Positions 1 through 64,000 of a stretch of 64,000 nt of DNA are shown here, piece by piece. The stretch is from assembly GCA_965222155.1 (NCBI GenBank), contig CBDCTH010000012.1, forward strand, positions 576,001 to 640,000. Reading direction: 5' to 3'. The translations under genes were made by a program, and so were the position numbers. The notes under the pieces were generated by a model, which had not been told where the DNA came from, searched no databases, and saw only the letters and a program-made list of their open reading frames with translations. This DNA is from Gammaproteobacteria bacterium. Its GTDB lineage: Bacteria; Pseudomonadota; Gammaproteobacteria; Eutrophobiales; Eutrophobiaceae. Numbering within the stretch: position 1 is the stretch's first letter; the number at the start of each line of letters is the position of its first letter.

Positions 1-1
1 G

Positions 2-637
2 AAAATTGGCGCCGTTCATGATCTTAAAGGATTGGTACACCTTCTGGAGTGGGTGAAGGCGTTGAGTAAGTTCGAACACAGCGGCGACTACGGCGTTTTC
101 GCGGACTTACTGACTACGGAGACTGTTGACCGGAACGACATCATAAAGCCTATGCGCCAAGCAGCTTTTTTTGAACGGACCACCCGTGACGCCACGGCAC
201 GAGAGAAAATCAACACGGTCAGGTCTGCGCTGGCCGACATACCGCTACATGGTGTTGCCAGTCTGTTCCAGACAGCACTGAAAGAGCGCTTGGATTGGGC
301 AGGGGGTGACACTCCATACAACCGCCAATGTAAGCTCGCACGCATCTACCTGGACAGGCGCGATTATCTGAGGGCCAGCATCTACGCGCAGGAAGCCTTC
401 ATTACCTATCTCGTTTGTCTAAAAGGGGGTAAACCTGATTCCTATGATGCCCGCGACCAGGCAAAGAAAGACTACGAGAAGGAGGATATATCGCCATCAT
501 ACAAAACCCTCCGGTATATCCGCAATGCGCTCGTTCACGGTACCCGCCCAACTTCGCATCTCAAGAAGACAATGTCTGACGAGACTCAGTTACACGAGGC
601 GATCTCGGCATTTCTTGACGAATTCCCCACCAACTAA
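2..637 (+). CDS. CRISPR type III ancillary CARF-HEPN RNase (Csx1/TIGR02221-like), C-terminal part; runs off window start
   Basis: Frame open from position 2 (KIGAVHDLKGLVHLLEWVKAL...SGDY); HEPN RxxxxH motif RNALVH near C-terminus; cas context. Confidence 0.75.
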   Translation, partial: KIGAVHDLKGLVHLLEWVKALSKFEHSGDYGVFADLLTTETVDRNDIIKPMRQAAFFERTTRDATAREKINTVRSALADIPLHGVASLFQTALKERLDWAGGDTPYNRQCKLARIYLDRRDYLRASIYAQEAFITYLVCLKGGKPDSYDARDQAKKDYEKEDISPSYKTLRYIRNALVHGTRPTSHLKKTMSDETQLHEAISAFLDEFPTN

Positions 638-794
638 GGTGTTCCCAATACTGCCCTCCCTCCCGGCAGGTCTGGTCCCACACTCCCGCGTGACGCGGCA
701 ATGACGTTCTTACTTTGTCAGGCTACTTTGAGAGCGCCGTAAAGCAGTATGGCTACAAAAAAGCATACACCTGCAGTCAGTGCAATAAACGCTA

Positions 795-986
795 TCATAT
801 TTTTCCTACCTCTTTGATGTATCTCTGAATACATACAAAGACGATTAAATTTGCACCACTCAAAACGAAAAGGAGAACTATGCCCATCCAGAAAACCTCG
901 TTGATATTGTTGGCCAGGTACAAACTCACTGGTCCACTTATAATAAGCACAACCAAACCAACAATCACGAAAAACAGGTTGTTCAA
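795..986 (-). CDS. Small hypothetical membrane protein (two hydrophobic segments)
   Basis: 63-aa ORF with two hydrophobic stretches; no recognised family. Confidence 0.35.
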   Translation of the reverse strand: MNNLFFVIVGLVVLIISGPVSLYLANNINEVFWMGIVLLFVLSGANLIVFVCIQRYIKEVGKI

Positions 987-1047
987 AAACGAATTTTTTC
1001 CTTTAATTCGTCAAGTTTCGTCATAGCTTTTGTAGAACAAAGGATGT

Positions 1048-1101
1048 TTCAGGTCATAAGTGCAACAAGTGGTTTGGTTTTGGTATTTTCTGAACCAGTT
1101 C
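1048..1101 (+). repeat. Left copy of ~50-bp imperfect inverted repeat; overlaps a perfect 14+14 bp palindrome at 1082-1111
   Basis: TTCAGGTCATAAGTGCAACAAGTGG...GGTATTTTCTGAACCAGTTC matches reverse complement of 2202-2250; GGTATTTTCTGAAC-CA-GTTCAGAAAATACC is a dyad. Confidence 0.8.
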
Positions 1102-1421
1102 AGAAAATACCTCCCACGGGGTCTAACCAGAAGTTGCAACAGCGGTTATTTGATTTTTATCCAGGCAAACGTCATGAAATACATATCGAGGGATTTGAAA
1201 AGGATCCTATGCGATTAATTTACTTGGACGATACCCATTGCGCCAGAGACGACGTCATCCACAGTGAGATTCGCTTGGCAGTTAATCGCCCCCGTCCCGA
1301 ACCAGCACAAGGCCAGTCACGCCGTACGAAATATAAAAATAATACAGGGTGGGAACAAGGACGCCAAATATGGACCACAACCCGAATTTGACATGATACT
1401 GCATAGCCGTATAATAGAACA

Positions 1422-1742
1422 ATGCGTACGGTTGTTGAAACAAGGATGTTCAGCGCGAAAGCGGCCGAGGTCTGGACTCCTGAGCAATATGAAGACTTTG
1501 TCGTATATATTGCAAGCACCCCTGATGTAGGCCAGGTCGTTCCGGGCTCTGGTGGCGTCAGAAAAATTCGCTGGAGCAGGCAAGGTTCAGGGAAGCGCGG
1601 CGGTGTACGTATAATTTATTTTAACAATTCCGATTATGAAACTTGGCTTCTTGCCATGTATGAAAAGAATGGTCGTGAAATTATTCCAGCCCACGAACTG
1701 AGAAAAATCAGGAATGCAATCAATGACCGGGAAAATGAGTAA
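1422..1742 (+). CDS. Type II TA toxin, RelE/HigB-2 family
   Basis: VVETRMF...GQVVPGSGGVRKIRW...GKRGGVRIIY...LLAMYEKN signature. Confidence 0.9.
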   Translation: MRTVVETRMFSAKAAEVWTPEQYEDFVVYIASTPDVGQVVPGSGGVRKIRWSRQGSGKRGGVRIIYFNNSDYETWLLAMYEKNGREIIPAHELRKIRNAINDRENE

Positions 1743-2004
1743 AGCCGGGCAAGCACTGCTTGATGACGTACTGGCTATCAAGGCGGGCGCGCCGACTAAA
1801 ATCTGGACGCCGGAACAGTTGCTGGTCATTTCCGTACGCAAGCAACTGAAGAAAACCCAATCGGCTTTTTCCAGGTTGTTAGGTATTCCCGTGGCTACGA
1901 TCAGGGATTGGGAGCAAGGGCGTAAACAACCCGACAGTGCTGCCGTAACACTGATTAAAGTGGCGCAAAAGCACCCTGAGGTATTGGAAGATATTGCGGC
2001 TTGA
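1714..2004 (+). CDS. HTH (Xre) antitoxin, HigA-2 type (true start may be 1723 or 1735)
   Basis: TQSAFSRLLGIPVATIRDWEQGRKQP...HPEVL; overlaps toxin end. Confidence 0.9.
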   Translation: MQSMTGKMSKAGQALLDDVLAIKAGAPTKIWTPEQLLVISVRKQLKKTQSAFSRLLGIPVATIRDWEQGRKQPDSAAVTLIKVAQKHPEVLEDIAA

Positions 2005-2201
2005 TTATTGAAGTCACAACTTGATTTGGCGCCGTTCCTGAAGAGAGGCAGATCATACAGCACGATTTGCTTCGACTCGCGACCAGCCTGAAAGTCCTCA
2101 GGCGGCATGGAAAAAACCGCCGCCAACTTCTTTGAAAAGGATATTGAATTGTTCCCCACCGTTTATCCGGCGACTGGTCTCCTTATTGGGAATGTCACAT
2201 A

Positions 2202-2250
2202 GAAGTGGTTCAGAAAAATACCAATCCACTTGTTGCACTTATGACTTGAA
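2202..2250 (-). repeat. Right copy of the inverted repeat flanking the TA cassette
   Basis: Reverse complement TTCAAGTCATAAGTGCAACAAGTGGATTGGTATTTTTCTGAACCACTTC aligns with 1048-1101. Confidence 0.8.
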
Positions 2251-2510
2251 TCCGCCAAGTTTCTTTATATCTTTTGTGGAACAAATGTTAAACTGGAAGC
2301 AGCCGTTAAAATCCGATTGCGGATATCTTTGTAATGTATTTAAGTGCAGGCCTCCGATCCATGTTCAACTTATTATGATAATAAGAGTCACCCACGGCGT
2401 GACCGTGAGGATACAGGAAAACCACATAAGTAACGGCAAGTACCGGAAGCATCCTGAAGCGTTAATACCGGTGATGAATGCAGCGTTTACAGAAGATCGG
2501 GCATAACAGC

Positions 2511-3797
2511 ATGAATAAAACTATCCTGCTTTGTACTGTCGGTGGTTCACACGAGCCGATTCTTACCTCGCTCAGGGAAAACAAGCCTGACTATGTCTGC
2601 TTCATCTGCTCTGGCAAGGACCCGCTTACCGGAAAATCCGGTTCCGACGTGCAGATTAGCGGGCTTGGCAGTGTTATCAAGCAGGATAAGTCTGATGATA
2701 AGCCGACACTCCCCAATATTCCTACCCAGGCAGGACTGGAGAAAGGACAATACGAGGTTATCACAGTCCCGACGGATGATCTGGATAAAGCTTTGAAAAT
2801 AATATGGCAACGCCTGCAGGAATTAACCCAACAGTATCCTGAAGCCCGGGTTATAGCCGATTACACCGGTGGCACCAAATCCATGACTGCCGCACTCGTG
2901 TTGGCGGCAGTAGAAAATGAGAAGGTAGATTTGAAGCTGGTCACCGGCCCCCGTACCAACCTGGTAGGGGTGAAATCCGGTATGGAAACGACAGCACTGG
3001 CAGGTGTTGAAGCCATCCGCACACAACGCGCCGTCAAACAGTTCATCGGTGCTTGGCAGTATTTCGCCTATGGTGAAGCCGCCAAGGGGCTTGCCGGTAT
3101 CAAGCCGAGAGAACCGGGATTAAGGCAAGAGGTGGAGATGTTGCAGCATTTGAGCAGGGCTTTCGATGCCTGGGATCGATTTGCTCACGAACAGGTCGTC
3201 GATATAATCGACACTTATTGCAAGCGGATCGCGCCTGCTCATAAGCACCTGTTGGATTCGATAAGAAATCTCACGACAGTATCAGAACGCCAGGAGCCTG
3301 CCTGTCTACTGGATTTGTGGTTCAATGCCTTGCGCCGCGCCGAGCAGGGACGCTTCGATGATGCGATCGCCCGGCTTTACCGCCTGCTCGAATGGACTGC
3401 TCAGTGGATTTTACAGGTCCATTGCAACATTGACACAGCCGCTATTCCCAAGGACAAAATACCCACCGACATGTGCATACAGCCAAACAGAAAAGGCCAG
3501 TATCAGGCTGGTTTGATGAATGCATGGGGGCTTATCGGACACTGGCTTCCGGATAGCGACGCCGGTCGGTTCAGTAAACAGCAACTGGAATCGCTACAGG
3601 ATCAAATCACCCTGCGTAATCACTCGATACTGGCCCACGGCAATGAACCCATTGATGCGCAGAACTGGCAAAAGTTCAAGCAATGGATTGAGGATAATTT
3701 TCTGACATTATTAACACAGGAAGCAAAAAAGGCGGGTCTTCGCTCAATACCGCAACAGTTACCACAGCGACTTTGGCCAGAGATAGACAACCTGTAA
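2511..3797 (+). CDS. CRISPR-associated CARF-HEPN protein, TIGR02710 (Csm6-like) family
   Basis: CARF motifs LLCTVGGS and ADYTGGTKSMTAAL; DDAIARLYRLLE; HEPN RNHSILAHG. Confidence 0.9.
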   Translation: MNKTILLCTVGGSHEPILTSLRENKPDYVCFICSGKDPLTGKSGSDVQISGLGSVIKQDKSDDKPTLPNIPTQAGLEKGQYEVITVPTDDLDKALKIIWQRLQELTQQYPEARVIADYTGGTKSMTAALVLAAVENEKVDLKLVTGPRTNLVGVKSGMETTALAGVEAIRTQRAVKQFIGAWQYFAYGEAAKGLAGIKPREPGLRQEVEMLQHLSRAFDAWDRFAHEQVVDIIDTYCKRIAPAHKHLLDSIRNLTTVSERQEPACLLDLWFNALRRAEQGRFDDAIARLYRLLEWTAQWILQVHCNIDTAAIPKDKIPTDMCIQPNRKGQYQAGLMNAWGLIGHWLPDSDAGRFSKQQLESLQDQITLRNHSILAHGNEPIDAQNWQKFKQWIEDNFLTLLTQEAKKAGLRSIPQQLPQRLWPEIDNL

Positions 3798-3999
3798 TTA
3801 CAGGTAATAAGGCACTAAGCGGAAAGTAAATCTAATCGGAATTTCCCCATCTGTTGAATTTCGTGCATCAGCTTGACAGACGACTGTCCAGGTGCTTCTC
3901 CCGGGTTATACCAATTCAGGTGACGATAAGCAAAACCAACCCATAGTGGCAAGCTTGCTGACCCGGCAAAACACGTTTCCATGTGATTAACTTGTCGGC

Positions 4000-4281
4000 A
4001 TGAAACGCCACCTTTACCTTGCCGCTTACGACATCAGCAGCCCCAGTCGCCTGCGGGCAGCCCTGTACCTGTTGAAAGGGTTTGCCAGCGGTCGCCAGAA
4101 ATCTGTGTTTGAGTGTTTTCTGACTGGCATTGAACGGCGTGAACTGGTTGAAACGATCAGCGCCATTATCGACCCGGACGAGGACCGGTTCTTGCTCCTG
4201 CCACTGGCCTCCGCTGATGACATTGAAACGCTGGGCAAGGGCGTGGCGCCCACCGATCAGTCTTATTTTTACATCGGCTGA
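4000..4281 (+). CDS. cas2: CRISPR-associated Cas2
   Basis: YLAAYDIS..RL; QKSVFEC; 93 aa. Confidence 0.92.
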   Translation: MKRHLYLAAYDISSPSRLRAALYLLKGFASGRQKSVFECFLTGIERRELVETISAIIDPDEDRFLLLPLASADDIETLGKGVAPTDQSYFYIG

Positions 4282-4286
4282 CTACG

Positions 4287-5252
4287 ATGCTGACACTATT
4301 TATCGACCGCAAAGACCTGCACCTCGAACTGGACAATAAGCGACTCCTTGTGCGGCATTTCGGTAGAGACCCACAAAGCCTGCCGCTGAATATGTTGGAC
4401 CGGATCGTTATTCACAGTCAGGTGACATTGGACAGCCGCCTGTTGGGATCATTGGGTCAACATGGTATAGGCGTGAGTATCATGCACGGCCGTTGCGGGC
4501 AGCGGCGTCTGCAATTATTGTGTCCGGGACACAATGATGCGCGCCGTCGGCTTGCCCAGTATCAGCTTTGGCACGACGCTGACCGACGCTTGAACTGGAG
4601 CCGTCAGTTGGTACAGGCAAAAATTGCGGCGCAACAAAAATTACTACGCGAGGCATTGTCAGGCAGGCCTGACCTTCGCCATCCGCTCAGTACCGCACTG
4701 ACCGGCCTTGCTTCTATTCTGCCCTCTCTGGACAACGCCGTGAGCATAACGGTATTGCGCGGCTTGGAAGGTTCGTCCGCAGCCATTTACTTTACCGGGT
4801 TTCAGCGGTTGTTCGGCGACAGTCTGGATTTTACCGGACGTAATCGTCGTCCGCCGCGGGACCCGGTCAACGCCTGTCTGTCGCTGATTTATACCCTGAT
4901 ACACAATGAGGCAGTGCGCGCCTGTCATGGAGCAGGGCTTGACCCGTTGCTGGGTTTTTACCACGAGCCGGCTTATGGTCGTGAATCGCTGGCCTGTGAC
5001 GTGATCGAACCATTGCGTCCACACGTTGATCGCTGGGTGTGGCACATGTTTCGTAAACGTCTACTGAGTGCAGATAATTTCAGTCGTGAAGGGCAGAGTT
5101 GTTTGCTCAACAAGAGCGGACGCCGAATATTTTTTGAAAGTTATGAAGCGTTCGCCGCCCCATGGCGACGTTATCTGCGCCTGCACAGCTACCGGCTGGC
5201 ACGTGCCTTACTGGATCTGGCCCCCGACTTGCCTGAGGCAGAAACCCCATGA
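4287..5252 (+). CDS. cas1: CRISPR-associated integrase Cas1
   Basis: RGLEG, RNRRPPRDPVNACLSL, GFYH, SLACDVIEPLR with catalytic E/H/D present. Confidence 0.95.
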   Translation: MLTLFIDRKDLHLELDNKRLLVRHFGRDPQSLPLNMLDRIVIHSQVTLDSRLLGSLGQHGIGVSIMHGRCGQRRLQLLCPGHNDARRRLAQYQLWHDADRRLNWSRQLVQAKIAAQQKLLREALSGRPDLRHPLSTALTGLASILPSLDNAVSITVLRGLEGSSAAIYFTGFQRLFGDSLDFTGRNRRPPRDPVNACLSLIYTLIHNEAVRACHGAGLDPLLGFYHEPAYGRESLACDVIEPLRPHVDRWVWHMFRKRLLSADNFSREGQSCLLNKSGRRIFFESYEAFAAPWRRYLRLHSYRLARALLDLAPDLPEAETP

Positions 5253-6013
5253 AGCCCTGTTACATTCATGGTAGGCAGGGTATGCAAATCAGGCTGGATG
5301 GGCCGGTCTTGAGTATCTCTTTCCCTGGACAGGCTGCGGTACTTGCTCCTCTGCGTCGTATTTCCCGTGTCGTTATTTCCGGTTCGCCCGAGTGTTCAAC
5401 TTCGGCTCTGCTTGCCTGTGCAGAACGCGGCATTACGGTCACATTTTTACAGTATGATGGCACAGTCAAGGCGCATCTGTTTGGTCATAGCGGGGCGACA
5501 AATGATTTGTTTGCTCATCTGCGGGATTTGCTGGATCGCCCTGATTGGCCAGAGCGCTATCAGATTTGGTTAGCCGCTGCCACCAGTCGTGCACATCGGG
5601 CGCTGTGCCGTAAATTGGGTTTGCAAGCGGACAGACTGTACCATAAACGGCTTCGCGCAATACTGGACCGTCAGATGGAACAGTTTGTTAATACAGGTCA
5701 GCGGGACTACTTGCAGCGACGTTTACGCGGTCTGTGTGCCAATCTTGCCAACGGTGTATTACAGCAAGCAGGTCTGGATGCCTCGCGTAGTCGTTACCTG
5801 GAGCAACGTCTTGATATACCGGGTGACTTCGCCGATTTATTATCACTGTCTTTACAACTCCCCTTGCTTGATTGGCTAAGCCAGCAGTCGGTGCAAAAGC
5901 GTATTCATGATCATGACGTTATTGCATTATTTGAACGGCACAGTCACCGGTTGGAAGGTATCGCATGTCGTCTGACCAGTCGTTTGCACGGATTTCTGGT
6001 TGATCTCGTATGA
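5249..6013 (+). CDS. Degenerate Cas1 paralogue, probably catalytically inactive
   Basis: Cas1-like N-terminal beta domain (LDGPVL...PLRRISRVVISG...ALLACAERGITVTFL); RGLC in place of RGLE and no catalytic His after AGLD. Confidence 0.7.
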   Translation: MKPCYIHGRQGMQIRLDGPVLSISFPGQAAVLAPLRRISRVVISGSPECSTSALLACAERGITVTFLQYDGTVKAHLFGHSGATNDLFAHLRDLLDRPDWPERYQIWLAAATSRAHRALCRKLGLQADRLYHKRLRAILDRQMEQFVNTGQRDYLQRRLRGLCANLANGVLQQAGLDASRSRYLEQRLDIPGDFADLLSLSLQLPLLDWLSQQSVQKRIHDHDVIALFERHSHRLEGIACRLTSRLHGFLVDLV

Positions 6014-6333
6014 AACAGCGCCTGTACCTCGTCGCTTACGATATTGCAGATCCAAAACGACTTGGACGGGTTGCCAGGTATATGTGCCGGTACGCCTGTC
6101 GGGTACAATATTCCGTATTCGTTGTACAAATGAGTAAACCCCAACTGGCTCATCTGCTATCCGAGCTTGAGACGATTATTGATTCGGATCAGGATGATAT
6201 TCGGGCGTACCCATTGCCTGCCGCGGGTGACGTGGTACTATTAGGCCAACAATTCTTTGCAACGAACACCTTACTGGTGCAGAATGGACATAGCAGGTTG
6301 GAGTTGATTCAAGACTCCGCTGATGATGAGTAA
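6010..6333 (+). CDS. cas2: Second Cas2
   Basis: YLVAYDIADPKRL...RVQYSVF...DDIRAYPL. Confidence 0.92.
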   Translation: MKQRLYLVAYDIADPKRLGRVARYMCRYACRVQYSVFVVQMSKPQLAHLLSELETIIDSDQDDIRAYPLPAAGDVVLLGQQFFATNTLLVQNGHSRLELIQDSADDE

Positions 6334-6524
6334 CACTGCCTGCTGCTCTACAAGATGTGTAAGCTTGACTGGAAACGTATTAACTGCTCTTTCACAATTT
6401 GTTTTTGATTGAATATAACTATAAAAAGTTTTGTTTTGATTATAATCTTACTGTTAACAAGAGGCACATTTTCCTCAACTGACCTTATAACTCATTGTAA
6501 GAAAAATCTTTTCTCCATTGAGGA
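6334..6524 (+). promoter_or_regulatory. CRISPR leader (AT-rich)
   Basis: AT-rich non-coding stretch between cas2 and first repeat. Confidence 0.8.
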
Positions 6525-9500
6525 GTTTGAAACCAAGACCTGATTAAGAAGGGATTAAGACTTGCAATTGCTGCTAGTTGCCGGCTTCTAACGGTTTGAA
6601 ACCAAGACCTGATTAAGAAGGGATTAAGACCCGTTGGCTTGTTCGTGTAGTTCTTGCGCCGGCAACATGGTTTGAAACCAAGACCTGATTAAGAAGGGAT
6701 TAAGACGGACTATCTATGCATATGGTTCCCCGTCGCAGCGTTTGAAACCAAGACCTGATTAAGAAGGGATTAAGACGGACTGTGTAGATTGGTTTCCAGG
6801 TACGCTAATTGGTTTGAAACCAAGACCTGATTAAGAAGGGATTAAGACACAGTGTGTTAGTTTGTATGACAGCAAAGTTTTTTGTTTGAAACCAAGACCT
6901 GATTAAGAAGGGATTAAGACGGTTCCATCACCTTGTACATTGCCGGGTTACCTGCGTTTGAAACCAAGACCTGATTAAGAAGGGATTAAGACTTGTTTTA
7001 CTGTTTGTTTGGTCGTCGTTCCATCCCGTTTGAAACCAAGACCTGATTAAGAAGGGATTAAGACTGTAAATATGCTGCGGTATTGTATGTTTGCTCTGTT
7101 TGAAACCAAGACCTGATTAAGAAGGGATTAAGACCTATTTTTCTCAGTCCTTCTTTCATTTGCTGGTCCAGGTTTGAAACCAAGACCTGATTAAGAAGGG
7201 ATTAAGACGTCTGTTTTTTCTTTCAGCATCACACCCAGGGCAGTGTTTGAAACCAAGACCTGATTAAGAAGGGATTAAGACTAGTTGCCTTCTCGTCATA
7301 TGCTGTCACTACGTTTCCATGTTTGAAACCAAGACCTGATTAAGAAGGGATTAAGACGTTACTTTTTCGATGTGCTGCGGGTTGTATTCCGGGTTTGAAA
7401 CCAAGACCTGATTAAGAAGGGATTAAGACCTAAAGTTATATACCCCACCCCTTACTTTTTCGTACAGTTTGAAACCAAGACCTGATTAAGAAGGGATTAA
7501 GACGGCACGATTTTTGTGGCGAGGCGCTTGCCGTTGACTTTGTTTGAAACCAAGACCTGATTAAGAAGGGATTAAGACCCCGTTTCGTCGGGCTCACTTG
7601 GCCAGCAGTGTCCAGTTTGAAACCAAGACCTGATTAAGAAGGGATTAAGACAGCACTGTCCAGACGCATTGACATAGAGTAGGCGAGGTTTGAAACCAAG
7701 ACCTGATTAAGAAGGGATTAAGACGCATTTTTTTCATGTGGTCTTTTGTTTCTTCAGGCAGTTTGAAACCAAGACCTGATTAAGAAGGGATTAAGACGAC
7801 CGTACGGGATTCGGGTCGTTGTGGTGTTCTGAGTTTGAAACCAAGACCTGATTAAGAAGGGATTAAGACGACAATAGGTTTCTCCGTCTTCGATGTCTGT
7901 TATTAGTTTGAAACCAAGACCTGATTAAGAAGGGATTAAGACAACCACAGGCCATTCCGCAGGCCATCGGAAGGCACTCTAAGTTTGAAACCAAGACCTG
8001 ATTAAGAAGGGATTAAGACACAGCTGTCTTGACGGCTTCCGACTTGATAGCGTCGTTTGAAACCAAGACCTGATTAAGAAGGGATTAAGACCCAGTATCT
8101 TTTTCATCAGTTGTTCCGCCCTCTCCGCGTTTGAAACCAAGACCTGATTAAGAAGGGATTAAGACACTGTTTTCATGATATACCCTCTCTGGGTTGATGG
8201 GTTTGAAACCAAGACCTGATTAAGAAGGGATTAAGACTTTCTGCGTGCAGCTCGTCCCGATCTTTGCTCACGCTGTTTGAAACCAAGACCTGATTAAGAA
8301 GGGATTAAGACGACAAATACAGAAGCTTATCCTGTACGAGGCCGTACGTTTGAAACCAAGACCTGATTAAGAAGGGATTAAGACGTGAGGGCCTTCTTGA
8401 CAGCTGCCTTGACGGCATCCGTTTGAAACCAAGACCTGATTAAGAAGGGATTAAGACGGTCTATCTCCGACTTGTATCTGCTTTTGACTTTTTCGTTTGA
8501 AACCAAGACCTGATTAAGAAGGGATTAAGACCATAATAAATAATATGCACCTCTCGGCGATTGCTCTGTTTGAAACCAAGACCTGATTAAGAAGGGATTA
8601 AGACAGAAGCGTTTCCTGTATAGCCTTGTACGGGATTTGGGTTTGAAACCAAGACCTGATTAAGAAGGGATTAAGACTGTAGTACCTTGACGGTACTTTT
8701 AGATTTATCCCTGCGTTTGAAACCAAGACCTGATTAAGAAGGGATTAAGACCCGTCACCAGCATGCGTATCCTTAATTTCACTATCGTTTGAAACCAAGA
8801 CCTGATTAAGAAGGGATTAAGACGTCAGGCTTGGTCGCTCGTCTTGGTTTGAAACCAAGACCTGATTAAGAAGGGATTAAGACCCAGTCTTTGGTTTGCT
8901 ATTGCGTTACGTGTCAAAGTTTGAAACCAAGACCTGATTAAGAAGGGATTAAGACGAACTGGTACGTTCTTTACTTTTGCCCGCATTGTTTGAAACCAAG
9001 ACCTGATTAAGAAGGGATTAAGACTTCTTGTAGTAGAACACCAGCACCTGTTCGCCATTATTGTTTGAAACCAAGACCTGATTAAGAAGGGATTAAGACT
9101 ATCGAATCAATCATCACTCTTACATCGCTTACGTTTGAAACCAAGACCTGATTAAGAAGGGATTAAGACGTCACGAGCATAGAATACATGCCCATTCCCC
9201 TCATGGTTTGAAACCAAGACCTGATTAAGAAGGGATTAAGACCAATCTCTGATCTTGTCATTCCGCTTTTTCTGCGCATGGTTTGAAACCAAGACCTGAT
9301 TAAGAAGGGATTAAGACTCTCTAGCTGCTTTCCTTGCCAGTCCACGTCAAACCGCTGTTTATCTAACCTAGGTTTGAAACCAAGACCTGATTAAGAAGGG
9401 ATTAAGACCTATAGTAAGTTAATCGAATCTTGACCGTAGCGTAAGTTTGAAACCAAGACCTGATTAAGAAGGGATTAAGACCCAACATATCGTAATCTAA

Positions 9501-10353
9501 TTTCTGCTTGACAACTGTTTGAAACCAAGACCTGATTAAGAAGGGATTAAGACTGCACATAGATATCGTTAGTTCTTCTCTCTGGAATAGTTTGAAACCA
9601 AGACCTGATTAAGAAGGGATTAAGACACTGAACATAACGTGTATTGCGTATTCCTCAATAAGTTTGAAACCAAGACCTGATTAAGAAGGGATTAAGACCT
9701 TTCCAATACCAACACGCTTCATTAAGCCGCTGAGAGTTTGAAACCAAGACCTGATTAAGAAGGGATTAAGACCAATAATTTTTGTCGTTACTCAGGGTTA
9801 TTACTGCGTTTGAAACCAAGACCTGATTAAGAAGGGATTAAGACACATGCTTATTTATGTGGACTAAACCAACCACCTCTCGTTTGAAACCAAGACCTGA
9901 TTAAGAAGGGATTAAGACCTTGGACTACTTGCTTAGTTGTTAGGTCTTGGTTTGGTTTGAAACCAAGACCTGATTAAGAAGGGATTAAGACCTTCCCCTA
10001 AGTAACCGGCGCCGAACGCCTACGTTTGAAACCAAGACCTGATTAAGAAGGGATTAAGACCCTCCTGCGTGCGTCATCTGGTAGGAAACTTGACCCTTCG
10101 TTTGAAACCAAGACCTGATTAAGAAGGGATTAAGACGAGATCGGTGACATCCACTTTCAGGGTAATGATCTGTTTGAAACCAAGACCTGATTAAGAAGGG
10201 ATTAAGACTGGACGGCTTGGCGCACCTCTGTATTCTGGCTGGCGTTTGAAACCAAGACCTGATTAAGAAGGGATTAAGACACTGCCGGAGCTTTTTTATA
10301 CTTCTTCCACTCCGTCGTTTGAAACCAAGACCTGATTAAGAAGGGATTAAGAC
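6525..10353 (+). CRISPR. CRISPR array, 53 repeats of 37 bp (GTTTGAAACCAAGACCTGATTAAGAAGGGATTAAGAC), 52 spacers
   Basis: Invariant repeats counted by hand; spacers mostly 32-40 nt with one of 23 and one of 54; 3' ATTAAGAC tag and leader position give + orientation. Confidence 0.98.
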
Positions 10354-10364
10354 TTACAGCTTCT

Positions 10365-10836
10365 AGTAAAAAATGGAGACCCCCCAGCTCTGCTGGGGAG
10401 GCACGCGCAGTTTGACAGTTCCAGAAATCTCATGGTAACCCCCAAGTGTGAGCCGCCCAGCATCACACGCAGGAGAAACCATGAGAAAAGTAAGCAGTTT
10501 AAACCCCAGATGTTGTCGATACCGCCGAAGTGTGCGGTATCCCAGGTGGTCGGGTTTATCAAAAGGAGGAGTGCGATCCATATTGCCCGGGGGTATTTCG
10601 GTGGGCAGAGGAATTATGTGGGCCAAAGGGTATGTTATCTCGACCGTGGGGCGAGATGAGCAGGTGATACGGGAGTATAGATGTCACCAGGAAAAAGAAG
10701 ATCGACGCATCGAGCAACTGAACTTGGTGTAGGAACCGACCCCTTCAGGGGTCTCAAGGAGCCGTGAGGCTCCGTTAACGCCGCTTTGAGCGGCTCACAA
10801 ATTTAAAGCCCCCGGCTCTGCCGGGGGATATTTACT
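10365..10836 (+). mobile_element. IS200/IS605-family element with internally deleted, frameshifted tnpA
   Basis: Subterminal hairpins CCCCAGCTCTGCTGGGG and CCCCCGGCTCTGCCGGGGG; fragments SIPPK..VSQVVGFIK..SAIHIAR and GY..STVGRDEQVIREY..HQEKED in different frames. Confidence 0.88.
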
Positions 10837-10853
10837 CATACTGAAAATAAATC

Positions 10854-11369
10854 TTATCGATTGATAAGCATCTGATAACGATTTCTTTGGACGTCAATGT
10901 TTTTTTCATAGGCTATTTTTGCGATCTCAACATCCTGCGTTTTTGGCTTTATTTTTATCCTGGGGTTCTTGAGGAACCAGTCAGCCACTTCGTAGAAATG
11001 CCAGAGTGGAACACTTCCGGAAACACTGGGACTGGGAAAAGTTGAATTTTCGGCCGTTGCCATTCTCCAGACGTTTTGACGCGAACACTCCAGCAGCGCG
11101 GCTATATCGGAAATGCCTACCAGATCGGGTTTCAATTCTATCAATTCCGCATCGGGAATTGCATTCTGCACATCATGGACAGCCTGCCGGATCGCGTTCT
11201 CTGCTGATTTTGCATTACGTGAAAAATTCAAAGCGATTGAACCCGGCATGCCGATTCCAACCAACGCGTCATCACAACCCGCTTCATATAAAGCATCCAG
11301 GTAGTTCTCCGGATTTCTTCTGTCCTCAGACAATACGAAGGTTAAAGTGAAATTGTAGGAATTCGACAT
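10854..11369 (-). CDS. HicB-like plus HTH DNA-binding protein (putative antitoxin)
   Basis: DALYEAGCDDALVGIG...PDLVGISDIA..SRQNV..FPSP; follows HicA-like gene. Confidence 0.75.
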   Translation of the reverse strand: MSNSYNFTLTFVLSEDRRNPENYLDALYEAGCDDALVGIGMPGSIALNFSRNAKSAENAIRQAVHDVQNAIPDAELIELKPDLVGISDIAALLECSRQNVWRMATAENSTFPSPSVSGSVPLWHFYEVADWFLKNPRIKIKPKTQDVEIAKIAYEKNIDVQRNRYQMLINR

Positions 11370-11374
11370 CTTGC

Positions 11375-11621
11375 TTATTTCTGGTTATCGACAGTTCCGT
11401 AGATACAACCGTCGATCTTCTTTCGTAATCTTCTGGCAAAGTTGCCGGGATTTTTCGGAGTACTCCAGACCTACATGCGGCATGAGTCCACACCGGCAAT
11501 CAGCGCTATTTTGAGGGCATTGCAATATCCCCCAAGCATGGCCGCCGGCTGCTTTCACGGACCAACCTTTTGTCCTCGCATAGCGAATGACATCATCAAT
11601 CTCCTTATTGGGATGCTTCAT
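11375..11621 (-). pseudogene. HicA-like toxin, frameshifted with internal TAG
   Basis: MKHPNKEI...GW...GHAWG..CP..CRCG, then shifted frame CRM*VWSTPKNPGNFARRLRKKIDGC. Confidence 0.7.
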
Positions 11622-11656
11622 CTACTTCCTTCGGCGATTGTAGAAAGCTTACTATA

Positions 11657-11756
11657 GGGAACCTCTAATAATAGACATTTTTCGATACACAGGGTCGCTA
11701 ACTTATTGAAATCATTGACCGCTAATATATCAATTTGTGAATAAATAGAGGTTCCC
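11657..11756. mobile_element. 100-bp MITE with IS5-type terminal inverted repeats
   Basis: TA-GGGAACCTCTA...TAGAGGTTCCC-TA; ends resemble those of the IS5 at 44613-45901. Confidence 0.8.
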
Positions 11757-11895
11757 TACACTCGGACATGCAAGAGGCCGTCTCTGGAGTATTAATCTTT
11801 TCAGTTTCATCGACGCTATTGCCACGTTGGTTACTCCCGCGAAAAGGGCTGACCCACATATCTTGTATGTTCTCTGAAGGGCCGGATGCCCAGGT

Positions 11896-14302
11896 TCAGA
11901 AGCGGTAGGCCACCTCTACGCCCCAGGTCCGGGGGGCGCCTAAGACACAGCATTGCAGGCCGCCGCCTGTTGTCGGATCAACCAGGCTCAGGGTCGTGCC
12001 GATCGGCTGATTGAATATGGTCTGACAATACTCCTCAGCAAAGGCGTTGCGCACAAAGGCGGCCAGCTCCCAGCCCGCCGCGGCGCTGCGAATACCCAGA
12101 CGGGCATTGACGGTTTCATAACCCGATTGTATCGACTGCGGGTTGTTATTCGTTTCGGCGCCGACGTTCTGGGTACTGACGTATTGAAACTCACCACGCA
12201 CATACCAGGACAGGTCGACGCCCGGCAGGTTATCGGTCCATTCGCCCAGCAGGGATAACTGCCACCTGGGGGAGAAGTGGTTACGCTGCCCTGCCAGGTC
12301 CCGGGGTGGAACCGGACCGGCGGGCAGACCGGCCCGTTGCCGGCCCCTGTTTGTTTCCTGGACAGCGGCTACGACCGCGGGCAGATTGGTTGCATTGGGA
12401 AATGAGTCAAAATCCGAATCAAGAAAACTGACGCCCAGTAATCCGAAAAACCGGGGTATGGGGCGTACCTGAATATCGACTTCAACCCCTTGCTGTGTTA
12501 ATTCTCCAGTATTTTGCACGATAAAATTCACCCCATCGAATTGTCTGTCCTGAAAGTCTTCGATTTCCGTTCGGAACAGGGTGAGGTTGGCCGTCATTCG
12601 ATTATCCAACAAGGTACTCTTGAAGCCCAGTTCGTAGTTATCTACGGTTTCCGAACTGAAGGTTCTTGATGCGCCGCTGGCAAGTCCTATGGAATTAAAC
12701 CCTTCGGAATTAAACCCGCCTGATTTAAATCCCGTGGACGCCCCGCCAAATACCATCAAGTCATCGGTCAGGTAGTAGCTCAGGTTGGCCATCCAGGTGA
12801 CTTCTTCCTCGGTGAGATTCAGATCCGGCTCATTTTCCTGGGCGCGCAGGTCCAGACCGAACGGATTAGTTGCCGAGACCGGCGCAAGGATCGAATTATT
12901 GATGTTGCTGATAAAACTGCCCTCTTTATCGTCTTTGGTCCAACGGATGCCGCCGGTCAGGCGTAATTGCTCAGTCACGTTAACCGTAGCCTGACCGAAC
13001 AAGGCGTAGCTGGTGAGTTGCTGGTTGAATTGGGTGTCTACCGCGGTGGTCTGGGCGCCGTTGGCGCACTGTCCGGCCGCGGCGCGTCCCAACGCCGGCG
13101 CGCGGGCCAGGACACCGGCCTGAGCGGCCGCGCCGATGAGCATGGCGGCGGACTGGCCATCCAGCCCGAATTGCGCTGCCAGAATGGCCGGATCGGTAAT
13201 GGCGCCGACAACGATTGCCTGGGCGATGGCAGTAGCCAGTTGCACGTTGCCGCGTAGCATAGGCACGATGGCGGCTGTAAATTGAGGAATGGCCGCGCGG
13301 GCCACCTGCGCTTGGACCAGGTTGCTGACGGCCGGGCACAGGTCGGCGCCCAGGTCAAAATTCTGATCGATGGCATAGTCTTCGTCGTAAAAGTAAAAGC
13401 CGGCTACATACTCGAATTTAGCGCCGGTTGGCGAGATGATTTGCAACTCCTGGGAGACGGTTTCCGCATCATAGTGAGTAACGCGGTCAATCAGGGCGGC
13501 CGGCAGCCTGAGAGCGGATTCAAAGTTGTCGTTGTTCCAGTCCCGGAAAGCAGTAATGGAGCGGATGGTGTGTTCACCCACGGTCCAGTTCACAGCGCCG
13601 GCGATACCCCATTGTTCATCGTCCGCCCGAATCTTCCCAATCGCCAAACTCAGCGTCGTTGCCATTGCCGCTAAAGGTATTATCAGCAAACCCGTCACGG
13701 TCCATGTAATGAAATGATAATCGACCTGATACATTATCAGCCAAGCCGCCTGCTAATGCCCCCTGTACCCGCGCAGCATTGAAATTACCGTAGCTTGCCC
13801 GGACGGACCCTGCCAATTCATCACCGGGCTTTTTGGTGCGGATATTCAGGGCGCTCATGGAGGCATTGCGGCCGAATAGTGTTCCTTGCGGGCCGCGTAA
13901 TACCTCCACCATTTCCAGGTCCGTCAAGCCGCCCACGACGGAACCGGGGCGGGGATAATAAACACCGTCGATAAATACGGCCACACTGGGTTCAATGGCG
14001 TTGTTACCTACGGAACCGACTCCGCGCATGATGATCCGGTTATTGGCCACCTGGCTGGATTGAGTCAGGCTCAGGTTGGGCGTGTAGGCGCTGAGTTGTT
14101 GCAGATTGTCGATGCCGGACTCCTGCATGAAGTCACCGGAGAAGGCGGAGATCGAAATAGGAACGTCCTGCACGTTTTCCGCACGTTTTTGCGCGGTAAC
14201 GACAATCTCTTAAATTTGGGCCTGAGCTGGATGACTCAAGATGAGTGTTGCAGCCAGGATGAGATAGAACATTTTCTTAAGCGTTGTGGGATAATGATAC
14301 AT
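11896..14302 (-). pseudogene. TonB-dependent receptor pseudogene
   Basis: Signal peptide then AQI*EIVVTAQKR (TAA); plug EVLRGPQGTLFGRNA; frameshift near 13620-13730; C-terminal PRTWGVEVAYRF. Confidence 0.88.
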
Positions 14303-14456
14303 TTTACCCCCCGCGAGTTGTCTGATGGATGTATCTCCGGCTGCGATGATTCTAACACAAAGTACGGGGCAAAACGCACCGATTTTTTATCCGGGAAAAG
14401 TCTCACATATTTCTGAACCTGGACACTAAAGCTACGCAGAACCGGTCTGAGATACA

Positions 14457-17198
14457 CTAATTCTTAGCGACCCGTATTGCGCAGAATTTGAATTCGGGGA
14501 TTTTGCCGAAGGGGTCCAGGGCGTCGTTGGTGATCAGGTTTGCGGCTGCTTCGTGGTAGGTGAAGGGCATCATGACGACGCCTGGCTGCAGGCCTTCGTC
14601 GACGCGGGTGGCGACGGTGAGCCTGCCGCGTCGGGATTCGATAGCCAGCAGGTCGCCCGATTCCATAGTCAGGGCGCGTAGATCTTCAGGGTTTATCAGG
14701 ATATACGGCCAGGGTTCGATGGTATTCAATACCCTGGAATGGCGTGTCATGGTGCCGGTGTGCCAGTGTTCCAGTTGCCGTCCGGTCATGAAGATGAAGG
14801 GATAGTCGTCATCGGGCAGTTCTGCCGCCTCAATATAATCAGCCGCCACAAAACGCCCCTTGCCGTCATGCGTCGGGAAAATGCCGTCTCTGAATATGAC
14901 CGGTTCACCCGGGTCATCTTCCCTGGTCAGCGGATAAGTCAGTGAATCGTCCTGCTCCAGGCGCGCCCAGGTCATGCCGGCCATGCTGGGCACGGCCTGC
15001 CTGATTTCCTCGAATACCGCTTCCGGTCCGGGATAAGCCCAGTCCAGCCCGAGACGCCGGGCCAGTTCCTGGATGATCCACAGGTCCTGGCGCGCATCCC
15101 CGGGCGGGGTGACGGCCTGCCGGCCCAACTGTACCCGTCGGTCGGTATTGGTAAAGGTGCCGGTTTTCTCTGGAAAAGCGGAGGCCGGCAGGATGACGTC
15201 GGCGAACCCGCAGGTTTCCGTGAAGAAAATGTCCTGTACGACCAGGTGTTGCAGTCGGGTGAGCGCCTCCCTGGCGTGCTGCAGGTTCGGGTCTGACATG
15301 GCAGGGTTCTCTCCCATGATGTACATGCCCGTGATTTCCCCAGCTTCAACGCTGTGCATGATCTCGACTACCGTCTTGCCGCTCTCCGGGTCCAGTTCCG
15401 TTCCCCAGAACTCCTCGAATTTCCTCTTTATTTCAGCATCGTTCACCGACTGGTAGTCCGGATACACCATCGGGATCAATCCCATGTCGGAGGCGCCCTG
15501 TACATTATTCTGTCCACGCAAGGGGTGCAGGCCGGTACCGGGCCGGCCGATTTGTCCCGTCATCAGCGCCAGTGAGATCAGGCAGCGCGCGTTATCCGTC
15601 CCGTGTACGTGCTGGGATATGCCCATTCCCCAGAAAATAATGGCCGTCTTTGCCGTCGCATACAGACGCGCCACCTCCTTGATGGTGTCTGCTGCGATAG
15701 CGCAGATCGGCGCCACTTTTTCCGGGCTGTATGCCTGCACCGTTTCCCTGAGCGCGGCAAAACCGTCGGTATGAGCATCGATAAAGGACTGGTCATGCAA
15801 TCCCTCATTGATGATCGTGTGCATCATCCCGTTCAACAGCAGCACGTCCGTACCGGGGTGCACTTGCAAAAACGCGTGGGCATGCAGGTACATCTCGGAA
15901 CTGTACGGTTCTATCACGATCAGTTTGCTGCCGTTTACAGCTGCATTTTTCATGAACGTGGCCGCGACCGGGTGATTATCGTTTGGCCGAGCGCCTATTA
16001 CGATGATGACCTCCGCCTGGGTGCCGTCTGCCACCTGGTTGGAGACCGCGCCCGAGCCGATGGTTTCCAGCAGGGCGGCAACCGAGGAGGCATGGCACAG
16101 TCGGGTGCAATGATCCACGTTATTGGTGCCGAAGCCGGTGCGTACCAGTTTCTGGAACAGGTAGGCTTCTTCGTTGCTGCCCTTGGCGCAGCCGAATCCG
16201 GCCAGGGCCTGAGAACCTGCCGTATCACGGATGGAACGCAGACCGGACGCGGCCACGTCCAGCGCTTCCTCCCAGCTTGCTTCGCGGAAATATCGGTGCA
16301 ACGACCGGGACTCGATAATCTGCGGGGCCTTGGGCGTACCGGGTTTCCGGATCAGCGGCCTCGTCAAACGAGCGGGATGATGCACGTAGTCGAACCCGTA
16401 ACGTCCCTTTACGCAAAGGCGGCTCTGGTTGGAGGGGCCGTCCCGGCCTTCAATGTATTGTATGTGGTTGTTTTTTACGTTGAATGTCAACAGGCAGCCT
16501 ACCCCGCAATAGGGGCAGACGGAAGCGACCTGTTTGTCCGGTTTTACCAGACCCACGTTCCTGGCCGGCATCAGGGCGCCGGTAGGACAGGCCTGCACGC
16601 ATTCGCCACAGGCCACACAGGTGCTCTCGCCCATCAGGTCACCCATGTCGAATACGATTTCGGAGTGCTTGCCGCGCATGGCGTAACCGATAACGTCGTT
16701 CACCTGTTCTTCCCGGCAGGCGCGTATGCAACGGGTGCACTGGATACAGGCATCCAGGTTGACCGCGATCGCGGGGTGCGACAAGTCCGGAGCGACCGGC
16801 TCGCGCGGCTCGAAGCGGGGAGAGAATACGTTCAACTTCGTGGCCCAGTGGTCCAGTTCCGAGTCCAGGCGGTAGGGCGACGCGCCCTGTTGCGGCATGT
16901 CGGCCAGTAATAATTCCAATACCATTTTCTGCGAGTGGAGCACGCGCTCCGTGGCGCTGTTGACCTTCATGGCGGCGGCCGGTTTACGGCAGCAGGACGG
17001 CGCCAGGGTGCGCTCGCCCTCTATCTCTACCATGCAGACGCGACAGTTCCCATCGGTCCGATAGCCTTCCTTATAGCAGAGTCGGGGAATCTCCACCCCG
17101 TGATGTTCCGCCGCCTGCAGGATGGTTTCGTCCGCGCCGGCCTCGATATCCTGTCCGTTCAGGAAAAATTGGATCGTTGTTTCAGCTTCAGTCCTCAT
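14457..17198 (-). CDS. fdhF: Formate dehydrogenase alpha subunit (Mo/W-bisPGD, N-terminal Fe-S domains; Cys ligand)
   Basis: CPYCGVGC, LCVKGRYG, DHCTRLCHASSV, LRGQNNVQG, IPEFKFCA. Confidence 0.95.
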   Translation of the reverse strand: MRTEAETTIQFFLNGQDIEAGADETILQAAEHHGVEIPRLCYKEGYRTDGNCRVCMVEIEGERTLAPSCCRKPAAAMKVNSATERVLHSQKMVLELLLADMPQQGASPYRLDSELDHWATKLNVFSPRFEPREPVAPDLSHPAIAVNLDACIQCTRCIRACREEQVNDVIGYAMRGKHSEIVFDMGDLMGESTCVACGECVQACPTGALMPARNVGLVKPDKQVASVCPYCGVGCLLTFNVKNNHIQYIEGRDGPSNQSRLCVKGRYGFDYVHHPARLTRPLIRKPGTPKAPQIIESRSLHRYFREASWEEALDVAASGLRSIRDTAGSQALAGFGCAKGSNEEAYLFQKLVRTGFGTNNVDHCTRLCHASSVAALLETIGSGAVSNQVADGTQAEVIIVIGARPNDNHPVAATFMKNAAVNGSKLIVIEPYSSEMYLHAHAFLQVHPGTDVLLLNGMMHTIINEGLHDQSFIDAHTDGFAALRETVQAYSPEKVAPICAIAADTIKEVARLYATAKTAIIFWGMGISQHVHGTDNARCLISLALMTGQIGRPGTGLHPLRGQNNVQGASDMGLIPMVYPDYQSVNDAEIKRKFEEFWGTELDPESGKTVVEIMHSVEAGEITGMYIMGENPAMSDPNLQHAREALTRLQHLVVQDIFFTETCGFADVILPASAFPEKTGTFTNTDRRVQLGRQAVTPPGDARQDLWIIQELARRLGLDWAYPGPEAVFEEIRQAVPSMAGMTWARLEQDDSLTYPLTREDDPGEPVIFRDGIFPTHDGKGRFVAADYIEAAELPDDDYPFIFMTGRQLEHWHTGTMTRHSRVLNTIEPWPYILINPEDLRALTMESGDLLAIESRRGRLTVATRVDEGLQPGVVMMPFTYHEAAANLITNDALDPFGKIPEFKFCAIRVAKN

Positions 17199-17224
17199 GG
17201 CTTATATCTGCTTGTTGTCCTGCG

Positions 17225-18889
17225 TCACTCAAACTCCTCCGGGAAGTACCTGATAGCGCTACGCAACGGATTGGGCGCGGCCTGTCCCAGCCCGCAGATG
17301 GAGGCATCCTCCATGACCTGCGCCAGGTCTTCCAGTAGCAGCCGGTCCCATTCAGGCTTTTCCATCAGCTTGACCGCTTTGGCTGTTCCCGCCCGGCAGG
17401 GCGTACACTGGCCACAGGATTCATCCTCAAAGAAACGCATTGCGTTCAGCGCCAGGGCGCGGGCGCTGTCCTGGTCCGACAGCACGATGACCGCGGCAGA
17501 ACCGATAAAGCAGCCATGCGCTTGCAGGGTATCGAAATCCAGCGGGACATCATCCAGTGAGGCGGGCAATATACCGCCGGAAGCACCGCCCGGGAAGTAT
17601 CCGTAAAACTCGTGTCCCGGCAACATGCCGCCACAGTATTCCTCGATGAGTTCCCGGATGGTAATGCCTGCCGGCGCCAGGTGAACACCGGGATTTTGTA
17701 CCCGTCCGCTCACAGAGAACGAGCGCAGCCCCTGGCGGCCGTGCCTGCCGTGGGAGGTGAACCATTCCGATCCTTTTTCAACAATATCCCGCACCCAATG
17801 CAGGGTTTCCATGTTCTGCTCCAGGGTGGGGCGACCGAACAGGCCGACCTCCGCGACGTAGGGAGGCCGCAGGCGCGGCATCCCACGCTTGCCTTCTATG
17901 GATTCAAGCATGGCGGATTCTTCGCCGCAGATATAGGCCCCGGCGCCACGGCGCAAGTGGATAGGCGGCAGGGGGCATGGTGGGTTGCGCTGTAATGCCG
18001 CCAGTTCTTCCTGCAACAAGGCACGGCAGCCAGCGTATTCATCGCGCAGATAAATATAGATGGCCTCTGCTTCAATGGCCCAGTTCGCGATCAATGTGCC
18101 CTCGATAAAACGATGCGGATCTGTTTCCAGGTAGTAACGATCCTTGAACGTCCCGGGCTCGCCCTCATCGACGTTGACAGCGATCAACCGCGGGCTGGGT
18201 TGACCGCGCAGGATGCGCCATTTTCTGCCTGCCGGGAAACCTGCGCCCCCCAGGCCGCGCAGGTTGGCGCGTTCCAGCAGGGTAATGATCTGTTCCGGCG
18301 TGTATTCGCCGTTTATGCAATCTGCCAGCAACTTATAACCGCCTTGCTCCCGGTAGCGCGCGTAGCGTATGGCGTCCGGCTCCGGGCAAACCGATTCATT
18401 GTTTTCCAGGGCAGCCGTAACCGCTGCCGGCTGCGCATGCTCTATCGGGTTGGTCCCTACCACTGCGACCGGCGCCGCCTGGCAGCGACCCACGCAGGGG
18501 ACGGGTTGTATCCTGATTTCAGCGCTATCCATCGTCGCGCGCAAATTATCGATCAAGTTCCTTGCGCCAAACATCTCACAAGTCAGCGAGTCACATACCC
18601 GTACCGTGAGCGCCGCCGCCGGCGTTTCATTGGCTTTCAATACGTCGAAGTGGTGATAAAAAGTGGCCGTTTCATACACCTCGGCCATGGGCAGTTCCAT
18701 TTCAATGGCCAGGGCCAGAAGATGGCGGTGCGACAGGTGCCCGTAGTGGTCCTGGAGCTTGTGCAGGTGTTCTACCAGCAGCTCGCGGGTACGCGGAGCG
18801 TCTCCCAGGAGCTTGCGGACGTCAGCCAGCGCCTTATGGGGTGTGGTGCGGCCCTGGATACGACCTTTTTTGCCGCGCGTGCGTTTCAT
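17225..18889 (-). CDS. Formate dehydrogenase NADH/FMN-binding subunit (NuoE-NuoF/FdsGB-like fusion)
   Basis: EVYETATFY, LRGLGGAGFP, DEGEPGTFKDR, GAGAYICGEE, ESCGQCTPCR. Confidence 0.92.
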   Translation of the reverse strand: MKRTRGKKGRIQGRTTPHKALADVRKLLGDAPRTRELLVEHLHKLQDHYGHLSHRHLLALAIEMELPMAEVYETATFYHHFDVLKANETPAAALTVRVCDSLTCEMFGARNLIDNLRATMDSAEIRIQPVPCVGRCQAAPVAVVGTNPIEHAQPAAVTAALENNESVCPEPDAIRYARYREQGGYKLLADCINGEYTPEQIITLLERANLRGLGGAGFPAGRKWRILRGQPSPRLIAVNVDEGEPGTFKDRYYLETDPHRFIEGTLIANWAIEAEAIYIYLRDEYAGCRALLQEELAALQRNPPCPLPPIHLRRGAGAYICGEESAMLESIEGKRGMPRLRPPYVAEVGLFGRPTLEQNMETLHWVRDIVEKGSEWFTSHGRHGRQGLRSFSVSGRVQNPGVHLAPAGITIRELIEEYCGGMLPGHEFYGYFPGGASGGILPASLDDVPLDFDTLQAHGCFIGSAAVIVLSDQDSARALALNAMRFFEDESCGQCTPCRAGTAKAVKLMEKPEWDRLLLEDLAQVMEDASICGLGQAAPNPLRSAIRYFPEEFE

Positions 18890-19094
18890 AAATTACTATT
18901 GTTCAAGTGGAGACATCAGGCTACAGCTCTTGTGTTTTTTCTCAGATTACAATCCGGTTTCACGTACGGCCAGTATCCCACACTTTGCGTAATGTACGAT
19001 GGTAAGCAGTAGAATCCGGCAAAAAAAGTAAAACCGCTTCGTCCCTTTGTAATATAATCCCCATGGTAAATCCTTTGTAGACTGGAGATAACTT

Positions 19095-20459
19095 ATGAAA
19101 CAACTTACCAACCCTGTCTATTTTATTGTTATTGTTTTCCTGCTGTCAATCAATCCGATTGCAACCGCAGACGAAACCTGCATGTCGCCATATATGGCAA
19201 AAATCGTCGGCCAGGAGGATTTCGTCTATGTCTGGACGCTGGGTATGGAAGGTCTTGGAGACGAACAGGACAAGCTGGTTACCGTTGACGTCAATCCTCA
19301 GTCCGGGAACTACGGCAAGGTAATCAACTCGCTGTCGGTGGGCGGGCGTAATGAAGCCCATCACTCGGGCCTGACGGATGACCGGCGCTACCTGTGGGCA
19401 TCGGGTCTTGACACCAACAAAATTTTCATTTTTGACATACACACGGACGCGGCCAACCCCCGGTTACATAAGACCATCAGCAATTTTGTCGCACAGAGCG
19501 GCGGTGTAGTCGGCCCCCACACCAGTTACGCCATGCCCGGCAGGATGCTTATTACCGGCCTGTCCAATGACAAGGACCACGGTGGACGCACGGGGATGGT
19601 GGAGTACACAAACGAGGGAGAATACATCGCGACTTACTGGATGCCCACCGACGCAGACCTGCAGGGTGCGGTCAAGGGGGGAGATTTCGCCGATGGTTAT
19701 GGTTATGACGTGCGCGTACTGCCGCGCCGTAACGTGATGGTGACCTCTTCGTTCACCGGCTGGAATAATTACATGATGGACCTGGGTCAAATGATGGCGG
19801 ACCCGGAAGCCATGCAGCGTTTCGGTAATACCGTCGTCATCTGGGACCTGCATAAACGCCAACCCAAAAAGGTACTGGATGTGCCGGGCGCGCCGCTTGA
19901 AGTTCGTTGCGCCTGGGGCTCGCAGAATAATTATTGTTTCACCACCACCGCCCTCACATCCAAGATCTGGCTGATCTATGAAGATGACAGCGGGGACTGG
20001 CAGGCAAAGCCAATTGCGGATATCGGTGTTGCAGAACAGATTCCGCTTCCCGTGGACATCTCCATTGCGGCGGATGATTCACTGTTGTGGGTGGATACCT
20101 GGAATGACGGCATGACGCGGGTGTTCGATATCAGCGACCCGCATGATGCAAAAGAGATATTTGCGGAGAAGATCGGCGATCAGATCAACATGTTGTCCCA
20201 GAGTTGGGACGGTAAACGCGTTTACTTCACCTCATCCCTGCTGTCCAACTGGGATAAGCAACAGGGGCAGGAGGGTGACCTGCAGTACTTCAAGTCTTAT
20301 ACCTGGGATGGGGAAAAACTGACCCACCAGTTCTCCATTGATTTCATTGAAGCCGGCCTGGGTATGCCGCACCAGATGCGTTTCGGTTCCTACGCCCTGT
20401 ACGCGAAAAACCGGCCTGCCGGGGAGAATAGCGACGTTTCTCTGGCAGCAAATTACTGA
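19095..20459 (+). CDS. mtoX: Methanethiol oxidase (SBP56 family), periplasmic
   Basis: Signal peptide + DETCMSPY; NEAHH; FTGWNNYM and SNWDK tryptophans; SCO/MauG gene downstream. Confidence 0.9.
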   Translation: MKQLTNPVYFIVIVFLLSINPIATADETCMSPYMAKIVGQEDFVYVWTLGMEGLGDEQDKLVTVDVNPQSGNYGKVINSLSVGGRNEAHHSGLTDDRRYLWASGLDTNKIFIFDIHTDAANPRLHKTISNFVAQSGGVVGPHTSYAMPGRMLITGLSNDKDHGGRTGMVEYTNEGEYIATYWMPTDADLQGAVKGGDFADGYGYDVRVLPRRNVMVTSSFTGWNNYMMDLGQMMADPEAMQRFGNTVVIWDLHKRQPKKVLDVPGAPLEVRCAWGSQNNYCFTTTALTSKIWLIYEDDSGDWQAKPIADIGVAEQIPLPVDISIAADDSLLWVDTWNDGMTRVFDISDPHDAKEIFAEKIGDQINMLSQSWDGKRVYFTSSLLSNWDKQQGQEGDLQYFKSYTWDGEKLTHQFSIDFIEAGLGMPHQMRFGSYALYAKNRPAGENSDVSLAANY

Positions 20460-20540
20460 GTGTCATAATCCAGCTGTGACAAGTCGCATATGCTGAAGAC
20501 AAACGCATATCATTTTATGCTGCTTCGATGGATAGTATTG

Positions 20541-20683
20541 CAGTTGGAAATGGCTCTACGTCATTCCGGCGCCTGCCGGAATCCAGTTGAAATGGCTCTA
20601 CGTCATTCCGGCGCCTGCCGGAATCCAGTTGAAATGGCTCTATGTCATTCCGGCGCCTGCCGGAATCCAGTTGAAATCGCTCT
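20541..20683. repeat. Tandem 42-bp REP-like palindromic repeats (about 3.4 copies), with an interrupted inverted copy at ~20731-20810
   Basis: CAGTTGAAATGGCTCTACGTCATTCCGGCGCCTGCCGGAATC repeated. Confidence 0.9.
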
Positions 20684-20824
20684 TCACTCAGTATAATGAA
20701 GGTTTGTCCACTGGATTTGCATCCTACGCTCCGTTTACGGCACATCCCCCTGCTTACAGCATGCAGGGGCAGGCTATGTGCCACTACTCGGCATGCGCCG
20801 GAATGACGGTGTGAGGAGAAGCGT

Positions 20825-22684
20825 TTGACTGAACAAATGCGGCTATCTTTGATGAGATTGACGCTGCCCGGCTTATTCAGAGTTGGCGTTTTTTATTTTA
20901 TACTGATACAAACGCTACCTGCGCAGACTCAGCATGAACACGATGCGCCAGCGCAAATTCTGGCGCCGGGTTATCGTGTCCTGGAATATGCCGCACCGGA
21001 ACCGGGCAGTTATCAACTCCCCCCGCTGGGCAAGGCGGGAACCGGAATGGTCCTTGACGAACAGGGCCGCGAACGGTCCCTGGAGGACTATTTCGGCGAC
21101 AAGTTCGTGGTTCTCAGCTTCATTTATACGAACTGTAACGACGTCAACGGCTGTCCCCTGGCCACCTTCGTTCTGGGACAATTGCAACAACGTTTGAGCA
21201 GGGACAGCAGGCTGGCGCACCAGGTACGGATGATCAGCCTCAGCTTTGACCCGGATTTCGATACGCCTGCGGTGATGACAAAATACGGCAGGCAGTTCAA
21301 CCGGGATACATTGACGGACTGGCGTTTTCTGACTACGGGATCGACAAGGCAGTTGCAACCTCTGCTCCGGGGGTTTAATCAATCCGTGCAAAAGGAATAT
21401 GACGAGTCCGGGGAATATCGCGGCGTCATTTCCCATATCCTGCGGGTTTTTCTGCTGGACAAGGCAAGCCAGGTACGCAATATCTACAGTGTTTCATTCC
21501 TGCATGCTGATACGGTGATTAATGATATCAAGACACTGGCCATGGAGTACGATAATGACGGCACAAGCTCAGCGTCACGAAGAAACGCGCCTGCAGAAGA
21601 TGCCGGGGCAGGGGAACAGCGCCTGTTAGGCTTGCCCGGACTCGAGGTACCGGAAAACAATCCGCTGACCCAGGAAAAAATCAGGCTGGGCCGGCAACTG
21701 TTTTTCGACAGGCGCCTGTCACACAACAATACACTCTCCTGTGCGATGTGCCATATCCCGGAACAGGGGTTCACCAGCCAGGAACTGGCGGTTGCCATCG
21801 GCATTGAAGGCCAGACGCTACGGCGCAATGCCCCGACACTGTATAACGTCGGGTTCGCCAAATTGCTGTTTCATGACGCCCGGGAGAACCTGCTGGAGCA
21901 GCAGGTCTGGACCCCGTTGCTGGCGCGCAATGAAATGGCCAACCCATCCGTGGGGTTTGTAATCGAGAGGTTGAAATCGATATCGGAATACCGCGATAAA
22001 TTCGAACAGGCGTTCCAGGGAAAGGGGCCGGGCATGGAGACTGTCGGCATGGCGCTGGCCAGCTACCAACGCACCCTGAATTCCGCAGACAGTCCGTTTG
22101 ACCGCTGGTACTACGGCGATGACGGCAAGGCCATGGATGAACAGGCCATAGCCGGCTTCGGATTGTTCAGCGGCAAGGCCCGCTGTGTGTCATGCCATGC
22201 CATCAACAGGGACTATGCCCTGTTTACCGACCACAAGCTGCATAACACCGGTATCGGTTACCTGGTTTCCATGGGACCCAAAGACGACAAAGTACAGGTC
22301 AGCGTGGCGCCCGGCGTTACGCTTACGGTTGACAGGGCCGTCATCACGGAACCGGGCAAACCCGAACCCAATGACCTGGGTTATTATGAAATCACCGAAG
22401 ACCCGGACGACCGCTGGAAATACAAGACGCCAGGACTGAGAAATGTCGGCCTCAGTTCCCCGTACATGCATAACGGCTCGCTGAGGACCTTGCGCCAGGT
22501 GGTGGAGTTCTACAACCGGGGCGGGATAAAGAATGAACTGCTCGACCCTCTGGTGCAACCGCTGGGACTGAGCGAGGACGAAATAGATTCAATCGTCGCA
22601 TTTTTGAACTCACTGACGGGCAGTAACGTGGATGAACTCGTCGCCGACGCATTAGCCCAGCCGGTGGGAAACGTAAGGCAGTAA
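20825..22684 (+). CDS. SCO1/SenC - MauG-like diheme cytochrome c peroxidase fusion
   Basis: FIYTNCNDVNGCP, SLSFDP, ISHILR (SCO); CAMCH, RRNAPT, CVSCH, KTPGLRNV..PYMHNGS (MauG/CcP). Confidence 0.9.
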   Translation: MTEQMRLSLMRLTLPGLFRVGVFYFILIQTLPAQTQHEHDAPAQILAPGYRVLEYAAPEPGSYQLPPLGKAGTGMVLDEQGRERSLEDYFGDKFVVLSFIYTNCNDVNGCPLATFVLGQLQQRLSRDSRLAHQVRMISLSFDPDFDTPAVMTKYGRQFNRDTLTDWRFLTTGSTRQLQPLLRGFNQSVQKEYDESGEYRGVISHILRVFLLDKASQVRNIYSVSFLHADTVINDIKTLAMEYDNDGTSSASRRNAPAEDAGAGEQRLLGLPGLEVPENNPLTQEKIRLGRQLFFDRRLSHNNTLSCAMCHIPEQGFTSQELAVAIGIEGQTLRRNAPTLYNVGFAKLLFHDARENLLEQQVWTPLLARNEMANPSVGFVIERLKSISEYRDKFEQAFQGKGPGMETVGMALASYQRTLNSADSPFDRWYYGDDGKAMDEQAIAGFGLFSGKARCVSCHAINRDYALFTDHKLHNTGIGYLVSMGPKDDKVQVSVAPGVTLTVDRAVITEPGKPEPNDLGYYEITEDPDDRWKYKTPGLRNVGLSSPYMHNGSLRTLRQVVEFYNRGGIKNELLDPLVQPLGLSEDEIDSIVAFLNSLTGSNVDELVADALAQPVGNVRQ

Positions 22685-22722
22685 TGTAGCTGCCCGGGGT
22701 TTATCATGTCCGGGGACGGATT

Positions 22723-23418
22723 TCAAATCCGTCCCCTTTGGGAGTCCGCCACCGGGTAAGCCGTCGTGTTGAAACCGTCATGGGTCATGCTTGTGACAGG
22801 TTGCTCCCTGTCTTCCATGATGGCAACCAGCCTTCTCTCCAAGTCCCCGTAACCTGTGTGCCTGATTTCCAGTTCCAGGCCGATGGAAGCAGCTATTTCA
22901 CGAGCGCGTTTGAGCAGCGCTGCATTGTTTTCTTCCTGGGTAAAGTAAACGATTCGTTTGTAATGGGCGAACAGGAGCTCCTGCAACTCCGGGTGTTTGT
23001 CCATTTTCAGGCCTTGTACGACGAACTTGTGCCAGGCATGCACCAGAAAATCGGTCAGGATAAACGTGCCGACTTCTTCTTCCATCACTCTGGGAAACTC
23101 TTCTCCGCCGAACATTTCATAGCAGTGAGGCCCCAGCGGGCGCACTGCGCCGTATTTTTTGAGTATGTCATCCAGGTCAAAGGCGCCGCAGTGACCGTAA
23201 ACCACCACCGTACGATCATATTTCCCCTGTGCTTTCTTCAACCGCTCTTCCACGGCCGGTCCTATCCTGGCCGGTTCAAGGTGAAGCTTGGCGTTAATCG
23301 CTTCGAATTCGGCATACCAGCCGTGCTTGCTGATAATCGCCTTGACCTCCGCGCCCAGGGCGGCGCAGGCAATGAATAAGGTTTTCGATTTGTTTGCCAG
23401 CATCTCATGTAAAAACAT
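22723..23418 (-). CDS. DUF1638 domain protein
   Basis: IACAAL, LHLEP, VYGHCG, GPHCYEMF, GTFILTDFL, LFAHYKRIVY. Confidence 0.8.
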   Translation of the reverse strand: MFLHEMLANKSKTLFIACAALGAEVKAIISKHGWYAEFEAINAKLHLEPARIGPAVEERLKKAQGKYDRTVVVYGHCGAFDLDDILKKYGAVRPLGPHCYEMFGGEEFPRVMEEEVGTFILTDFLVHAWHKFVVQGLKMDKHPELQELLFAHYKRIVYFTQEENNAALLKRAREIAASIGLELEIRHTGYGDLERRLVAIMEDREQPVTSMTHDGFNTTAYPVADSQRGRI

Positions 23419-23555
23419 GGGTCACACTCAAAAAACTGATGGAGGTAAATGTACCCATATCCAGTTTTACAAGATTTCAAGCATCCTATTATGTAATTAC
23501 AAAGGTAGTGTCTGATTTTCCCTAGGAGCAGGTACATTATTGGTTAAGATAGAAA

Positions 23556-25568
23556 TTACACCCAGTGCATCAATATAGGTTCAATTTTTTTAAAATGTAG
23601 TCTAAGTTGTTGAAAATCATCATCCATTACATTTTTTGCATGGGCATCTGGTCTACCAATTTCATTAATTTCTTTCAGTACAAACATGAATTTTTCTTTA
23701 TCTAGATCAAAAACATTTATAAAGCATTCCCATTCGCGGTCAATTATAGTGATTAAATCTAAAAAATAGAGTGGAGAATCACTTGGTGATAGCAGCTCTT
23801 CTAATGTCGATTTAGATAATTTAGTTCGTCGATTTTCAATTACGGAATTTAAAACACTCTCAAAAGCTTTGTTTTTGCCTTTTGTGATTTTGAGGGTTTT
23901 TTTAATAATAGTTCTTAGGTTACTTTCTATTTTGTTCCTGCGAATTGAAATCTCAGTTAGTATCTCATCCTGTGACATATTACGTTTTTCAAATTTGTGG
24001 GATTTTGCAATGTAGTCTTTTAACGATTCGATATTAAATGCATATCCATTTTCACTTTGACAAATTAATCCATATCCCACTAAGTGTTTTGTATATTGAT
24101 CTTGTTCATACGCAAACTCTTCAAATGATGTATGATCTCCCTGAGCCAAATATGTCAATATTTCATATTCGTCCTTGTACCACTGTTTAAGCACTAGAAC
24201 CATCATCTCTAAGTATTCTAAAATATCACTTGAAAATTGCCTTTTTACTTTTTCATAAAGAGGCTTATCGATAATGATCGGTCTTTCGCCTTTACATTCT
24301 CTATGTATTACGCTACAAAACTGACGTATTAAAAAGGGGTGACCTCCATAATCATTTGTTAACATTCCATATATCGATTCATCGAATTTCAACCCTATAT
24401 ATCTACCTAGTTTTCTTACCATTTCCCTTACTTGAACTACATCAAAAGGAGGCACGTATGTACTAGGCACAGACTTAAACAATGGATTCTCATGTCCATT
24501 CAAAATTGATGCTTCAACACAAGAAGGATTAGTACCAACTAATAGATATGTAAATACATCTTGATTTCTTTGATAGAAAGCTCTTAAAGTTTGCCAGAAA
24601 TAAATAAAGTCAACACCATCACTCCACTGTTTCGAAGATCCAGTTATAGGAGAAATTCTTTCGATTTCATCAAAAATAATTAAAATAGATTTTTCTCCAA
24701 AAGACTTGTGAATATCATTCATTGTCGTAGCAAATAAATCACCTGCCTTCTTTTCAGTAAATTTAGTGATATGTGGAACATGTATACTGGGGTCATGTTC
24801 ATTTTTAAATATTGTTAGTATCTTATGAAGTAGCTCATTCCATCGTAATTTATGAATGGATGGATTTTCGCAATCAATTGATATAAACATATCATCAGAA
24901 ATTTTTAAATGTCTCTCAATTGCATAGATAATTGATGTTTTCCCACTTTTCCTTAGTCCAAATAAACTAGTGTGTTCTCCTGCTCTATGACTATTACAAA
25001 TCTGTTGAATTAATTCGGACCTCCCATAAAAATATAAATCTTTTCTAAGAGGGGAGAGAAACTCAAATAAGTCTCGCGTGTAGAAATGCTTCGCAAACCT
25101 ATTTCTGATAAAGTGCTCATCTGGACACTTTGCCAATTCTTCATAAGTAAATGGAACTACAATAGGTTGTTCTGGATCAGATTTTAGTAGGTCATTTATT
25201 TTATCTTCTGCATTAGGATCACCACTGATGACTATTCGACAAATAGTTTCGCATCTTAATCCTTGATAATCTTTTAATGCGGCATCAAAGGCATCTAATG
25301 TTCTAGGCTCAAAATTAGGATATGGACTGAATACACATATTATCTCTCTGTTAAGATTGAACATTTCTGAAAATCTTGAAATCGGTTTCATTAAGAAATA
25401 TGACAGTTTTGAATTCGCACCGAGAGTGATTTCTTTACCGCTATTTGTGAGATACCACCAATTCTTAAGCCTAAGTAATATCACCTGCTCTTTATTAGTA
25501 AATCTTTCCAAATAGAATGACTTATGCATTCCAGGGTTTGTTTGTGTGTAATCTTTAATTATTGCCAT
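23556..25568 (-). CDS. AT-rich P-loop ATPase (STAND/AAA-like) with possible C-terminal HEPN-like domain
   Basis: FYGRSEL, Walker A GLRKSGKTS, Walker B LIIFDEIE, YGGHPFLIR; C-terminal IESNLR...FLDL...RPDAH. Confidence 0.8.
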   Translation of the reverse strand: MAIIKDYTQTNPGMHKSFYLERFTNKEQVILLRLKNWWYLTNSGKEITLGANSKLSYFLMKPISRFSEMFNLNREIICVFSPYPNFEPRTLDAFDAALKDYQGLRCETICRIVISGDPNAEDKINDLLKSDPEQPIVVPFTYEELAKCPDEHFIRNRFAKHFYTRDLFEFLSPLRKDLYFYGRSELIQQICNSHRAGEHTSLFGLRKSGKTSIIYAIERHLKISDDMFISIDCENPSIHKLRWNELLHKILTIFKNEHDPSIHVPHITKFTEKKAGDLFATTMNDIHKSFGEKSILIIFDEIERISPITGSSKQWSDGVDFIYFWQTLRAFYQRNQDVFTYLLVGTNPSCVEASILNGHENPLFKSVPSTYVPPFDVVQVREMVRKLGRYIGLKFDESIYGMLTNDYGGHPFLIRQFCSVIHRECKGERPIIIDKPLYEKVKRQFSSDILEYLEMMVLVLKQWYKDEYEILTYLAQGDHTSFEEFAYEQDQYTKHLVGYGLICQSENGYAFNIESLKDYIAKSHKFEKRNMSQDEILTEISIRRNKIESNLRTIIKKTLKITKGKNKAFESVLNSVIENRRTKLSKSTLEELLSPSDSPLYFLDLITIIDREWECFINVFDLDKEKFMFVLKEINEIGRPDAHAKNVMDDDFQQLRLHFKKIEPILMHWV

Positions 25569-25618
25569 AACTCTAAATTTATATCATTTTTAAATTAATT
25601 ATTCGTTTTCTAATACAT

Positions 25619-25881
25619 TGAGCCTCATATCAAATCTAGACAGCTGCAAATTCAATATTCCCGGCTTTCTGGTGTTGTTGGTAAAACTCCTCCGGTGTCA
25701 GATCATCCAGCGATGAATGGGGTCGATACTGATTATACTCCATTCGCCAGGATTCAATTTTCTCTTTCGCATCGTCCAGGGACAAGAACCAGTTCGTGTT
25801 CAAGCATTCATCCCGAAAACTGCCGTTGAATGATTCGATAAACGGGTTATCTGTGGGTTTTCCGGGTCTGGAGAAGTCCAA
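25619..25881 (-). mobile_element. IS3-family remnant (OrfB C-terminus and right end)
   Basis: [27 protein letters not shown]...RPHSSL. Confidence 0.85.
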
Positions 25882-25949
25882 ATCCCCTAGTTATATGGGA
25901 AGTAGTTAGGAATAAGGAAGAAGAAGATAGAGAGAAGATGGAGAAGATA

Positions 25950-26345
25950 GGGTCGGACCTACCTAACTATTTGTTTCCGCTCAGTTTATGTATCATCTAC
26001 GCCTGTTATTTCCCCTTAAACCCCCTTTTTTGCTATCAAAATTGAGGTTATAAGTTCCCCATTCCTGTTTGACGGCATTACTCTCCTGATACGCCGTAGT
26101 CCTTGTACCTGCCACACAACCAGTCTTTGGGTGATGCACTTTACCCACCCTGATCCTATTCAGGGCAATGTAGGTAAGACATTGAAAGGAGCGTATATCC
26201 GCGTCTATGGCCGTGGCATGATACTTCCTCCTTAAAGTCCTGTTTTAATGTACGAAAAGCGCAGTCTAAGCGTAGGACAGCACGTTTTTTGAGACAGATT
26301 CTCTTTATTATCAATAGGTTCTGTCAGATTGGATTGGTCTGACCC
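25950..26345 (-). mobile_element. Miniature element derived from a Y1/RAYT transposase gene, copy 1
   Basis: Ends GGGTCGGACC...GGTCTGACCC; minus strand has AGGAGG-ATGCCACGG fused to degenerate HATAIDA...CLTYI.LN..R.G..HP.DW. Confidence 0.7.
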
Positions 26346-27001
26346 TATACTGGCGGCTGGCGGGGCTGATAATATTTAAGGGGGCCGGTTGGTCCTCTCT
26401 CGACTACGCTGGATTGTTTAATTAAAAGACCTAGCACCAGCATAGGAACGGCAACACAGAACCATATGGCCATCATTATGAATCCAAACGCCATAAGCCC
26501 AACAATAACTACAGCTTGATCTGCTCCACCTTCAGACAGACTGGAGAATCCTAGTCCTCCTAAAAATACAACCAATATTATGAAAACTATAAACAGCGTC
26601 CAGATAAGAGCGAAATTCTTGATGACATTCCATCCGGTTCCTCCCTCTCGTATTTCCCCTGCTTTCAAATTTCGACATGCAAAATAGAAAGGTAAAGCTA
26701 TGACTGGCCCCAAAATGAATGTCAGAACTGGCCAGCCAATTGAATGATTTTCCCTTACTCGTGCATCGATGAAAACCCAAATACCAAAGACCACACTTAA
26801 CAGTAGCGCCCACATAAAATCCAAAACTATTTCGCTAATGTCATCCATGAAAACCTCATCGTGCATTAACTCATCAATGATCTGATACCATTCCCAAAAA
26901 TTATCCCCTATCTGAGGGTGTTCTATTACGGATTCTGCTACTGTCGGCTGCATGCAAATACTGAAAGCGATGATTGCTACTTTAAGGAATGTGTGCTTCA
27001 T
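26345..27001 (-). CDS. Hypothetical membrane protein
   Basis: Signal-like N-terminus plus four hydrophobic segments (WVFIDAR...). Confidence 0.65.
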   Translation of the reverse strand: MKHTFLKVAIIAFSICMQPTVAESVIEHPQIGDNFWEWYQIIDELMHDEVFMDDISEIVLDFMWALLLSVVFGIWVFIDARVRENHSIGWPVLTFILGPVIALPFYFACRNLKAGEIREGGTGWNVIKNFALIWTLFIVFIILVVFLGGLGFSSLSEGGADQAVVIVGLMAFGFIMMAIWFCVAVPMLVLGLLIKQSSVVERGPTGPLKYYQPRQPPV

Positions 27002-27014
27002 ACTGTTAGCTCAG

Positions 27015-28343
<1,329 letters not shown>

Positions 28344-28690
28344 GTAGGTAAAGTCGGTTTGCCACAACTCATTCACGCGTCGGGTCGGATGCTGAAAGGT
28401 GTCTCCCGCCTGCAGCAGGATATAGGCTGGGCTGGTGATGAGGTCATAGCGCTTCAACAAGCGATACACGCTGGATTCCGATATGAAGTAACCGTGTTTA
28501 TCGGTGACGGTCCAGGCTAGTTCTCTGGGAGAGCGCTCAGGGTATTGCAGGGCAACCTCCAGACATTGTTCCTTCACCGTTTCCGGGATCTGGTTCCAGA
28601 AACGTCGAGGGGATCGGGAGGCCACCTCCAATGCCTTCAGTCCACCGTCCAGATACTGACGATACCAGCGATAAAAACTGCTGCGACTGG
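28344..28690 (-). mobile_element. IS481-like DDE transposase fragment (5' exon of the intron)
   Basis: WNQIP...SPRELA...ISESSVYRLLK..DLITSPAY...NELWQTDFTY. Confidence 0.8.
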
Positions 28691-28711
28691 AAGAAGATAG
28701 GGAAGAAGATA

Positions 28712-29107
28712 GGGTCGGACCTACCTAACTATTTGTTTCCGCTCAGTTTATGTATCATCTACGCCTGTTATTTCCCCTTAAACCCCCTTTTTTGCTATCA
28801 AAATTGAGGTTATAAGTTCCCCATTCCTGTTTGACGGCATTACTCTCCTGATACGCCGTAGTCCTTGTACCTGCCACACAACCAGTCTTTGGGTGATGCA
28901 CTTTACCCACCCTGATCCTATTCAGGGCAATGTAGGTAAGACATTGAAAGGAGCGTATATCCGCGTCTATGGCCGTGGCATGATACTTCTTCCTTAAAGT
29001 CCTGTTTTAATGTACGAAAAGCGCAGTCTAAGCGTAGGACAGCACGTTTTTTGAGACAGATTCTCTTTATTATCAATAGGTTCTGTCAGATTGGATTGGT
29101 CTGACCC
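28712..29107 (-). mobile_element. Y1/RAYT-derived miniature element, copy 2 (near-identical to 25950-26345)
   Basis: Direct repeat of ~396 bp. Confidence 0.85.
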
Positions 29108-29394
29108 TATACTGCGAGACCAGACAATCCCTCCGGCAAGCAAGACCAATATTGTCTCAGGCTGGATGGGGGCATTCCTGTTCAGGTTGAAAATATTAAG
29201 AGCACTGTTATCAAAGATCTATGCAGTACCTGCAAGACCTAATAGAACTATAAAACTGTGGACAATGCTCCAGGCGATACTCTCGAACTGAGACATGCGC
29301 TTGGCAGGGTAGCTGACACGGTAGAACTGCATGGCGAGGAAGCCCGGCGTCAGATAGAGTAAGAGGCCTATGGCCTCATTAAATGGAATACTCA
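29108..29394 (-). pseudogene. Truncated membrane protein gene (DUF6338-like) with internal TAG
   Basis: IGLLLYLTPGFLAMQFY...TA*IF; cut at the element end. Confidence 0.45.
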
Positions 29395-29428
29395 CTACAG
29401 GAGCTTATTCTGAATAATTCAGAAATAA

Positions 29429-29611
29429 TCACTTATCGGTGCTAGTGTCAATGTTGTCAGTATTACTGGTTTGATTCGATTGTATTTGAGCAGGTTGTTC
29501 AGTTTCAAGAACTCTTAAAGCCGAGAACGGAGGCTCAGTATTAGGGGCTGGGTTAGTATGAGTGAATGATTTTTCAACTGTAACGTTACGAGACTTATTA
29601 TCATTTGACAT
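29429..29611 (-). CDS. Small hypothetical protein
   Basis: 60-aa ORF preceded by GGAGG. Confidence 0.4.
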   Translation of the reverse strand: MSNDNKSRNVTVEKSFTHTNPAPNTEPPFSALRVLETEQPAQIQSNQTSNTDNIDTSTDK

Positions 29612-29711
29612 GCTGTGTCACCTCCGTATACTTTTTTATGATTGTGAACAAATTTAATTTATCCAACACTGAAATTATCGCCTGATGCTCGGAGGAACGT
29701 CAAGAGATTTT

Positions 29712-29850
29712 CACATCGGCCTGGCGCAGGGCAAAGGCGATCTGTTGCTCGGTAAACCTGGTTTTTTTCATGGCAAAATACTCTTCTTGGTTGTGTGATT
29801 TTGCCAGAAATCTCTAATTTAGATTGGTCCGGTTTATTGGGGGGAGGTCA
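29712..29850 (-). mobile_element. IS3-family left end with OrfA N-terminus
   Basis: TGACCTCCCCCC end; MKKTRFTEQQIAFALRQA. Confidence 0.8.
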
Positions 29851-30038
29851 TCTCATGGTTCAATTTCCAAGGAAATATTTTGATCCAAATGCGGCCACAG
29901 GTCGGATGGAGTTCATAAGGTAAAATTCCGTATTGTTTGCCCTCCGTATTATAGAATAGTGGATCATTTGTTCTCACGGATTGAACATCATGATCCTGAG
30001 GCTATTCAATAGGTTCCGACTCTAAAATTACTCAGAAA

Positions 30039-30773
30039 TCACTTCTTTGCGGAGTTAAAGCGAACTAATTTCTCCCAATCAATTTTTCCGTCTTCTTTGC
30101 AATATGTGTCAGCGAATTCTTTGGTGAATTTATTGAGCATATTTGAATATGCTTCCATAAAAGCATCATTTTTTTCTTTGGCTTTGTATCCAAGCGGCTC
30201 AATGATTTCTGTGAATAATTCACTGTATCCGGATATAAATTCCCAGAATCGCTGGCCGCAATATTTGAAATAATCTCCTTTGTCAGGTCTATTGTCTCTT
30301 CCATAGCAACAGCCATTTACGGCAACAACGTTTAAATTTGAATTACTGGTTCTTAGTGCTTTTTTTGCAGTTCTGAAATCAGCTACCATTTTGTTGATTT
30401 GCGAACTATTACCCCAGTTTGGCCCTGATTTAATAGCAACAATGTATCTGATTTCGTTGCTGTCAAATTCAAGATCAATACCCGTGATACCTGATTTATA
30501 CCCGTCGTAGACTTTGTTATTGATAAATATGGCAAGTCCTTCCAGCCAATCGCCAAAAATAGTTTCCTCATTAGAAGAGATATGTGCGTCTGTCAGTCCT
30601 CTTACAATCTGTTCAGCAGTCAACACGTATTTGGCTTTAAAAAGATAGGGATTTTTTCGTCCAAGAACTTTCGACAGCTTCAGTTTGTCGAGGCTTTGAA
30701 TGCGTTTTTGATGAAATGTACCAATATTTTCTTCAACGTACTTTAATACATCATCAGGGTTCAGCTTTTTCAT
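30039..30773 (-). CDS. Type II restriction endonuclease (PmeII/EcoO109I-like family)
   Basis: RKNPYLF, SSNEETIFGDWLEGLA, GIDLEF, IKSGPNWGNSSQ, CGQRFWEFISG; coupled to MTase. Confidence 0.82.
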   Translation of the reverse strand: MKKLNPDDVLKYVEENIGTFHQKRIQSLDKLKLSKVLGRKNPYLFKAKYVLTAEQIVRGLTDAHISSNEETIFGDWLEGLAIFINNKVYDGYKSGITGIDLEFDSNEIRYIVAIKSGPNWGNSSQINKMVADFRTAKKALRTSNSNLNVVAVNGCCYGRDNRPDKGDYFKYCGQRFWEFISGYSELFTEIIEPLGYKAKEKNDAFMEAYSNMLNKFTKEFADTYCKEDGKIDWEKLVRFNSAKK

Positions 30774-31611
30774 ATTTTACAGTTGGTTCCAATAGATATA
30801 ATTCAGCAGGCCGCAATTCTTGTTTAACCATTTCGCAGTATTCCGGAACCACGTCAATACCGATTGAGTTCCGTCTCATTCTGTTCGCAACAATCAGTGT
30901 TGTACCCGACCCCATAAATGGGTCAAGAACCACTCCTTGTTCTTTAGTAAATAACTTGATAAACCACTCCGGTAATGCTTCAGGGAATGCAGCGCTATGG
31001 TTTTTGTTATTGCATTCGGTAGCCAAATGCAAAACATTTGTGGGATATGTTTTATCCCGGTTAAGCCAGTTTGAAACATTTTTACCAAATCCACTGCCCA
31101 CTTTCGAATTATCACGGGTCTTATCAGTTTCAGAAAGGTTTCTTAATCGTGTAGTCGCCCAGTCGCCAACAGGTACCATCACTTCTTCCTGATACATGTT
31201 GAATTTGCGATGTTTATTGAATTGAAGAAGTCGTTCCCAGGCGTCACGGAAACGATTCGGCCACTTTCCCGGATAGCAATTTTTCTTATGCCAGATAAGT
31301 TCTTCCGTCCATAACCAGCCCTGTTTGCGCATTCCCAGAATTAATTCGATTACGTAGGTACTACGTTCCCCTTTAACTGCCTTTTCCTTGATATTTAGAA
31401 TGAACGTCCCGGTAGGCTTGAGAACGCGTAAAAGTTGTTCTGATATAGGTAAAAACCATTCGACATAATCATCAGGATGAATACCTCCATAAGTATATCT
31501 CCGTTGATCAGCGTAAGGCGGTGATGTCACAATTAAGTCAACAGAATTCTCCGGAAGCAGTTTTAATTGCTCTTTGCTGTCACCCAGGTATATATCCGTA
31601 GTTATTTCCAT
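30754..31611 (-). CDS. Site-specific DNA methyltransferase, N4-cytosine beta class
   Basis: VTSPPY motif IV before VLDPFMGSGTT motif I. Confidence 0.92.
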   Translation of the reverse strand: MEITTDIYLGDSKEQLKLLPENSVDLIVTSPPYADQRRYTYGGIHPDDYVEWFLPISEQLLRVLKPTGTFILNIKEKAVKGERSTYVIELILGMRKQGWLWTEELIWHKKNCYPGKWPNRFRDAWERLLQFNKHRKFNMYQEEVMVPVGDWATTRLRNLSETDKTRDNSKVGSGFGKNVSNWLNRDKTYPTNVLHLATECNNKNHSAAFPEALPEWFIKLFTKEQGVVLDPFMGSGTTLIVANRMRRNSIGIDVVPEYCEMVKQELRPAELYLLEPTVKYEKAEP

Positions 31612-31853
31612 TTCAAATCCCTTTTCAATTGATACAAGTCTGTTAATCATCATTTAGTGAATTCGATATATTCTCACGTGAGACAGGAAAACATCCAATG
31701 CACTGTTTTTCTCCCTGAAGGAAGGTCCTCGATGTCGCCGACGAAAAATATAATGGACATAGCAGAAGTCCCAAATATATAGGCAGTTCCTGACAAGGAT
31801 TATGACATATTATTAGTGACCCTGTCCCCTTTTTTGCGAGTATTGGGAGTATT

Positions 31854-32148
31854 GGGTCAGACCAGTCCAGCCTGACAGAACCTACTGAATAATAAAGGAA
31901 TACTGTAATAAAAGATGTGCTGTCCTACGCTTAGACTACGATTTTCATACGCCAAAACAGGACGTTAAGGAGGAAGTATCAGACGCCGCACTCGCAGACC
32001 ACAGCGCATCAGGAGAGTAATGCCGTCAAACAGGGATGGAGATGTTACGACCTCGATTTTGATAGCAAAAAGGGGGGTTTAAGGAGAAATAACAGGCGTA
32101 TATGGCACATAAACTGAACTGGAACAAATAGTTAGGCAGGTCCGACCC
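31854..32148 (+). mobile_element. Y1/RAYT-derived miniature element, copy 3 (diverged, shorter, inverted)
   Basis: GGGTCAGACC...GGTCCGACCC; homologous to reverse complement of copies 1 and 2 with a larger internal deletion. Confidence 0.8.
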
Positions 32149-32205
32149 TATCCTGGTATCCTGGCATAGTCCTGCCGGGAACGATGATAGGTTATAAGAA
32201 CTCAT

Positions 32206-32298
32206 TGGCGGAGGTGGATGGGAATCGAACCCACCACTCGCGTGTCGCAAGTCACTGGTTTTGAAGACCAGGGAAGTCACCAGACTTCATTCACCTCC
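32206..32298 (-). tRNA. selC: tRNA-Sec (anticodon TCA)
   Basis: 6-bp D-stem GAAGTC/GACTTC, CTTCAAA loop, long variable arm, TTCGATT, 3' GCCA; directly after selB. Confidence 0.96.
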
Positions 32299-32326
32299 AA
32301 TTCACCCGGGAGATATATTTTAGGTG

Positions 32327-34279
32327 CTACTGGCCGGATGACCTGTATCCGGGGTTCAGTTTGCGCTTGTCGCCGATGCGGATGGTCACGCGCGTGCTGT
32401 CCAGGTATTCCAGTAACGGTATAGCAAACTTTCTTGAAGTATCCACGAGTTTTCGCATCTCCGCCACGGTAAATGCAGTGGAGTGGGGGTAGGCCCGTTC
32501 CAGGTTGCGCACCATCTCGTCGATGCACTGGCGGTGGAAAACCAGCACGCGGTTCAGGCCTTTGCTATATATCGGTACGAGTTCACCAGTTTCCGTCAGG
32601 AACTGGTACAGGCGTTTCCTGTGCGGATTGCCTTGCAGTATTTTATTGAGTTCCGGCGGTTTCAAGCCGCCTGATTTAAACACACCGGCGATATCTTCGG
32701 CGATCTTTTTCTGTTTTGCATCCAGTGTATTCAATGGGTCGAAATCCTTGAGCCGTATGACGTCATTGTCCACCTGGACAAAACCGTGCTCACTCAGGTG
32801 TTCAATCAGTGACCTGAAAACCATGTCGTCAATGCTCCCTTCCAGGCGTGAGCGGAGCTGTGCCAGGGGTTGTCCTTTCCGGATCGGGTTTGCCCCATGA
32901 AATCGCTCGATCTCGGACAACACCTGTCCGCATAAGGCATCGAATATCGTCCTTGATAACAACCACTTCGCACCTACACTGACAACCTTTGTTTCATCCA
33001 GAGTGTGAGTCAACTCATCCCTTGCCAGATTCACGGACCTGGACAGGTCCATCATCTCTATTCCCCGTGTCCCTCTTGCCTGGATCAACTCATGTATGAC
33101 GTCTGCCGTGTTCCCGCTTGCCAGCCTGGATAAGCGCGCCACGGCGTGTTGGTCCGAGCGCCGGTGTTTTGTCGGGTTGTTGTCCAGGATGCGCCCGCCG
33201 CCGATAGTCATCACGGGAGACATGCTGCGGACGATAAAACGTTCTCCCACCGGCGCGACAACGTCGCACGCGCAATCAAGCTGGGCAGCAAACGCCGATC
33301 CCGGTTCCACCTGCCCGCCCCCCAAGATACGCAACACCGCTGATACTTCGCAGGTTCCGAACAGGACGCGAATCTTCTCACCGTACCTGGGTAACGGCCC
33401 GGTCCGCTTAAGTAACTGCAACTCCACATCCAGAAGCCGCGCGGGGTTCAGGTATCCCGGAGAAGCCAGAACATCGCCTCTGGCTATCCGGGTTCTGTCA
33501 ACGTTGCGCAGGTTTACCGCGACCCGCTGTCCCGGATACGCGATCTCTTCAGCCTTGTTGTGGACTTGTATTTGACGAATATGGGCCTGGCGGCCGTGCG
33601 GCATGAGCGCGACCTCCTGGCCGTTTGACAGCGTGCCGTTCCTCAAGGTGCCGGTTGCGACGGTGCCGAAACCGGGCATGGTAAACACCCGGTCCAGCGG
33701 CAGGTAACAGTGTCCGATATCTTTTCTCCCGGCGGGATTGAGCAACTGCTTTTCCAGCAGCATCATCAAATTGTTGATGCTGTCCCCATCGCTTATGGAC
33801 GTCTCGGTGATTTGCGCGCCTTCCATGAATGTGCCTGCCGTGAAGTCCCTTATTTCGTCCCTGACCCGGTCACAGTCGGCGCGAGTGACCAGGTCGGACT
33901 TGGTAATCACCACCAGGCCCTTTTCAAGGCCCAGGAGACCCGAGATGTTGAAATGTTCCTGCGTTTGCGGTTTGATCCCCTCATTCGCCGCCACCGTGAG
34001 CAACAGGTAATCTATTCCGGTCGCGCCGGATATCATCATGCGGATGAAATCCTCATGACCGGGGACGTCTATGAAATCGATGACACCGCCTTCCGACTCA
34101 AGGTAGGCGAATCCAGGCACGATCGACAACCCTCTTTCCTTTTCCTCCTTGAGGCGGTCTGTTTCCATGCCGGTAAGGGCCCTGACCAGGCTGGTTTTGC
34201 CGTGATCAACGTGCCCCAGTACACCTATCGTAAGATGTGCGGGTCTATCCGTTGTTTTGTTGGGCCTGGAACCGGCCAT
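32327..34279 (-). CDS. selB: Selenocysteine-specific elongation factor
   Basis: GHVDHGKT, TDRLKEEKERGLSI, DVPGHE; C-terminal SRKFAIPLLEYLD winged helix. Confidence 0.96.
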   Translation of the reverse strand: MAGSRPNKTTDRPAHLTIGVLGHVDHGKTSLVRALTGMETDRLKEEKERGLSIVPGFAYLESEGGVIDFIDVPGHEDFIRMMISGATGIDYLLLTVAANEGIKPQTQEHFNISGLLGLEKGLVVITKSDLVTRADCDRVRDEIRDFTAGTFMEGAQITETSISDGDSINNLMMLLEKQLLNPAGRKDIGHCYLPLDRVFTMPGFGTVATGTLRNGTLSNGQEVALMPHGRQAHIRQIQVHNKAEEIAYPGQRVAVNLRNVDRTRIARGDVLASPGYLNPARLLDVELQLLKRTGPLPRYGEKIRVLFGTCEVSAVLRILGGGQVEPGSAFAAQLDCACDVVAPVGERFIVRSMSPVMTIGGGRILDNNPTKHRRSDQHAVARLSRLASGNTADVIHELIQARGTRGIEMMDLSRSVNLARDELTHTLDETKVVSVGAKWLLSRTIFDALCGQVLSEIERFHGANPIRKGQPLAQLRSRLEGSIDDMVFRSLIEHLSEHGFVQVDNDVIRLKDFDPLNTLDAKQKKIAEDIAGVFKSGGLKPPELNKILQGNPHRKRLYQFLTETGELVPIYSKGLNRVLVFHRQCIDEMVRNLERAYPHSTAFTVAEMRKLVDTSRKFAIPLLEYLDSTRVTIRIGDKRKLNPGYRSSGQ

Positions 34280-34294
34280 AGCCCGGGGACAGGT

Positions 34295-34657
34295 TCAGGC
34301 CCGGCCTGTGGCCGGGTCTGCAGTCACTATCTCACCGACCATGAGTTCCGGGTCTGCTTCGGTATATTTCGGCCAGTCCTCAGCAAGCTGCCTGCGCGCA
34401 TCTTCAACCGCGAACAGGCTTGTCATGGCGTCCACTTCCTCCCTCCTGTTGAAATACAGGGTGCAGATACAGTGATACGGCGCATTGCCGTCTTTACCGT
34501 CTGAGGTAATATGCTGGTCGACCTCGATCTTCAGTGGTGAAATACCGCGATACTCACGCAGGAGGCGGATGCCCAGGGGCAAATGCACGTCGTAGTAATG
34601 CTGCCAGTCAAACGTCGAACCGGGTTTGTTCGGGTAAACAATTCTCACACTGTACAT
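34295..34657 (-). CDS. EthD-family protein
   Basis: VYP..PGSTFDWQHYYDVHLPL...DWPKYT..P. Confidence 0.8.
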   Translation of the reverse strand: MYSVRIVYPNKPGSTFDWQHYYDVHLPLGIRLLREYRGISPLKIEVDQHITSDGKDGNAPYHCICTLYFNRREEVDAMTSLFAVEDARRQLAEDWPKYTEADPELMVGEIVTADPATGRA

Positions 34658-34681
34658 GGTTGTTTTCCTGGTTATTTTATT

Positions 34682-34881
34682 GCCACAGAGGACACAGAGA
34701 TCACAGAGTTTGATCCCTGCTGATCCTGCCCAACTCGCCATTCCCGCGCAAGCCGGAATCCAATGAAGCAAGGTACCGCTTTCACTGGCAGGTTACTGAC
34801 TGGATTCCCGCTTGCACGGAAATGGCAGGGGGGACGCCGAAATGAAGATATGAACCTCATATACTCTGTGCCCTCTGTGGC
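34682..34881. repeat. Nested palindromic repeats: GCCACAGAGGACACAGAG...CTCTGTGCCCTCTGTGGC enclosing an inverted REP-like pair
   Basis: Terminal inverted match; internal CATTCCCGCGCAAGCCGGAATCCA and TGGATTCCCGCTTGCACGGAAATG. Confidence 0.7.
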
Positions 34882-36089
34882 TATTGGGTTGCCTCGCGCA
34901 TGGCTTCCAGGCAGGCGTCGACGGTGTAATGAAAATTCCTCAATGCCAGTTCCTCGTCCTGGAAATGGAAGTATTCCTTGGCGCCGGATTTCAATACCTG
35001 TTGCACCTTCTCATGGGTGACGGTGTCTTCCATCAGGGTATCGCGCAGACCGACCTTGTTGTATTCCTGGCAGAACAACTCCCCGGCATTACGCGGTGGA
35101 ACAGTATTTACCCCGATCTCCCAGATGGTGCGATCGACGGCAAGCGGCCATACGTTGTACATCCAATAGCTGTCCCGCATCAGGCCCATAATCACGTTGG
35201 GAAAGATGAAATACAGGTTCATAGCGCCTTTCAGGTGATATTTTTTCGTATCGGTTCGGCGCGGCTCCGTAAAGGCAAACGCATCGTAGGCGCCAATCCC
35301 GTATTTCAGGCTCACCTGACCCGTCGGGGTAGGATTAAACACTGGAGGAGGTTCCGTGCCCACGAGCCCATGGGGACCCAGGACTTCCAATATACTGTGG
35401 CGTAATAACATACCGGCGGCAGAAGTGGACCGAGCCAGACTGTTTTTGTGCAGGAATGGCACGTGCCAGCCTTCCAGTTGTGCGTCCAGCAACACCTTCC
35501 AGTTGACTTTTTCATCCACGCTGTACCATTCGCGCCGGGTCAATTCAGCGAACGGGTAATCCTTGAGGGATGTGGTGACCGGCTCCAGGTAGTCTTCCAG
35601 TGATTGCTCATCCATGGGCTTGAGGCGGATGAAGATGAAGCCGTTCCATACGTCCGCCTGGATTTCCGTCATATCCAGGTTGGCATCCGGGCCGGTGAAA
35701 AAGTTTTCCTTGTCGGTCATGTTGATCAGCTTGCCCCGGGTATCGAAGGCCCAGCCGTGGAACGGACAGACGAAGGCGCCCCGGCACTTGCCACGCTTTT
35801 GCCAGACCACCTGGTTGGCGCGGTGTGAACACATGTTGTGGAAGGAGCGGATGACGTTGTCACGCCCGCGCACCACCAGTACCGAGGTATAGCACACCTC
35901 GATATCCCTGACGAAGTAATCACCCGCTTCGGGGATCAGTTCAACCCGTCCTACGTTCAGCCAGGAGCGGCGGAATACCGCCTCCCGCTCCGCCTTGAAT
36001 ACGTCAGGGTCGATACATGGCTGGATGGGGAGCGGATCCGTTCCCAGCTCGGGGTATTTTACCGTATGTGTTTTATGGGTCAGTTCCAC
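34881..36089 (-). CDS. Rieske aromatic ring-hydroxylating oxygenase alpha subunit
   Basis: CSHR...CPFHGW; NWK...EGWHVPFLH. Confidence 0.92.
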   Translation of the reverse strand: MELTHKTHTVKYPELGTDPLPIQPCIDPDVFKAEREAVFRRSWLNVGRVELIPEAGDYFVRDIEVCYTSVLVVRGRDNVIRSFHNMCSHRANQVVWQKRGKCRGAFVCPFHGWAFDTRGKLINMTDKENFFTGPDANLDMTEIQADVWNGFIFIRLKPMDEQSLEDYLEPVTTSLKDYPFAELTRREWYSVDEKVNWKVLLDAQLEGWHVPFLHKNSLARSTSAAGMLLRHSILEVLGPHGLVGTEPPPVFNPTPTGQVSLKYGIGAYDAFAFTEPRRTDTKKYHLKGAMNLYFIFPNVIMGLMRDSYWMYNVWPLAVDRTIWEIGVNTVPPRNAGELFCQEYNKVGLRDTLMEDTVTHEKVQQVLKSGAKEYFHFQDEELALRNFHYTVDACLEAMREATQ

Positions 36090-36124
36090 GGGCAGTCACT
36101 TCGTTCAATGACTGGAGTACATGC

Positions 36125-36475
36125 TCATGGACACGGTGAAGGGACCGAAGTCGCTTCACCGGGAACGAAACGGCGCATGTCCAGACCGAAAGGGTGATCC
36201 GGCCGCTTGTACAATTCCACAGCAACCCATACCTCGGCCAGCGACAGGGTCATATTCAGCAGGCGTTGCTCGGGTTCAGGCATCTGATCCAGGGGAAAAC
36301 CGTTCAGGTGGCCAAGCGCCTCTTCGATACGTGCCAGCATGGCGGAATAAAACGCCTGGATTTCTTCCATGGAAGAGGCGAGACGTTTTTGCAGGCGTTC
36401 GGTTTCGCCGAACAGCGCCCAATCGGCAAAAGGTTCCAGGTCAGTGAAACCGGAGGGTAACAGGCAATCATTCAC
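36125..36475 (-). CDS. Conserved hypothetical protein upstream of Rieske oxygenase
   Basis: LPSGFTDLEPFADWAL...RLASSMEEIQAFY; operon position. Confidence 0.7.
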   Translation of the reverse strand: MNDCLLPSGFTDLEPFADWALFGETERLQKRLASSMEEIQAFYSAMLARIEEALGHLNGFPLDQMPEPEQRLLNMTLSLAEVWVAVELYKRPDHPFGLDMRRFVPGEATSVPSPCP

Positions 36476-36570
36476 ACCGATATTATTCTATGAAATTGTG
36501 GTCCTCCTGATTATACTGTCTGCAAATTCTCTTGGGAAGCTTGGGCCACTAATGAGGAACTGATAGAACC

Positions 36571-38877
36571 ATGATCCCGGCATGCATCACCAAGGTAGAC
36601 ATTGCGCAAGCCATGCGGCGCATCAAGCGTAATGGAGTTCCTCTGGGAAGACAGGGCCGGAATTACTGCTTGGTGGCAAATGGTGGACATTTGCCTCCGA
36701 AGTACACGATTTCCCTAGCGCATGAGATCGCCACGGGCGAGGCATTGAATTCGAACCGGTTCTCCGGGGGTGCGGAGTCCAATAACTTCCTCCGGCGCTG
36801 CGGCTTCAAGGTTGTCGAGTGCGTTTGCGGCGGTAGCGATCAGGTTGCCAGCCGCGCCGCATCCGTATCTGTATCCGGTTCGTCAGAAAGGGCAAGAACT
36901 ACATCAACGCGTCACTCCGAGCGGTGTCCGGAATGCAAGCAACGGGTTCGTGAACTTCTGGAGCGCATCTACGGGAGGTGCCTGCCGAACCCCGGATTTG
37001 GCTGGCGAACCGACCTCGCCCCTTATGCGAAAACCTCGATTGGTACTGCCCTGCAGGACGTGGCCACAATGCTGCAGACGTATCGGGGGTTCGGTATCAG
37101 TGACTTTGTACGAAACAAAACGCTGGCGGGCTGCGATTTCTGGGTCCCCGACCCCGACTTCATCGTCGAGTTCGACGAGAGTCAGCATTTCACGAGTGCG
37201 CGGAAGCTCGCGCTTTCCGTGTACGCGGACGATAAGCCCCTAGGGTTCTCCGCGAAGCGCTGGATCACACTATGCGAGAAGCACAATGCGAAGGACAATG
37301 ACCCCCCCTTCCGCGACGAGCAACGCGCCTGGTACGATACGTTGCGAGACCTCGTTCCGTCAATCAAGGGTTTGCGTCCGACAGTGAGGCTCTATGCTCG
37401 TGACCGGGTCTGGTGCTCACTCGACCCGGACAGCGAGGAGGATCAAAAACGTTTCTCAGACCTGATGCATCAGGGGCGTCCTCCGTCCGGTCAAACAACT
37501 GCAGCCATCCGCTCCTCCGCTGATCGGCCAACATCAATCCTTCGAGTGGCGATGGTGTTTCCTCCAGTGGAACAGAGGTCGAAGAACGGTGTTCCACCCA
37601 GTGGAGCGGAGGCTCACAGACCAAAGGTGCCTTCGAGGAAACAATTCGCTGACGAATCCGTCGATTTTGTACTGTTTCCCGAAGGGTATATACGCGCGTC
37701 CGACGTCAAACGCAAAAGGTTATTGCAGAAGCTCGCTTCCGATTTAGACGCGCCGTTATTGGTAGGTGCAACCGACAACAGTGTTGACCCGGACAGTTGC
37801 CGCAACTGGCAGGTTCTTCTTCGCTTTGAACCCGGTGGCTCCTGTCCGTGCCGCGTATATGTAAAACACTCTACTGCGGAAGCGGTTGCCTTTGGGATGC
37901 CGGAATGGGAACCGCATGTCAGGCTCCCAACCTTTGAATTGGGTGGCGTAAGAGCTGGGGCAACAATTTGTCACGACCACTACCTGGGATTGCTTCCACG
38001 CTTTCTTGGCAAGAACGGAGCGCGGGTATGGGTGAATCCAAGTTTTGACAATGTAGTGGATATCAAGTGGTCATCGGTTCTACGGTTAAGGGCGGTGGAG
38101 AACCGTTTCTTCGCACTATGCACATTACACTGCGACGTGACGAAGAGGAAGAGGAAGAGGCCGAGAACTCACCCTTTCGCGTTCTCTCCTGACGGCAGCG
38201 AACTATCGGCTAGACAGGCGGGTTCTGAAGACGTACAACCTTTGTCAGAATGCCACAAGCCCGGCATCTACATCATCGAACTCGATATGGCGGCGGTGGA
38301 CGAACCGCTCGACTGGTCGAAGCTCCCAAACGCTGAAAAACAGAAGTGCACCCGGAAGGAAAGCGAAGATAGCAAACTCGTACGCGTCAAATTGAAGGGC
38401 AGACGGCCGACCGTGTTCGGATGCTCGGGCTGGAAGAGTGGCGATACCGGCTCGTGCGTCGAGACCGATCACGGTCCGGTCTACGTGGGGGTGGTACCGG
38501 GAGAGCGGATTCTGGATGCGGCCGAGTGCTTTAATGTGCTCTATCAAGCGAGAAAGATGAAATGTACGCCAATCATCTGGAATCACTGGGAGCAGCTTCC
38601 GGCCGATTCGGCGAAGCTGGCAACGCTCATGATGGGAAGGGCGATTGAGTGCTGCGCGCCAATCGTCATTTCTGACCGAGGTGGGATATGTGAGTTGGTC
38701 GAGTTATCGAATAAAAACAAGATCCCCGCTCGGAGAAAGATGGAGGAGTCTGGGGAAGCGATAGCGGATATCAGATATGCATGGGGATTGAAATCTGCGT
38801 TCAATATGGTGGAGGAAAATATTCGCCCCGGAAACAAGAAGCGAGAAGCATTGAAGCGCTATCGGAGCCTTGGCTAG
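36571..38877 (+). CDS. Multidomain protein: McrA/McrB-type N-terminal DNA-binding domain + Vsr/PD-(D/E)XK-like nuclease + carbon-nitrogen hydrolase domain
   Basis: LPPKYTISLA..FSGG.ESNNFL; CDF..IVEFDESQHF..QRAWYDTLRD; nitrilase triad LFPEG / YVKH / TICHD. Confidence 0.7.
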   Translation: MIPACITKVDIAQAMRRIKRNGVPLGRQGRNYCLVANGGHLPPKYTISLAHEIATGEALNSNRFSGGAESNNFLRRCGFKVVECVCGGSDQVASRAASVSVSGSSERARTTSTRHSERCPECKQRVRELLERIYGRCLPNPGFGWRTDLAPYAKTSIGTALQDVATMLQTYRGFGISDFVRNKTLAGCDFWVPDPDFIVEFDESQHFTSARKLALSVYADDKPLGFSAKRWITLCEKHNAKDNDPPFRDEQRAWYDTLRDLVPSIKGLRPTVRLYARDRVWCSLDPDSEEDQKRFSDLMHQGRPPSGQTTAAIRSSADRPTSILRVAMVFPPVEQRSKNGVPPSGAEAHRPKVPSRKQFADESVDFVLFPEGYIRASDVKRKRLLQKLASDLDAPLLVGATDNSVDPDSCRNWQVLLRFEPGGSCPCRVYVKHSTAEAVAFGMPEWEPHVRLPTFELGGVRAGATICHDHYLGLLPRFLGKNGARVWVNPSFDNVVDIKWSSVLRLRAVENRFFALCTLHCDVTKRKRKRPRTHPFAFSPDGSELSARQAGSEDVQPLSECHKPGIYIIELDMAAVDEPLDWSKLPNAEKQKCTRKESEDSKLVRVKLKGRRPTVFGCSGWKSGDTGSCVETDHGPVYVGVVPGERILDAAECFNVLYQARKMKCTPIIWNHWEQLPADSAKLATLMMGRAIECCAPIVISDRGGICELVELSNKNKIPARRKMEESGEAIADIRYAWGLKSAFNMVEENIRPGNKKREALKRYRSLG

Positions 38878-39007
38878 TGTGGGTTTCTATCGTGATATAT
38901 TTGACTCTTTTGAGAAGGAACGTTCGCCCTGCAAACTATTATGATCATTGAACGTCCCGGAGGTTTTGGGTTGACATGTCCCGGTTAGGCGGGGGACTGA
39001 TTGAACA

Positions 39008-39598
39008 ATGAGGAAAGTATTTTTCAGTTTTGATTGGGATGACGTTTTGCGCGTCCATCAAGTCCGTAACAGTTTGGCTACAAAAGGTAACTATAAGACA
39101 GCCGGCCTTCCAGACGTTGCGGAGATAGAGAAGACCAGGAAACAATCGAATAAAGAAATCCGAAAATGGATAGATGAGCAATTGACAGGGACGTCTGTCA
39201 CCTGTGTTCTTATCGGTAACAGGACAAATAAAAGCAAGTGGGTCAAGTACGAGATAGAAAAGAGTATTAAAAAAAGGAATGGACTTTTAGGAGTTCTTAT
39301 TCACGAGTTAAAGGACATAAATAGTTGTATGGATGGAATAGCAGAGCACCCTTTTAAAGGTTACAATCAGACTGATTGCGCCGCGTTAGTTAAAAACGCC
39401 CTGCTTGGAAGAGGCGCGGGATGGGGTCTTTCAAAGCTTCTATTCCCTCAACTTTCTATTGGGTTAGCTGTTTTTGGAACTGCTCTTGCTATGCTGGGGC
39501 CAAAAGACGATTACAGAATTTATGATTGGGTTGAAGATAATGGGGATGCTAACTTGGGGAACTGGATAGAAGAAGCTGCGAAGCAAGTGGGCAGCTAA
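39008..39598 (+). CDS. ThsB-like TIR domain protein (DUF1863) with hydrophobic insertion
   Basis: RKVFFSF, GTSVTCVLIG, WVKYEI catalytic Glu, YDWV..G..NLGNWIEEAA. Confidence 0.88.
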   Translation: MRKVFFSFDWDDVLRVHQVRNSLATKGNYKTAGLPDVAEIEKTRKQSNKEIRKWIDEQLTGTSVTCVLIGNRTNKSKWVKYEIEKSIKKRNGLLGVLIHELKDINSCMDGIAEHPFKGYNQTDCAALVKNALLGRGAGWGLSKLLFPQLSIGLAVFGTALAMLGPKDDYRIYDWVEDNGDANLGNWIEEAAKQVGS

Positions 39599-39652
39599 GG
39601 AACGTTGTGTTAAAAGGACGGACTACCGCTGACAGCATAAGGGACCACATCT

Positions 39653-40301
39653 ATGCAAAACCTGTACATATTTGTAGATGAAAGCGGAAACTTTGATTTC
39701 TCCGAAAAAGGGACACGTTTTTTAACTCTGACTTGCATAATAACAGAGCGCCCCCTTTGGATTTTACAAGGAGCTGCACGAGGCAAGATATGATTTAATT
39801 GAGTATGGCATTCCTGTTGAAGCTTTTCACTGTGCAGGGGACAACAAACATATCAGGGCCAGAATTTTTCAACTTATCCAGAATTATCAAATAAAATTTG
39901 GAATCAACAGCCTGATTGTTGAGAAGAACAAGATTGGGCTTTCGCTTCAGAAACCGGAAACGTTCTACACAAAGTTGCTGGGGTATCTTATAGGGCATGT
40001 CTTCAATGACTACCCGTGTAGACAAGCCAGTAAAATTGTTATTGTCACAGATACCATCCCGATACAAAGGAAGCGTAAGGCAACAGAAAAATCAATAAAG
40101 GTGACCCTGGCGCAAATGTTGCCCAAAGATACGAGGCTCACAATTTTACACCATACAGCCAAGGCTCATTATGGACTACAGGTTGCAGACTATTGCAGTT
40201 GGAGTATTTTCAGAAAATAGGAGTATGGAGATGAAGAAAGCTACAAATTAATCAAACCAGCTATACAAAGCGAATTTGAAGTCTTCCTTGCCGGAATGTG
40301 A
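39653..40301 (+). pseudogene. DUF3800 protein pseudogene (frameshift at C-run near 39750, internal TAG near 40218)
   Basis: IFVDESG N-terminus; GLQVADYCSW C-terminal motif. Confidence 0.85.
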
Positions 40302-40325
40302 GATGGTGTTAAGAAACGAAGGGAA

Positions 40326-40391
40326 CGACCTCCCCGACTACTCCATTTCTGGAGAGGTCCCCTTGGGCTCTTATCATCGGGGAGGAACCTT
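40326..40391 (+). ncRNA. Putative DUF3800-associated structured RNA
   Basis: CCTCCCCGA/TCGGGGAGG closing stem with internal hairpin CTCCA-TTTC-TGGAG immediately 3' of DUF3800 gene; strand uncertain. Confidence 0.6.
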
Positions 40392-40534
40392 TGTATTAAT
40401 TATAGGATAAAAAAGTAAAAAATACTATAAAAAAACGACATAAAAATATCAGGGAAGGGAAACCGGTATGTCTGCATCTAATCAGGGATTTCTCCATAAT
40501 ACTATCCGTATTTTCTGTGAAGGAATAAAAAAAC

Positions 40535-42631
40535 ATGGGCTATCAAATCGGCATTGACGTGGGCGGCACCTTCACCGACCTGCTGGTCTGCGATGAGGGC
40601 GGGCGGACCCGCATTTGCAAGTCGCCTACTACGCCGGCGGACCCCAGCCTGGGTGTGTTTACCGCCCTCGAACAGGCCGCGCGGGACACCGGTTTCGAAC
40701 TCCGTGATTTTCTTGCCGATGTGGACGCCATTGTCCACGGCACCACGATCACCACCAATGCGGTGCTTACCCATACCGGCGCCAACACCGGTTTCATCAC
40801 CACCCGGGGGTTCCGCGACCTGCTGGCCCTGCGCCGGGGCATGAAGACGGGAGAACGTTACGACCTGGAACTGGCGCCGCCGCCTACCCTGGTCGAACGG
40901 GCGTTGACCCTGACGGTGACCGAACGGGTCGACGCCAAGGGCAGAATCCTCACTCCCCTGGTGGAAGATGATGTGCGCGCGGCAGCGGAAGTACTGCGTA
41001 GCGCCGGGGTCGAAGCCGTCGCGGTCTCCTATCTCTGGTCGTTTCTCAACCCGGAGCATGAATTGCGCACCCGGGAAATCCTGCAGGAAATATTGCCCGG
41101 GGTGTACATCTCATTGTCCTGTGAGGTATTGCCGCAGATACGGGTGTACGAACGCAACAGTACCACTGCCCTGAATTCCTGCACGGGACCGCCACTGGCA
41201 CGTTACCTGGATAACCTGGAAGTACGCCTGGGCGAAAACGGTTTCCGTGGCGTGTTGAACATCATGCAGTCCAATGGCGGCTGTATGTCTCCGAAGGTCA
41301 CCAGCCGGTTTGCCGTCAATACCTTGCTGTCCGGCCCCGCCGGTGGTCCCGGTGCCGGAATGCATTACGGGCGCACCCACGGTTATAAAAATATCATCAG
41401 CGTGGATATGGGCGGCACCAGTTTCGACGTTGCCCTGGTGCAGGATGAACGTGCGGCTGTCACGTCGGAAAACGAAGTGGCGGGCTTCCACGTGGCGGTG
41501 CCCATGCTGGACATCCACACTGTCGGCGCCGGGGGTGGATCGATTGCCGGCGTCGATGACGGCGGGATGTTGCACGTCGGGCCGGCCAGCGCCGGCGCCG
41601 ATCCCGGTCCTGCCTGTTACGGCCGCGGCGGAACCGAGCCGACGGTAACGGACGCGGACCTGGTGCTGGGTTACCTGGCTGCCGATTACTTCCACGGCGG
41701 CGCCCTGAAGCTGGACCGTGCCGCAGCCGTTGCAGCCATCGAAAGCAGGATTGCCGGGCCGTTGGGTTTGTCCGTTACGGATGCCGCCTATGGGATCTAC
41801 CGGGTGGCGAATTCGATCATGAGCAATGCCGTCACGGTGGTGACGGTGCAACGCGGTCTGGACCCGCGCGAGTTTGCCATGATCGTCGCCGGTGGCGCCG
41901 GACCGATACACGCGGTGCCCATCGCCAGGGAACTGGGTATCCACACTTTGCTGGTGCCCAGGGAATCCTCCGTATTCTGCGCGGCCGGCATGCTGCTGTC
42001 CGACCTGAAGCATACCTATATACGCACCTGCGCCATGGTCGGTTCCCTGGTGGATTTCAGGATCATCAATGAAGCAATACATAACATGCGGGATATGGCG
42101 CTTGCAACATTCAGGGAAGAGCAGGTCGACGGCGCTGATGTGACCCTGGATTTCTCGGCTGACCTGCGTTACGTCGGCCAGTTCAATGAGGTCGAGGTGC
42201 CCGGTTTCAGCGGCGGCACGGCGGATAGTACGGCGTGGGAGCAACTGGTAGACCAATTCCACCGGCTCCACGACGAGCGCTACGGCTACAGCCTGCCCCA
42301 TGCGGAAGTGGAGCTCATCAACCTGCGCCTGAGCGCCACAGGCGCCACGAAAAAACCGGTGACGCAGAAACACGAACTCGGCGGCCCTGCGGCCGATCAC
42401 GCCCGCAAGGGAGAACGCCCCGCCTGGTTCGACAACAGGATGGTGACCGTACCCGTCTACGACGGTCTTGCCTTGCAGCCGGGTAACCGGCTACCGGGCC
42501 CGGCCATCGTCGAACAACCGACAACAACCATCGTATTACCGGGTGACACCGGACTCAGTTGCGATCAGTGGGGAAATTACCTCCTGGAAAAAGCGGATAT
42601 TTGGGGTCAGAGTAAAAATACAGTGAATTAA
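40535..42631 (+). CDS. Hydantoinase/oxoprolinase A subunit
   Basis: GIDVGGTFTD, HGTTITTNA, LLSGPAGG, DMGGTSFD, SAGADPGPACY. Confidence 0.95.
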   Translation: MGYQIGIDVGGTFTDLLVCDEGGRTRICKSPTTPADPSLGVFTALEQAARDTGFELRDFLADVDAIVHGTTITTNAVLTHTGANTGFITTRGFRDLLALRRGMKTGERYDLELAPPPTLVERALTLTVTERVDAKGRILTPLVEDDVRAAAEVLRSAGVEAVAVSYLWSFLNPEHELRTREILQEILPGVYISLSCEVLPQIRVYERNSTTALNSCTGPPLARYLDNLEVRLGENGFRGVLNIMQSNGGCMSPKVTSRFAVNTLLSGPAGGPGAGMHYGRTHGYKNIISVDMGGTSFDVALVQDERAAVTSENEVAGFHVAVPMLDIHTVGAGGGSIAGVDDGGMLHVGPASAGADPGPACYGRGGTEPTVTDADLVLGYLAADYFHGGALKLDRAAAVAAIESRIAGPLGLSVTDAAYGIYRVANSIMSNAVTVVTVQRGLDPREFAMIVAGGAGPIHAVPIARELGIHTLLVPRESSVFCAAGMLLSDLKHTYIRTCAMVGSLVDFRIINEAIHNMRDMALATFREEQVDGADVTLDFSADLRYVGQFNEVEVPGFSGGTADSTAWEQLVDQFHRLHDERYGYSLPHAEVELINLRLSATGATKKPVTQKHELGGPAADHARKGERPAWFDNRMVTVPVYDGLALQPGNRLPGPAIVEQPTTTIVLPGDTGLSCDQWGNYLLEKADIWGQSKNTVN

Positions 42632-42684
42632 GTGTGTGCTGCTGGTTTATGATTGAGTATTTTTACTCTGACCCCCAAATATCC
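42595..42684. repeat. Short palindromic element GGGGTCAGAGTAAAAATAC...GTATTTTTACTCTGACCCC; other copies at 47116-47172 and 54802-54886
   Basis: Terminal inverted repeats; interior of the 54802 copy resembles the reverse complement of this one. Confidence 0.85.
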
Positions 42685-42731
42685 TATCTACTGGATTCCG
42701 GCTTGCGCCGGAATGACGCTATAATTCAAGC

Positions 42732-44483
42732 ATGAGTCAAATCGACCCTGTTGACGTTGCCATCATCAGCGCGCGGCTGTCTTCCATCTGCAAGGAGATG
42801 GGCGAGACCATGTTGCGCACTTCACGCTCGCCGATATTTTCGGAAGCGCGGGATTTCACCACCGCAATCTTCGATCACAATGCGGAACTGGTGGCGCAAA
42901 CCATTTATATCCCCGACATTGCCGCTTCCACCCCGTTTACCGCCCGCGCCATCGCAGAACGTTTTGCCGGGGATATCCACGAGGGCGACCTGTTTGTCTT
43001 GAACGACCCTTACCGCGGCAACAACCACCCGCCGGACCTGAACGTCATGAAACCGGTATTCCATGACGGGCAGTTGCATTACTGGGTGCTGTCCAAGGGT
43101 CACCATGCCGACATGGGCGGCGGCGGCGTAGTGGGCTACAATCCCCAGGCCCGGGATGCCTGGGAGGACGCCCTGCGCATCCCCTGCCTGCGTCTTGCCG
43201 ATAAAGGCGTGCTGCGCGAAGACGTTCTGGATTTTATCCTGTTGAACGTGCGCGCCAGGGACCTGGTGGAGGGAGACATCCAGTGCCAGATCGGCGCGGT
43301 CAACCTGGGCGAGAGGAGGCTGGCAGCATTGCTTGACCGGTACGGCGCCGCTACCCTGTCCGCCGCCACGGCGGAGATACTGGACGCTACTGAGCGCCGG
43401 GTACGCGCCGACATCGCCGCTATCCCGGACGGTGAATATTATGCGGAGCGGGCGATCGACCACGACGGTGTCGAGCTGGACAAGAGCCCCGTGGTAAGAC
43501 TCACCCTGAAGATCAAAGGTGCTAACGTCACCTTCGATTATACCGGCAGCGACCCGCAAGCCGTCGGTTACATCAACAGTACCCTGCCGAACACCAACGC
43601 AATGAGTCACCTGGCCCTGTTCGCGACCGGCGCCATCAGCAACGACATTGATTTCAACGATGGTGCGGTGCGACCCCTGCACGTCATTGCCCCTGCGGGG
43701 ACGATAGTGAACGCAACGGAGCCCGCGCCGACCTCGTGCTGTACCCTGTGCGTCGGCGAGGCCATGATCGAGGCAACCTGGCTGGCCCTGGCGCAGGTGA
43801 TACCGGACCAGGTCCCGGCGCTGTGGGGGCGCTGGTGCGCGCCGGCCACCATGGGGATTCACCCCGGCACCGGCCGCTTCTTTGCGGATATCCACTTCAT
43901 GAGCAAGGGTGGCGGCGGCGCGGTGCTCGGTTATGACGGCTGGGACCATGTTGGTACGCCGGTTACTCTGGGCGGCCTGCGCGCGCCTGACCCGGAACTG
44001 CATGAACTGGTAACGCCGTATAAATTAATCGAATATGAAATCGAACCGGACAGCGCCGGCCCCGGCCAATGGCGCGGCGGTTTCGGCGTGCGTTATACCT
44101 TTACCATTGAAGGCGACAACATCGCCTGCGCCAATTTCGGCAGCGGCGCCCGGGATTTCACCGCGCCCCTGGGTATCCGGGACGGACAAGGCACAACCCC
44201 GCACCGGATGACACTGGAACACGCCGACGGCAGCCAGGACGAGATAGACGGCAATCGCATGTACACCCTGAAACAGGGAGATACCATGACCATCGTCTCC
44301 AGCGGCGGCGGATTCGGCAACCCCTGGCAGCGTAACCCGGAAGCGGTACTGCGCGACGTGCGCAACGGCCTGGTTTCCATGGCTGCGGCCCGGGAGAAAT
44401 ACGCGGTCGCCATCCGTCACGACGGTACCACCCTGGGCTACAGCATTGCGCAGGATGAAACCGCGCAACTGCGGGCTGCATAG
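42732..44483 (+). CDS. Hydantoinase B/oxoprolinase subunit
   Basis: RTSRSPIFSEARD, NDPY..NHPPD, HHADMGG, SAGPGQWRGG, GGGFGNP. Confidence 0.95.
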   Translation: MSQIDPVDVAIISARLSSICKEMGETMLRTSRSPIFSEARDFTTAIFDHNAELVAQTIYIPDIAASTPFTARAIAERFAGDIHEGDLFVLNDPYRGNNHPPDLNVMKPVFHDGQLHYWVLSKGHHADMGGGGVVGYNPQARDAWEDALRIPCLRLADKGVLREDVLDFILLNVRARDLVEGDIQCQIGAVNLGERRLAALLDRYGAATLSAATAEILDATERRVRADIAAIPDGEYYAERAIDHDGVELDKSPVVRLTLKIKGANVTFDYTGSDPQAVGYINSTLPNTNAMSHLALFATGAISNDIDFNDGAVRPLHVIAPAGTIVNATEPAPTSCCTLCVGEAMIEATWLALAQVIPDQVPALWGRWCAPATMGIHPGTGRFFADIHFMSKGGGGAVLGYDGWDHVGTPVTLGGLRAPDPELHELVTPYKLIEYEIEPDSAGPGQWRGGFGVRYTFTIEGDNIACANFGSGARDFTAPLGIRDGQGTTPHRMTLEHADGSQDEIDGNRMYTLKQGDTMTIVSSGGGFGNPWQRNPEAVLRDVRNGLVSMAAAREKYAVAIRHDGTTLGYSIAQDETAQLRAA

Positions 44484-44612
44484 GCATCATCTCAGAGGCC
44501 GGGTGTCATGTTGTTACTGCGACCGACCTCGATGGTGCGCTGACCGGCCGGATTGAATTTCCTGTCCCTGATCAAAATTTCGTGTGTAATATAACTGTTG
44601 TAATCACCTGGA

Positions 44613-45901
44613 AGGAATCTCTATTTATTCGGTCAGATGATATAATAGCGGTGACTTATTTCAACTTTTTCCTCAAGGTGGTTTCATGAAGACACAAGAC
44701 ATATTCGGTTCGTTGTTTGACTTGCAAGACACCCGCTTGAATAAACTGAAGGATCCCCTGGTGCGGTTGGGTGAGGTAGTGGACTGGGAGGCGTTTCGTC
44801 CGCTATTGGTGCGTATTCGACCCACGACCCGCAAGCGCAATGCGGGCGCCCCGCGTCGGGATGAGGTGCTGCTGTTCAAGGGGTTGGTGATACAGCATTT
44901 GTACGGGTTGAGTGATGAGCAGTTGGAATATCAGCTTGAAGATCGGCGCAGTTTTCAGCGGTTTATGGGGTTGGATAACTATCATCGGGCGCCGGCTGCG
45001 AAGACCTTCTGGGCGTTTCGTGAGAAGTTGGTGGAGCTGAAATTGATGGAGGAACTATTTGCACGGTTTGCCGAGCAGTTAGCAGACTTGGGGTATCGGG
45101 CGCGCAAGGGGCAGTTGGTGGACGCGTCCCTGGTGCCGGTGCCGGTGCAGCGCAACACGCGCGAGGAGAATGCGGCGATAAAGGCGGGGGAGACGCCTGC
45201 GGGCTGGGACGATGAGGCAGCCAAATCCAAGCGGCGGCAGAAGGACGTGGAGGCACGTTGGACGAAGCAGCGGGGCAGGAGTCATTACGGGTACAAGAAT
45301 CACGTGAACGTGGACAACAAGCACAAGCTGATACGCACGTATGCGGTGAGCGCGGCGACTGTGCATGATTCCCAACTGCTCGATGAGTTGTTGGATGAGC
45401 ACAACAGCAGCAAGGCGATATGGGCGGACCGCGCCTACCGTTCCAGGGAGCAGGAGGAACGCTTGCAGGCCCAGCGCTACCGCAGCCACATTCAGCGCAA
45501 GGGGCGCCGCAACAAGCCGTTGACGGCGTGGGCGCAGCAGGGCAACCGCACGCGGGCCAAGGTGCGGGTGCGGGTGGAACACGTGTTCGGGGCGCAGTGT
45601 GCGACCCGGGCCAAGCTGATACACTGTATCGGGCTGGCGCGCAGTGAGTTGGCCATAGGGATGCTGAACCTGGTGTATAACATGCGACGATTGTGTTACC
45701 TGGAAGGGGTCAGCGCGCCCGCATGACGGGGAACAGGCATAAAAGGGTGTTAAACAGACACCTGAAGGGGTCAAACAGCCCGTTTGGTGGGTAGACAGAG
45801 GCCCATCAGCGCATGTATGGCATAGCTTTATATACAAACATAGTCCGCTTGCCTGCTCACGTAGGCAATGTGCCAGAAAACGTCAATAAATAGAAGTTCC
45901 C
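44613..45901 (+). mobile_element. IS5-family insertion sequence, apparently intact
   Basis: IRs AGGAATCTCTATTTATT / GGGAACTTCTATTTATT (rc); TGGA on both sides. Confidence 0.9.
44686..45726 (+). CDS. IS5-family DDE transposase
   Basis: LSDEQLE..DRRSFQRF, VDAS, HYGYKNH, ADRAY, RVRVEHVFG. Confidence 0.95.
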   Translation: MKTQDIFGSLFDLQDTRLNKLKDPLVRLGEVVDWEAFRPLLVRIRPTTRKRNAGAPRRDEVLLFKGLVIQHLYGLSDEQLEYQLEDRRSFQRFMGLDNYHRAPAAKTFWAFREKLVELKLMEELFARFAEQLADLGYRARKGQLVDASLVPVPVQRNTREENAAIKAGETPAGWDDEAAKSKRRQKDVEARWTKQRGRSHYGYKNHVNVDNKHKLIRTYAVSAATVHDSQLLDELLDEHNSSKAIWADRAYRSREQEERLQAQRYRSHIQRKGRRNKPLTAWAQQGNRTRAKVRVRVEHVFGAQCATRAKLIHCIGLARSELAIGMLNLVYNMRRLCYLEGVSAPA

Positions 45902-45914
45902 TGGAGATAAATTA

Positions 45915-47096
45915 ATGAAATGGCCGGCAAAACGGATAACTGAATCCTCAACCAAGTCTTTCGGCATGTATGAAAAGGCGATACCGCTAATGGAACAGGG
46001 TATCGATGTCATCCATCTTGAAGTCGGCATGCCCAGTTTCGATACGCCTGCACATATCAAGGAAGCCGCCAAACAGGCCCTTGATAATGGGCAGGTTCAT
46101 TACAGCGACTTCCGCGGGGTACAGAAGTTCCGGGAGGCTCTGGCAGGGAAGGTAGCGGAGCGAAATCACATTGCCGTTGATGCTGAAGAGATCCTTGTTT
46201 GCAGCGGTCTGACCCATGCGGCCTATGCGATCTGTATGGCGGCGATAGACGCCGGAGATGAAGTCATTGTGCTGGAACCCTTTTACCCGCAACACGTAAA
46301 TAAGATTGAATTGCCCGGTGGCAAGGTGGTACCCGTACCGCTCGATAAGGCAAACGGCTTCCGCATAGATGCCGAAGCCATAGAAAGAGCTATTACGCCC
46401 AACACCAGGATGATAGCCCTGGTCAATCCGGCAAACCCGACCGGCAGGGTGTTCACGTACAGGGAACTCGAAGCCCTGGCGAACGTTGCGAAAAAGCATG
46501 ACCTGCTGGTCATGTCGGACGAGGTATATGAACAGATCACTTACGACGGCAACAGGCACATCAGTATCGCTTCCCTGCCCGGCATGAAGGAGCGCACCTT
46601 CACCATGTTTGCTTTTACCAAGGCCTATGCCATGGACGGGTGGCGTATGGGGTATATCGCGGCAGACAGGAAATTCATGTCGGCCATCCTGAAAATCACC
46701 ATGAACGACATTGCCCATCTCAACACGTTCATACAGGAAGGGGGGTATGCCGCCATCAAAGGCTCACAGAATTGCGTGCGGGAGATGGTAATTGAAGACA
46801 AGCAACGCGGTGATCTCGTTGTCAGGAGAATGAACGCCATGCCCGGTGTCAGTTGTAAAGCGCCGGAAGGGACCATCTACGCTTTCCCCGATGTCTCTGC
46901 CACCGGATTGCCGTCACAGCAGATCGCCGATGAAATCCTCGAACAGGCGCATGTCGTCGTGGAGGCCGGTACGTTTTACGGCGCCAACGGTGAAGGACAC
47001 CTGCGGGTCTGTTTCGGCGCCGAGCCTATTGAGCGCATAGAAGAGGCGATGAACAGGCTGGAAAAATACTTTGTGAAGCTTGATGAAAGCGTGTGA
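45915..47096 (+). CDS. PLP-dependent aminotransferase class I/II
   Basis: NPANPTG, SDEVY, FTKAYAMDGWRMGY. Confidence 0.93.
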   Translation: MKWPAKRITESSTKSFGMYEKAIPLMEQGIDVIHLEVGMPSFDTPAHIKEAAKQALDNGQVHYSDFRGVQKFREALAGKVAERNHIAVDAEEILVCSGLTHAAYAICMAAIDAGDEVIVLEPFYPQHVNKIELPGGKVVPVPLDKANGFRIDAEAIERAITPNTRMIALVNPANPTGRVFTYRELEALANVAKKHDLLVMSDEVYEQITYDGNRHISIASLPGMKERTFTMFAFTKAYAMDGWRMGYIAADRKFMSAILKITMNDIAHLNTFIQEGGYAAIKGSQNCVREMVIEDKQRGDLVVRRMNAMPGVSCKAPEGTIYAFPDVSATGLPSQQIADEILEQAHVVVEAGTFYGANGEGHLRVCFGAEPIERIEEAMNRLEKYFVKLDESV

Positions 47097-47177
47097 TCAG
47101 CCTATTGATTATTGGATATTTGGGGTCAGACACCTGCCAAACTGACTGTATTTTTACTCTGACCCCAAATATGCGGG

Positions 47178-48803
47178 CTAGATAAACGGCAACACTTCCC
47201 TGAGGTTTGCCAGGGTCAGTTGTTCGCGCTGGTCCTCGTCCAGGTAGGGGATGCCGATGCCGTATTCTTCCCAGCGTGCGCGGATTTTCTGCTCCAGTTC
47301 CGGTTCGAGCTTGCCTACCGGCGGGAAACTCTGCCCGTTCCAGTCTTCGTTTTTGCTCAGTTCCCAGTTGCGGGTGGCATCGACCAGGACCCGGGTCCAC
47401 TTGCCGGTGCGGAAGCGCGGCATGTCCACGACGTCATGGGAAACGGAGGGATCCAGCGGTGAACCGAATGTCGGGCCGACCATCATTACCTGGTCCATCC
47501 CTGCATTCACCCGGAAAGCGATAGCCCATTCCAACGCCAGGGGATCGCGGATATCGATATCTTCTTCCACCACCAGTACGTGTTTGAAAAACCACTGGGC
47601 CGCGCTGGTCCCCCATAGGGCCATGGCCACCTGTTGTGCGTGGCCGCGGTATTGCTTGCGGATTTGTACTACGATGTGTGTGCCGGTCGAGACATGGGGG
47701 CACCAGACATCGGTGACGCCGACCACCCCGGCGACTTCCAGCATATTCCAGAAGATGGCCGACCAGCTATAGGAGCAGAGGATGGAATCCTCCGACGGGA
47801 AGCCGGGCCGGCAGCCCTCCAGGGTGCCGCGCATGATGGGATCGTCCCGGTGGGTAATGCAGGTCACCTCCAGGGTGGGCTTGGGTGACGGCGTGCCGCC
47901 GGCGTAACCGGGATACTCGCCGAACGGGCCTTCCATACGGTAACTCCCGGGGTCCGGGTCCAGGTAACCTTCGACAACAACCTCGGCGCCTGCCGGTACA
48001 ACCAGGTCCACGGTCTCGCATTTGACCAACTCGATGGGTTTACCCAGGATGGCGCCCATCATATCCCATTCGCAGACATGGCGTGGAAACGGACTGCCGG
48101 CACAGAACGGCACTACATCGTGGGCGCCGTAGGTGATGGCGACGGGCATTTTTTCCTCGTTCTGCCGGTAACCGGTGAGGTGTCCGCCACCGCCCTGGGT
48201 TGGCAACATTACCTTGGCAATGTGGTTCCTGTCGACGACCTGCCCGCGATAAAGGCCGATATTCTCCCTGCCGGTGTTACGGTCTTTAGTCACGACTCCG
48301 CAAAAGGTGTCCAGGTATCGCCCCCCGTCCAGTTCCTGCCAGATGGGCGCCGGGAATTGATTCAGATCAATGGTGTTGCCGGTCAGGATGTTCTGCTTGA
48401 CCGGTGAGTGATCGACAATAACCGGTTCCACGGGGTTGGTGTAGGTGCCTTTCAGGTGGCGGACAATATCTTTATCAGTGGTTCCCGGCGGCAGTTCCAG
48501 CAAAGCACACAGTTGCCGTTTATTGCCCATGCCACAGGTAACAAAACGGGTGGAGAGGGTATCCTGGTAATCCCTGATGTTTTCAAACAGCAGGGCGGGT
48601 CCAGACAGACCCAGGTTGACGCGGGTAATGGCGCCCAGTTCCAGGTCGGAATCCACCTGACATTGAATTTGTCTGAGTTGATCCGCTTCATGCAACTGCC
48701 GCAACCAGGATCGCAGGCTGACTTCACCATCCGCCAAAGGGCCCAGGCCTGCGTCAAGATTGTCTGTATCCGGCATCAGCATCGCCGGGCCAGGTGTTGC
48801 CAT
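47178..48803 (-). CDS. UbiD-family (de)carboxylase
   Basis: PALLFENI, DGGRY, NIGLYR, EGPFGEYPGY. Confidence 0.93.
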   Translation of the reverse strand: MATPGPAMLMPDTDNLDAGLGPLADGEVSLRSWLRQLHEADQLRQIQCQVDSDLELGAITRVNLGLSGPALLFENIRDYQDTLSTRFVTCGMGNKRQLCALLELPPGTTDKDIVRHLKGTYTNPVEPVIVDHSPVKQNILTGNTIDLNQFPAPIWQELDGGRYLDTFCGVVTKDRNTGRENIGLYRGQVVDRNHIAKVMLPTQGGGGHLTGYRQNEEKMPVAITYGAHDVVPFCAGSPFPRHVCEWDMMGAILGKPIELVKCETVDLVVPAGAEVVVEGYLDPDPGSYRMEGPFGEYPGYAGGTPSPKPTLEVTCITHRDDPIMRGTLEGCRPGFPSEDSILCSYSWSAIFWNMLEVAGVVGVTDVWCPHVSTGTHIVVQIRKQYRGHAQQVAMALWGTSAAQWFFKHVLVVEEDIDIRDPLALEWAIAFRVNAGMDQVMMVGPTFGSPLDPSVSHDVVDMPRFRTGKWTRVLVDATRNWELSKNEDWNGQSFPPVGKLEPELEQKIRARWEEYGIGIPYLDEDQREQLTLANLREVLPFI

Positions 48804-48985
48804 GGTTTCTCTCCAGGTGTTTTGGTAACCGTCTTGTATCTCGAGAATGTGGACAATAGCGGGACAGATTTTAAATCTGTCCCGTTACTTTCCGGTTACC
48901 CGAAAGAAAGGTTTTGACCCCTGATATGACATGTTTATCATACCAGCATGTTGGCTTATTTGTTACCTGATGCGGGGGAGGCAGT

Positions 48986-50020
48986 ATGAAAGCGTTGATC
49001 TATGAACAACATGGCGGACCGGAGGTGTTGCAGTACCGGGATGTGCCCGACCCCGAACCTGGCCCGCGGGACGTTGTTATCAAGGTCGCGGCAACGACAA
49101 TAAACCACCTGGACGTGGCACAGCGCAACGGCTGGTTCACCATCCCCGGGTTCAGCCTGCCGCATATTTCCGGTATGGACGTTGTCGGTACGGTGATCGA
49201 GTCAGGGCCCGGGGTTACGCGGGTGAAACCGGGCGAACGGGTGCTGGTCAACCCTTCCATGTCCGAAGTCCCCGAGGGCTCGAAGCTGGCGGGTATGGAC
49301 GACCTGTACGGCATTCTCGGCGTCATAGGCGGCAGCGTCGCCGGTGGTTACGCGGAAAAATGCCTGGCGCCGGAGACCCACCTGTACCCTGTTCCCGATC
49401 ACATGTCATGGCGCCGTGCCGTCGTCTTCCCCACCTGCTGGATGACCGCGCATCACGCCCTGTTCGAGATAGGCCGGCTCAGGGCCGGCGAGACGGTGAT
49501 GATCCACGCCGCGGGCAGCGGCGTGTCCGTTGCCGCCATTCAATGGGCCAGGCAGGCGGGAGCCACGGTCCTGGCTACTGCCGGCAGTGGAATAAAATGT
49601 TCAAAAGCGTTTGAACTGGGTGCCGAAGACACCTGTAATAACCGCACATTGGACGTGGCGGCCTGGGCGCGGGATATGACAGGCGGCGCCGGTGTTGACC
49701 TGGTGTTCGACCATGTCGGCGAGGCTTTGTGGGAAGCCTCACTGACGGCGCTCAAGCCACGCGGTCGCCTGGTAACCTGCGGCGGCACTTCGGGAAATTC
49801 GCCGGTTATCCCGAACCTCGGCTACCTGTATAACATGGGCCTGAAGATCCTGGGGTCCGATCCCTTTCGCTATAAGGAATTCGGTCCGGCCTGGGATCAA
49901 TATTGTGCAGGCGACTTCCAGGCGGTCGTGGACAGCGTATTCCCCCTGGCCGAAGGCGGGAAGGCGCAGGAGAAAATGCTCAGCGGCGCATTCATCGGCA
50001 AGATCCTGCTGGAGCCGTGA
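48986..50020 (+). CDS. MDR-family (quinone) oxidoreductase
   Basis: HGGPEVL, NHLD, HAAGSGVS, GKILL. Confidence 0.9.
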   Translation: MKALIYEQHGGPEVLQYRDVPDPEPGPRDVVIKVAATTINHLDVAQRNGWFTIPGFSLPHISGMDVVGTVIESGPGVTRVKPGERVLVNPSMSEVPEGSKLAGMDDLYGILGVIGGSVAGGYAEKCLAPETHLYPVPDHMSWRRAVVFPTCWMTAHHALFEIGRLRAGETVMIHAAGSGVSVAAIQWARQAGATVLATAGSGIKCSKAFELGAEDTCNNRTLDVAAWARDMTGGAGVDLVFDHVGEALWEASLTALKPRGRLVTCGGTSGNSPVIPNLGYLYNMGLKILGSDPFRYKEFGPAWDQYCAGDFQAVVDSVFPLAEGGKAQEKMLSGAFIGKILLEP

Positions 50021-50146
50021 GTGCGTTTGAGGTTTTCTGACAGTAAAATATGCAGAACCGTCGGTGCTATGTTAATGGACTGGATTCCGGCTTTCGCCGG
50101 AATGGTATAACTTCGATTTCGTGAGGCGCCTGCGGGGTTTAATCCC

Positions 50147-50635
50147 TTATTCGCTGTTTCCCCAGACCTCGCAGGCCTTCTCGTAGACCCCCTGGTCGTA
50201 TGAGAATTCCACTATATTGCTTTCAGGGTCGCGCAGAAAACAGATGTAGCCGATGCGTTTGGGCATTTGCTGCGGACCGAGGATCAGGCAGTCGGCCTGT
50301 TTCGCCCTGGCGGCTATCTCATCAACGGTTTGTTTATCCGGCACCTCGATACCGATGTGGTTGAACGGTCCCAGCGGCGGGTGCTCTACGGGGGCAAACG
50401 GGTCGTGGCCGGGGAAGAACTGGCCCAGCACCAGGATGAAAGGGCTGTCGCTGCGGGTCTTGTCACCGAGCCAGGCCGAGTATCCGTCCTCGTCCTCTTC
50501 ACGGTCCAGCAGGCTGAGGTGCGTGAACTCCTCATACCACGCAATCACCTTATCAATATCCTTCACGTGCAACGCCAGGTGCGTCCACGTGGGCCGCTCC
50601 GGACGAAGTTCATGTTGTGGTTGTTCGGGGTTCAT
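50147..50635 (-). CDS. VOC/glyoxalase family protein
   Basis: THLALHVKD, HIGIE, LRDPESNIVEFS. Confidence 0.88.
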   Translation of the reverse strand: MNPEQPQHELRPERPTWTHLALHVKDIDKVIAWYEEFTHLSLLDREEDEDGYSAWLGDKTRSDSPFILVLGQFFPGHDPFAPVEHPPLGPFNHIGIEVPDKQTVDEIAARAKQADCLILGPQQMPKRIGYICFLRDPESNIVEFSYDQGVYEKACEVWGNSE

Positions 50636-50650
50636 TGACCGGTATCCGGA

Positions 50651-52963
50651 TCAGTTCCAACTGTACCTGACCGAACCGATGACCTCCCGCGGCGGGATAT
50701 ACTCGTTGCTCGTCGTCCACAGGCCGTACGGATTGGTGAAGACGTTATTGATCCCGTTCTTGTCGAAAACATTGGTTACGCTCAGGTTGAAACTGATAGG
50801 CATATTGCCCACATCATAGGCAAAATACAGGTTGACCAGGTCGTAGCTGGGCACGGTGTCCACCCGCGGATGATTGAAGATGCGGGCCTGGAAGTCGCCC
50901 CGATGGACATACTCCACCCGCGAACTCAATTCGGAACCGTCGGAGAAGGTGTGGGTGTTCGTCAGGGCGACACGCGCAGTGAGATCCACCAGTTTCGGCG
51001 GCTTGTTGCCGTTGAGATTGTTGGCGTTGTTCATCCTGATCCGTTCCTCAACGGCGCCCGGGGTAAAAAGACCCAGTTGGAAAGGTACCAGTGCGGCCTG
51101 GAAATCCTCAACGTCGAGCGCGAAAACGTCCGACTTCACCTTGCCGTCCTGCCAGGCCAGCATGCCGTCGAGTTGCCAGCCATCTGCGACCAGCCAGTTC
51201 AGTTCGGACTCTATACCGTACTCCTCCGATTTGGGGATGGTCCAGGTGCCCCCGGCGAACGGCGTCGGGTCCTCGTAGGTGTACTGCATGTGCTCGTGGT
51301 CGTAATAGAAGGCCGTGACATTCAGACGCACGCGCCCGTCGAGAAAGGTATTACGGGTGCCCAGTTCGTATGCCGTCACCTCCTCGGGCTCGAATTGGCT
51401 GGGTTTGAATGTCCCGGGACTACCGGAACCACCGTTCTTCCAGCCGGTGGATACCAGGCCATAGACCAGATTGTCCTCGGTGAGGTGCACGTCTATCCCT
51501 GCCTTCCAGGTCACTTCCGAGTCGTTCGTTGTCCGGCGACCATCACCAAAAATGCCGAAGAACTGGGACGTTTCATCGAGCTGGTCCTCGTCCTGGTAAC
51601 GCACTCCCGCGGTCACGGCGAACATATCGTTCAGCCGGTACGTAGCCTGCCCGTAGAAGGCGTAATCCTCACGGGTCACGGTACGAACTTCGGTAAAATT
51701 CAGATGGGACTGGAACGGTGGCAGGGTTTGAGCAGTCAATTGGGAACGAGGCAGGGACGCCGGTGATGCCGAGAACGGCCCCGGACCCGTGGCTTCCAGG
51801 AAGTCGTTGAAGTTCTCGTGGTGCAGGTAATAGCCGCCAATAACCCAATCGAGTTGCTCACTACTGTAGCTGATGCTGATCTCCTGGCTGACGGCATCGG
51901 AATCATTGTCCCAGAACGGCAATATGTCCCAGTTGTTAAATGCCCACCCGGTATTATTGATCAAAGTGAGATCTTCATTCAAGCGGTCGCCGTCCACCGA
52001 CTGCTCCTTCCTGAGCACCTGCCAGCCGGTAAGCGACTTGACCGTTACCCCCAGAGGGGTCGCCCACTCCATGATCAGCGATGCGCTGTAGTTCTCCATT
52101 GCGAAGATGCCGGGGTAGTCTTGGGACAGTTCACGCAGGTCGCGGTTGGGGTCGTTCACGTTCTTCTGCGCCGCCGCATGGTGGTCGGCGTCGTGTATGA
52201 ACACCTGTGCGTGGGCCGAGAAGTCTTCCGACGGTTGCCACAGCACCGCCAGTTTGCCGGTGAAGGAGTCGGCATCATCCAGGTCGTAACCGTCCAGTTC
52301 ACCGCCCTCAATCTCCGAGAACCCATCGCGTTCGTACTTCTGAACTGCGGCCCGGAACGCCCAGGTGTCGGAAAGCGGCACGTTTATCGAGGCGCGTCCG
52401 CGGATATTGTCATAAGTTCCGTAGCTGAGCTCTACAGAGCCTTCCAGATTGTCGAAATGGGGCTTCCTGGTCACGATGTTGATGGAGCCGCCGGTGGTGC
52501 CCTGGCCGAACTCCGTGCCCTGCGGGCCGCGCAAGACCTCGACCCGCTCCAGGTCACCGAGGTCCAGGCCCATGGCCAGCGGGTTGGCAAGATAGATGCC
52601 GTCGATATAGGTCAGCACGCTGGGCTGCGTCGTGAGGTTCTGGGCCGTTTCCCAGCCGATGCCGCGAATGGTCACGACACGGCCGGCGCCGTCGTTTTTC
52701 GCAACAACGAGCCCGGGCACGTAGCCGTTGAAGTTGTCCAGCCTTACGACATTGGATTTATCGAAGTCCTCGCCGGACAATACCGATACTGCAATGGGCG
52801 CATCCTGGAGTGACACCTCGTGTTTGCGCGCAGTCACCACGACCTCTTCCAGGACTGATTGCGCCAGGGCAGGTAGCGGTGCAATCATGGTTGAAGTGAC
52901 AGCCCCGGCGACGAAAAGCTTTACCAACTGATACACGTTTTTCTCGAACTTGATCATTACCAA
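50651..52963 (-). CDS. TonB-dependent receptor
   Basis: LEEVVVTARK, ERVEVLRGPQGT, C-terminal PREVIGSVRYSW. Confidence 0.93.
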   Translation of the reverse strand: MVMIKFEKNVYQLVKLFVAGAVTSTMIAPLPALAQSVLEEVVVTARKHEVSLQDAPIAVSVLSGEDFDKSNVVRLDNFNGYVPGLVVAKNDGAGRVVTIRGIGWETAQNLTTQPSVLTYIDGIYLANPLAMGLDLGDLERVEVLRGPQGTEFGQGTTGGSINIVTRKPHFDNLEGSVELSYGTYDNIRGRASINVPLSDTWAFRAAVQKYERDGFSEIEGGELDGYDLDDADSFTGKLAVLWQPSEDFSAHAQVFIHDADHHAAAQKNVNDPNRDLRELSQDYPGIFAMENYSASLIMEWATPLGVTVKSLTGWQVLRKEQSVDGDRLNEDLTLINNTGWAFNNWDILPFWDNDSDAVSQEISISYSSEQLDWVIGGYYLHHENFNDFLEATGPGPFSASPASLPRSQLTAQTLPPFQSHLNFTEVRTVTREDYAFYGQATYRLNDMFAVTAGVRYQDEDQLDETSQFFGIFGDGRRTTNDSEVTWKAGIDVHLTEDNLVYGLVSTGWKNGGSGSPGTFKPSQFEPEEVTAYELGTRNTFLDGRVRLNVTAFYYDHEHMQYTYEDPTPFAGGTWTIPKSEEYGIESELNWLVADGWQLDGMLAWQDGKVKSDVFALDVEDFQAALVPFQLGLFTPGAVEERIRMNNANNLNGNKPPKLVDLTARVALTNTHTFSDGSELSSRVEYVHRGDFQARIFNHPRVDTVPSYDLVNLYFAYDVGNMPISFNLSVTNVFDKNGINNVFTNPYGLWTTSNEYIPPREVIGSVRYSWN

Positions 52964-53054
52964 CCCCCATATTGTGAACAGTTGTATTTTTGTTTAATTT
53001 TGTGACAAAAACTACAATGAGACTTGCACAAATGCGCCTTTTTATTTGACAAAA

Positions 53055-54503
53055 TCACGGATTTTTGCGCTCGCTGAGTACGGTATGGAACGGAAGCAGC
53101 CGGGTTATCAGTATGGCGCCCAGCACCAGGCCGACACAAATAGCGATAATCGCAATATCATAGTTGCCGGTCACATCGAATACCAGGTCCATCAGGAACG
53201 GGGTCAGGCCCTGGGTCAGGACGATCACGCCATACATACTCCCGGATATGGCGCCATAGTGCCTGGTGCCGAAATAGCGGGACAGGAAATAGGGCAATAC
53301 ACCGTATTCCGTACCGAGACCAAGCCCCATCAACATGCCTGATAACAGCAACAACGGATAACTGGACGTTGATTCCAACAGGATGAGACCGGCCAGCGCC
53401 AGCAGGTAAAACGGCGCGGCGATCCACGGCCTCGGTATGCGATCAAGCATATAACCCATGCCGATCTGCCACCCGGCGGTGACCAGGGAAAACGTCGCCA
53501 GTACGGTGGTTGCCTGCCCGGCCGGCACGCCCCGGTCCAGCAACATCGGCACCACGTGGGCGAAAATCGCGGTCATACACCCGGCGCCCAGAGCTATTGC
53601 GGCCAGGATGATCCAGAAAGTATGGGTCTTCAAGGCTTCCGTCAGGGTGAACCCGGATATCACACCGGCGGGTGTGATGGACGCGCCGGATTTTTGGCTC
53701 TGGCGGGCGCCTGCGACCGATAGCATAGCCGTAGCTCTGGTTGAGGGAGCACGTGTCCGCCAGAGCCAAAAAGACCAGCGAGGGCGCATCCGCCGGTGTG
53801 ATATCCGGGTTTGTCCCGCCGTCTTTTCAAGGTGTTCCGTTGCGCTTCGGGAAATGCCTCGCGGTGGGTCCCTGAGCAACAGGTACAACACCGGAAAACC
53901 GATCAGGATAATGGCCGCGCCGATACCCTGGAATCCGGCCCGCCAGCCATAGCTGCTGATCAACGCATAGACGAACAGCGGCGACAGGGCCGCGCCGATG
54001 CCGTTGCCCAGCCCGCCCGCAATACCCAGGAACAGGCCGCGTCGCTGATCAAACCAGCCCGCGATCACCTTGGTAAACATCACGGAACTGGGAATGGCGG
54101 CGGTAATACCGATTAAAGCATAGGCTGAATAAAACTGAATACGGCTGGCTTCGGCCAGGGAGACCGAAGCAACGGATGCGGCGAATAACACGTTACCCGT
54201 CAGGATTACCGGCCTGGCGCCGTAACGGTCAATCAGCCGGCCGACGATGGGATAGCCTATCGCTCCCGCGATTGCGATGATAAGCAGGACAAAAGACACG
54301 CCGGCGCGGGGCCAACCGAATTCAGTCGCAATGGGGATCAAAAACAGACCGAAGACCGTATACACCATGGGCGTCACGCTGACCCCGTTACCTACGGTAC
54401 AGGCAACGACCACACCCGCCGGGCGGGTGAACAGCGGGATGTTTAATAATTTCGACATCGTCATATCAATCGATAAGTAGAATGGCGTCTGGATAAGCAT
54501 CAT
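53055..54503 (-). CDS. MFS transporter carrying an in-frame 54-codon insertion
   Basis: GRLIDRYGAR motif A; multiple TM segments. Confidence 0.9.
   Translation of the reverse strand: MMLIQTPFYLSIDMTMSKLLNIPLFTRPAGVVVACTVGNGVSVTPMVYTVFGLFLIPIATEFGWPRAGVSFVLLIIAIAGAIGYPIVGRLIDRYGARPVILTGNVLFAASVASVSLAEASRIQFYSAYALIGITAAIPSSVMFTKVIAGWFDQRRGLFLGIAGGLGNGIGAALSPLFVYALISSYGWRAGFQGIGAAIILIGFPVLYLLLRDPPRGISRSATEHLEKTAGQTRISHRRMRPRWSFWLWRTRAPSTRATAMLSVAGARQSQKSGASITPAGVISGFTLTEALKTHTFWIILAAIALGAGCMTAIFAHVVPMLLDRGVPAGQATTVLATFSLVTAGWQIGMGYMLDRIPRPWIAAPFYLLALAGLILLESTSSYPLLLLSGMLMGLGLGTEYGVLPYFLSRYFGTRHYGAISGSMYGVIVLTQGLTPFLMDLVFDVTGNYDIAIIAICVGLVLGAILITRLLPFHTVLSERKNP
53650..53811. mobile_element. 162-bp palindromic MITE inserted in frame in the MFS gene
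   Basis: 22-bp perfect TIR AACCCGGATATCACACCGGCGG; inner stem TTTTTGGCTCTGGCGG/CCGCCAGAGCCAAAAA. Confidence 0.88.
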
Positions 54504-54916
54504 GCCCCAGTTAGCAATTACTTTCCAGGTTCAGCAGGTGCTCCCGCTAAAACGAGGTCAATACAGTTTAAGACAAGGGGGACAGGAAGATAGGGGGGGA
54601 CAGATTTAAATCTGTCCCCTGAGAGTCTGACCATGTTTCCCTGGGAGGGAGGGCGTCTCGCCCTCCACGAGGGCAGGATGCCCTCGACCCCGGGAGTTAG
54701 CGGGAACTGCTGCAGGTTCAGCCTGTTAGCGGGAGTTACCGGCTGAAAGCATGTGCAGGGTAGTTGCAAAGTCTCTGGGCGCATCAGTGCAAGACAGCTT
54801 AAATATTTGGGGTCAGAGTAAAAATACTCAACAATAAACCAGCGCTATCTACGTTGTGGCTGTATTTTTACTCTGACCCCCAAAATTTTTTATCATCATG
54901 CAGTCTTATACAGGTA

Positions 54917-55948
54917 ATGAAAGTAGCTATCTTCTACGATAATCCGGCCCTGCGTGACTACTGGTATGCCGTGGCAACGGAACAGGAAATCAACGGGCAG
55001 CCCGTTGCCCGGACCCTGCTCGGCGAGAACATCGTCATCTACCGGGATCCCACCGGTAACGTTGTCGCGGCACCTGACAGGTGCCCGCATCGCCAGGCGC
55101 CCCTTTCTGCAGGGAGTGTGGAAAAGGGGGTGCTGGCTTGCTGTTATCACGGCTGGTCATTCGGCAGCGGGGGAAAGTGTGTCTCCGTCCCGTCTGTTGC
55201 GCCTGACTTTCCGATCCCGGACAATGCCCACCTGGCCTGTTTCAATACCAGCATCAAATACGGCCTGGTCTGGGTCTGCCCGGGCGACTCTCCAAAGGAG
55301 TTGCCGGCCATCATCCAGGAACAGGACGAGTCTTTCCGGCGCATCAACAACCCGGTTGACCTGTGGCGGGTCTGCGCCATGCGCATGACGGACAACTTTC
55401 TCGACATCGCGCACTTCCCCTGGGTCCACACCGGCACCTTCGGCAACAACCAACGGCGTTCCGTCCCGGAGATTGAGTTGGAAATGCTGGAAGGTGGTTA
55501 CTATGGCTATGAATATAAGGTCGTAGCGGACAACCCGCCCAACGCCAACCTCAGCTCAGGCCGTAGCAGCGAGGTGGTCAGCCGGCAGATGAGCACCGGT
55601 TTTCACCTGCCGTTTACCGTGCGCAGCACCATCTCCTATGACTCGGGGTTGCATCACATCATGCTGCTGTTGACCACGCCGATTGACGACGTCACGTCTT
55701 ATTTTACTTTCGTCGTATGGCGTAACGACGATTTCAGCGTATCCGCAGAAGACGTCATTACATTCGACCGCATGATAGGCGAAGAGGATAAACAGATGCT
55801 TGAGAAAATCCCCGGCGTCCTGCCTTTTTCACCCCTGGCGCTGGCCAATTCCCAGTCGGACAAACCCTCTGCCGCATGGCGTCACCAGTTCACTCGTATG
55901 TTGGGAGTGCCTGTCGAAAAACGCCAGGGCCCGCACAACACATCATAA
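54917..55948 (+). CDS. Rieske monooxygenase (VanA-like O-/N-demethylase group)
   Basis: DRCPHR..CCYHGW; DNFLDIAHFPWVH. Confidence 0.9.
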   Translation: MKVAIFYDNPALRDYWYAVATEQEINGQPVARTLLGENIVIYRDPTGNVVAAPDRCPHRQAPLSAGSVEKGVLACCYHGWSFGSGGKCVSVPSVAPDFPIPDNAHLACFNTSIKYGLVWVCPGDSPKELPAIIQEQDESFRRINNPVDLWRVCAMRMTDNFLDIAHFPWVHTGTFGNNQRRSVPEIELEMLEGGYYGYEYKVVADNPPNANLSSGRSSEVVSRQMSTGFHLPFTVRSTISYDSGLHHIMLLLTTPIDDVTSYFTFVVWRNDDFSVSAEDVITFDRMIGEEDKQMLEKIPGVLPFSPLALANSQSDKPSAAWRHQFTRMLGVPVEKRQGPHNTS

Positions 55949-56261
55949 CCAGCCTCAGGATTTCACTATTTCAGTACCAAGCTCAGGGCAACCGCATACT
56001 TTTGGATTCTGTTGCAGAAGACAGGAAACCAACCGGAAAACACCGCCCGTCATGCTGGCGAATGCCAGCATCCAGTCAAACAACAGCGCAGGCTCAGGGT
56101 AATGAAGGGTTATTCACTGGATTCTGGCCTGCGCCAGAATGACGGAATCGGGCAAAAACATCTGAATTCAAAAGTATGCGTTTGCCCTGGTACCAAGCTA
56201 AAATACAAGTTGAAAATATGGCACCAAGAGCTATATTTATGCTGAATAACAAGGAACGTCG

Positions 56262-56636
56262 ATGCGTGTATTTAAAATCAGGTAGTTCAGTAAATGGGCC
56301 GCGAAGGAGAGAGTAACGGACAATGTTCTGCGGCACGTGGTTGCTGAAATGGAGCGTAGTCTGGTGGGAGTAAATCTTGGCGGTCAGATCTTTAAAAAAC
56401 GCGTGGCATTGAGTGGTCGGGGCAAAAGCAGTGGGGCGCGTACCCTCGTGGCTTACCGGATAGGAAGCACAGCCTTCTTTATTTACGGTTTTGCCAGGAA
56501 CGTAAAGGACAACATCAGGGCTGATGAACTGAAAGCTCTGAAAGCCTCTGCTGATATATTGTTGGGTTACAACAACGAAGAATTGAGTCGGGCGATAAAA
56601 GCGGGTGAATTAATCAAGGTTATAAGCGATGAATAA
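56262..56636 (+). pseudogene. RelE/ParE-family toxin with in-frame TAG at codon 8
   Basis: MRVFKIR*FSKWA...LGGQIFKKRVA..GRGKSSGART..FIYGFARN. Confidence 0.8.
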
Positions 56637-56811
56637 TAAATCCATCCTGGAAGTTGTGCATGAGAGCGCCAAAGGTCTGTACGAAATCGGGCTGATAGAT
56701 GAACAAAAGATGCGCGAGTTTGACGCCTTGTGCCTGCCGCAGAAAACGGTGTCTGATGTCAAGGAGGTTAAGCGCCTCCGGCCGCAAAGCAAAACCAGTC
56801 AGCCGGTGTGA
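56629..56811 (+). pseudogene. Truncated HTH antitoxin
   Basis: SILEVVHESAKGL..G.ID..MREFDALCL..EVKRLR..SQPV; HTH cut where the convergent gene ends. Confidence 0.75.
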
Positions 56812-58178
56812 ACATCCGGGATGCCGGAACGTTTGATGATTGCCTCCCCTGCGGCTTGCGCGGCTGCGTAGAGTTCGTCTTCGTCAATCAGGGTGTGCCG
56901 GTAGTTTTCCACCACTCGCACCCCGTCCACCCAGACGCTGTGCACGCTCCTGCCGTCCGCGCACCAGACCAGTTGTTGCAGGACGTTCAGCAAGGGACGC
57001 CACTCCGGTCTATCCGTGTCGTGCAGGACGAAGTCCGCCTTCTTGCCTGCTGCAATCGAGCCGATCTCATCCTGTAGTCGCAGTGCCCTGGCACCGTTTT
57101 GCGTGGCCATGTCGAGCGCCTGACCGGCGGGAAAGATTTTGTTGTCTTGGCGGGCATCCTTGAACAGCGCCGCGGCCAGGGCCATTTTCTGCATCAGGTC
57201 GGAACCGTAACCGTCGGTTCCCAGCGAGATATTCATGCCTGCCTGCGCCATTTCAGGGGCACGGCCCAGCGCGCTGATACCGAAGGCGCCCTTCAGCGCA
57301 GCAAACGGACAGATAATGGCGTTGGTCCGTGTTTCGGCCAGCAATGTCTCCTCGTTGTCGTCAATATGAACCAGGTGAGTCAGGCACAGGTTATTGCCAA
57401 GCACGCCTATTTCCGCCAGGTGTTCAACGGGCCGCCGTCCCAGATTTTCGAGGTACCAGGCCGGGTCTGTCCGGTAAGGACTCATATGCGCTGACACACC
57501 GAGGTTATTTGCATCGGCAATGGACTTCGCAGCCTTCCACACTTCATCGGAATTGGTTGAATGCCCGATCAAAATGGGCCAGGCTGCTATTTTTTGACCG
57601 GAGTTCGCGGGGAAACGCACCACCTCTTCCTCCAGCAGGCGAACAGCCTTTTCGGTCAATTCCGCTTCATTGTCATCCGGGCCGAATGCGCGCCCTTGGA
57701 CCCAGGCTCCGACACGGGCGCGTATCCCGGCCTGGTCCAGACCCTCAACCACCTCATCCAGGTAGCGGATCGTTCCGGCCTCAAGAAAACAGGTAGTCCC
57801 CGCGCGCAGCATCTCGACGGCTGCGAGCCGGGCCGAGAGCCGTTCGTCAGCAGGCGTATGGGCCAGGTAACGGGGGATCACCCAGCGCCGTAGGGTGTCG
57901 CCAAAACCATCGCTGATGTCGTCTGGTACATAGCCCCGGGTCAACGGGTCGCCGGTGATGTGGATATGTGCATCGATAAACCCGGGCGTGATGACGAAGC
58001 GCCTGCCATCGATCACACTGGTTGCATTAACTTTGTTCTCAAGCTCGGACCGTTTGCCGACCGCGGCGATCCGGTCGCCCCGGATCGCAACAGCGCCATC
58101 CTTGATAATCCGCCGCGCCTCATCCTGGGTGACGATGAGCGCGCCCTTAATAAGCGTATCGACGTGTTCCACAGTCAT
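56799..58178 (-). CDS. Amidohydrolase (deaminase/chlorohydrolase group)
   Basis: PGFIDAHIH, SLGTDG, GSIAAGKKAD. Confidence 0.92.
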   Translation of the reverse strand: MTVEHVDTLIKGALIVTQDEARRIIKDGAVAIRGDRIAAVGKRSELENKVNATSVIDGRRFVITPGFIDAHIHITGDPLTRGYVPDDISDGFGDTLRRWVIPRYLAHTPADERLSARLAAVEMLRAGTTCFLEAGTIRYLDEVVEGLDQAGIRARVGAWVQGRAFGPDDNEAELTEKAVRLLEEEVVRFPANSGQKIAAWPILIGHSTNSDEVWKAAKSIADANNLGVSAHMSPYRTDPAWYLENLGRRPVEHLAEIGVLGNNLCLTHLVHIDDNEETLLAETRTNAIICPFAALKGAFGISALGRAPEMAQAGMNISLGTDGYGSDLMQKMALAAALFKDARQDNKIFPAGQALDMATQNGARALRLQDEIGSIAAGKKADFVLHDTDRPEWRPLLNVLQQLVWCADGRSVHSVWVDGVRVVENYRHTLIDEDELYAAAQAAGEAIIKRSGIPDVHTG

Positions 58179-59134
58179 ACAATCCTGTCCTCAACCTGCC
58201 GCCGCCGGTATTCCCGGGGAGACATGCCGTATTCTTTTCGAAATGCCCGGCTGAAATGCGCGGACCCGTTAAAACCCCAGCGGAAACAGATTTCTGAAAT
58301 CGACAAATTGGCATGCAGGGTACTGGCCAGGTCCGCCCGGCAGCGTTCGAGCCGGCGCGTACGCAGGTAGTGGACGAAACTGTTTCCCGCTTCAGTGAAC
58401 AGGCGCTGCATATAGCGGGTGGACACTCCCTCTGCCTGTGCGACCATGCCGATTGTCAGGTCCGGTTCGCTCAGGACGGTTTCTATCCTCTGGCAGATCC
58501 GCTGCAGGTGATAGGCCCTGGCGCCGGAAACCCCACCGAGACTGAATACCGACTTCTCATCACCCAGACCCGTGATAAGAAATTCTGTGAGTGCCGTTTC
58601 CACCGGGCGCAGTTGCTCAGGGGAAACCTCTTCGATCACTTCAGCTAAAGATTGCAGCATCCCGGAGAAGACGTGATTGATCCCGGACCGCGCCGGCAGG
58701 TGGCCGAGCTTCAAAGACAGGGGCGCAAACACCCTCGGGCTGAGTATCAGGCGTTGCGCTTTGACGAACAGTTGACGAAAATCCAGGGTAAAACGCAGGA
58801 CAGCCTCTACATAAGTGGGTCCGTAGACGATATCGCCCGGGACGAGGTCCAAGCGCTGATTGTCATAACTGAGTGACGCCTCACCTTCAAGCAGCAGGGT
58901 TAACCAGATCGCCGCGTCCTGCTTGAGATAGCGGCCGGAGATTTCATGGGGTTGGGCGTCAAGCAGGGCAAATTCCATTCCCAGGGGCGAGGTGATGCAG
59001 AAAATCTCACCGCGAAAACCCGCTGTTTCCGGCAGTTCACCGACCGGCAGACATAAGCGGTGCATGGCGTCGCACCACGCCCGGCCCTGCTCTTGCTCCG
59101 AAAACGCTGCGGTCGTGAATTTCCAGGACTTCAT
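58175..59134 (-). CDS. AraC-family regulator (FeaR-like)
   Basis: C-terminal ISEICFRWGFNGSAHFSRAFRKEYGMSPREYR. Confidence 0.92.
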   Translation of the reverse strand: MKSWKFTTAAFSEQEQGRAWCDAMHRLCLPVGELPETAGFRGEIFCITSPLGMEFALLDAQPHEISGRYLKQDAAIWLTLLLEGEASLSYDNQRLDLVPGDIVYGPTYVEAVLRFTLDFRQLFVKAQRLILSPRVFAPLSLKLGHLPARSGINHVFSGMLQSLAEVIEEVSPEQLRPVETALTEFLITGLGDEKSVFSLGGVSGARAYHLQRICQRIETVLSEPDLTIGMVAQAEGVSTRYMQRLFTEAGNSFVHYLRTRRLERCRADLASTLHANLSISEICFRWGFNGSAHFSRAFRKEYGMSPREYRRRQVEDRIV

Positions 59135-59412
59135 AAATGTCTGTTATCAATGCCGAAACGGTAAATATAATCATGCGCCGACAATTTGTCCAAGAGATAG
59201 TTTGAAAGATCTGTCCCGGACGCGCTTGGTACCACCCCTGTTCCCTACGTGACATACGCCCGTGAATGGGTTACACTGGCGCTTCTTTTTGTTAGTATAA
59301 GAAAAAAGTACGCGCGTCGTTTTAACAGGATGCAGGGGCGCGCATGAATCGCTATCCGCCGGATGTGGCCGTAGTTTCAGGTGCCGGGCCGGTCGGCAGA
59401 AGACGGGATGTG

Positions 59413-62400
59413 ATGCAAAATTCAAAGAACAAAAACTGGCAGGGACCACCTGCCCAAGGGCTTTATGACCCTGCCATGGAACATGATTCCTGCGGCGTGG
59501 GTTTCGTGGTGGACATCAAAGGGCGCAAGTCCCACAAGATAGTCGAAAATGCCCTGACCATACTGAAAAACCTGCTGCATCGCGGCGCCTGTGGCTGTGA
59601 GGAAAATACGGGTGACGGCGTCGGTCTGCTGATTCAAAAGCCCCATAAGTTTTTTCTGCGCGAATGTAAAAAGTCAGGTTTCACCTTGCCCGCTGCAGAA
59701 AATTATGGCGCCGGGCTGGTATTCCTGCCGCGGGATCCTGCCCAGTCTGAGGAGTGCAGGCAGGTCTTTGAACGTATCATTGCTGAAGAAGGCCAGACCG
59801 TGCTGGGCTGGCGCGACGTACCTACCGATGATTCCCTGCTGGGTCCTACTGCCCTGGAGGGCGAGCCGACCTTCAGGCAGATATTCATCGGGCGCGCTGA
59901 ATCCGTCCCCGACGCGGCGGCCTTTGAAAGAAAACTGTACGTGATACGCAAGCGGGTGGAACATGCCATCTGGAATTCGGAGTTGGAGCAGCAGGACCTG
60001 TTCTATATCCCGTCCCTGTCCCATCGCACCTTCGTCTACAAAGGCATGTTGACCGGTTCCCAGTTTGAGCCCATGTTTCCGGACATCACCGACCCGGACA
60101 TCGAATCCGCCCTGGCCCTGGTGCACCAGCGCTTTTCCACCAATACCTTTCCATCCTGGCGTCTGGCCCACCCGTTCCGCTACCTGTGCCACAACGGTGA
60201 GATCAATACCGTGCGCGGCAACACCAACTGGATGCACGCCCGGGAGGCGCTGTGTGATTCAGGATTGTTCGGATCGGACCTGGAGAAAATTTTTCCGGTC
60301 GTCATCGAAGGCGGCAGCGACTCCGCCGTGTTCGACAACGTCATGGAATTTCTGCACATGACCGGGCGGCCCCTGGCCCATGCCATGCTGATGATGATCC
60401 CGGAGGCCTGGAGCGGCCATGAGACCATGGACGAGGAGCGCAAGGCATTTTACGAATATCACGCCTGTTTGATGGAGCCCTGGGACGGGCCGGCTTCCAT
60501 CGCGTTTACCGACGGTGAGGTCATCGGCGCGGTACTGGACCGGAACGGCCTGCGTCCGTCCCGCTATTATGTCACCCATGACGACATGGTGATCATGGCC
60601 TCCGAGGTGGGGGTGCTGGACGTTGCACCGGAAAATGTCAAGCTCAAGGAACGGCTCCATCCCGGACGTATCTTCCTGGTGGATACCCGGGAGGGCCGTA
60701 TCATTGACGATAGTGAGTTAAAGCAGCGCTATATCGATGAGCAACCTTATGGACAGTGGCTGAAGGAAAACCTGATCCCCCTGGAAAACCTGCCCAACCC
60801 GAAAAACATCCACGGCACCGACCCCGATACCCTGTTGCAACGCCAGCAGGTGTTCGGTTATACCCATGAAGAATTACGCGTCCTGGTTGCGCCCATGGCG
60901 AGCAAGGGGGAAGAGCCCATCGGTTCGATGGGAACGGATGCAGCCCTGGCCGTGCTGTCAAACCGGCCGCGCCTGTTATATGATTATTTCAAGCAGTTAT
61001 TCGCTCAGGTCACCAATCCGCCCCTGGATGGTATCCGCGAGGAACTGGTCACCCAGGTCTCCGCGACCATAGGGCCGGAAGCCAACCTGCTGAACCCGGG
61101 TCCTGAGAGTTGCAAGCGCATTCGCATCCCCTCACCTGTGCTGACCAATGCCGAACTGGCCCGAATCCGCGATATGAATCTGCCCGGGTTCAGGACCAGA
61201 ACCATCCCCATCCTGTACCCGGTCGCCGCGGGCGGGCAGGGGTTGGACCAGGCCCTGAGGGAGGTTTGCCATCAGGTAGACCAGGCCATTGAAGAGGGCT
61301 ACAGCTATATTATCCTGTCGGATCGGGGCGTTGATGCTGAACTGGCGCCCATCCCGGCGCTACTGGCCGGCGCCGGTGTTCACCACCACCTGGTCCGTAA
61401 CGGCAACCGTACCCGGGTGGGTTTGGTGCTGGAATCAGGCGAACCCCGGGAAGTCCATCATTTCGCGGTCCTGGTCGGTTACGGGATCGAAGCGATCAAC
61501 CCCTACCTGGTCTTCGAGAGTATCGGCGGCCTGATTGGCGAGGGCTTTGTGCCGGAGATGCAGTTCGACAAGGCGGTGGCCCTGTTCATCAAAGCCGTCA
61601 ACAAGGGGCTGGTCAAGACCATGTCCAAGATGGGCATCTCCACGGTGCAGTCTTACCGCGGCGCCCAGATTTTCGAGGCCATCGGCTTGGACAAGGATTT
61701 TGTGGATCATTATTTTACCTGGACCGCATCGCGCATCGGCGGGATAGGGCTGGACGTGGTCGCCGTAGAAAACAGTCTGCGCCACCACAACGGGTTTCCG
61801 GCCAGGCTGGTCAAACAGCCGGACCTGGAATGGGGCGGTGAATACCAATGGCGCCGGGACGGTGAATACCACCTGTTCAACCCGGAAACCGTGTTCAAAT
61901 TACAGCATTCCACGCGTACCGGGCAATACGGCATCTTCAGGGAATACACCAGGCGGGTTGATGATCAAAGCCACAACATGGCCACCCTGCGGGGATTGAT
62001 GCAGTTCAAGCCGACAGCCGAGTCCATACCTCTTGAGGAAGTGGAACCCGCAGAGAACATCATGAAACGCTTCTCCACCGGCGCCATGTCCTACGGTTCC
62101 ATCAGCAAGGAAGCCCACGAGACGCTGGCTATCGCCATGAACCGTATCGGCGGCAAGTCCAATACCGGCGAGGGAGGTGAAGACTCCGCTCGTTACACGC
62201 CGGACGAGAATGGCGACTTTCGGCGTAGCGCCATTAAGCAGGTGGCCTCCGGCCGCTTCGGCGTGACCAGTGAATACCTGGTGAATGCCGATGACCTGCA
62301 GATCAAGATGGCGCAGGGGGCAAAACCGGGCGAAGGTGGGCAATTGCCGGGACCCAAGGTCTACCCGTGGATCGCCGAGGTTCGGCATTCCACCCCCTGG

Positions 62401-63993
62401 GTAGGCTTGATCTCGCCGCCGCCGCACCATGACATCTATTCTATCGAAGACCTGGCCCAACTGATCCACGATCTCAAGAATTCCAACCCGGAAGCGCGCG
62501 TACACGTGAAACTGGTGGCGGAAGTGGGCGTGGGTACGGTCGCCGCGGGGGTATCCAAAGCCCATTCCGACGTGGTCCTGATCTCGGGCTATGACGGCGG
62601 CACTGGCGCCTCCCCCGTCAGTTCCCTGAAACATGCCGGGTTGCCCTGGGAGCTGGGTCTGGCCGAGACGCAACAGGTGCTGGTGCAGAACAAGCTGCGC
62701 GACCGTATCGTGGTGCAGACGGATGGCCAGTTGAAAACCGGGCGCGACGTGGTTATCGCGGCGTTGCTGGGCGCGGAGGAATTCGGTTTCTCCACGGCCC
62801 CCCTGGTCGTCAGTGGTTGCATCATGATGCGCGTATGCCACCTGAATACCTGTCCCGTAGGGGTGGCGACACAGGACAAGCGCCTGCGTGAGAAATTCAC
62901 CGGCAAGCCCGAGTTCGTCGAAAACTTTTTCCGGTTTATCGCCGAGGAAATGCGGGAGATGATGGCGCAACTGGGTTTCAGGACAGTGGAACAGATGGTG
63001 GGCCGCAGTGACTGCCTGGATATGAACAAAGCGGTGGATCACTGGAAGGCAAATGGCCTGGACTTCTCCAATATCCTGTATAAACCGGAAATGGGTCCCG
63101 AGGTGGGTCTGTTTCAGTCGCGGGAGCAGGACCACGGCCTGGAACGGTCGCTGGACGTGACCACGCTGGTCCCATTGTGTAAACATACGCTGGAAACGCA
63201 GGAGCCGGTAGATATCATCCTGCCCATCAGGAATACGAATCGCACCACGGGCACTATCCTGGGTTACGAGATCACCAAACGCTATGGCGCCGCGGGTTTG
63301 CCCGCAGATACGATACGGGTACATTTCAACGGCTCTGCCGGAATGAGTTTCGGCGCTTTTGTCCCGAACGGCGTTACTCTCACCCTTGAAGGGGATGCCA
63401 ACGACTACCTGGGCAAAGGTTTGTCCGGTGGCAAGGTCATCGTCTACCCGCCGCGGGCCTCGACGTTCGTGCCGGAACAAAACATCCTTATCGGCAATGT
63501 CGCCCTGTATGGCGCAACCTCCGGTGAAGGCTATTTCAGGGGTATTGCCGGTGAACGTTTCTGTGTCAGGAACAGCGGCGTCCATGCGGTGGTGGAAGGT
63601 GTGGGTGACCACGGCTGTGAATACATGACCGGCGGCCGGGTGGTTATTATCGGCAAGACCGGCCGGAACTTTGCCGCGGGCATGTCCGGCGGTATCGCCT
63701 ACGTGCTGAATGAGGATAACGATTTTCACATTCGCTGTAACCGCCAGATGGTGCACCTGGAGGACGTAGAGGAGAAAGAAGACGTTGAAATGATCAAACG
63801 CCTGCTGACCCGGCACGTCCAGTATACCCAGAGCAGCGTGGGGCGGCGTATCCTGCAGAACTGGCGGGCTTACCAGAGTCGCTTTGTCAAGGTCATGCCC
63901 AGGGATTACAAGATCGTGCTGGAAGCCATCAGGAAAGGCCGGGAAAAAGGCTTGTCGATCGAGGCGGCCATCATGGAGGCGGCGCATGGGTAA
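59413..63993 (+). CDS. gltB: Glutamate synthase large subunit
   Basis: [55 protein letters not shown]. Confidence 0.98.
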
Positions 63994-64000
63994 GATTACC
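63986..64000 (+). CDS. gltD: Glutamate synthase small subunit, first codons only
   Basis: MGKIT overlapping the gltB stop. Confidence 0.7.

Follow-up and report, generated by a model that had tools for sequence, protein, structure and literature searches.

In the solved complexes of the canonical Cas1-Cas2 integrase, each Cas1 dimer has only a single catalytic protomer. RNA-targeting type III immunity has no PAM to set the orientation or the source of a spacer. It is an open question how, under these circumstances, spacers are chosen and oriented in type III CRISPR systems, and a review of type III adaptation as an unsettled field is given in the available text of PMC9048733. Solved examples of the canonical integrase matched by the proteins under study are those of type I-C (8d3l), type I-G (the Cas4/Cas1-Cas2 complex 7mi4), Synechocystis (7cr6) and E. 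coli (5ds4). A module with two different Cas2 genes has been described in V. vulnificus YJ016 where, according to the available portion of PMC6821258, no acquisition was left once either Cas2 gene of the RT-Cas1-Cas2A-Cas2B module had been deleted, and Cas2A and Cas2B were proposed to form a heterodimer. The Cas4-Cas1-Cas2 complexes, in which an extra subunit on a Cas1-Cas2 core makes the two ends unequal, provide a functional analogy only: Cas4 sets PAM and orientation (available text of PMC9048733) and entry 7mi5 is entitled 'Asymmetrical PAM-Non PAM prespacer bound Cas4/Cas1/Cas2 complex', but Cas4, an active RecB-like nuclease, is unrelated to the protein of interest here, Cas1', which is a dead Cas1 paralogue. 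As to second Cas1 proteins, PADLOC-DB holds the family PDLC01185 under the label 'Cas1, diverged variant, second in the loci'; this is a catalogue label only, silent on function, partners and a second Cas2, and our literature search retrieved no functional study or description of the Cas1' family.

The stretch of DNA analysed here (64,000 nucleotides of a gammaproteobacterial genome, hereafter the window) encodes a four-gene spacer-acquisition operon which combines an active-type Cas1, a catalytically dead copy of Cas1 and two different Cas2 proteins. All four genes lie on the + strand and, as put forward in the original prediction, are tightly coupled: cas2a (4000..4281), encoding a 93-aa Cas2 of a divergent clade, is followed at a spacing of 5 nt by cas1 (4287..5252), encoding the 321-aa active-type Cas1 integrase; the stop codon of cas1 and the start codon of cas1' (5249..6013), the gene of the 254-aa non-catalytic paralogue, share an ATGA at 5249-5252, and a second ATGA at 6010-6013, likewise read in the sequence, is shared by the stop of cas1' and the start of cas2b (6010..6333), whose 107-aa product is a Cas2 of ordinary type. 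A leader on the same strand, delimited by reading the sequence, extends from cas2b to the first repeat (6334..6524) and precedes a CRISPR array (6525..10353, + strand; Tandem Repeats Finder and our own scans) with 53 copies of a 37-nt repeat ending in GGGATTAAGAC and with spacers of median length 36 nt. Upstream of the operon lies the gene of a CARF-HEPN accessory protein (2478..3797, + strand; TIGR02710 / Csm6-family HEPN), whose product matches TIGR02710 at 1.3e-57 (195.6 bits, cut-off 83.9) and PF09670 at 9.8e-22. Within 20 kb upstream are found effector genes of type III-B (Cmr2, PF12469 1.5e-32, with Cmr3, Cmr4, Cmr5, Cmr6 and Card1) and of type III-A (Cas10/Csm1, TIGR02578 3.8e-209, with Csm2, Csm3 and Csm4), together with Cas6. 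With Cas10 and with Cmr and Csm subunits adjacent to it, the operon belongs to a type III CRISPR-Cas locus, and relatives of these genes accompany 31 of the 33 related loci of at least 8 kb. A scan of the genome revealed no second array with the window repeat and no self-targets, and promoter and terminator scans of positions 3700-6600 came out at or below shuffled expectation.

The 321-aa Cas1 matches PF01867 at 4.3e-76 over 282 of 283 positions and TIGR00287 with 204.4 bits (cut-off 71.7), its closest solved structure is the type I-C Cas1 8d3l (3.9e-53), and in an alignment of orthologues the residues E161, H226, D238 and E241 are invariant (15/15). Both Cas2 proteins are bona fide: Cas2a reaches 43.2 bits with PF09827 (4.4e-11, cut-off 23.8) and 25.9 bits with TIGR01573 (cut-off 24.5), and its profile matches the solved Cas2 7mi4_E at 4.5e-11, while for Cas2b the corresponding values are 69.1 bits with PF09827 (3.9e-19) and 44.9 bits with TIGR01573, at the same cut-offs. 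Members of the Cas2a clade have 92-97 aa, an invariant D11 and a QKS..EC motif; D11 is invariant also in the alignment of Cas2b, which clusters with ordinary Cas2 outgroups, separate from Cas2a, the branch having an SH-aLRT of 98. The two proteins, whose clear divergence had been noted at the outset, are 38% identical over 87 residues (hhalign probability 99.2%), and cas1 lies between their genes in every one of the 74 decidable related metagenome loci, with cas2a always upstream; they represent old, distinct and co-inherited paralogue clades.

The operon resembles the canonical integrase in the full-length match of its active Cas1, in its two genuine Cas2 proteins and in that it adjoins a leader and an array. 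It differs in encoding four different subunits and not two, in having a Cas1-fold subunit devoid of the catalytic Glu and His, and in drawing its Cas2 pair from two clades. In the window, as in the V. vulnificus YJ016 module so far as the available part of PMC6821258 describes it, the adaptation operon is associated with type III and contains two distinct Cas2 genes. However, RT is fused to Cas1 in that module, whereas a Pfam search of the 321-aa Cas1 gives PF01867 alone and no reverse transcriptase domain; the gene order is also different, since the cas2 genes of the window flank cas1, and the second Cas1 has no equivalent in the V. vulnificus module as described there. A search with Pfam and NCBIfam profiles found no Cas4-like gene or domain inside the four-gene operon.

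The N-terminal domain is the dimer interface in solved Cas1, and it is the part of Cas1' most like Cas1. Indeed, it was correctly foreseen to be kept: PF01867 matches Cas1' at residues 9-88 only (7.6e-9, 35.6 bits, cut-off 22.3), and the equivalog TIGR00287 gives 26.2 bits, below its cut-off of 71.7. PDLC01185 matches residues 10-236 at 8.8e-16 (profile positions 7-224 of 246) and is the best family for all 55 diverse Cas1' family members compared (best 3.8e-26); because the window protein matches this profile, its kind is already catalogued, and, in line with the wording 'second in the loci', a canonical cas1 lies directly upstream both in the window and in 18 of 18 genome loci. The AlphaFold2 model of Cas1' (pLDDT 94.7), in which residues 2-77 form strands and residues 86-253 helices, allows us to predict with confidence a complete two-domain Cas1 fold, N-terminal beta and C-terminal helical, as in canonical Cas1. 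Its top structural match is T. maritima Cas1 (4xtk_B; Z 21.5, rmsd 2.8 A), with 248 of the 254 residues aligned (model 1-254 against 4xtk_B 1-313), and the structural aligner listed 50 entries, each of them a Cas1 or a casposase, which bears out the expected structural similarity to Cas1.

The catalytic residues were assessed on alignments of 15 Cas1 orthologues and 55 Cas1' sequences, as well as on profile alignments. These indicate that Cas1' lacks the catalytic Glu-His-Asp/Glu set: the region of Cas1 Glu161 is deleted or replaced, and Leu184 pairs with the catalytic His226, in agreement with the earlier claim that this His is missing. What is left in the window protein is Asp193, opposite D238, and Asp196, opposite E241, and in the C-terminal half of the 55-sequence alignment no acidic or His column reaches 90%. 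With hhalign, Cas1' aligns to its partner Cas1 over the full length (97.2% probability) with an internal deletion that removes some 40 residues in the neighbourhood of the Cas1 RRPPRDPVNA stretch and reshapes the C-terminal domain. The original prediction had also placed an RGLC of Cas1' opposite the RGLE of active Cas1; the letters are present in both proteins (RLRGLC in Cas1', LRGLEG in Cas1), but the pairing was not reproduced by hhalign, in which the Cas1 segment RGLEG...RRPPRDPVNA is deleted instead, and the likeness may therefore be coincidental. In two early-branching copies (L116 and L124) the RGLE region does align, with Ser replacing Glu.

The Cas1' module is common and widespread. 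A profile search with Cas1' yielded representative clusters of which at least 200 reach E<=1e-30 and 627 reach <=1e-10, the best 150 matches being mostly 240-285 aa long and covering nearly the whole profile; even where identity falls to about 25-30%, the frame is intact and the length stays at 245-285 aa. Among the 401 genomes sampled from the class to which Thiocapsa sp. KS1 belongs (centre genome included), 28 have Cas2a-type genes, cas1' lies directly downstream of cas1 in 25 of the 28 Cas2a-bearing gammaproteobacterial loci examined, and the module is also found in Nitrospirales. When PDLC01185 was searched against 401 genomes of the window's phylum, a match over most of the profile (7-224) was confined to the window's genome; one further genome (G105) matched at profile positions 1-191 in a 325-aa frame, and the other 12 matches cover the N-terminal part only, as expected of ordinary Cas1. 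A tblastn search of a plasmid collection with Cas1' gave no match. No Cas1-Cas1' or Cas1'-Cas2 fusion was found among proteins of at least 484 aa, which is weak evidence, and the Cas1' homologue and profile-search lists hold no match longer than 302 aa, hence no fusion; an apparent Cas1' fusion in one locus (L014) was rejected, as it results from a frameshift near the Cas1' C-terminus.

In all 18 genome loci found through Cas1' the order cas1-cas1'-cas2b is kept, so that the arrangement is not due to chance; cas2a is also kept in 17 of them (L004, in which cas1 is truncated, lacks it), and 12 of the 19 loci, counting the window, have the 4-nt overlap of cas1 and cas1'. Cas1' arose once and, from the base of the clade onward, has diverged together with cas1: in the joint Cas1/Cas1' tree, which like the Cas1 tree includes long, compositionally odd branches flagged by the tool, Cas1' forms one clade (SH-aLRT 99), and over 59 loci the pairwise distances of the two proteins are correlated with a Mantel r of 0.82, a value reached by 0 of 999 permutations. 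Cas1' evolves faster (mean p-distance 0.74 vs 0.53 for Cas1), and purifying selection acts on cas1' just as it does on cas1, the dN/dS of 9 locus pairs being 0.09-0.37 vs 0.08-0.35. The loss of the catalytic Glu and His, the internal deletion and the occasional broken copies in MAGs, such as the frameshifted one of L014 and that of L002, which is 20 aa shorter, might suggest a functionless, decaying duplicate (in L008 it is the cas1 frame that is broken). However, low dN/dS in 9 of 9 pairs, an intact frame and a steady length at such low identities, a confident fold model and the clade structure of a single-origin family all speak against decay, to which we attach practically no credence; it was rejected on the grounds of purifying selection and fold, and the early impression that the 254-aa protein is not a decaying gene holds.

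The gene cas1' has been lost at least six times while cas2a-cas1-cas2b and the arrays persisted. Modules without cas1' make up 23 of the 74 decidable related metagenome loci, with cas1-cas2b gaps of -10 to 121 nt, and 1 of the 28 gammaproteobacterial genome loci; on the Cas1 tree, odd branches included, cas1' must have changed between present and absent at least 6 times, and 5 loci without the gene sit nested within clades bearing it. The arrays beside such modules belong to the same repeat family as those of modules with the gene and have up to 48 repeats, their mean spacer length is 33.1 (sd 1.1; 16 arrays) vs 33.7 (sd 1.2; 36 arrays) with Cas1', and the leaders of related loci have a common motif about 45 nt upstream of the first repeat, whether cas1' is present or not. 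None of the cis-features in which a correlate of Cas1' was sought (repeat family, leader motif, spacer length) tracks its presence. A deletion experiment has been run repeatedly by nature: Cas1' is dispensable for integration in those lineages, and the active Cas1 evidently manages without it. This bears on the core of the original prediction, an obligatory split of the catalytic and non-catalytic Cas1 roles between two genes, according to which Cas1 and Cas1' would form an obligate heterodimer with Cas1' as the permanently non-catalytic protomer, and the integrase would fail without it. Gene coupling, co-divergence, the full Cas1 fold and the lost catalytic residues all fit such a division, as does the single catalytic protomer per Cas1 dimer of solved complexes, but the loci without cas1', the nested ones among them, and their arrays indicate that a closely related Cas1 does its work in the absence of Cas1'. 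We consider a strict division unlikely, since the remaining three genes and the arrays outlive the loss of Cas1', and the earlier interpretation as a whole is partly supported. The same dispensability, together with the faster evolution of Cas1', the reshaping deletion in its C-terminal domain and the unchanged spacer length, would be accommodated if Cas1' acted outside the integrase core as its own homodimer, be it a nucleic-acid-binding factor, a regulator or a dominant-negative brake on Cas1; a nucleic-acid-binding Cas1' could take part in prespacer capture or provide a link to type III interference. This alternative is somewhat unlikely, considering that the gene of Cas1' invariably stands between those of Cas1 and Cas2b, in many cases with stop and start codons that overlap, that it has co-diverged with cas1 from the base of the clade, and that repeats and leaders have no Cas1'-specific DNA motif.

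The explanation that we favour, plausible though short of probable, is that the integrase is heteromeric, built on a core of Cas2a and Cas2b to which Cas1' is added facultatively as a non-catalytic subunit. The resulting four-component spacer-acquisition machine would serve the type III CRISPR locus, with all integration chemistry provided by the 321-aa Cas1. By analogy with the V. vulnificus module, as presented in the available part of PMC6821258, Cas2a and Cas2b would most likely form a heterodimeric bridge replacing the usual Cas2 homodimer. Cas1' most likely joins this complex facultatively and would probably use its N-terminal dimerisation domain, either to occupy the position of the non-catalytic protomer or to attach itself as an additional Cas1-like dimer. 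It probably tunes substrate capture or choice and not integration geometry; the alike spacer lengths with and without it fit a subunit which leaves the active-site distance unchanged. We infer in this way the protein-protein contacts, the stoichiometry and the contribution of Cas1'; a complex prediction for Cas1 with Cas1', run without controls, gave scores of 0.08 and 0.04, where the mark was 0.32, and speaks neither for nor against binding. We regard as unlikely an integrase which is asymmetric by its very make-up from the four proteins and whose unequal ends would distinguish those of the prespacer; in it, a Cas2a/Cas2b heterodimer would bridge Cas1/Cas1' heterodimers, or one side would hold an active Cas1 dimer and the opposite side a Cas1' dimer. 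If true, such asymmetry would set spacer orientation or source for type III immunity, and the lineages without Cas1' would have reverted to a less selective, Cas1-only form.

A natural Cas1 pseudo-enzyme and a natural Cas2 heterodimer would offer direct access to two matters, namely what the catalytic and the non-catalytic protomer of Cas1 each do and whether the symmetry of the integrase can be broken, both of which bear on Cas1-Cas2 molecular recorders. The module is carried by the cultured Plasticicumulans lactativorans DSM 25287 (L011) and Thiocapsa sp. KS1 (L017), which makes testing practical.

The four genes of the adaptation operon lie on the plus strand. The first, cas2a (4000-4281), encodes a 93-aa Cas2 (4.4e-11, Pfam/NCBIfam) and is separated by 5 nt from cas1 (4287-5252), which encodes a full-length Cas1 of 321 aa (4.3e-76; TIGR00287, 204 bits). 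Then follow cas1' (5249-6013), encoding a second Cas1 of 254 aa in which the Pfam match to Cas1 is confined to residues 9-88 (7.6e-9), and cas2b (6010-6333), encoding a second Cas2 of 107 aa (3.9e-19, Pfam/NCBIfam). The cas1/cas1' and cas1'/cas2b junctions are ATGA stop/start overlaps, which confirms the coupled four-gene operon described in the original prediction. [quoted passage not shown]

This arrangement extends far beyond the present locus. A search of genomes via Cas1' yielded 18 true loci, which belong to two Nitrospirales MAGs and to Gammaproteobacteria, among them Competibacteraceae, Plasticicumulans, Sedimenticola, Thiocapsa, Thiodictyon and Thiohalocapsa; one Cas1'-bearing MAG is labelled Burkholderiaceae. 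In all 18 loci cas1 is directly upstream and cas2b downstream of cas1', and cas2a is present in 17. From metagenomes, the best 80 of at least 589 relatives of the active Cas1 were examined, and cas1' was present in 51 of these loci (41 complete four-gene sets, nine cut by a contig end and one reordered), while 23 have cas2a-cas1-cas2b without cas1' (-10 to 121 nt between cas1 and cas2b) and six are too short for a decision. Thus, cas1 is flanked by two Cas2 genes in 74 of the 74 decidable metagenome loci, with Cas1' in part of them. The reordered locus, L115, reads cas1-cas2a-cas1'-cas2b, with cas2a immediately preceding cas1'. In a sample of 401 genomes from the class to which Thiocapsa sp. 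KS1, a cultured carrier, belongs, a Cas2a-type gene (at least 100 bits) was found in 28, the 28 loci examined being 25 with cas2a-cas1-cas1', one without cas1', one cut and one degraded.

Analysis of the second Cas1 establishes it as a real, folded and non-catalytic Cas1. A word-indexed search returned 64 relatives down to 30% identity, all but three of 242-276 aa, and a HMMER profile search covering 1.84 billion representatives returned 1004 at E≤1e-3, 627 at ≤1e-10 and 200 at ≤1e-30, the best 150 being mostly of 240-285 aa and covering nearly the whole profile. Profile-profile alignment with the partner Cas1 is full length (97.2% probability) and reveals a deletion in Cas1' of the stretch from RGLEG to RRPPRDPVNA. 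Residues E161, H226, D238 and E241 are kept in 15/15 partner Cas1 sequences, whereas in profile alignments His226 is aligned to Leu184 of Cas1', and Asp238 and Glu241 to Asp193 and Asp196; in fact, no acidic or His column of at least 90% was found in the C-terminal half of a 55-sequence Cas1' alignment. AlphaFold2 modelled Cas1' with high confidence (pLDDT 94.7, pTM 0.89). Among the matches listed, Foldseek gave Cas1 or casposase throughout and a second structural alignment gave these in 50/50 entries, the top structural match listed being T. maritima Cas1 (4xtk_B; Z 21.5, rmsd 2.8 Å, 248/254 residues); the structural comparison, proposed in the original prediction as a possible refutation, therefore does not refute it. 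Foldseek TM-scores of the model (m0b8b280f66b5) are far apart for chains within one Cas1 entry (0.75 for 4xtk_D versus 0.42 for 4xtk_E; 0.61 for 8hi1_B versus 0.44 for 8hi1_A), and thus the predicted domain orientation resembles one of the two Cas1 protomer conformations. That Cas1' is a product of decay is scarcely credible; over nine locus pairs dN/dS is 0.09-0.37 for cas1' versus 0.08-0.35 for the adjoining cas1.

The window module is a Cas1-Cas2 integrase variant already catalogued through a profile label. In PADLOC-DB, the window Cas1' (8.8e-16, residues 10-236) and 55/55 diverse members of its family score best against a model described as 'Cas1, diverged variant, second in the loci'. 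A full-text literature search brought up no publication that deals with an inactive second Cas1 or with a cas2-cas1-cas1-cas2 operon, and no functional study of this integrase variant; a 'diverged cas1' match in a 2025 classification paper was rejected, as the matching text concerned Cas10 (PMC12669027).

In respect to evolutionary history, a Cas1 tree of 103 rows, rooted on five ordinary Cas1, was obtained by a careful search with the bootstrap not fully settled. The two-Cas2 clade has support of 100/100, and its earliest branch is formed by L116 and L124, two metagenome loci with a second Cas1. Above this pair the tree parts into two sister clades, one of 18 rows (99/94), from which cas1' is missing throughout, and one of 78 rows, where 67 loci have cas1', five lack it and six are undecided; overall, cas1' presence or absence requires six changes (range over bootstrap trees, 6 to 6). 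The second Cas1 of L116 (5013-5870) and L124 (3673-4491) retains the His and Asp but has lost both Glu, has similar scores against the two profiles, Cas1 and Cas1', and may represent an intermediate stage in the loss of activity. In a joint tree from a quick search, with long branches flagged, these copies and all Cas1' form one clade (SH-aLRT 99) in which they are sister to all others. Cas1 and Cas1' distances are correlated over 59 loci (Mantel r 0.82, reached by 0/999 permutations), with Cas1' evolving faster (mean p-distance 0.74 versus 0.53). The simplest history is a single old duplication with stepwise loss of catalytic residues and inheritance with cas1, followed most simply by one deep and about five recent losses of cas1'.

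The two Cas2 also differ: in a tree of 177 rows the upstream Cas2a clade (92-97 aa) stands apart from downstream Cas2b, which groups with ordinary Cas2 outgroups (SH-aLRT 98), and the three changes of position label correspond to two mislabelled rows and locus L115. Across 83 related loci Cas2a is of 94 aa with and without cas1', whereas the median length of Cas2b, from automatic start/stop calls, is 110 aa with cas1' (n=60) versus 97 aa without (n=23), a weak hint that Cas1' is tied to Cas2b. The sole functional precedent found for two Cas2 genes is RT-Cas1-Cas2A-Cas2B of V. vulnificus, in which acquisition was abolished upon deletion of each Cas2 and for which a heterodimer was proposed (PMC6821258), and to which the window pair may be analogous.

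We tentatively favour a heteromeric integrase in which Cas2a and Cas2b, by this analogy, would form the core, Cas1 would be the only catalyst, and Cas1' would join as a putative facultative, non-catalytic subunit; no fused forms of Cas1' were found among its listed relatives or in a search among long proteins. Arrays beside cas1'-less modules share one repeat family (36-37 nt, ending GGGATT(A/G)AGAC) with those beside cas1'-bearing modules, and mean spacer length is 33.1 without cas1' (sd 1.1; 16 arrays) versus 33.7 with it (sd 1.2; 36 arrays), which indicates that active-site distance and integration target are independent of Cas1'. As a close relative of the window Cas1 also works without Cas1', an obligate Cas1/Cas1' heterodimer is improbable. 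Thus, the interpretation originally proposed holds in part: a real, Cas1-folded and non-catalytic Cas1' stands, but an obligate division of roles between the two genes is unlikely. A leader motif is likewise common to many related loci with and without cas1'. This similarity of repeats, leader motif and spacer length is also compatible with Cas1' acting apart from the integrase core, which we regard as rather unlikely; the array data fit either a facultative Cas1-fold subunit that spares core geometry or a factor beside the core. The motif has the form CAACCCCC-T-TGCAAG, then TTG; it lies about 45 nt before repeat 1 and may act as a promoter or anchor the integrase.

Upstream of the operon the window has a TM1812-like gene, a RelE/Xre pair and a TIGR02710 CARF-HEPN gene (Pfam, NCBIfam), and the preceding 20 kb (L033, C12:556001-576000) encode Cas6, a Cas_NE0113 protein, a Cmr set (Cmr2, Cmr3, Cmr4, Cmr5 and Cmr6, plus Card1) and a Csm set (Cas10/Csm1, 3.8e-209, Csm2, Csm3 and Csm4). 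The locus is therefore a composite of type III-B and III-A with a single adaptation operon and a single array. The tandem effectors, including a further RAMP in the III-A set, span L033 82-19233 and window 2-3797 and have Cas6, operon and array in common, one of each. Type III effector or accessory genes are present in 31/33 related loci of at least 8 kb. At least four CARF-type accessory genes occur here (NE0113, Card1, Csx1-CARF/TM1812-like and TIGR02710), and a HepT-like RNase toxin ORF of 120 aa lies between cmr2 and cmr3 (L033 6919-7281; NF047751, 58 bits versus a cut-off of 60). An element of ~50-75 nt (window 1048-1124, inverted copy 2202-2256) brackets the RelE/MqsA-Xre toxin-antitoxin pair (1422-2004) and recurs at about seven further genomic sites with 75-96% identity; it resembles a small repeat of mobile or MITE type around a cassette inside the CRISPR locus. 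Three additional cas1 genes (C12:2250123-2250980, 3362390-3363250 and 3054169-3054849), one within a 578-aa open frame, indicate that the organism has further CRISPR-Cas systems. At window 20541-20683 a 42-nt unit is repeated in tandem (3.4 copies, 97% matches).
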